The translations under genes were made by a program, and so were the position numbers. The notes under the pieces were generated by a model that saw nothing but the letters and a program-made list of their open reading frames with translations, was not told the DNA's origin and made no database searches. A stretch of DNA of 30,644 nt from a virus. Its lineage: Duplodnaviria > Caudoviricetes. Position 1 is the stretch's first letter, and each line of letters starts with the position of its first letter. Positions 1 through 30,644 of this stretch are shown here, in pieces. Where the stretch lies: IMG/VR virus record IMGVR_UViG_3300009183_000256, positions 1 to 30,644 of that record; one strand, written 5' to 3'.

Positions 1-59
1 GCATCCCATGCTGCTTTGCGTGCTTCTAATTCTGCCTGTAATTCTTCTAATTTAGTCAT
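1..59 (-). CDS. Ala/Glu-rich array minigene 5 (partial, runs off the window)
   Basis: Hand translation MTKLEELQAELEARKAAWD..., with the same AAAGGAG RBS leader as its paralogs. Confidence 0.8.
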   Translation of the reverse strand, partial: MTKLEELQAELEARKAAWD

Positions 60-83
60 TTTCAATCTCCTTTAATGTTGTTG

Positions 84-254
84 TTACGTTGCTTCGCGTG
101 CTGCTTTCCATGCTTCGTATGCTGCATCCCATGCATCGTTTATTGCCCGTGCTGTATCCCATGCTGCAAATGCCGCTTGGTATGCTTCGCGTGCTGCTTC
201 GTATGCTTCGAATGCTTTCACCGCCGATGCTTCTAATTCTTCTAATTTAGTCAT
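84..254 (-). CDS. Ala/Glu-rich array minigene 4 (56 aa, below the ORF-track cutoff)
   Basis: Hand translation MTKLEELEASAVKAFEAYEAAREAYQAAFAAWDTARAINDAWDAAYEAWKAAREAT*. RBS AAAGGAG upstream. Confidence 0.85.
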   Translation of the reverse strand: MTKLEELEASAVKAFEAYEAAREAYQAAFAAWDTARAINDAWDAAYEAWKAAREAT

Positions 255-275
255 TTTCAATCTCCTTTAATGTTG

Positions 276-611
276 TTACGCTGCTACGCGTGCTTTGTAT
301 GCGGCATATGCTGCTTCGTATGCTTCATCGTATGCTTCATCGTATGCTTTGCATGCTGCTTTCCAATCTGCTTTGCATACTTGGCATGCTTCGCATGCTG
401 CTTCGTATGCTTCGCATGCTGCTTCGATTCCTTCGTTTGTTGGAAAGAGATTTATGTAGCCTGATGCTTCGCGTGCTGCTTCCCACTCTGCTTCGCGTAC
501 TTGGTTTGCTTCGCGTACTGCTTCCTCTGCTGCTTCGTATGCTTCGTGTGCTTCTTCGCGTGCTTCGAATGCTTTAAATGCCGCTGCCTGTAATTCTTTT
601 AATTTAGTCAT
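276..611 (-). CDS. Ala/Glu-rich array minigene 3 (111 aa)
   Basis: Start moved to MTKLKEL at 611 to match the paralogs and RBS spacing. Heptad-like A[YW][EDK]AAxE repeats. Confidence 0.85.
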   Translation of the reverse strand: MTKLKELQAAAFKAFEAREEAHEAYEAAEEAVREANQVREAEWEAAREASGYINLFPTNEGIEAACEAYEAACEACQVCKADWKAACKAYDEAYDEAYEAAYAAYKARVAA

Positions 612-636
612 TTTCAATTCTCCTTTAATGTTGTTG

Positions 637-894
637 TTACGCTGCTATGCGTGCTTTGTATGCGGCGTCTGCTGCTTCCTCTGCTGCTTTGTATGCTTCA
701 AGTGCTGCTTCTTTTTCTGCTTTGATTGCTGCTTCGTATGCTTCGCGTGCTGGTTTCCACTCTGCTTTGCGTACTTGGTATGCTTCGCATGCTGCTACGT
801 ATCCTTTGTATGCTGTTTTCAATGCTTCGTATGCTGTTTCGTGTGCTTCCAATGCTGCTTTGCATGCGGCTTCTAATTCTTTTAATTTAGTCAT
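637..894 (-). CDS. Ala/Glu-rich array minigene 2 (85 aa)
   Basis: MTKLKELEAACKAA start, AAAGGGA RBS, same repeats, ends KARIAA. Confidence 0.85.
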   Translation of the reverse strand: MTKLKELEAACKAALEAHETAYEALKTAYKGYVAACEAYQVRKAEWKPAREAYEAAIKAEKEAALEAYKAAEEAADAAYKARIAA

Positions 895-918
895 TTTGAT
901 TTCCCTTTAATGTTGTTG

Positions 919-1323
919 TTAAGCTGCTATGCGTGCTTCGCGTGCTGCATCCCATGCTTCGTCTGCTCCTTTGTATGCTTTGCGTGCTGCTTTCCATGCT
1001 TTGCGTGCTGCATCCCATGCTTCGTCTGCTGCTTCGTATCCTTCGCCTGATGCATTCCATGCTTCCCATCCTTTCCATGCTTCGCGTGCTGCATCCCATG
1101 CTTCCTCTGCTGCTTCGTATGCTTCGCCTGCTTCTTCGCGTGCTTCGTATGCTGCAAGTGCTGCTTCTGCTACATCGCATGCTTTATATGCCACTTTGTA
1201 TTTTGCGATTGCTGCATCGTATGCTTCTAGGTCTCCTGCTTTGTCATATGCTGTTTTCCATGTTTTGCCTGCTGCTTCCCATGCTGCTTTGCATGCGGCT
1301 TCTAATTCCTTTAATTTAGTCAT
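919..1323 (-). CDS. Ala/Glu-rich array minigene 1 (134 aa)
   Basis: MTKLKELEAACKAA start, AAAGGAG RBS, AWDAARE/AWKAARK repeats, ends EARIAA. Confidence 0.85.
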   Translation of the reverse strand: MTKLKELEAACKAAWEAAGKTWKTAYDKAGDLEAYDAAIAKYKVAYKACDVAEAALAAYEAREEAGEAYEAAEEAWDAAREAWKGWEAWNASGEGYEAADEAWDAARKAWKAARKAYKGADEAWDAAREARIAA

Positions 1324-1420
1324 TTTAATTCTCCTTTAATGTTGTTAACTGTATCTGTTTCTCAGCTGTTTTTACCGTAAAACAATTTCGACTCAGTGCT
1401 ATGCGCTTCGTCTTGATTCC

Positions 1421-1449
1421 AAATTAGCTTTAGTCGCGACCTAAGTCAA
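1421..1449 (-). promoter_or_regulatory. Sigma70-like promoter for the minigene array
   Basis: Minus strand TTGACT-N17-TAATTT about 100 bp upstream of minigene 1. The spacer holds the palindrome GTCGCGAC. Confidence 0.6.
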
Positions 1450-1833
1450 GAGGTGTTTTTTGTTTTTTTAGTTAAACGTTGCAAAATAAACACAGTGAAC
1501 GCCCTAGCCTTGTGTTTTTAGTTATCTGTCCCTGTAAACACGCTATATTTGTTATATTATATATAAACCGTAGCTTTAAACGGATGTAGACTAACAAAAC
1601 AAAATTACACTGCATCAAACACATATATTACCTTTTTTTCACAGCTTGACTACGCGTCCAAGCGAAAAAACACCACATTTCTCAAACATGACGATACACA
1701 CGTGAGTTTTATTGTTAGTGTCAATTGTTATTATATTACCTATAAATTGTACTATTGTTGCAATACGAGGTAATATCTGCAAAGATCTGAAAAAAGGAAA
1801 AAGTTGGGAAAAGTAATTTTAATAAGTACCAAT

Positions 1834-2403
1834 CGCTGTAAGCGTTATTCCATAAGGGTTACAGCGTTTTGATTTTTACTTTTACTTTTTGCAAAATCGC
1901 TTATTATACCTATGTTTTTTTCAAAAGTTATCCACAGGCTCAAACCCAACGTGGAAGCCAAAGTGATTCCTGAAAGTGGCTCTACATAAGGGTTTGAGGC
2001 AGGTGCTTAAAAAATAGGCACATAGCTAAATCGCTGTAACCGTTGTGTAGAGCCAGTTATAAGCATTGTGTGATATTTATGACACAGTAGTGAAATCGCT
2101 TGGAAGTGGCTGTGGGTAAGGGTTTGAAGGGATGTGTGACAAATATGTCACAGTATAAGGGCTGAAAACCGTGTGTAAAGTAGAAAAGTAAAAAAAAAAT
2201 ATATATATATAACCTATATATAATGGCTTAAGGCTATATCGCTTACTTTTCACATACTTTCCACACTTGTCACAAAAAAAAATACAGATTGGCTCAATTT
2301 GGCGTGTTTCACGGCTCGGGACTTTTCACATTTTGTTTTTGATGCTAACTATCTGCTAACTTTTAGCATCACTAAAAACTAAATATGGCTCTACGCAACG
2401 ATT
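1834..2403. repeat. Dispersed TGGCT-N7-NSGRTT motif family plus short palindromes
   Basis: Copies at 1943-1960(-), 1977-1994(+), 2038-2055(-), 2107-2124(+) and 2386-2403(+), a degenerate copy inside palindrome 1834-1866, and one more at 4374-4391. Confidence 0.7.
1928..1936 (+). promoter_or_regulatory. Perfect DnaA box
   Basis: TTATCCACA in the long non-coding region. A single copy could be chance. Confidence 0.4.
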
Positions 2404-2498
2404 GCAAGCTATAGAATGTTGCATTAGTAAGGCAACGGTCAACAAAAGTATGGAACAAACTTAAAACTACCAACTCTCGAGGCAACCCGTTGAATTAA

Positions 2499-2526
2499 CA
2501 AAAACCCTTCATTTAAGCGATTCTAG
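2499..2526 (+). repeat. 28-bp direct repeat, copy 1
   Basis: CAAAAACCCTTCATTTAAGCGATTCTAG, identical to 4093-4120. Confidence 0.95.
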
Positions 2527-2614
2527 AGGCGTTGTATGTTTTGTGCTATATGACTAGCTTATAGCCCTCGTATTGTGGCACTGGTGAGCTTCTACGAGGG
2601 GTTTTTGTAGCCGT

Positions 2615-3193
2615 CTAGATTAGGTTGACTATTTTTTGTTTAGCTTCACTGTTTCCTTCGATGTAACTTTGGGTCATGCTAAGCGAACTATGACCAGCTA
2701 GCTGTTGCACATCGCGCAATGATCCACCTGCTTCAACACATCGTTTAGCCGCGTTGGTAACAAAAGTCCTTCGGCCAGAGTGACTGCTACAGCCGTCTAA
2801 GCGTAGGGTTTTAAACACATCAGCAAACCAATCGCTCAAAGCACGGGGATAGAAATTTGAAGCTCTTTGGCTAAAAATAATATTTTGATCTGGCCTAGGC
2901 TGGCGTTCTTGCCACAGGTCAACCAGTGCTTGCTTGAGTTCAGCGTTGAGAGGTATGGTGCGCCCTGATTTACCTTTGGTGGCACTGTCTGGCATTTGCA
3001 GGCAGTCTGAGACTTCGCCTGATGCATTGGTGACCATCGACCAGGTAACAGATGCTATTTCTTTGGCTCTCAGCCCTGCTTTGAGCGATAGTAGCACTAT
3101 CACCCTGTTACGTTTGGGGTATTGCTTCTTAGCGACCACGTCTAGCACTTGGCTAATCTCTCGTGGCGTTAAAATCTTTGCTTGCTTAGTCAT
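2615..3193 (-). CDS. Tyrosine recombinase, catalytic domain only (192 aa)
   Basis: GLRAKEI (R), TKGK (K), HSGRR (HxxR), LAGH...TQSY (H, Y). AGGAG RBS. No N-terminal arm- or core-binding domain. Confidence 0.92.
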   Translation of the reverse strand: MTKQAKILTPREISQVLDVVAKKQYPKRNRVIVLLSLKAGLRAKEIASVTWSMVTNASGEVSDCLQMPDSATKGKSGRTIPLNAELKQALVDLWQERQPRPDQNIIFSQRASNFYPRALSDWFADVFKTLRLDGCSSHSGRRTFVTNAAKRCVEAGGSLRDVQQLAGHSSLSMTQSYIEGNSEAKQKIVNLI

Positions 3194-3227
3194 CGTATTC
3201 TCCTGATTAAATATTAATTACAGTTAA

Positions 3228-3256
3228 TATATACATTAGTTTCCACTCGGTGTCAA
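3228..3256 (-). promoter_or_regulatory. Putative sigma70 promoter of the recombinase
   Basis: Minus strand TTGACA-N17-TATATA, about 35 bp upstream of the start codon. Confidence 0.45.
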
Positions 3257-3329
3257 TACGTCACCGACTGAGAGTGGCTCTGTGCCTAGGCTGCTGTATT
3301 AACTGTAGTTAGTAGTGGAGTTTTAATCG

Positions 3330-3486
3330 TTACCCAGTATTATTGTTTTATTGCTCTTCTTGGGTTTTTATAGCTAATTATAATAATTACCCAGTGTTAT
3401 TGTTTTATTGCTCTTCTTGGGTTTTTATAGCTAATTATAATAATTACCCAGTGTTATTGTTTTATTGCCCTCCTTGGGGTTTTTAT
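3330..3486. repeat. 57-bp AT-rich tandem repeat, about 2.7 copies
   Basis: Unit TTACCCAGTRTTATTGTTTTATTGCTCTTCTTGGGTTTTTATAGCTAATTATAATAA starts at 3330, 3387 and 3444. Confidence 0.95.
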
Positions 3487-3490
3487 TGCT

Positions 3491-3545
3491 TGGGGGGTAG
3501 GGGGGTGGGGTACCATCCACCCGCCCCCAGCCTATACGTATAGGC
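3491..3545. other. G-tract/C-tract hairpin followed by a perfect 16-bp palindrome
   Basis: TGGGGGGTAGGGGGGTGGGGTACCATCCACCCGCCCCCA, then GCCTATACGTATAGGC at 3530-3545. Confidence 0.7.
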
Positions 3546-3580
3546 ATACTACTCTCACCCACAATTCCCGGTGGAAATTT

Positions 3581-3610
3581 TTGATTTAGTTTTTTGATTT
3601 AGGCTATAAT
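3581..3610 (+). promoter_or_regulatory. Putative sigma70 promoter
   Basis: TTGATT-N18-TATAAT upstream of the 3645 ORF. Confidence 0.5.
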
Positions 3611-3644
3611 CCAAGAAAATCACACATGACGCTTAAGGATTTTC

Positions 3645-3869
3645 ATGAAAACCCCAGTTAACAGCAATGGAAACGTAATTAAATTTCCAGAAACTAGCAA
3701 GTTGACTAAGGAAATTATGCAAGATTTGTTAGATCTCCTTGGTGCTGAGGGCATAGTTGTGGCTGTGTTCAAAAAAAACGGGGTTGAAGTTGGCACGCTG
3801 GGTTTGAGCGAAGAGCAGCTAGCAGAACTTGAAGCTCAAGTACTGGCAAACCTTGAACCACAGGAATAG
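3645..3869 (+). CDS. Hypothetical protein (74 aa)
   Basis: AAGGA RBS, upstream promoter, NVIKFP motif common in small phage proteins. Confidence 0.7.
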   Translation: MKTPVNSNGNVIKFPETSKLTKEIMQDLLDLLGAEGIVVAVFKKNGVEVGTLGLSEEQLAELEAQVLANLEPQE

Positions 3870-3872
3870 CTT

Positions 3873-4067
3873 ATGGATTTAAAATTGCTGTCGCTAAAAA
3901 TTTTGCTAATTGGTTTATTGATGTGTGCTGTAGGTTTTCTTTTTTCGTTAGATTTTTTCAACGATTTTGTTGAGTTTGTTAAAGCGAACACATGGCCTTT
4001 TTCGTTGGTTTTGTTGTTGGTGTTGGCGCAGTCTGCAATCATTAAATGGATCTTCAAACTAGATTAA
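3873..4067 (+). CDS. Small two-TM membrane protein (holin-like topology, function unproven)
   Basis: 64 aa with two hydrophobic segments, 3 bp after the previous stop. Confidence 0.6.
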   Translation: MDLKLLSLKILLIGLLMCAVGFLFSLDFFNDFVEFVKANTWPFSLVLLLVLAQSAIIKWIFKLD

Positions 4068-4092
4068 TTTGATTTCACCCTTTACAGCGTAT

Positions 4093-4120
4093 CAAAAACC
4101 CTTCATTTAAGCGATTCTAG
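4093..4120 (+). repeat. 28-bp direct repeat, copy 2
   Basis: Identical to 2499-2526. Confidence 0.95.
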
Positions 4121-4399
4121 CGATTTCATGGCCTTACCTACTACGATACGACCAGAGAGCTATCTAAACCAGTCAGCGTGGCTTAAAACGAAGATTTTAA
4201 AATGCTTAGCAACATCACCCCGTAATTGTGAATTCGGTGTGTGTGTCAGAGTGTTTTTTTCTGGTGCAAGGTTGAGTGGTACCTAAAAACTTTTTCTTAA
4301 GCTAAAAAATTTTAGTCGCGCATGCGCGTATCTTTCTTTTTAAATATTTTAAGTATTTTACGCGCCTTGGAACTGGCTGTGGCTGCGGGTTCTGGCTTC

Positions 4400-4477
4400 T
4401 AACGGCTACATTTACCCTGTTAACGGCTACATTTACCCTGTTAACGGCTACATTTACCCTGTTAACGGCTACTTTAC
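4400..4477 (+). repeat. Iterons of the plasmid replication origin (21-bp unit, 3 full + 1 partial)
   Basis: TAACGGCTACATTTACCCTGT at 4400, 4421 and 4442, partial at 4463. Directly upstream of rep, with AT-rich DNA at about 4330-4360. Confidence 0.92.
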
Positions 4478-4530
4478 AAACAATGTAACTTTATCTATCT
4501 TCATCCCATAAACCTTGTTAAAAAATTTGT

Positions 4531-5511
4531 ATGTCTAAGACAGTTGATCAAGATGGATTTGTGGTAAAAAGCAACCATTTAGTCGAAGCACGATATCGTT
4601 TAAGCCTTCAAGAATCGCATGTAATTTTGTGGTTGTTGACGCAGATCAGGCCTGATGATGAAGATTTTAAAATACATGAATTAAAAATATCTGAATTTGC
4701 TAAAATGGCTGGTCTTGAAGTTGACAGCCAATACAAGGAATTACGCAAGGTTACATTGCATTTAATGAAACGAATTCTCGAAATCAAAGAAATCAACTTG
4801 AAAAATAAAAAAACAACTCTTCAGGTTGCTTGGCTTAGTTCAGCAGAGTATCATCATGGTGAAGGCTATGTTTCCTTGTGCTTCGATCCCAAATTAAAAC
4901 CATACTTATTACAACTAAAAACCCAGTTTACCAAGATTGGGATTTCAGACGCGATGGGGTTTGACAGCGTACATGCGTTAAGAATACATGAGCTTTTGGT
5001 GCAGTATGAGTCGATTGGTCATCGCACAATGTCTGTTGCTGAGATACGAGATTATTGCGGAATTGAGAAGGATGAATACACGGAATATAAGAACCTAAAA
5101 TCACGAGTAATCAACCGCGCCAAGACTGAGATCAACGCTAAAACGGACTATGACGTTGACTTTACGGAAATCAAAAAATCCAGAAAGGTTGACAAAATCA
5201 ACTGGACGATTGGTAAGAAAAAATCAGAAGAAGTTGTAACTAAACCTAAGACAAAGAAGCAACCTGGCTTAGTACCAATAGCATATGAGTCGTGTGTGGT
5301 GCCAGAGATTGTGGTATTTTGTAAGGCAAACGAGACTGTATTGGAGCGTGATAAGATAGATTACTTACTCAATGTTAATGATTTCAATCTAAACAACGAA
5401 AGATTACAGCTTGGTTTCACCTGTGATTTTTTCCGTAACAGGTGTGATATTGCTGCAGTGACTGACTTACTGGTGGTATTTTTCGAAACTAAACGTGTGG
5501 ATTATGTATAG
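4531..5511 (+). CDS. repB: Plasmid replication initiator, Rep_3 (RepB/RepE-like) family
   Basis: VVKSNHLVEARYRLSLQE N-terminus, WLSSAEY, LKPYLLQLK-QFT, ALRIHELL and EINAKTD are typical Rep_3 motifs. Adjacent iterons. Confidence 0.93.
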   Translation: MSKTVDQDGFVVKSNHLVEARYRLSLQESHVILWLLTQIRPDDEDFKIHELKISEFAKMAGLEVDSQYKELRKVTLHLMKRILEIKEINLKNKKTTLQVAWLSSAEYHHGEGYVSLCFDPKLKPYLLQLKTQFTKIGISDAMGFDSVHALRIHELLVQYESIGHRTMSVAEIRDYCGIEKDEYTEYKNLKSRVINRAKTEINAKTDYDVDFTEIKKSRKVDKINWTIGKKKSEEVVTKPKTKKQPGLVPIAYESCVVPEIVVFCKANETVLERDKIDYLLNVNDFNLNNERLQLGFTCDFFRNRCDIAAVTDLLVVFFETKRVDYV

Positions 5512-5528
5512 TTTTTTTAAATCTGGGA

Positions 5529-5557
5529 TTGACAAGAAGCTAAAAATTTCTTATCTT
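5529..5557 (+). promoter_or_regulatory. Near-consensus sigma70 promoter
   Basis: TTGACA-N17-TATCTT just after the rep stop codon. Confidence 0.7.
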
Positions 5558-5562
5558 AATCA

Positions 5563-5627
5563 CAGAGTTTGTGCGACTCAATGTTTTAAGGGGATTTTCT
5601 TAAGTGAAAGTCCCTTTAATCTTTTTT
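5563..5627 (+). ncRNA. Candidate ~65-nt small RNA
   Basis: Bounded by the promoter at 5529-5557 and the terminator at 5586-5627, with no convincing ORF. Confidence 0.45.
5586..5627 (+). terminator. Intrinsic terminator
   Basis: Stem TTAAGGGGATTTTC / GAAAGTCCCTTTAA with a 6-nt loop, followed by TCTTTTTT. Confidence 0.7.
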
Positions 5628-5939
5628 AGATATAGTCTTCACAACAGATTTTTGCAATAGCACAGCCAAAATTTGCAAAAATATATGATTTTTCACTGTT
5701 GAAAATTAAATAGAAAAGTTTTACTCATATTTCTAATGGAATAAGATTTATGGATTTAACCATTATGGCTTTTCAAAAACAACACCATAAGAATTCAAAA
5801 AAACGTCCAAAACTCGACCCTTTCAGAATCAAAATATCTTTTTCAATAGCGTTTGCGGTGCTTATAGCCTGTTGTGCATTTGAAAATGCAAACGATCTTT
5901 CTAAAGTCAGTCGACAAACTTTCTTTAAAAAGAGATCTA

Positions 5940-6518
5940 CTAGCCGTAGCCACGCTTCAACCAACCCCTTAAGAAGATAGAATCTTTTGGATGAATAGTT
6001 GAAAGCGTTCGGTAATAGCCAGCGGCTTCGGACTTTAGAGCAGCCAGTAGGTCTGTGGGATCAGCTTGATTGATTGCCGTGATGTTTTGGGCGTCAAGGA
6101 TGCCGTTTTCGATGACTGTTACACCAGTAGATTTTAGTGCGCGTTGTAGCAATCGATTAGCCCATTTAGCACCAACGTTAACGCTGAGATCGAACACTTT
6201 TGCGGCCAAATGAACCTCTTGAATTTTTTCGTAGAGGTTGGCCTCCCAAAAATCACGTTTGTAGATTTCTTTCGCTTGGTCAATGGTAAGATTTTTGATG
6301 TCAAGATGTGGATAGCTTGCTTGGCTAATGCCGAACTTAGTAATGCCACCTGAATCATATTGGTTGACACTCAAACCACCTTCGTTTGCTAGCACGATAC
6401 TAACGGCATATTCAAATTTTTGAGCATTGTTTTCTGGTGGTGTTGCCGTATTTTGATCTGACAGATTTTTGCAACCTGCACAAAAAACAGACAAAAAAAC
6501 AACAAATAATTTTTTCAT
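5940..6518 (-). CDS. GH108 family muramidase with C-terminal peptidoglycan-binding domain and a lipoprotein-type signal peptide
   Basis: EGG...D-GG-TKFGI catalytic motif, FDLSVNVG, LLQRAL, FLRGWLKR. N-terminus MKKLFVVFLSVFCAGC. Confidence 0.92.
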   Translation of the reverse strand: MKKLFVVFLSVFCAGCKNLSDQNTATPPENNAQKFEYAVSIVLANEGGLSVNQYDSGGITKFGISQASYPHLDIKNLTIDQAKEIYKRDFWEANLYEKIQEVHLAAKVFDLSVNVGAKWANRLLQRALKSTGVTVIENGILDAQNITAINQADPTDLLAALKSEAAGYYRTLSTIHPKDSIFLRGWLKRGYG

Positions 6519-6563
6519 GACTACATAACTACATGACTACATGTAATCATGACTACATAAATA
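6516..6563. repeat. 8-bp-period array of CATGACTA-like units
   Basis: CATGACTA CATAACTA CATGACTA CATGTAAT CATGACTA CATAAATA. Confidence 0.85.
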
Positions 6564-6610
6564 GATGAACACAGCCATGCAAAAAAGTAGGAAAAATTGA
6601 TTGCTAGACA

Positions 6611-6817
6611 TCATTTAGACCAGGTTCTCTTGATAGTATATTCTTTTTTGTAGGTGTAATCGGGTGGAAAAACACACGGTGCCCATGGTGATGGATTGCA
6701 CCCGTATTCTACACCGGTTTCAGTTTCTTCAAAAATTTGAAGATTTTCTTTTCCTTCGCAAGTATGCATTATGGGTTCATCCTTACGTTCACAGTTGCAT
6801 GCACAGTCTTTTTTCAT
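6611..6817 (-). CDS. Small Cys-rich hypothetical protein (68 aa)
   Basis: ATGA overlap with the upstream 396-aa gene suggests translational coupling. Confidence 0.6.
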   Translation of the reverse strand: MKKDCACNCERKDEPIMHTCEGKENLQIFEETETGVEYGCNPSPWAPCVFPPDYTYKKEYTIKRTWSK

Positions 6818-8004
6818 ATCAAATTTTCTTTCAAATAATTGCGTTTACACCAATCAGTATTTTTAAAATATGGAATTCTTTTTAGAATATTTTTGATAGT
6901 TTTTCTACTTTTTGCGGCCTCTTCTAAAACTGGAAAAATAGAAGCAAAAACGATCAAAGCTTGCCTGTCTGATGGATACCAGTCTTTGAGTGCAGCATCT
7001 GTTAGCACCATGAATGGTATGCTTTTCGCTATACCGAATGGAATGCAAAGAATGTCAAGGCATTCAAAATTCCTTGCATGGTATAAATTTAGAGAAGTCG
7101 CTGACCCAAAAGATACGGCTGTCAAAATGCTTTTCGCAATTTCAACATACAGTGATGAATTTACACTATCATAGGTTTCTTGCCATAGCATGTAGAAAGC
7201 CGGAATAGATGGAACTGAAAAAATCAAAACAGGACAAAAAAATGCAGTAAACCACAACTCTTCAAATTGTTCATTCAGAACAGATGCCGGCAAGTCTATT
7301 GCTGTTTCATTCTTTTCAACAATATGTTTCCAGACCATGTTTATTTCAGGCGTTGTTAGCGCATCAATCCTTTTTCCAATAAGCCCATAGCGCGAATTCT
7401 TGTTAAATTCGCGATAATAGTCATTGCCCAAATTTAGCAAGCTTAGGTATTTGTCAAGGACAAGGGGCAGCGCAAGCGTAGCGCAAAATGTGTAGTATTC
7501 GTCCCAGCCTGTATTTTTAGCGGCTTTGTGGTGATCATTTTCAACTGAAAACAGGTAGTATGCCGGCAATATTGACGATATGGCGGCGGTTGCTTTCCAT
7601 TTTAGGTCAGTTTCGTCTTCTTTTTTTTCCAAAAAATTCATTAAACAATCAGTGCCGTAAACAACACCTGTAGCGATCATGGCCAAGGTAAGGTTGTAAT
7701 TTACATCTGGGGTGTTTTTTGCAACGTACTGTAAAAATACAGGGATCATGCCATTTGCAACAGCACCAGCAAAAACTAAACCACCGCAGAATCGAGTCCA
7801 GTAGCGGCATCTGGTTTCAGGTTCGCGCACATGTGTAGTTTCCATGGCACTCGATAAATAGGCAAAGTGTCCATGCCAATATTCCTTTAAAGACATGTTT
7901 ACGAGGTTGTTTTGATTGAAATCTATTTGTTCCGAAATTTCTTGTGAATGCGTTGGCGCGTTTAAAGCTATACAAAAAAATAAAGCAAAGATATGTTTAA
8001 TCAT
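6814..8004 (-). CDS. Hypothetical multi-pass membrane protein with signal peptide (396 aa)
   Basis: Long ORF with N-terminal MIKHIFALFFCIALNAPTHS and several hydrophobic segments. Confidence 0.75.
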   Translation of the reverse strand: MIKHIFALFFCIALNAPTHSQEISEQIDFNQNNLVNMSLKEYWHGHFAYLSSAMETTHVREPETRCRYWTRFCGGLVFAGAVANGMIPVFLQYVAKNTPDVNYNLTLAMIATGVVYGTDCLMNFLEKKEDETDLKWKATAAISSILPAYYLFSVENDHHKAAKNTGWDEYYTFCATLALPLVLDKYLSLLNLGNDYYREFNKNSRYGLIGKRIDALTTPEINMVWKHIVEKNETAIDLPASVLNEQFEELWFTAFFCPVLIFSVPSIPAFYMLWQETYDSVNSSLYVEIAKSILTAVSFGSATSLNLYHARNFECLDILCIPFGIAKSIPFMVLTDAALKDWYPSDRQALIVFASIFPVLEEAAKSRKTIKNILKRIPYFKNTDWCKRNYLKENLI

Positions 8005-8080
8005 TTCGTTTGATTTAAAAACCCCATTGGTGACATTATGGTGCTACTTTAATAGTTTTTTTACGAGCATTGCAAACAAA

Positions 8081-8455
8081 ATGAAAGATGCGAGCCATAC
8101 AAAAGCAGAGTTGTTGGATTTCGTTCGCCGGAAAGCAATCACTGGCATGAGTTCAAATCAAATAGCCGCTGACTACGCAAACGATTGGCATACTACATAT
8201 GATTTTGCCAAGCAGCGCATGAAAGAACCGCAATATCAAGAGGCAATTGAGGCCGGCCGTCAAACCGGATTAGGCCAAATTTGGGAAAAGCTGCACGATT
8301 TAGCAATTAGCAAAAACGATCAAGGCATTTTGTTATTGCTGGCCAAAGAACAATTGAAACTATTTGGCGGCCTTGATACCCAAGATTTGCTTGCAAAAAG
8401 CAATTTGACTAAAGACCAGCTAAAAAAAGTCCATGAGGTCATTCTTGGAAAATGA
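8081..8455 (+). CDS. terS: Probable terminase small subunit (124 aa)
   Basis: Overlaps terL. HTH-like N-terminal part (GMSSNQIA) and EAIEAGR...LAIS...LLAKEQL pattern. Start moved to MKDASH at 8081. Confidence 0.7.
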   Translation: MKDASHTKAELLDFVRRKAITGMSSNQIAADYANDWHTTYDFAKQRMKEPQYQEAIEAGRQTGLGQIWEKLHDLAISKNDQGILLLLAKEQLKLFGGLDTQDLLAKSNLTKDQLKKVHEVILGK

Positions 8456-9848
8456 GCTAAGCACCAATGAAATCATGCGTGAATTTTGGTACGCTCATCG
8501 GACTTTTGCGTATTATGAGCCGCATTTAAAGCAAAAGCAGTTTCATGACTTAGGTAAAACCGCCCGTGAACGTTTGTTTTTGGCTGGTAATCGCACGGGT
8601 AAAACCTATGGTGGAGCAATTGAAGTGTGTATGCACCTCAGTGGTGTTTACCCTGAGGATTGGTCAGGTTATCGTTTTGATAAACCCATTATGGCCTGGG
8701 CAATTGGCGTATCCAATGAAACCGTGCGTTCAACCTTACAGCAGTATTATATTGGGGATCCAAAGGCAGAAAAACCAGGTGGATTAGCACCAGATATCAT
8801 CGTATCAACAACAATGAGGCGGGGCTTAGCCGATGCGGTGGATACAGTGCGGGTACGCCACAGCAGCGGTGGTCAATCAATTCTGTGCTTTAAAAGCTAC
8901 CAGCAAGGCCGTGAAGCTTTACAAGGGGCGAGAGTCGATTTAATTCACTGTGATGAAGAACCGCCAAGTAACCTATATATGGAGCTACTGATGCGCCTGA
9001 TGAGTGTTGATGGGGTTTCAGATCCAGGTATGATGATGATTACGGCAACCCCATTATTGGGGATGACCAATACAATCTTACGCTTTACCAATGAAGATGA
9101 CGCAAGAGAAGGCGAAGCACTAAATGGCCGCGCGTTTGTGCAAGCAGGTTGGGATGACAACCCATATTTGAGCGAATCAGAAAAAAAACAACTGCGCTCT
9201 GGCATGTCCCCGCATGAATTGGAAGCTAGAGAACGCGGAATCCCTTCACTTGGCTCAGGCATGGTGTATCCTGTCTCAGAATCAGCGATCACGTGCGATC
9301 CGTTTGCAATACCTGAGTTTTGGCCGCGGGTTTATGGGCTGGACTTTGGCTGGACAGCTCCGACTGCAGCACTGTTTGGGGCGCATGACCGGGACAATGA
9401 CGTCATCTATTTTTATGCGGAGTATGCTTTGCCAGAACTCACACCCCAACAACATGCCACCAATCTTTTGAAACTTGGAGCAGATTGGATTCCAGGCGTT
9501 TTCGATCCTTCAGGATTGCAATCAAGTGTCAAAGACGGCGACAAATTAGCGCAAGTCTACAACGATGTTGGCCTGATATCTCTTTACAAAGCCGATAATG
9601 CGAAAGAGGCTGGTGTTGCTAAAACTTTGACGCGGATGCAAAACGGTCAGCTAAAACTTTTTAGCTCTCTCTCACAAACTTTAAAAGAGTTGCGCATTTA
9701 TGGGCGCGATGAAAATGGCATTATTCGAAAAGGTAATGACCATTTAATGGACTGTATGCGCTACACAGTCATGTCTGGCCTAGAAGTAGCGCGCCCACAG
9801 AAAATGCCTAGATATCATCAACCAAACCAGGCCGCTGGTTACATGTGA
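8433..9848 (+). CDS. terL: Terminase large subunit (P22-like)
   Basis: Walker A AGNRTGKT, FKSYQQGRE, Walker B IHCDEEPP, TATP, nuclease motifs GLDFG and DHLMDCMRY. Confidence 0.96.
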   Translation: MRSFLENELSTNEIMREFWYAHRTFAYYEPHLKQKQFHDLGKTARERLFLAGNRTGKTYGGAIEVCMHLSGVYPEDWSGYRFDKPIMAWAIGVSNETVRSTLQQYYIGDPKAEKPGGLAPDIIVSTTMRRGLADAVDTVRVRHSSGGQSILCFKSYQQGREALQGARVDLIHCDEEPPSNLYMELLMRLMSVDGVSDPGMMMITATPLLGMTNTILRFTNEDDAREGEALNGRAFVQAGWDDNPYLSESEKKQLRSGMSPHELEARERGIPSLGSGMVYPVSESAITCDPFAIPEFWPRVYGLDFGWTAPTAALFGAHDRDNDVIYFYAEYALPELTPQQHATNLLKLGADWIPGVFDPSGLQSSVKDGDKLAQVYNDVGLISLYKADNAKEAGVAKTLTRMQNGQLKLFSSLSQTLKELRIYGRDENGIIRKGNDHLMDCMRYTVMSGLEVARPQKMPRYHQPNQAAGYM

Positions 9849-9857
9849 GAGAAAAAA

Positions 9858-10052
9858 ATGGAAGCCCTAAAATCACAAGGAATCTTTAAAATAGTATTTT
9901 TGCTATTAATTGTAATATTACTCGCTGGTTGCGATCTACCGAAAATGTTTTTGGAAGAAGAAGGACGCAAAGTCATTGACGATGTGGTTGTTGAAGAAAC
10001 CAAAATTACCCCAGCACCCGCGGAAAAAACAATAACAACCAAAAGCCTTTGA
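9858..10052 (+). CDS. Small lipoprotein
   Basis: Hydrophobic stretch ending in the lipobox LLAGC. Confidence 0.7.
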   Translation: MEALKSQGIFKIVFLLLIVILLAGCDLPKMFLEEEGRKVIDDVVVEETKITPAPAEKTITTKSL

Positions 10053-10059
10053 GTTTTCT

Positions 10060-11190
10060 ATGCCATTGGTACCAGAATTTTATGACGGATCGGCATGGAA
10101 AACATTAAATTCTTCTAATGCCTCAGTATCATCTGTTGGCATCACAGCCGGGACGGGTATAAACGTTAGTGGGTCACCTATCACGACCAGTGGCACAATA
10201 TCTTTGACTTTGGGCAATATTCCTATTACAGCACTTTCTGGGTATCCTTCAGATTCGGTAAAGCTGCTGCAGGGTAACGGCGTTTGGGCGCAGCCAATTT
10301 TAAATAATATTGCATCGCCTACCTATGGTTCAACCTACGTTTTCAATGGGGCTAATCTTTCTAGTGTGCAGAGTTTGGACTGTCTCCGCTTAGTCGTAGG
10401 CGATGCTAGCGTGTTCCCGTTTTTCGCATTTCTCCCAACGCTTCAGGTTAATAATGGCTACGTTTTTTTAAACAGCACCCAAACAACGGTGAGCGGGTTT
10501 TCATATTATAAATATCAATTTGATTCGTGGGCGGCGGGTTACTGGGCAGGCGGGGGCTTGGCACTTTCAATGAAATGTGTGGGATCAATTGCGGCGGTTG
10601 AATTCGAGGCCACCTCTTCCATTAAAAAAAAATATATCTTAGAAAATTTAAACGCATTTTCCAGTGATCTAAAGAAAAAATTCGATTCTATTGATTTCGT
10701 CAAATATGCGTGGAAAGACCCAATGAAAGAAGGTGAAGGCCAGTTTTTTGGGTATATCGCGGAAAATGTGGCCGAACAATTTCCAGAATTAGTTGATATG
10801 AGCCACCTTGAGTTTGCTCCAAATATTTTTCAAATGGGAATTGCAAAGAAAACAAGCAAAAATGTCCACAAAATCTCTTGCAAAAACAGTTTTAATGCAA
10901 AAACTGGTGACAAAATACAGTTTTTTGTTGAAACAGAAAACCACAAAAAAACTTTTGAGGGAGTTGTTTGTGAAAAAATTGATGATTTTGAAATGGCCGT
11001 AGAATTCAACGAAAAATCACCACCAGACGGTGAAATTTTTGTGTACGGCGTTTTTGAGGAAGTGCCGTTAGTTTCAAAAACACGTTTCCATGACATGGTT
11101 TCAAGTCGTGTTAGAATTTTAATTGATGATTTTAAAATTTTAGCTGAAAAGGTAAATTTTTTAGAACTAAAAATTAAAAACATGATATAA
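10060..11190 (+). CDS. Tail fibre distal part with C-terminal intramolecular chaperone (peptidase S74-like)
   Basis: VSSVGITAGTGINVSGSPITTSGTI fibre repeat, TSSIKKK cleavage-like site, YAWKD, FGYIAENVAEQFPELV, terminal coiled coil. Confidence 0.8.
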   Translation: MPLVPEFYDGSAWKTLNSSNASVSSVGITAGTGINVSGSPITTSGTISLTLGNIPITALSGYPSDSVKLLQGNGVWAQPILNNIASPTYGSTYVFNGANLSSVQSLDCLRLVVGDASVFPFFAFLPTLQVNNGYVFLNSTQTTVSGFSYYKYQFDSWAAGYWAGGGLALSMKCVGSIAAVEFEATSSIKKKYILENLNAFSSDLKKKFDSIDFVKYAWKDPMKEGEGQFFGYIAENVAEQFPELVDMSHLEFAPNIFQMGIAKKTSKNVHKISCKNSFNAKTGDKIQFFVETENHKKTFEGVVCEKIDDFEMAVEFNEKSPPDGEIFVYGVFEEVPLVSKTRFHDMVSSRVRILIDDFKILAEKVNFLELKIKNMI

Positions 11191-11218
11191 TTTTAAAAAC
11201 TTAGCTTTCAAGAAAACA

Positions 11219-11449
11219 ATGGATTCAAATTTAATAGCAGCTGTAACGCCTAATCTGATTGGTCTAGAAGCGATAGCGACCATGCAATCTGATATGCAAT
11301 GGATCAATCAGTACGGCATGGCTTTGTTCAACTTTAGCGGAAGCGATACGGATCCAACATATGTAATGTTATTGAAAAATACAGTAGAAGCCTTGACGGC
11401 CTTAACTGTTGCAGTCAAAGCTTGCCAAGAGCAGCTACCTAAAAGTTAA
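11219..11449 (+). CDS. Small helical hypothetical protein, apparent paralog of 14209-14418
   Basis: Ungapped PN...L........D.Q...Q.....F...G similarity to the 14209 ORF. Confidence 0.7.
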   Translation: MDSNLIAAVTPNLIGLEAIATMQSDMQWINQYGMALFNFSGSDTDPTYVMLLKNTVEALTALTVAVKACQEQLPKS

Positions 11450-12252
11450 TCGGTATTTAGTCGCAACAGGCCTTCGGCGGGACTGGGGCGTGCTGCTGTG
11501 TTACCAGCGGGTATGGTCACGGCATTTCCTGTAAAAACAGGATTCGGCGCAAAAGTAGTGGCAACAGACCCGCTAATATTGTGAGAACCAGTGATATCTC
11601 CGCTCAACGTAACAGTCAAGCCATCGATACGTGTATTAGCGTTGTTCGCCGTCAGCTGAGCTGCCGTCCCCAGGGCTGCTGCTGCAGCAATGGATATGCT
11701 TATTTCAGCCCCGGGTGTTAGCGTGAACGGCAACATCTGAGCTGTGAAATATGCCGTTGATGCTACTGCTGCCGCGGCTATCGCCGAAGTTTCCGCAGCG
11801 GCTATCGCAACTGAAACAGTGGTAGGCGTGCAGTAATCCGAATCTGCTATAGCAATGTTAATCATGCCTGTAGAAGGCGCGCTTTTTAAAATGCCGCCGT
11901 CCAAATCTGACAAAGCCTGTGAATTTGGAAGAGCTAAGTCGGGCTGCTGCAATATATACTTTGATGTGTTCGGCGCGAAATTTCCTGGCAAAACAGTAGT
12001 TAAATTTCCAGAACTATTGTAAAGCAATCCGTTTGCTAAGTTGCTGAGTGCTTGGGCATTGGGAGCTTGAGAATTCGGCTGACCCAATATGAAGTCAGAT
12101 TGAAAAAAAGTTTTTAAGTCTAAGCGAATGTCTGTCAAAATTGGTGACGGCGTTGCTACACCTTGCCCATTACCAAACAGCACGTAGTTTTGATTGCAAA
12201 ATATTCTGCCAGTTACTGGCGATAGAACAATATCTGCTGGTGCAAATTTCAT
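11446..12252 (-). CDS. Tail fibre-like protein (268 aa), proximal piece
   Basis: Start moved to MKFAP at 12252 (ATGA overlap with the patatin stop). Duplicated ILxQPxxxxPNxQALSxLxxGxL module, TLSGDITGS, C-terminal IPAGNTAARP...GLLRLNTD. Confidence 0.7.
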   Translation of the reverse strand: MKFAPADIVLSPVTGRIFCNQNYVLFGNGQGVATPSPILTDIRLDLKTFFQSDFILGQPNSQAPNAQALSNLANGLLYNSSGNLTTVLPGNFAPNTSKYILQQPDLALPNSQALSDLDGGILKSAPSTGMINIAIADSDYCTPTTVSVAIAAAETSAIAAAAVASTAYFTAQMLPFTLTPGAEISISIAAAAALGTAAQLTANNANTRIDGLTVTLSGDITGSHNISGSVATTFAPNPVFTGNAVTIPAGNTAARPSPAEGLLRLNTD

Positions 12253-13343
12253 GCGTCCAAATGACCTATGAAATTTTGAATATTCAAGAAATCGTTTTGA
12301 TACCACGATTCGGCTTTTGTTGCATAATAATTCAAAATGGTCTCAGTTGTGTTGTCTAAGGTTGGCAACTGCTCAGGAGGTAAATCATCAAAAATTGGCT
12401 GATAACGATAATAATATAACTGATCTAATGTATATCGCGATATTAACTGCAATGTTTTAGCGACCGATTCTTCACTGCCGCCACCTGCCTGATTCACCAA
12501 TGCCCCTAAAATAGCAAGTGGATTTACTGTGTCTGTCAGATTTCTTTGCAAATATTCTCTAAACGAACTACCAAATAATTGATAAGATCCTTCTCCAGGC
12601 ACTAGTCCTGTCCCCAAAGACAAAATGCACACTCTATTTGCCGAAGGTTTTAGCATTTTGCCTAATGCCATTCCCATCAAAGCGGGGTTGTTTAAGTATA
12701 CACCACCATCACTGTACTGATGCCCCCCAAAAGAAACAGGATGACTATTTGAAGCAAGATACAGTGGTGCTGCACTTGTGGCTAATGCGACATTTTTGAT
12801 TAATTCATTTTGACCTATGAATTCTGTTTTTTGGTAATTGGAAAAAGAAACGAATGTGCCTGTATCAGTTTGATATGATGGAATCAAAACCTTGGTTTGA
12901 AGATCTGCTAACGTAGCCGTTCCAAAGAAATCACCCAAAGTCGCACTCAATAACCCCGTACCATACTTATCGGCATAAGTCCCACTAGAATTATAAAAAG
13001 GAATATCTAAACCGAGTAAAGTCAACTTATACGTTGCTGACGGTACTATGCCAGGTGTTGGGTACAATATGACAGGACCACCTGTTTCAGACCCCAAAGT
13101 AAAGATATATCGTCCTTTTTCCGTAAAAAATGATTCTATTTCACCGGGGGTTTTCCCAAAAGCAAAAGCAAGCCCCATGATGCCGCCAATAGACGTGCCA
13201 CAGATCACATCAAATCTTTGTGCAATGTCGCCCGGATTAATGCCCCACAATTCTATGAATTTGATCAAAAACTTCAAAGACAAATAGCCGCGCTCACCAC
13301 CGCCGTCCAAGGATAATATTCTGATTGTATTCGTGTCTGTCAT
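12249..13343 (-). CDS. Patatin-like phospholipase
   Basis: LSLDGGGERG, GTSIG (GxSxG), ATSAAP, DGGVYLNNP, ILSLGTG. Start taken as MTDTN (13355 is an alternative). Confidence 0.95.
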   Translation of the reverse strand: MTDTNTIRILSLDGGGERGYLSLKFLIKFIELWGINPGDIAQRFDVICGTSIGGIMGLAFAFGKTPGEIESFFTEKGRYIFTLGSETGGPVILYPTPGIVPSATYKLTLLGLDIPFYNSSGTYADKYGTGLLSATLGDFFGTATLADLQTKVLIPSYQTDTGTFVSFSNYQKTEFIGQNELIKNVALATSAAPLYLASNSHPVSFGGHQYSDGGVYLNNPALMGMALGKMLKPSANRVCILSLGTGLVPGEGSYQLFGSSFREYLQRNLTDTVNPLAILGALVNQAGGGSEESVAKTLQLISRYTLDQLYYYRYQPIFDDLPPEQLPTLDNTTETILNYYATKAESWYQNDFLNIQNFIGHLDA

Positions 13344-13469
13344 GGCATTAACCAATCAACAAGTGTGTTTTTGTTTTTTTCGGCATAAGATTTGTCAGGA
13401 CTGATTTCTATTATGACCCGATAAAGTACGCACCCTGATAAAAATAAAAAAAGAAAAAGACAAAAAAAG

Positions 13470-14135
13470 TTATGACCCATTCCAAAATCTCAGGGATCCG
13501 GCAGCTGCAACTCTTTGAGCGGCGGTGCCAATTGGTAGAATTACGCCTGCGGTGCCGGGAATTGTGGGATTAGACGCTAACCCAATAATTGGCACTGCCG
13601 CCGTTCCCGTTACAGCTATTTGGTTAGCTGTCCCTGTCACTGAATCTACTCCAAGATTAGCAAGGGCTGTAAAAACAATCGCGCTAGTGCCAATTGTGGT
13701 CATGGTGGCCGTTTGCGTCCAAGAAGTTACGGCGTTAATTGTTCCCGCAACGACCACTAAAGTATCACCAGGATTGATCAAATACACAGAATCGTAATCA
13801 GTGGTGCGGGTCAACACCCAGTTTGTCGATACAGAGCCAGCCGTTGTTAAGCTATAGACCCCGTTTTGAAAGGTGGTCGTCTGATCTTTGACCAGGATGC
13901 GTTGGCCAACCGAGGGCGTTACCCCATCAAGTGCAAAAGCCACCTGGGTTCCAGCATTGGTCAATGTCGCTCCTACGCCTGCCGTGCCATTAGCATAGGC
14001 AGCATTTAAAGTTGTGCCTATGGTTGCAACGACACAAGCCGTTTTAGCAACAACGTCAACGATGTTTTGACTAGCTAATTGATACCAATTAGATCCATCG
14101 CTATATTCAATTTTTGATGTTGGCAGTATTGACAT
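13470..14135 (-). CDS. Tail fibre-like protein (221 aa), middle piece
   Basis: LDGV...RILVKDQT...NGVY...WVLTR-TD domain typical of phage fibre or head-fibre proteins. VTGTANQI repeat. C-terminal LPIGTAAQR...GSLRF. Confidence 0.78.
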   Translation of the reverse strand: MSILPTSKIEYSDGSNWYQLASQNIVDVVAKTACVVATIGTTLNAAYANGTAGVGATLTNAGTQVAFALDGVTPSVGQRILVKDQTTTFQNGVYSLTTAGSVSTNWVLTRTTDYDSVYLINPGDTLVVVAGTINAVTSWTQTATMTTIGTSAIVFTALANLGVDSVTGTANQIAVTGTAAVPIIGLASNPTIPGTAGVILPIGTAAQRVAAAGSLRFWNGS

Positions 14136-14208
14136 TCTTATCTTTTTAATTTTTTAATTTTTTAATTATAATCTATAATGACTTATTATCAAAATAAGAA
14201 AACCAAAA

Positions 14209-14418
14209 GTGTCAATATTCCCTAACCGTCACCATTTAAAAGAACTAAGCGCAGCAATAGTAGATTTTCAATTTGTGCAGCAACAGGCTACTCAAGTTTT
14301 TAGCTACAATGGCGAAGCTACAGCGGATTTTGAAGAAGCAGCAAAGCAACTGGACATTCTGTTTAGCGATATTTTAACTCAGGTTCAGAGTTTAAAAACA
14401 AAAATTCCAGGTATTTAA
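14209..14418 (+). CDS. Small helical hypothetical protein, apparent paralog of 11219-11449
   Basis: GTG start, 7 bp before the portal start, motif similarity to the 11219 ORF. Confidence 0.65.
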   Translation: MSIFPNRHHLKELSAAIVDFQFVQQQATQVFSYNGEATADFEEAAKQLDILFSDILTQVQSLKTKIPGI

Positions 14419-14425
14419 AAATAAC

Positions 14426-16243
14426 ATGATTCTTTCCGCTTCTAGACAGAAAGCTTTAGACAAGGCTCAAGCGTATTTTAGAGCGGCAAACCTGCATCAA
14501 TCTACTGCGGAATTCAGATTAAAATGCATCAATGATTATGGTTTTTACGATGGTACAGGCCAGTGGGAAGCAAAAGACTTAGAGATGTTGGCCGAGCGGC
14601 AGCAATTACCGATTACAGTCAATATCTGTAAAGGCTTCATCGATAATCTTTCCGGTGTCGAAATCCAATCACGCTATCGTACCGCCTGTCGCAATGATTC
14701 AAGCAATCCAGAAGATGACAGGCTCGCTGAAGCCTTAACCCATCTGTTGTTTTATGTTCAAGAACACCAAGAAATACCCTATAAAGGCAGTTTGAAATTT
14801 AAGGATTCCCTAATTTGTGGAATTGGCTGGAGTCATCTTTGTCAAGAAGACGGCAAGATTTTTTATGACTACGTTCATCCATTCAATGTTATCCCGGATC
14901 CGGACGATCTCACCCCACAATATACTGCAATGAAATACGTCTGCCGAAAATTTTGGATGCGACCAGATATGGTCAAAGATCGCTGGCCAAAAGTTGCAGC
15001 AGATATTGATTTTGGCGGTGAGTTTGATTATTACCAGGGGCTTTTTAGCCCTGAAATAATGGATCGCAACTCGACCTATACTGATTATGGTGGCTATACC
15101 GGCGCAAATGGCAGCAGGGTACTGGTGGTAGAAGTCCAATACAAGATACCGCATAAAATCTACAGTGGCACCGATAGTAATGGGCGATCTTTTGAGACTT
15201 TTAAACTAGATGAGGCGGAAGAAATAGCCCAAGGGGAAATTGAAGAAAGAAAGGGTGAGCGCATCATGCGTACCTTGTTTTTAGACAATACCCTGCTTGA
15301 ACATGCCCCCTTAGATGCAACTTTTCCCGATCAACAAGACTTTAGTTATATTCCAATTGTCTTTCAGCGGCGTTTTCAAACAGGTGTCCCATATGGATTG
15401 CTTGATGGGATGAAGGATATTCAGCGCGATTGTAACGTTAGGGTCACTAAATCAGTTTATGCGATTAACTCAGCGCGTTTAATTTTTGAAGGTAATCCAT
15501 TACCAGGTCAAAGCATAGAAAAGATTCAAGAACAACTAAAACGTATTGATTCTGTAGTCGTTTTGCCTAAAGATTCTAAGTTCCAATTCTCAAGTAATGC
15601 CCAGCTTGGCGAAGAGCAGCTTAAAATTGTTGAGCTTTACCTTAAGCTAATCCAGCGCGTGACTGGCATCCATGACGAAATGCTTGGAATTCAAACCAAC
15701 GCTACTAGCGGACTTTCGCAAAACATTCGCCAAGTAAACAGTGTTCGCAACAACGTGTTCGCATTTGATAGCTTTTCTCAGATGAAAAAGCGCGAGACAC
15801 GTTTTGTCTTAAACATGATTCAATCAAGCGGAATGCAAAACTTAGCTATCCAGATTTTGAACCCCCCTGAAAAACAAACAATAATTGTAAATTTGGTGAG
15901 AGAGATTAATGGCCAGCCCGTGATCTTCAATGACATTAGTAACCTGCCGATTTCTTTGTACATTGAAGAGGTGCCAGATTACCAAAGTTCATTTGCTGAA
16001 CAGAAGGCAACCTTTGAATCGCTGCTGTCTAATGCCCATGCCCAGTGGTTAATGCTGTCTCCAGAACTGCTACGCCGGATGGGAGTTCGAAACCCAGAAC
16101 AAATTGCTCAAGAAATGCAGCAGGCGATGCAACAAAAAACGATGATGGAACAAGGGGTTGCTGGCCGCGGCGAACCTTTTAGCCCAGATGGCCAGCAGCA
16201 ACAGCCTGGCTCTCCAATACCACAGATGCAAGCACCCGTATGA
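14426..16243 (+). CDS. Portal protein (P22-like)
   Basis: FYDG-GQW...ITVN...G-E...R N-terminal pattern, PYGLLDGMKDIQR, VTGI-DEMLG, Gln-rich tail, 605 aa. Confidence 0.9.
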   Translation: MILSASRQKALDKAQAYFRAANLHQSTAEFRLKCINDYGFYDGTGQWEAKDLEMLAERQQLPITVNICKGFIDNLSGVEIQSRYRTACRNDSSNPEDDRLAEALTHLLFYVQEHQEIPYKGSLKFKDSLICGIGWSHLCQEDGKIFYDYVHPFNVIPDPDDLTPQYTAMKYVCRKFWMRPDMVKDRWPKVAADIDFGGEFDYYQGLFSPEIMDRNSTYTDYGGYTGANGSRVLVVEVQYKIPHKIYSGTDSNGRSFETFKLDEAEEIAQGEIEERKGERIMRTLFLDNTLLEHAPLDATFPDQQDFSYIPIVFQRRFQTGVPYGLLDGMKDIQRDCNVRVTKSVYAINSARLIFEGNPLPGQSIEKIQEQLKRIDSVVVLPKDSKFQFSSNAQLGEEQLKIVELYLKLIQRVTGIHDEMLGIQTNATSGLSQNIRQVNSVRNNVFAFDSFSQMKKRETRFVLNMIQSSGMQNLAIQILNPPEKQTIIVNLVREINGQPVIFNDISNLPISLYIEEVPDYQSSFAEQKATFESLLSNAHAQWLMLSPELLRRMGVRNPEQIAQEMQQAMQQKTMMEQGVAGRGEPFSPDGQQQQPGSPIPQMQAPV

Positions 16244-16584
16244 CAGCTTTTGTTAATTTCAAAATGACACCAACAAACAAAATAAACAGCACCTCTGCTG
16301 TGATTTTTGGTGCAGCAGCTAACGATACTTTGACTTGTTTAGTGGATTCTATTTTTCTAACGAATCTGATGCAAAAAGATATATCAGTCACGCTTTCTTT
16401 TTTCAGATCAGGCGAATATTACATTTTAGCAAATGATTTTTCAATTCCACCGAACAGCAGTGTAGATATTTTAGTGGGTTCTACTTTGACTTTTCAGCCA
16501 GGTGACCTGTTGTACGCAGCGTCAAACTATTCCAATAACACATTCAACAGCTTTGTTTCTTACAGGGAACTAACAGGAAATTAA
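16240..16584 (+). CDS. Small beta-rich virion structural protein (hypothetical)
   Basis: ATGA overlap with the portal. IFLTN...IPPNSSVDIL...TFQPGDLLY resembles small phage virion proteins. Confidence 0.65.
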   Translation: MTAFVNFKMTPTNKINSTSAVIFGAAANDTLTCLVDSIFLTNLMQKDISVTLSFFRSGEYYILANDFSIPPNSSVDILVGSTLTFQPGDLLYAASNYSNNTFNSFVSYRELTGN

Positions 16585-17498
16585 TGGAGACACTAATGAT
16601 AGATCAAGAAATTAAACCACAAGACCAAACAATAGATACAATTTCTAGTTTGTTTGAAGAGCGTGATCGCCAACCTTTACAAGAGGATGCTGATCGCGAG
16701 AATGCAAAAAAGCAACCAGCACCTACATTATCTTCACAACCCGATGAGAAAAAGGCTGAAACCGAAGCTGCCAAGGGCGACGATCAAGCTATTGATCGCC
16801 CAGATCTAAAAGCTTTGCAAGCGGAGTTGGAAAAAACTAAAAAAGCTTTCACCGATACACAAAAATATGGACACACAAATGCAAGAAAAATTAAATCAGC
16901 TCAAAAGCAAGCTCAATTGTTGGTTGAAAGTGGCGCATTGTCTGAGGACGAAGCTCAAACGTTATTGGCATCTTTGGAAGGCGATTTTGAAGAAACAGTA
17001 AATGAGCCAACCGATCCGCTTAGCAATATCTTAAAGATTGCTAATGGCGAATATTCAAACTTTAAAAAATATAATGAAGATCCTCTGCTAGATGAAAAAG
17101 TGAAAAGCTTTGATTTTTTGTTGTCACTTTCTTCGCAAAAAAAAGTTCAAGAAATTTTAGAAGAACTTAGTGACTTAGCGGAAGAGCCATTAAATTTAGT
17201 GAAAAAAATGCTGTCTTTGGGTAATGATTTTTATGAAAGTACTGGGCGTGAAATTATAAATGCGGGCGGCATACCTGATTATATCGAAAAACAGCAAGAT
17301 GAAATCCAAAAACTAAATAAAAACATTGACAAGTTAACTAAAAAGTTGGCAGACTATGAGGAATATGATCAACCGCGTCAACGGATTAGCGAAGTTGGGG
17401 AATCAAAAGAAAACCCACCGGGGAAACGAGACACTATTAGCGACTTGTTTGAATCTCGCGACCGCTACGATCAAAGAAAACAAAAACGACTAGCCTAG
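16584..17498 (+). CDS. Probable capsid scaffolding protein
   Basis: Acidic coiled-coil protein immediately upstream of the capsid gene. Confidence 0.7.
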   Translation: METLMIDQEIKPQDQTIDTISSLFEERDRQPLQEDADRENAKKQPAPTLSSQPDEKKAETEAAKGDDQAIDRPDLKALQAELEKTKKAFTDTQKYGHTNARKIKSAQKQAQLLVESGALSEDEAQTLLASLEGDFEETVNEPTDPLSNILKIANGEYSNFKKYNEDPLLDEKVKSFDFLLSLSSQKKVQEILEELSDLAEEPLNLVKKMLSLGNDFYESTGREIINAGGIPDYIEKQQDEIQKLNKNIDKLTKKLADYEEYDQPRQRISEVGESKENPPGKRDTISDLFESRDRYDQRKQKRLA

Positions 17499-17676
17499 TT
17501 CGCCCGTTTTAGTTTTCAGCTTTGTAAAGAAAGACCCGCTACTAATTTTCAAGACAGCATTGCTATTATCTTGAAAAATTGGAACGCCGTTACCTTTTTT
17601 CATAAGAACGAAAAATCGCAGTTTAAGCACTATTGTTGCTTAAATATTTTTGTTTATTTTTTTAAAAGGAATTTTT

Positions 17677-18897
17677 ATGGCACTTTATCCAGCCCCCCCT
17701 TCCGGTTATAACGGAATTAACCAAAACCTCTTTCCATTTAGCGTTTCTTCAGAAGTTGTCAAAGAATGGGTGCAGCAAACCCCTTTGTACAATTTGATGG
17801 GCAAAGAACCAAGCCGTCCAATCGTTCGTAAAAAATTAGAAAAAGGCGAAGGTTTGCAATACCGCATGGGGAAACTCCAAGCCCTTGATTACAAAAACCC
17901 GATTGTCAACTTTGATCAACGTCGCGGTAATGCGCAACAGCAATCAGTTGATTATGACAAAATTGATGTAGATTTTAAAAGTTTTTTGGTACAAATCAAA
18001 GGCTATGACATTTTGTCTCAAGGCACTCCGATTGACTTACCGCCTTACGCTCGTAGTCAATTGGTCGAAGCGTTTTCAAGGTGTTTAAACTATGATCTGT
18101 TTAATGCGATGACGTCCTCTGTTTATCCGGCTCTAACCACTGGTTCCCCTTTAACCGGTAACATTGCGGGTAATTATCCAAGCTATGATCGCGTCGTACT
18201 TCCAGTTTCTACAGGAACGCTATTAGGAAGAGTTGCTTATCAAGCTAACGAGACTTTTCCAACGCTTGTCAATGGCATGCAATATTCAGGGGATACTACC
18301 TATGACGGTTCAGGACTTTCTGCGCGTCACCTGGAAACCTTGAAGCAATATGCGGAACGAGGTAATGCCGCAGACATTGGTGTTAATACTGAAAACGCGA
18401 TACAACCAGCCTTTGTTAAGAGCAAAGCGGGTTGGCCGATGAACAAGTACATTTATTTAGCCCATCCACAAACCTTAACCAGTTTGTTTGCTGACCCATT
18501 GTTTGCCAGCTCAACCTTTAACCGTGGCACGGTGATTGATCAAGAAAACACCCCACAAACTTTAAATGGTGCAGATTATGTGGGGGAATATCGTGGCATT
18601 GCGATTTATAGCTGCCGTGACCTTTACCAATATGCGATCACCAGTGCGGACGGGAACAAAACTGCTGCCTGGAACATTTTTATGGGTGCTGGTGCCCTGA
18701 GTATTGGTTGGGCAGAAGAACCGACAATCGGTATGGAAAATGACTTGATTGAACGAATTCAGTTATATTATGGCCATGAATTTCGTGGGCAAAAGATGCT
18801 GAAGTTTAAAAGTGCCTATGCTGCCCAAGCTACTGCCCAAACTGGCTCTAACCTTTCAGTTGAACAAGGTATTATCCATTCGTTCGTGAGTTTTTAA
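17677..18897 (+). CDS. Major capsid protein (N4-gp56/DUF4043-like)
   Basis: Start moved to MALYP after the AAAGGA RBS. LMGK...IVRKKLEKGEG...GN, YIYLAHP, GEYRGIAI, FMGAGAL. Size and position fit. Confidence 0.85.
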   Translation: MALYPAPPSGYNGINQNLFPFSVSSEVVKEWVQQTPLYNLMGKEPSRPIVRKKLEKGEGLQYRMGKLQALDYKNPIVNFDQRRGNAQQQSVDYDKIDVDFKSFLVQIKGYDILSQGTPIDLPPYARSQLVEAFSRCLNYDLFNAMTSSVYPALTTGSPLTGNIAGNYPSYDRVVLPVSTGTLLGRVAYQANETFPTLVNGMQYSGDTTYDGSGLSARHLETLKQYAERGNAADIGVNTENAIQPAFVKSKAGWPMNKYIYLAHPQTLTSLFADPLFASSTFNRGTVIDQENTPQTLNGADYVGEYRGIAIYSCRDLYQYAITSADGNKTAAWNIFMGAGALSIGWAEEPTIGMENDLIERIQLYYGHEFRGQKMLKFKSAYAAQATAQTGSNLSVEQGIIHSFVSF

Positions 18898-18922
18898 AAC
18901 ATAACATAAGGAGATTAAAATT

Positions 18923-19276
18923 ATGACAGCCGTGATTCGCTATGTAACTAATACGATCAATGGTGAAAAAGCATCATCTGAAGTAAATTCTACTGGTTCT
19001 GATTATCAGCTGGTGGCTTTTAGCATATCCCTAGAAAATGATATACCAAACGACACTGAACAAGTGCAGAGTTTTCCACTCTTAACCTGGACGGGTGCAG
19101 GTACTATTAAACAAGTAATGAATGTAGACATAGATGCTATATCACTGGATACAACTACTCCAACACACCTGGATATCTTAATTGATAAAAACGTTATTCT
19201 TTGTTTTCTGAAGCCTGAAGAAGAAATTAAAGCAACAGCCACAATTAGAATGCTCGTGCTCATAGGAAATTACTAA
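18923..19276 (+). CDS. Hypothetical virion protein (capsid decoration candidate)
   Basis: Strong AAGGAG RBS, directly after the capsid gene and before a hairpin. Confidence 0.65.
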   Translation: MTAVIRYVTNTINGEKASSEVNSTGSDYQLVAFSISLENDIPNDTEQVQSFPLLTWTGAGTIKQVMNVDIDAISLDTTTPTHLDILIDKNVILCFLKPEEEIKATATIRMLVLIGNY

Positions 19277-19283
19277 ATTAAAG

Positions 19284-19301
19284 CCCCGCTGAAAGGCGGG
19301 G
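19284..19301 (+). terminator. GC hairpin after the head genes (probably a leaky terminator)
   Basis: CCCCGCT-GAAA-GGCGGGG with a weak U tract. Confidence 0.5.
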
Positions 19302-19334
19302 GTTCCATTCAATGACCACTGTATGAGTTTTTAG

Positions 19335-19973
19335 ATGCAAGTTTCAGGTTTATTAAACTTAATGGGCAATCTCTCACTTGGTAACGACAACATTACCCAA
19401 GTTGAGCAAGGTATTTTTTTGCAATATCTCAACCTCGCCCATTTAGAACTCTACCAAGTGACCGCTAATTTTAATCAGAATTTGCTGATTCAAGAAACCG
19501 TTGACAATCAAGCAAGTCTGAACTATGCACAATTGTCTAAGACGCCATATTTAGTCTACAGCGTTTATGATCTTACGCATCAGCGCCAACTCCGCCGGAT
19601 TTCCTTTACCGATGCGATTGAGCGTGACCCGGCTTTTGTTAGCACAGGCAACCCTTGTCAATATTTTGTAAATCAAGATATGATTTGTTTTGTCCCGGTG
19701 CAAACTGCTGTCACCTCAATCAAGGTTTGGTATGTCCCCCAACCCATTAGTTTAACTGAGCAAACCCCTGAAGAAGAAATCCCCTATCCAGTTGCCTATC
19801 ACCCAGTGTTGGTGGACGGGGCTTTGTATTACTTATTTCAAGAAGAAGGGGGCTTTAGAGATTCGCAAAAATCCAATGATGCCGCTAAGCGTTGGGACGC
19901 TGGAAAAACAAGACTTCTATCATATTTATATAATTCTAGCGGGGTGACGCTTTCAACCTTCAGTAGTGTGTAA
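19335..19973 (+). CDS. Head-to-tail adaptor (tail tubular A-like)
   Basis: YLNLA helix, GNP-QY, FVPV, IPYPVAYHPVLVDGALY. Position after the capsid genes. Confidence 0.7.
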   Translation: MQVSGLLNLMGNLSLGNDNITQVEQGIFLQYLNLAHLELYQVTANFNQNLLIQETVDNQASLNYAQLSKTPYLVYSVYDLTHQRQLRRISFTDAIERDPAFVSTGNPCQYFVNQDMICFVPVQTAVTSIKVWYVPQPISLTEQTPEEEIPYPVAYHPVLVDGALYYLFQEEGGFRDSQKSNDAAKRWDAGKTRLLSYLYNSSGVTLSTFSSV

Positions 19974-19975
19974 AA

Positions 19976-22153
19976 ATGCTTCAAGAAGGCAATTATAATG
20001 TTTTAGAGTTTAACCCACCCACCCAAGGGATGAACTGTAATATTGCGCCAGAAGTTTTGCCTCAAGCTTTTGCTAGTGTTTTAGAAAATATCCTACCCAC
20101 CCCAGTTGGCTCAAGTATGGTGCGCTATGGTACGAAACGCTTGGCAGGGATGACTCTTCCCCCAGATGCAGTAATCATGGAAGCGTTCCCCTTTGTCAAA
20201 GCCAATGGCGATACCCAAATGGTACTTTATGTGCAAACTTTTGTGCAAGATCTGAATGCCGATAACTTTACGGTGTTAAGTCCTAATAGCTTTAGTTTTG
20301 ATACTGATAATCCTGAACAGTTCAATGTCGATACACCCATTAAAATCCCCTACACTAGCCTTGGGGCGACTACCCTCTATTCAACGATTGTTAGTACAAC
20401 CGTATATGAAAATACGGTTACCATTACCGTGCAAGACAATTCCTTCCCCTTGCCGATCACTGGGGTGATAATTAATTCCGTGGCATTTTCTCAAGGCAGC
20501 ATTTACGTTTATGATTTACAAACCTCAACCCTAAATCCAGTCCTTAAGACTGGATTAAGTGTTGGTTGTGTCCCCCGGTCTGTCACCTTTTTAAACACCC
20601 TAGTGATTTGTAATGGGGTTGATCGGGTCTTGAGTTGGGATGGCACTACACTGGTGGAAGTCGTTGATTTTGTTAAAGAAGATACGGCGATTAAATTTAA
20701 TCGGATTAATAACACGGGTTTTTCTTTTTCGCTTGATCCTGATAAGGCTGCAATTTTTGACATAACAAAATATCAAAACAATAATGAAATCCAGCTTAAA
20801 ATTAATGGGGTGACCTCTACTACAACGATCGCAAATATTGTTAAAGCTGAAAACCTGATCACGATCACAACTGCAGATAATCCACCCGCCTTTGATCCGC
20901 AACACCAACCGGAGCTGTTTTATAGGGATTGGCCACCTGCCTTTAGCTTTATGCTGGTCGCCCACAATCGCCTTTGGGGCTTAGGCGCAGGTGCAGTCGG
21001 GCTTAACTATCGTGATCCCAATCAGGCCTTGGTCGTCTATTTTACCTATCAACCCAATACCTTAACTAACTGGTTTGATGAAAAACTTAAAATTGTACCT
21101 TTCATCGATTTAGCACAAACCCATGGCTCTCCAGATAATCTTGAGGCCATCGCCTATGTCAGTGGTTTAACCATTTTTTTGGGCAGGAATAAGACCCAAG
21201 TTTGGACGGGATCAGAGCCTTTAGGGGCAGCGGTTGATCCAACTCGCCCCAGGTTTGAATTTTCCTCGATCCTGCCGATTGGTATTGTCCATGGCAATTT
21301 AGTTGTGGAAATGGCGAATGATGTCTATTTCGTTAGTCAAAATGGTCTGTTGTCGTTTAGCACTCTCAATGTGGCCAAACAGTTTGCAGCCACGGCAAGT
21401 GATGCGGTTGACCCATTGGTTAGACAATATGTGACTTCGACAACCACTTCTAATCAAGCTTACCGGGCTTGCCGGTCATTCAAGTACAAATCTGGAGCAT
21501 TTTGCGGGTTTAAGATTGGTCTCAATAAGGTATTGGTGTCTTTGTACTCGACTAACCTTTATGCCTGGAGTTTGTTCTCCGGCGACTTTGCTAAGGCAGC
21601 CACGTTTTTAGCAACCTTAGATAATGCGCTGTACTTGACCGTAGGTAATCAGATCTATCAATACGCCGATGGCACCAAGGATACTCCACCTGTCTATGGG
21701 GATAATAATGGCCAGGATTTGATTAATTTTTTATGGACGCTACCAGTTGTCCATTTATCTGGAAGACGCTGGGCTAATAAACGCTATGAACTCCAGGTAG
21801 ATTATTCTTCAAGCGTGGTGCTTGGCAAAGAGAATACCCTGTCGATCCTCATTCATGGGGATCTCCAAAGAACTTTCTCCCTGTCCGATAATTATATCCT
21901 GCCGTTTAAGGGTGATGTTTTGCAAACTATACCGTTGGTTGAGATACCCGATCGACGACCTCCCAATTACGATCGAGATCAACCCGATGCCGGTTGGTTT
22001 GGTTTTCGTTTAGATGAGCCATATGCGTATCCAAAAGATCGTTTGAAATTTTTAAGCTCAAGTTTTGGGGTCAGCCTGTTTGGCTCAACCAAAAATGGCA
22101 AGCTTTACTTTAAAAAAATTAGATTGTTCGGCATTGCTGAGAGAAGTTTGTAG
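19976..22153 (+). CDS. Tail nozzle / DNA stabilisation protein (P22 gp10 / tail tubular B-like)
   Basis: 725 aa, beta-propeller-like: GMN...ENI...VRYG, HNRLW, DVYFVSQNGL. Position after the adaptor. Confidence 0.75.
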   Translation: MLQEGNYNVLEFNPPTQGMNCNIAPEVLPQAFASVLENILPTPVGSSMVRYGTKRLAGMTLPPDAVIMEAFPFVKANGDTQMVLYVQTFVQDLNADNFTVLSPNSFSFDTDNPEQFNVDTPIKIPYTSLGATTLYSTIVSTTVYENTVTITVQDNSFPLPITGVIINSVAFSQGSIYVYDLQTSTLNPVLKTGLSVGCVPRSVTFLNTLVICNGVDRVLSWDGTTLVEVVDFVKEDTAIKFNRINNTGFSFSLDPDKAAIFDITKYQNNNEIQLKINGVTSTTTIANIVKAENLITITTADNPPAFDPQHQPELFYRDWPPAFSFMLVAHNRLWGLGAGAVGLNYRDPNQALVVYFTYQPNTLTNWFDEKLKIVPFIDLAQTHGSPDNLEAIAYVSGLTIFLGRNKTQVWTGSEPLGAAVDPTRPRFEFSSILPIGIVHGNLVVEMANDVYFVSQNGLLSFSTLNVAKQFAATASDAVDPLVRQYVTSTTTSNQAYRACRSFKYKSGAFCGFKIGLNKVLVSLYSTNLYAWSLFSGDFAKAATFLATLDNALYLTVGNQIYQYADGTKDTPPVYGDNNGQDLINFLWTLPVVHLSGRRWANKRYELQVDYSSSVVLGKENTLSILIHGDLQRTFSLSDNYILPFKGDVLQTIPLVEIPDRRPPNYDRDQPDAGWFGFRLDEPYAYPKDRLKFLSSSFGVSLFGSTKNGKLYFKKIRLFGIAERSL

Positions 22154-22173
22154 AAGAAAAAAGGAGAAAAATT

Positions 22174-23343
22174 ATGCCCTTATTACCCACTGACAATAGC
22201 CGTCCGGACTTGCCTTATGTGCCAGCCCAATCGCTGCCTAATAATGCGCGCTTTAATATCTTAACCACAACTAAAAGGCCACCCACCGCCGAAATGCTTG
22301 ATGCGGAGTTCAATGCGTTGACCGATGATGTTAATATGTTGGCCAAAGGAATTAACGACGTCCAGGTCGGAAGTATTCCAGGTAGTGATGTAGAGCTTAA
22401 TGCTAATAAACTGCTGAAAACCGATGGCGAGGGCAACCTGAGCTGGACGTTGATAACTAACACTGAGCTGGAACCGGGAGCCGTGAAGGAACGGGGCTTA
22501 GCCGAGAGAAGTGTCACCGAAAAAAAAATTGATGATGGTGCGGTAACTAACGCTAAGCTTAGTACCGGGGCGGTGGAAACGCTACAAATTGCTGACGGGG
22601 CGGTGAAAACGCTAAAAATTGAGGACAAGGCGGTGAAAACGGAAAAAATTGAGGACAAGGCGGTAACTAACGCTAAGCTTAGTAACGGGGCGGTGAAAAC
22701 GCTACAAATTGCTGACGGGGCGGTGAAAACGGAAAAAATTGAGGACAAGGCGGTGACAACGGAAAAAATTGAGGACAAGGCGGTGACTACCCAAAAGCTG
22801 AGCTCATCTGGTGGGCTTCCTGGTTCGGTTTTAACCGCTGGATCGGGATCTTCAGTTAACTGGTCGGCGATTCCAACAACTGGCAAGATTTTACAAATTG
22901 CCTCATATGTTACTAGCAATAAAACATTCTCAAGTGGGGAAGAAAAGAAGTGTGTTTTTAATCCTCACTTTGCCTTAACCCTCACTCCTAAATCTAAAAC
23001 GAGTTTTATCGGCTTATTTATTACAATGCAGGCCTCACCATTAACCGTGCCAGGCTGGGTTTCTGCGAGGCTTTATAGGAATAATACAATCTATATTCCC
23101 CTTGACTTTAATTCAAGGGGAGCAATGTTTTCTAAGTATATAACGGCCACAGATACAAGTAGGATTGGCCTCACCTGTTTTAGTGGATTTTTTCAAGATA
23201 CGATTGATAGACAGAATTTAGACTCAATTAATTATGAGATAGTTACTTTGGAAAATGTAATTTTAAATGGCGATCAAAATGCGACTGGTAGCTTAAGTTA
23301 TACAACGATCAGCTCAATCTATGGAATAGAAGTGCAAATATGA
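22174..23343 (+). CDS. Tail fibre with 10-aa [GK]AVxxxKIxD repeats
   Basis: N-terminal anchor-like LDAEFNAL, LKTDG-GNLSW, repeats, GKILQI head domain. Confidence 0.8.
   Translation: MPLLPTDNSRPDLPYVPAQSLPNNARFNILTTTKRPPTAEMLDAEFNALTDDVNMLAKGINDVQVGSIPGSDVELNANKLLKTDGEGNLSWTLITNTELEPGAVKERGLAERSVTEKKIDDGAVTNAKLSTGAVETLQIADGAVKTLKIEDKAVKTEKIEDKAVTNAKLSNGAVKTLQIADGAVKTEKIEDKAVTTEKIEDKAVTTQKLSSSGGLPGSVLTAGSGSSVNWSAIPTTGKILQIASYVTSNKTFSSGEEKKCVFNPHFALTLTPKSKTSFIGLFITMQASPLTVPGWVSARLYRNNTIYIPLDFNSRGAMFSKYITATDTSRIGLTCFSGFFQDTIDRQNLDSINYEIVTLENVILNGDQNATGSLSYTTISSIYGIEVQI
22477..22806 (+). repeat. 30-bp coding tandem repeat (about 11 units) with a 120-bp higher-order duplication
   Basis: GAVTNAKLST-GAVETLQIAD-GAVKTLKIED-KAVKTEKIED, then KAVTNAKLSN-GAVKTLQIAD-GAVKTEKIED-KAVTTEKIED. 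Confidence 0.9.
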
Positions 23344-23396
23344 AGCATCGCTGCACCACCGCACCACCGCACCACTTTAGTTATGGAGATTAAATT

Positions 23397-23768
23397 ATGA
23401 ACCTAATTGAGATCAACCCTTTGGATGTGCAACGGGTGTTTCCCAGTTTTTATCACCAAGACTCGCGGTTTTTCAATATAATTCACAAGGCTTTTAAAAT
23501 TGGGATTTACGCTGTGAAAAAACATCCGAATAACGCTTCTGAAATTAGTTTATACGTTTTTAAAAACCAGAGAAATAGAATATACTATCGAGAAGGTTTA
23601 AATTTATTATTAAATTATCCTTTTTTATTAGGGTATGGTGTTATTTATATTGCTAGTCGCGAAAAATCTGTGGTGACTTTGCTTTGCAATTGCAAAAAAA
23701 TGGGGATTGTTTACATGGGAATTAAAAACGAAAAAATGTGGTTTAAACGCGAAAGGCAAGTTATATGA
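23397..23768 (+). CDS. Probable GNAT-fold protein (position of T7 gp13 / P22 gp14)
   Basis: 123 aa between the tail and ejection genes. IGIY...EISLYV...R and KKMG pattern. GGAG RBS. Confidence 0.55.
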   Translation: MNLIEINPLDVQRVFPSFYHQDSRFFNIIHKAFKIGIYAVKKHPNNASEISLYVFKNQRNRIYYREGLNLLLNYPFLLGYGVIYIASREKSVVTLLCNCKKMGIVYMGIKNEKMWFKRERQVI

Positions 23769-24811
23769 GTTTCGGAGGGGGCGATGAAGCTCCGCCAGCT
23801 AGGGATTTACCACCACCGCCAACAATGGATGAAATTAATTCTTTCTTAAATAAAGTTACGGGAATTCAAAGCGTAAAAGTAAAAAAACCAGACGGTTCGT
23901 TTGAAATCGTTACAGAAAAAATGCCTCAAACTGATGATGAAAAAAAAATAGCCAGTCATTTAGGCTCGGTGATGAAGAAAAGTTTTGAAAGCATTAATCA
24001 ACTCATCGATACGGATCCTGGCAAAACAGTTGATTACTCTCCATTCATTAAAATTTTAGCCAATGTCAGCAATGAAAGAAGCTCGGATATGAGCGCGCTA
24101 ACTAACATCCCAAATTTCACAGAATACGCAGATCAATTTGAAAAACGTGGTGCTGAGGTTTTAGAGCGGGAGTTCCGTGCGCGGGGCAACGAACAAGAAG
24201 CTATGCTTGCGAGCAGGGGTCTTGGAAAAAGCAGTGAAAGCATAGCTATGCGCAATTCATTATTTGGGCAAAGAGCGGAATCTTTGGCGAAAAACAAGGA
24301 AAGCGCATCTCTGAGAGCATACGAAGAGCGAAATAAGTTTTTAGAAGATTCGGCGAACGTCTACAAAACTAAAGAACTGGAGCGGCGTGGAAGGTTGGAA
24401 AATGCGGAAGCAACAGCTAATTTGGAAAACAAAAGTATTTCAGACGAGACAGCTAATAGACAGCGTAAATTGCAAAATCAAAGCGGCCTGTTTGATTTGA
24501 CTGACAAAATTGCGTACAGACAAAAAAAAGATGATGCGACTTACGCGTCTGTCGGTGAACAAAACCTGTTGAATGCTAGTAACCAAACAAACAACAATAG
24601 ACTTCAACGGTACGGCATAGAATCTGGGAACATTTTACATCAGAATCAACAAGATCTTGAGAGATTTGCAACACGCGATCAGTCACCAGGTTTTGGTCAA
24701 ATGGCGTTGGGGGCGTTAGGAACTCTCGGCGGTCAGGTTCTAGCCCCCGTGACAGCTGGCTTCGGGCAACACATATCCCAAAAATTGTTTTCAGGCGGAG
24801 AAAAAAAATGA
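23765..24811 (+). CDS. DNA ejection (internal virion) protein 1
   Basis: MSFGGG start, helical, LASRGL--SS motif, Gly-rich hydrophobic C-terminus. ATGA overlaps on both sides. Confidence 0.65.
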   Translation: MSFGGGDEAPPARDLPPPPTMDEINSFLNKVTGIQSVKVKKPDGSFEIVTEKMPQTDDEKKIASHLGSVMKKSFESINQLIDTDPGKTVDYSPFIKILANVSNERSSDMSALTNIPNFTEYADQFEKRGAEVLEREFRARGNEQEAMLASRGLGKSSESIAMRNSLFGQRAESLAKNKESASLRAYEERNKFLEDSANVYKTKELERRGRLENAEATANLENKSISDETANRQRKLQNQSGLFDLTDKIAYRQKKDDATYASVGEQNLLNASNQTNNNRLQRYGIESGNILHQNQQDLERFATRDQSPGFGQMALGALGTLGGQVLAPVTAGFGQHISQKLFSGGEKK

Positions 24812-26262
24812 TTTCAAAAAATGCTACTGAATTCGCTAAAACCGGTCTTGAAATTCAGAAAGCCAGGTTTGATGTTGCTTCAAAAAGAAAAGGGAAAAAC
24901 GAGCACTTTGCAAAAGCCATAGACAAATGGGGGGCGGACATAGATCATGTCGTCAAGCTAAACCAAAGGCATGGACATAAAGAAAAGTCAGGCGAAAGTT
25001 TTATGAAGGGGTTTGCAAACGGCCTATCCGGTGGCTTGCGAAGGCAGGACGAAGAATCTTTTGAAAAAACCTTTGATTATTTCAATCAAAATGTGGAAGC
25101 AATTGAAGCACAAAACCGGGCGGGTGCTGCCAAACAGGAAAAAATAGACAAAGTAGCTCCATACGCAACGGCTGGACTTGAGATGATGCATTCGGACTTG
25201 CCCCACGAAACTGTGATGCCTCAATTAAAAAAAATGTGGGAACAAGCGCAAATGCACAACCCAGACTTGAATGGAAGCATCGTGGGCTATATTCCTAATT
25301 CATCTTTTGTAAATGTTAGGGATGATGCTGGGAATGTTCAGGCAGTTTCGTTGGCTACTTTTGTCGATCAAGACCAATACCAAAAAATGATTAAGCAAAA
25401 TCTACTAAAACAAAAACTAAATAACGACCTAGACCCCAATACTATTGCTAACAAAAACAAGCAAGCATATATTGATCAAACGAAAAATCATTTTGACCCC
25501 GAATTGCAAGGAAAAATAGCATCTGAAAAAGAAAAAGGCAAGCTCAATGCAAAAATAATCCATGACATCGATACAAAAGTTCACGCCATGGACAGATTAT
25601 ATGCTGACAACAATGAAATAATCAAAATCATCTCAAACTCGAAGCTAGCCGGTACCGGAACTCTAAAGGCTATGCAGACCTATCTTGCCGAAAAAACTGG
25701 GCGTACGCATGATATTGATGCAATCAAGATGCTAGTTGCTTCACAATACAGCAAAGCAGACGAGATTCTAGGCAAAGGAGTCAGAAGCGATAGCGATATG
25801 AAAATGTTTGCCAAGACCATCCCATCGCTTGACAAAAATCCACAGGCAGTTCTAAAACTTTTAGAAGCCCAACAAACACAAATAGAAAAAGAAAGAAAAG
25901 CAGGACGCATCAAACTCAAAAAATTTGCAGATAATCCTCTCGCTAATCTAACAGATGATACGGATTATTCTGAAGGAATGTACGGTGCTAGCCCAACACA
26001 GCAAGCTGAGATGAGTAGGATACCAATTTCACCAGAAAACCCACTACCCCTAACACCTGAGGAACAACAGGCTGCTGGTCAATCGCCAATGGTGCCACAA
26101 CAACCAGAAGTTCCTAACGCTAGCGCAGAAAACCCACCACCGCCGCCTACGGCTAATGAGCAAACTAGTAAATTAATGAAGTTTAGTGACGGAACAACAA
26201 AGGTTATTCCAGCCGCTGACGTGGAGCGTATGAAACAATGGGGACAAGTTGTAGATGAGTAA
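24808..26262 (+). CDS. DNA ejection (internal virion) protein 2
   Basis: Helical, with a GVRSDSDMKM...IPSL motif seen in podovirus ejection proteins. Pro/Gln-rich tail. Confidence 0.65.
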   Translation: MISKNATEFAKTGLEIQKARFDVASKRKGKNEHFAKAIDKWGADIDHVVKLNQRHGHKEKSGESFMKGFANGLSGGLRRQDEESFEKTFDYFNQNVEAIEAQNRAGAAKQEKIDKVAPYATAGLEMMHSDLPHETVMPQLKKMWEQAQMHNPDLNGSIVGYIPNSSFVNVRDDAGNVQAVSLATFVDQDQYQKMIKQNLLKQKLNNDLDPNTIANKNKQAYIDQTKNHFDPELQGKIASEKEKGKLNAKIIHDIDTKVHAMDRLYADNNEIIKIISNSKLAGTGTLKAMQTYLAEKTGRTHDIDAIKMLVASQYSKADEILGKGVRSDSDMKMFAKTIPSLDKNPQAVLKLLEAQQTQIEKERKAGRIKLKKFADNPLANLTDDTDYSEGMYGASPTQQAEMSRIPISPENPLPLTPEEQQAAGQSPMVPQQPEVPNASAENPPPPPTANEQTSKLMKFSDGTTKVIPAADVERMKQWGQVVDE

Positions 26263-28351
26263 TCCTTGGGACAAATACCCTGATGCACCACAAAAAACTG
26301 AAAACCCTTGGGACAAATACCCTGATGCACCACAAAAGCCCAACCCCCTGATGAGCGTTAAAGGTGCTGCTCGTATTGCAAAGTCGGGTGGCTCAGCTGT
26401 AGTTGGTGGCACTGCAGACTTAATTAGCATGCCGTACAACTGGGCAGCGACTATGTTTAATAAGATGAAAGAAACTGAGCTTGGACGCGCCACGTTGGAG
26501 GCTGAAGGGCATTACCTAGAACCGGGTACTCCAGATATTCCTACAGTGCCTTCTGCAGTTGATGCGGTCGATCATGGCGTGGATTACATCACCGGCGGTT
26601 ATACCCAAACTCCAGAGAATGAGAAAAGCCTGCATGACGGCATAAAGGCGGCTGCATCAATGCTGAGTCTTAGTGGAGCTGGCAAGGGTGCCGTAAAGTT
26701 TGGGGCAAACAAAATTGGTAAAACCTTAGAAAAATTTGGCAGTACAAAAGCTCGAGATTTAGCCGTGGGCGGCGTTGCTACTGGTGTAACGAGCGAATTA
26801 GAAAACAAGCACGGGCAGTTAGCGGCCACAGGTGAAGGCATTGGAGCAGGTGCGTTAGCAACAGCGGTGCTTCACCCAAAAACAGTAGGAAAAGGTTTAG
26901 CAAAAATCGCAAAAAGAACAGCTTTTAAAGCAGCCGGCCTCGGTAAAAAAAATTTTAACACTGAGGCCTACGAAGCTTTGAGGAAATTAAATATAGACGC
27001 ACCATTAAATGTGGTAAGCGATTCTAAATTACTTAAAGCTGGATTACAATTTAGCGAATATTTGCCGCACACATCCGGAAAAATTATTGATCAAAACAAA
27101 GAAGTTTCTAAAACAATACAGTCCCACTTCAAAAAACTCAGCGATGATGTTGGTGTGCCTGGTGACCAAGATCATATCACTGCTGAACTCTATAAGCAGT
27201 CCACCCACCAATTAAAACCTGAAGATAAAATGCAGGCCACGAAACTAAAAAATAAAGCTGCTGAATTACTAAAAGAAAGGCAATCGGCAGGAGCACCACT
27301 ACATGAATTTCAACAAGAACTTAAAAACTACATAAATAAGGGCGAAATTCCAAAGGCTGATCAGCCCTCAAAACGTGTTGCTGAATTTTTTGAAAATGGT
27401 GGCACTTTAAAAGAATTGCTTAGTAAAAAAGATTTGCCTAAATTAGACAGAAACTATATCAATTCTTTTTTAATTGAAAATCCAGAGCATGTTATTGGTT
27501 TTTTGAAAAATGGTGGCACTTTTAAAGATTTACAAAGCAACACAGGTACAAAAAAATTTATAAAATATTTCAAAGAAAATAATTTGTTTGAAACTCCGGT
27601 GGTAGTCGAAGATGTTCCAAGAAAACTGTATGACTTTTTAAAAAAGGGCGGGAAATTAGAAGATTACGCGGCCGAGTTCATTCCAACAGTTGAATCTCTG
27701 ATTGACGACAAACAGCTTTTAAACAAGCTCAGTAAGCATTCGAGCACTTTAACTGGCGCACAAAGTTACCTTCAACCCAGGTACAAACAGCTTGCAACGG
27801 CTTTAAAGGAAGATCTTCTGAATTACGATAACCAACAAGGCTTTCAAGCGAACTATAGAAAAGCTGAGGATTTTTTCTCAGCAAATGCCGAGCGCAATAA
27901 ATTAGACATTTTGATTGGCAACAAAGTTACTAATCCAAAAACTGGCGACATTGACCCAGGTCAACTAGCATCTGTCATTTTGGGTTACGGCAAAAAAAAC
28001 AAAGAATTGAAGGAAATCAAAAATCTAGATACAGAAAAATTAAATAACCTTGGAGAAGCTGCTAAACACATTTACAAAAGTCTAAAAAACATACCAAATC
28101 CTTCAGGTTCAGGTGTCTATGCCGCAGCCGCGACCGCACTTTACGGACTTGGAGTAGCACCTTTTGCAACAATTGCTAAACTAGGTGGGTTGACTGGTGG
28201 CATGAGCTGGCTTTTAAGCCCCAAAACAATTAACACTGCTTACAATTTTGCAAAAAATCCTTCAGAAGCAAAAGCGAAACAGCTTAACCAACTTTTCAAA
28301 ACAACAACAACAAAAGATCTGGCTCAAGTGTTTGGTGTAGTTTCTAAATGA
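26255..28351 (+). CDS. DNA ejection (internal virion) protein 3
   Basis: NPWDKYP repeats at the N-terminus, Gly/Ala-rich segments, PNPSGSG followed by a hydrophobic helix near the C-terminus. Confidence 0.7.
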   Translation: MSNPWDKYPDAPQKTENPWDKYPDAPQKPNPLMSVKGAARIAKSGGSAVVGGTADLISMPYNWAATMFNKMKETELGRATLEAEGHYLEPGTPDIPTVPSAVDAVDHGVDYITGGYTQTPENEKSLHDGIKAAASMLSLSGAGKGAVKFGANKIGKTLEKFGSTKARDLAVGGVATGVTSELENKHGQLAATGEGIGAGALATAVLHPKTVGKGLAKIAKRTAFKAAGLGKKNFNTEAYEALRKLNIDAPLNVVSDSKLLKAGLQFSEYLPHTSGKIIDQNKEVSKTIQSHFKKLSDDVGVPGDQDHITAELYKQSTHQLKPEDKMQATKLKNKAAELLKERQSAGAPLHEFQQELKNYINKGEIPKADQPSKRVAEFFENGGTLKELLSKKDLPKLDRNYINSFLIENPEHVIGFLKNGGTFKDLQSNTGTKKFIKYFKENNLFETPVVVEDVPRKLYDFLKKGGKLEDYAAEFIPTVESLIDDKQLLNKLSKHSSTLTGAQSYLQPRYKQLATALKEDLLNYDNQQGFQANYRKAEDFFSANAERNKLDILIGNKVTNPKTGDIDPGQLASVILGYGKKNKELKEIKNLDTEKLNNLGEAAKHIYKSLKNIPNPSGSGVYAAAATALYGLGVAPFATIAKLGGLTGGMSWLLSPKTINTAYNFAKNPSEAKAKQLNQLFKTTTTKDLAQVFGVVSK
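26261..26338 (+). repeat. 42-bp-period coding duplication (NPWDKYPDAPQK x2)
   Basis: CCTTGGGACAAATACCCTGATGCACCACAAAA occurs twice. Confidence 0.9.
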
Positions 28352-28507
28352 AATGTTGAAGAAAAAAAGCTAAAAATCCGCATGTACGATCCCGATAATC
28401 CACCCCCGAAGTAACACAGATCCCGAAAATTACCCTTAGCATATTGCCTTTAAGGCTAAAAAAGATTATTCCTAAACTGAAAGACTTTTTAATTTAGAGA
28501 ATATTTC

Positions 28508-29818
28508 GTGTTTAATCTAAAAAAGCAAAGCTCGTACAATCTTGTATTTTTTTGCAATTTTTTAGAATTGTTTGATCTATATCTTTACGTGCATCTTTCT
28601 TCGGTTTTACACAAACATTTGTTTCCTTGGTTGGACGATAGTTTTTTAAAATATTTTTCCATGGCTGGCTTATACTTAATCGCCCCTTTGGCTAGCCTGT
28701 GGTGGGCAAAAAGAGGCGACACTTACGGCCGGCGTTCGGTTTTGTTGCTATCTTCAGTCGTAACCGGGATCGTAACAACGATGATTGCCTTCATACCTGA
28801 TCATACCTGTTGGGCAGAAAACCAAAAATACTACCCATTAGTGATTTTAGTGATCTTGCGAATAATCCAAGGCATCGCGCTAGCAGGTGAGCCAAGTGCA
28901 GCTAAGCTCTACTCTGTAGAATCCTACATTAACAAAGACAAAGACATGTTTTTCAAAGATACTGAGCAATGGAATGAACGATTTCTACCAATTGCCGTTA
29001 CAAAAATGACTATGGGCGAGGGTTTTGGTGGCACACTGGCTCTAGGCTTAATGTTTTTTTCATCCAATTTTCTAGCCGATTATTCTTGGGGTTGGCGTTT
29101 TCCATTTGTTTTTGCGGCGTTTGCTTCGATATTTGTAATGATTATTAGGAATTTTTTGTTTGAAACCGAAGATTTTAGAAAATACACAAAAAAAATAACA
29201 ATAACTCCACTTGAATCGTACTCAAAAAGATTGATGAACGCCGCCAAAATCAACAAAAAGAAGGGTCTCATTTTTTTGGTGCTGAGCATGGGATACCCAG
29301 TGCTTTTTGCTTTCAATTTTACATTTTTTTCCCCATTGATCATCAAACAGCTTGGCTATGAAAAAGATTTTATATATTTTCATAATTTTTATATTGTCCT
29401 TGCGCATTTGTTTCTTGAATACTTGATGGCGTATGTGCCATGCAAACTAGGCTGGCACAAATACCGCACTATGGCAGTGTATCACATTATTGCAGCAATA
29501 GGCGTAGCTGCTTTGATATATGGATCGCTTACGCAGGATTGGCCAATATGGATTTACATCGTCATACAAACGATCACAATGTTAGGCATCACCTGGAACC
29601 TAATATATGGGTATGTTTTAAAAAAATTTCCGATTGAAGACAGATTTAAGCTAATGGCAGCTTACGGCGGAAGTGCGAGGATGCTTTCTTACATATTTTT
29701 CATAGTAATTTTTCCGTTGTTTTGGAACTTTCAAAACGTTACTCATTATGGAATACTTTGCATAGCAATGATTTTGGCGTCAATGTATGCAGCAAAAAAA
29801 TTCACACAATCAAATTAA
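28508..29818 (+). CDS. proP: MFS transporter, MHS family (ProP-like)
   Basis: FLELFDLYLYVHL (Rickettsia-type ProP TM1), motif A GDTYGRR, LRIIQGIALAGE, WGWRFPF, about 12 TM segments. Substrate not determinable. Confidence 0.85.
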   Translation: MFNLKKQSSYNLVFFCNFLELFDLYLYVHLSSVLHKHLFPWLDDSFLKYFSMAGLYLIAPLASLWWAKRGDTYGRRSVLLLSSVVTGIVTTMIAFIPDHTCWAENQKYYPLVILVILRIIQGIALAGEPSAAKLYSVESYINKDKDMFFKDTEQWNERFLPIAVTKMTMGEGFGGTLALGLMFFSSNFLADYSWGWRFPFVFAAFASIFVMIIRNFLFETEDFRKYTKKITITPLESYSKRLMNAAKINKKKGLIFLVLSMGYPVLFAFNFTFFSPLIIKQLGYEKDFIYFHNFYIVLAHLFLEYLMAYVPCKLGWHKYRTMAVYHIIAAIGVAALIYGSLTQDWPIWIYIVIQTITMLGITWNLIYGYVLKKFPIEDRFKLMAAYGGSARMLSYIFFIVIFPLFWNFQNVTHYGILCIAMILASMYAAKKFTQSN

Positions 29819-30440
29819 ATACATAGAGATTTTTAGATTCGTTCAGAAAATTTTTGAAGATTTTTGTAATAATGATGATATTTTTATAAATTTTACGGAT
29901 TGTTTAAATTCATCTTTAAGAAAAGAAAATTTTAATACCCTTCTATACGAAAAATATTTTTTAGATATAAAAAAATGTTTGAACATCTTGGAAAAAGAAA
30001 TACTAAACGGCAACAAATTGACCTACATTTCCTATTATCGAAATGATATTTTTTACAATGATTTATACGCCGGCGATTTCCTTAAAGATATTTTTGGTTG
30101 GCTGGCTGACAAAGGAACAATCGATCCGTTTGCTATCTACCCCAGCTTAAAAAAAAGAGAGTTGCAAGAAACGCCACCGCGAACGTTCAAGCAGCTACAC
30201 ATCGAAGAAAAGTATAGCTACGACTACGTTGCATCAGACAATCCAGCAAAATATTTTCAAAAAAACAAATTAGGACAAATAATAAATCAAATTATCAACA
30301 ATATCGAAAATAATCAAATTCCCAGCAACAAAATGAAAGAAATGAGCCAAAAAAAATTTTTGCTAAATTTCGAAAAAACTGATTGGCGCATTTCATCGCA
30401 CAACAAAACATTTCTCTGGAAACTTTTTTGCAGTTATTAG
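29787..30440 (+). CDS. Hypothetical protein (217 aa)
   Basis: Long ORF in very AT-rich DNA, overlapping the MFS stop. No recognised motif. Confidence 0.6.
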   Translation: MQQKNSHNQIKYIEIFRFVQKIFEDFCNNDDIFINFTDCLNSSLRKENFNTLLYEKYFLDIKKCLNILEKEILNGNKLTYISYYRNDIFYNDLYAGDFLKDIFGWLADKGTIDPFAIYPSLKKRELQETPPRTFKQLHIEEKYSYDYVASDNPAKYFQKNKLGQIINQIINNIENNQIPSNKMKEMSQKKFLLNFEKTDWRISSHNKTFLWKLFCSY

Positions 30441-30490
30441 GAATTTCCAAATAACTCTCGCAAATACTCACTTCTAATCCAGAAATGGGT

Positions 30491-30644
30491 TTTTTGCCTT
30501 TTTTATACGCCACTCGCCGATTGTTTTCGCCTTTTTTATACGCCACTCGCCGATTGTTTTCGCCTTTTTTATACGCCACTCGCCGATTGTTTTTGCCTTT
30601 TTTATACGCCACTCGCCGATTGTTTTTGCCTTTTTTATACGCCA
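30491..30644. repeat. 33-bp tandem repeat, at least 4.6 copies, truncated by the window end
   Basis: TTTTTTATACGCCACTCGCCGATTGTTTTYGCC, with ATACGCC at 30505, 30538, 30571, 30604 and 30637. Confidence 0.95.

Follow-up and report, generated by a model that had tools for sequence, protein, structure and literature searches.

The window analyzed (the whole 30,644-nt stretch, from a virus of the Caudoviricetes) carries three intact ORFs, C, B and A, in a cassette that lies outside the tail module, between the terminase and portal genes. The coordinates and termini of all three agree with those given in an earlier, sequence-only reading, and A ends in a Peptidase_S74 domain as stated there. Features of the cassette and its surroundings are as follows.

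8433..9848, plus strand: large terminase, the left flank (context).
9858..10052, plus strand: 64-aa ORF, found between terminase and patatin in relatives L198 and L288.
10060..11190, plus strand: gene A (376 aa), putative distal tip, with an N-terminal socket and a C-terminal S74 chaperone.
10060..10098, plus strand: socket of A, the second half of the motif, assigned from sequence.
10615..11190, plus strand: S74-type intramolecular chaperone in A (Pfam PF13884 above cut-off; Ser186, Lys191).
11219..11449, plus strand: 76-aa ORF, which in relatives sits after A-type genes.
11446..12252, minus strand: gene C (268 aa), likely the virion-proximal fiber segment; its C-terminus carries the motif's first half.
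11446..11511, minus strand: plug of C, putative prism strand 1 (P-x-G...R...G-x-x-R-x-N, two residues, stop).
12249..13355, minus strand: patatin-like phospholipase (PF01734, E 1.9e-24), a regular companion of the cassette and a neighbor in relatives.
13470..14135, minus strand: gene B (221 aa), putative middle segment, socket N-terminal and plug C-terminal.
14085..14120, minus strand: socket of B, putative strands 2-3 (E-x-x-D-G-x-x-W).
13470..13535, minus strand: plug of B, the first half of the motif, with the stop five residues past Arg.
14165..14192, minus strand: sigma-70-like site (11/12), 30 nt upstream of B, a possible B-patatin-C promoter.
14209..14418, plus strand: 69-aa ORF; its relatives, which resemble the 76-aa ORF as well, are found just before the portal.
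14426..16243, plus strand: P22-like portal, the right flank (context).
22174..23343, plus strand: a further tail-fiber gene, T7-like and placed within the tail module (phrog_892 tail fiber, E 4e-26).

The patatin gene between B and C was absent from the sequence-only reading; its stop overlaps the ATG of C. Sigma-70-like sites as a set were not above chance (10 vs 10.7 in shuffles). Misassembly of one continuous gene is unlikely: proteins identical to C, B and A recur on 24, 19 and 17 contigs, respectively, in three sources, and a 40-kb record matches the whole cassette at 100% identity, although all of these may stem from one sample or site.

The Peptidase_S74 domain of A was detected at residues 191-245 (E 9.5e-6), and the Ser-x4-Lys in this C-terminal domain (S186, K191) has the spacing of the self-cleavage dyad of K1F endosialidase. 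No PDB relative of A was found. Profile searches (Pfam/PHROG-type and PDB) matched no family or solved structure to the N-terminus of C, atlas searches named no family for B or for the C N-terminus, and a fold search with the B monomer model gave nothing clear. The C profile matched residues 147-289 of the LME-1 tail fiber orf22 (E 4e-10); the B core matched residues 258-418 of the same protein (E 2e-38) and also capsid decoration protein 9NX3 (E 1e-7). The fiber domains of the cassette are common to podophage tail fibers of the T7/LME-1 type. The designation of C-B-A as a tail fiber in the sequence-only reading is nevertheless unproven, because the cassette is missing at this site (between terminase and portal) in 5 of the 14 backbone relatives examined and because the T7-like fiber gene (22174..23343) is present after the tail genes. 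The cassette is probably an accessory fiber with exchangeable tips.

The motif shared by the three genes was analyzed in its continuous form. The N-x6-E spacing proposed for it was found in 61 of 62 distinct continuous copies from fetched loci, and R30, E39 and W47 were invariant in 49 intact copies. AF2 modeling of a natural intact copy gave strands at 28-32, 37-41 and 47-51 (pLDDT 88.8). The best fold matches were trimeric phage domains (TSP4, 7RFO/7REJ; Mtd, 1YU0-4). TSP4 was retrieved at top ranks with fold-search prob 0.97-0.98 and TM 0.62-0.66 at weak E-values (0.08-0.1), and Mtd was aligned with Z 4.5 (others lower; all <5), rmsd 2.3 and 43 residues aligned. By sequence, the intact motif matched TSP4 residues 54-79 (E 0.016), while no Pfam Mtd_N (PF18454) match came up at E 0.1 in any of the 49 intact copies, and none in A, B or C. 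The intact motif is thus predicted to be a three-stranded sheet of the Mtd/TSP4-anchor beta-prism type, and its homologues, together with the S74 domain, suggest a homotrimer.

The cut falls in the predicted loop between strands 1 and 2 (between 28-32 and 37-41): C and B end just past strand 1, and B and A start with strands 2-3. Among the listed B relatives, 115 of 120 have their stop exactly five positions past the invariant Arg and 120 of 120 have E-x-x-D-G/S within the first 70 residues, more than expected by chance, in a search restricted to 121-387 aa, which favors like-ended proteins. The stop lies 4-6 residues after Arg in 48 of 62 C relatives. E10 and D13 of B were invariant (56 aligned), as were P248, G250, R255, G261, R264 and N266 of C (33 aligned C proteins, picked mostly for this end). 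After the split R, E and W are still invariant, with R and E then carried by two different chains. The proposal that the chains are cut at complementary halves of one motif was upheld, and relatives keep the same split points. Joining the halves restores the motif as proposed, but the exact six-residue count is reached only when the five-residue leader of B is ignored; B-head leaders vary in length, the motif beginning at residue 9-51 in the family. C ends here one residue short of the usual C end. Values of dN/dS for the four half-motifs (0.08-0.13) were given no weight because synonymous sites were saturated (pS 0.71-0.74) and because the motif itself had served to select the segments, a few of them wrongly classed.

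Relatives, including those on Ca. Megaera plasmids, are collinear in the order C-B-A, in agreement with the chain order first suggested; among the loci read, the present phage alone departs from this order, with C downstream of B and A on the opposite strand. A-like genes directly follow B in relatives, and the A-type head was found in genes downstream of B. The search for fused homologues yielded a natural B+A fusion with an intact motif (P0211; 48% to B, and 41% identical to A over 381 columns). Viral contigs yielded no locus for P0211, which is therefore known solely at the protein level (8 contigs). The N-terminus of C also opens a 1220-aa single-gene fiber in L136, and fused and split forms interconvert (P0211, L286, L291). 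Variants of the type C-A or C-Bn-A, envisaged earlier, were left without direct support: among readable neighbors a type-1 C end was always followed by B and never directly by A. A second, unrelated split joint (type-2) is used in relatives. Of 69 distinct rows from 303 loci, 63 paired a tail with a following head of its own type (52 type-1, 11 type-2) and none combined the two types. Such counts are not independent, because the split loci are essentially one branch (23 split rows and 1 unsplit, SH-aLRT 97, quick tree), and neighboring ends are in any case inherited together. Adapter ORFs of 43-61 aa hold little beyond a type-1 head and a type-2 tail.

It is likely that C, B and A trimers join end to end, non-covalently, and rebuild one beta-prism domain at each joint of an anchor-shaft-tip fiber. 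The C N-terminus would bind the virion. The C (or B) trimer would end in three unpaired strands, the B (or A) trimer would open with three hairpins, and docking would complete three sheets and restore the Arg-Glu cross-strand pair; the variable B-head leaders would have to point away from the joint. The S74 chaperone of A would fold the tip and then cleave itself off. 

The tails of C and B are nearly identical in some phages, and the order specificity is unexplained by the split-joint model.

It is rather unlikely that the halves are independent end caps left by an old gene fission, the first closing the C-terminus of one trimer and the second opening the next, each folding alone, with ordinary surface docking or separate virion sites. 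The tree is compatible with a single origin of the split, co-inheritance could account for matched neighbors, and stop positions are often conserved (in the patatin control they were also fairly fixed, 15 of 30 identical). Against end caps, the invariant R and E persist on a lone edge strand and its cross-strand partner, which belong to different chains, the 43-61-aa adapter ORFs have no evident stand-alone role, and split forms interconvert with fused ones. Quite improbable is the case in which the family works as proposed but the scrambled copy here was recently broken and makes no fiber. That it is the sole non-collinear copy, that close backbone relatives may be without the cassette at this site and that one database variant of C (P0001) is without the end motif would fit such decay; set against them are the open state of all ORFs, the retained key residues and S74 dyad, the good promoter-like site before B and the occurrence of the same ends on 17-24 contigs.

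Covalent post-translational joining, in which trimming of the leader would expose a new N-terminus on the following chain for ligation to the C-terminus of the preceding one, is very improbable. A tail (three residues after N) plus the shortest heads (three before E) gives exactly the six-residue spacing. Initiator Met is removed when the second residue is small, as it is in short heads that carry one extra Met, and those heads would therefore lose that Met. The Met pattern could, however, stem from turn preferences; no ligase, and no protease besides S74, was seen in the cassette, N or W stands two positions past Arg, tail length ranges from 4 to 6 residues and leaders share no clear cleavage site.

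Joining at the DNA or RNA level, also raised earlier, is scarcely credible, whether by ribosomal hopping or splicing in the collinear relatives or by inversion here through a tyrosine recombinase, even though a 192-aa recombinase of this kind is encoded in the window and the orientation of A would, by coordinates, let one inversion place it behind C or B. The scrambled order here and gaps of 46-174 nt in relatives, with offsets of 0, 1 and 2 mod 3 and independent starts, argue against hopping and splicing and, as the sequence-only reading had held, against a simple frameshift; the gaps share no signal by eye, and leaders are conserved as protein. Inversion is opposed by the four boundaries, where the longest direct or inverted repeat was an AT-rich match of 11 nt, and no shufflon-type inverted repeats were found in a whole-window scan.

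Returning to non-covalent joining of split domains, a wider reading is held tentatively, with slightly more doubt than belief: phages of protist endosymbionts may assemble fibers from a kit of separately encoded trimers with at least two orthogonal split-domain connectors, tiny type-converting adapter genes and any genomic order. If so, tips and shaft length would change via whole-gene swaps. A split joint would explain the splitting and fusing of fiber genes and tip exchange without in-frame recombination. Coaxial joining of multi-chain phage fibers is poorly resolved, and a 45-residue domain that occurs whole or split would be a small joint of this kind. Two matched connector types with natural adapters would form a threefold-symmetric coupling tool for protein engineering. 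For annotation, such short 'hypothetical' genes should not be taken for fragments of broken genes.

No published description of the split was found in a literature search that covered mostly open-access main texts. In donor-strand complementation of chaperone-usher pili and strand exchange of type V pili, a strand of the neighboring subunit completes the fold. The cassette would resemble them in that each joint would take a strand from one chain to complete the fold of its neighbor, with which the predicted geometry agrees; the pilus domains are Ig-like, whereas here the prism would be trimeric and three strands would be exchanged at once round the threefold axis. No usher or pilus chaperone genes were found among the 27 ORFs scanned in the window.

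For the intact motif, the prediction is the three-stranded fold seen in the Bordetella phage Mtd N-terminus (1YU0, Mtd_N), the CBA120 TSP4 anchor (7REJ/7RFO) and TSP3 (5W6F). One account of such proteins has a triple beta-helix leading into three-stranded sheets that make up a beta-prism II (PMC8825819). The domain lies within one chain in Mtd, TSP4 and TSP3, whereas here strand 1 and strands 2-3 are encoded in different genes. Branched receptor-binding proteins of KP32 use a branching domain and a docking peptide (PMC13352976), and share with the cassette separate genes for fiber parts, a joint at a short conserved terminal peptide and possible exchange; those of KP32 dock sideways on an intact branching domain, whereas the joint proposed here would be formed coaxially by two halves of a single domain.

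The LME-1 orf22 tail fiber of a Legionella podophage was solved by cryo-EM (9EFK; PMC12407071). Its C-like (147-289) and B-like (258-418) regions are collinear, C then B, as here, but orf22 is a single chain, and the prism motif was unmatched between its two parts. In the T4 long tail fiber, gp34-gp35-gp36-gp37, several chains in series form one fiber, and in the available sections of that account no joint is described as a split domain (PMC12143355). S74-bearing distal subunits, as in A, occur in T4 relatives. The cassette differs from T4 in that the same joint would be used twice, and in that it interconverts with fused forms.

The genes carrying the fibre motif PxGTTAxRPxxxxGxxRxN-x6-ExxDGxxW were re-read in the window, and their positions and termini were as the sequence-only reading had described them.

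10060–11190, plus strand: gene A, 376 aa, starting with the second half of the motif (head) and ending in an S74 chaperone
11446–12252, minus strand: gene C, 268 aa, ending with the first half (tail)
12249–13355: patatin-like phospholipase gene, separating B from C
13470–14135, minus strand: gene B, 221 aa, starting with a head and ending with a tail

Identical C, B and A proteins were found on 24, 19 and 17 contigs, respectively, from three sources. The N-to-E spacing of the intact motif was six residues in 61 of 62 distinct copies from the fetched loci. The split is real and conserved.

At 22 junctions, the gaps between halves ranged from 46 to 174 nt and fell in every frame; starts were independent, and leaders were conserved at the protein level. 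C comes after B in the window, with A on the opposite strand. The claim that this is not a simple frameshift was upheld by the frames, the separate starts and the scrambled order, and the option of joining at the DNA or RNA level is disfavoured by the gaps, the strand of A and the lack of any repeat >11 nt shared by the cassette boundaries in the window. A promoter-like site was located 30 nt 5' of B; such sites were not enriched overall. Protein-level joining would be the simple route left. A tail plus the shortest head restores exactly the intact spacing, which would allow covalent ligation of the chains, an unsupported alternative. The likely mechanism is a putative split-domain joint between fibre chains.

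A natural intact copy was modelled with AlphaFold2 (pLDDT 88.8), giving strands at 28–32, 37–41 and 47–51, and gene ends mapped to position 35, in the loop joining predicted strands 1 and 2. R30, E39 and W47 were invariant in 49 intact copies; from the predicted strand limits, R30 would sit opposite E39 across strands. After the split, the R does not vary among C and B tails, nor the E among B heads. Top fold matches (CBA120 TSP4 anchor, Mtd, TSP3, and collagen XV/XVIII trimerisation domains) were weak by E-value and Z, and are consistent with a predicted trimer domain. In the matched TSP4 region, a triple beta-helix has been described ahead of three-stranded sheets that make up a beta-prism II (PMC8825819).

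Relatives keeping the same split points, a check proposed in the sequence-only reading, were found. Among 120 listed of 619 B relatives found (lengths 121–387 only), the stop fell five residues past the Arg in 115, six in 4 and fourteen in 1, and the second half-motif lay within the first 70 residues in all 120. C relatives stopped 4–6 residues past the Arg in 48/62 and ran on longer in 2/62; the motif was absent from 12/62, nine of which, read by eye, carried a different conserved terminal motif. Among longer B relatives (120 listed of 2,854 found), the motif pattern occurred in 9 and was continuous in all 9. Among the loci surveyed, 33 carried split ends (39 distinct) and 53 carried continuous copies (60), and the two forms never shared a locus. 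Patatin stop positions, taken as a control, were also fairly fixed (15/30 identical), so a fixed stop on its own is little proof. A quick tree was built from 87 B cores (every split one, 23 in number, and 64/197 others); in it, split forms made up one branch with one unsplit entry (SH-aLRT 97); the conservation counts therefore reflect one old event long kept. Two B relatives (P0083 and P0093, 367–371 aa) have a duplicated core domain and retain both split ends, so shaft length would vary within B.

Relatives were collinear, mostly patatin-C-B-A, on at least two unrelated phage backbones. Reasoning from coordinates, two overlapping inversions would convert the collinear order to that of the window. 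A fused homologue was sought, as the sequence-only reading had proposed, and was found in P0211, which joins B (48% over 208) through two intact motifs to A (41% over 381) with S74 in one chain; a free head (socket) is still present at its N-terminus. The solved LME-1 tail fibre has a C-like then a B-like part in a single chain (structure in PMC12407071). Both tail fibres and a capsid decoration protein contain the B core. B polymers in the fibre are possible. No match to the C N-terminus was found in family and solved-structure searches. In locus L136 (7818–8588), a B-type core is inserted in a homologue of the small gene usually adjoining the portal; next to it is a single-gene fibre of 1220 aa that has the N-terminus of C.

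Between terminase and portal, the one site considered, the cassette was absent from 5/14 backbone relatives examined (of 19 loci). L281 and L293 proved to be one 59-kb contig with two portal regions, of which a single one has the cassette. The patatin-like phospholipase accompanies the cassette in nearly all relatives on both backbones and may serve as an accessory in the virion or at the host membrane.

A second joint (type 2), unrelated to the first (type 1), was observed in relatives. Some C proteins and some 43–61-aa ORFs after B have a W-D-L-x-x-D-type ending, and the gene that follows starts with an I-x-P-x-L-x-I-L-G-type motif in place of the type-1 head; the tiny ORFs would be adapters converting type 1 to type 2.

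L069, 8690–8836; L070, 8674–8805; L124, 3263–3448; L277, 8674–8859; L291, 2853–7109; L296, 3082–6791; L077; L221: loci of the type-2 joint and the tiny adapter ORFs

In L291, the second unit is intact within a protein and split at that protein's end. For 69 distinct gene ends, drawn from 303 loci (many redundant), the next head was type 1 after type 1 in 52 and type 2 after type 2 in 11, with no cross-type pairs; one end was truncated, and five lacked a head (the two of this phage, a variant head in L288 missed by the pattern, and probable false matches in L171 and L135). Co-inheritance contributes to this matching. The adapters, built of one head and one tail, are hard to account for unless heads and tails bind.

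The window spans an entire virus record of 30,644 bases. Its virion genes are of podovirus type (large terminase, P22-like portal, major capsid protein, SU10-type adaptor and ejection-like proteins), and it also codes for a Rep3 initiator and for a tyrosine recombinase. Besides the cassette, one further fibre gene is present.

22174–23343: tail-fibre gene of the tail module, with an internal repeat of 30-nt period at 22523–22792

Another record, of 40,410 bases and bearing direct terminal repeats, was 100% identical to the window across the fetched stretches. Direct repeats were located at 30491–30644, 3321–3491, 4400–4475 and 6507–6573 (33, 57, 21 and 8 nt); the 21-nt repeats lie immediately 5' of the Rep3 gene and are iteron-like, which suggests a putative phage-plasmid. 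B relatives are carried by genomes and plasmids of Ca. Megaera (Rickettsiaceae), and the top plasmid match of the portal was in Caedibacter taeniospiralis (40%); the host is therefore likely, by inference, a protist endosymbiont. A tandem array at 1–1350 comprises at least five short paralogues on the minus strand, rich in Ala, Glu and Trp and starting MTKLxEL; one upstream sequence (repeat families D2, D5 and D9) recurs ahead of every copy. An MFS transporter gene is located at the phage end (28508–29818).

Strand complementation is already known in pili. The literature searched gave no description of a beta-prism joint split in this way. Multi-chain fibres (PMC12143355) and docking peptides (PMC13352976) have already been described. 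To these, the window adds a scrambled order in which joining would be uncoupled from gene adjacency, and the relatives add a B+A fusion and a second joint.
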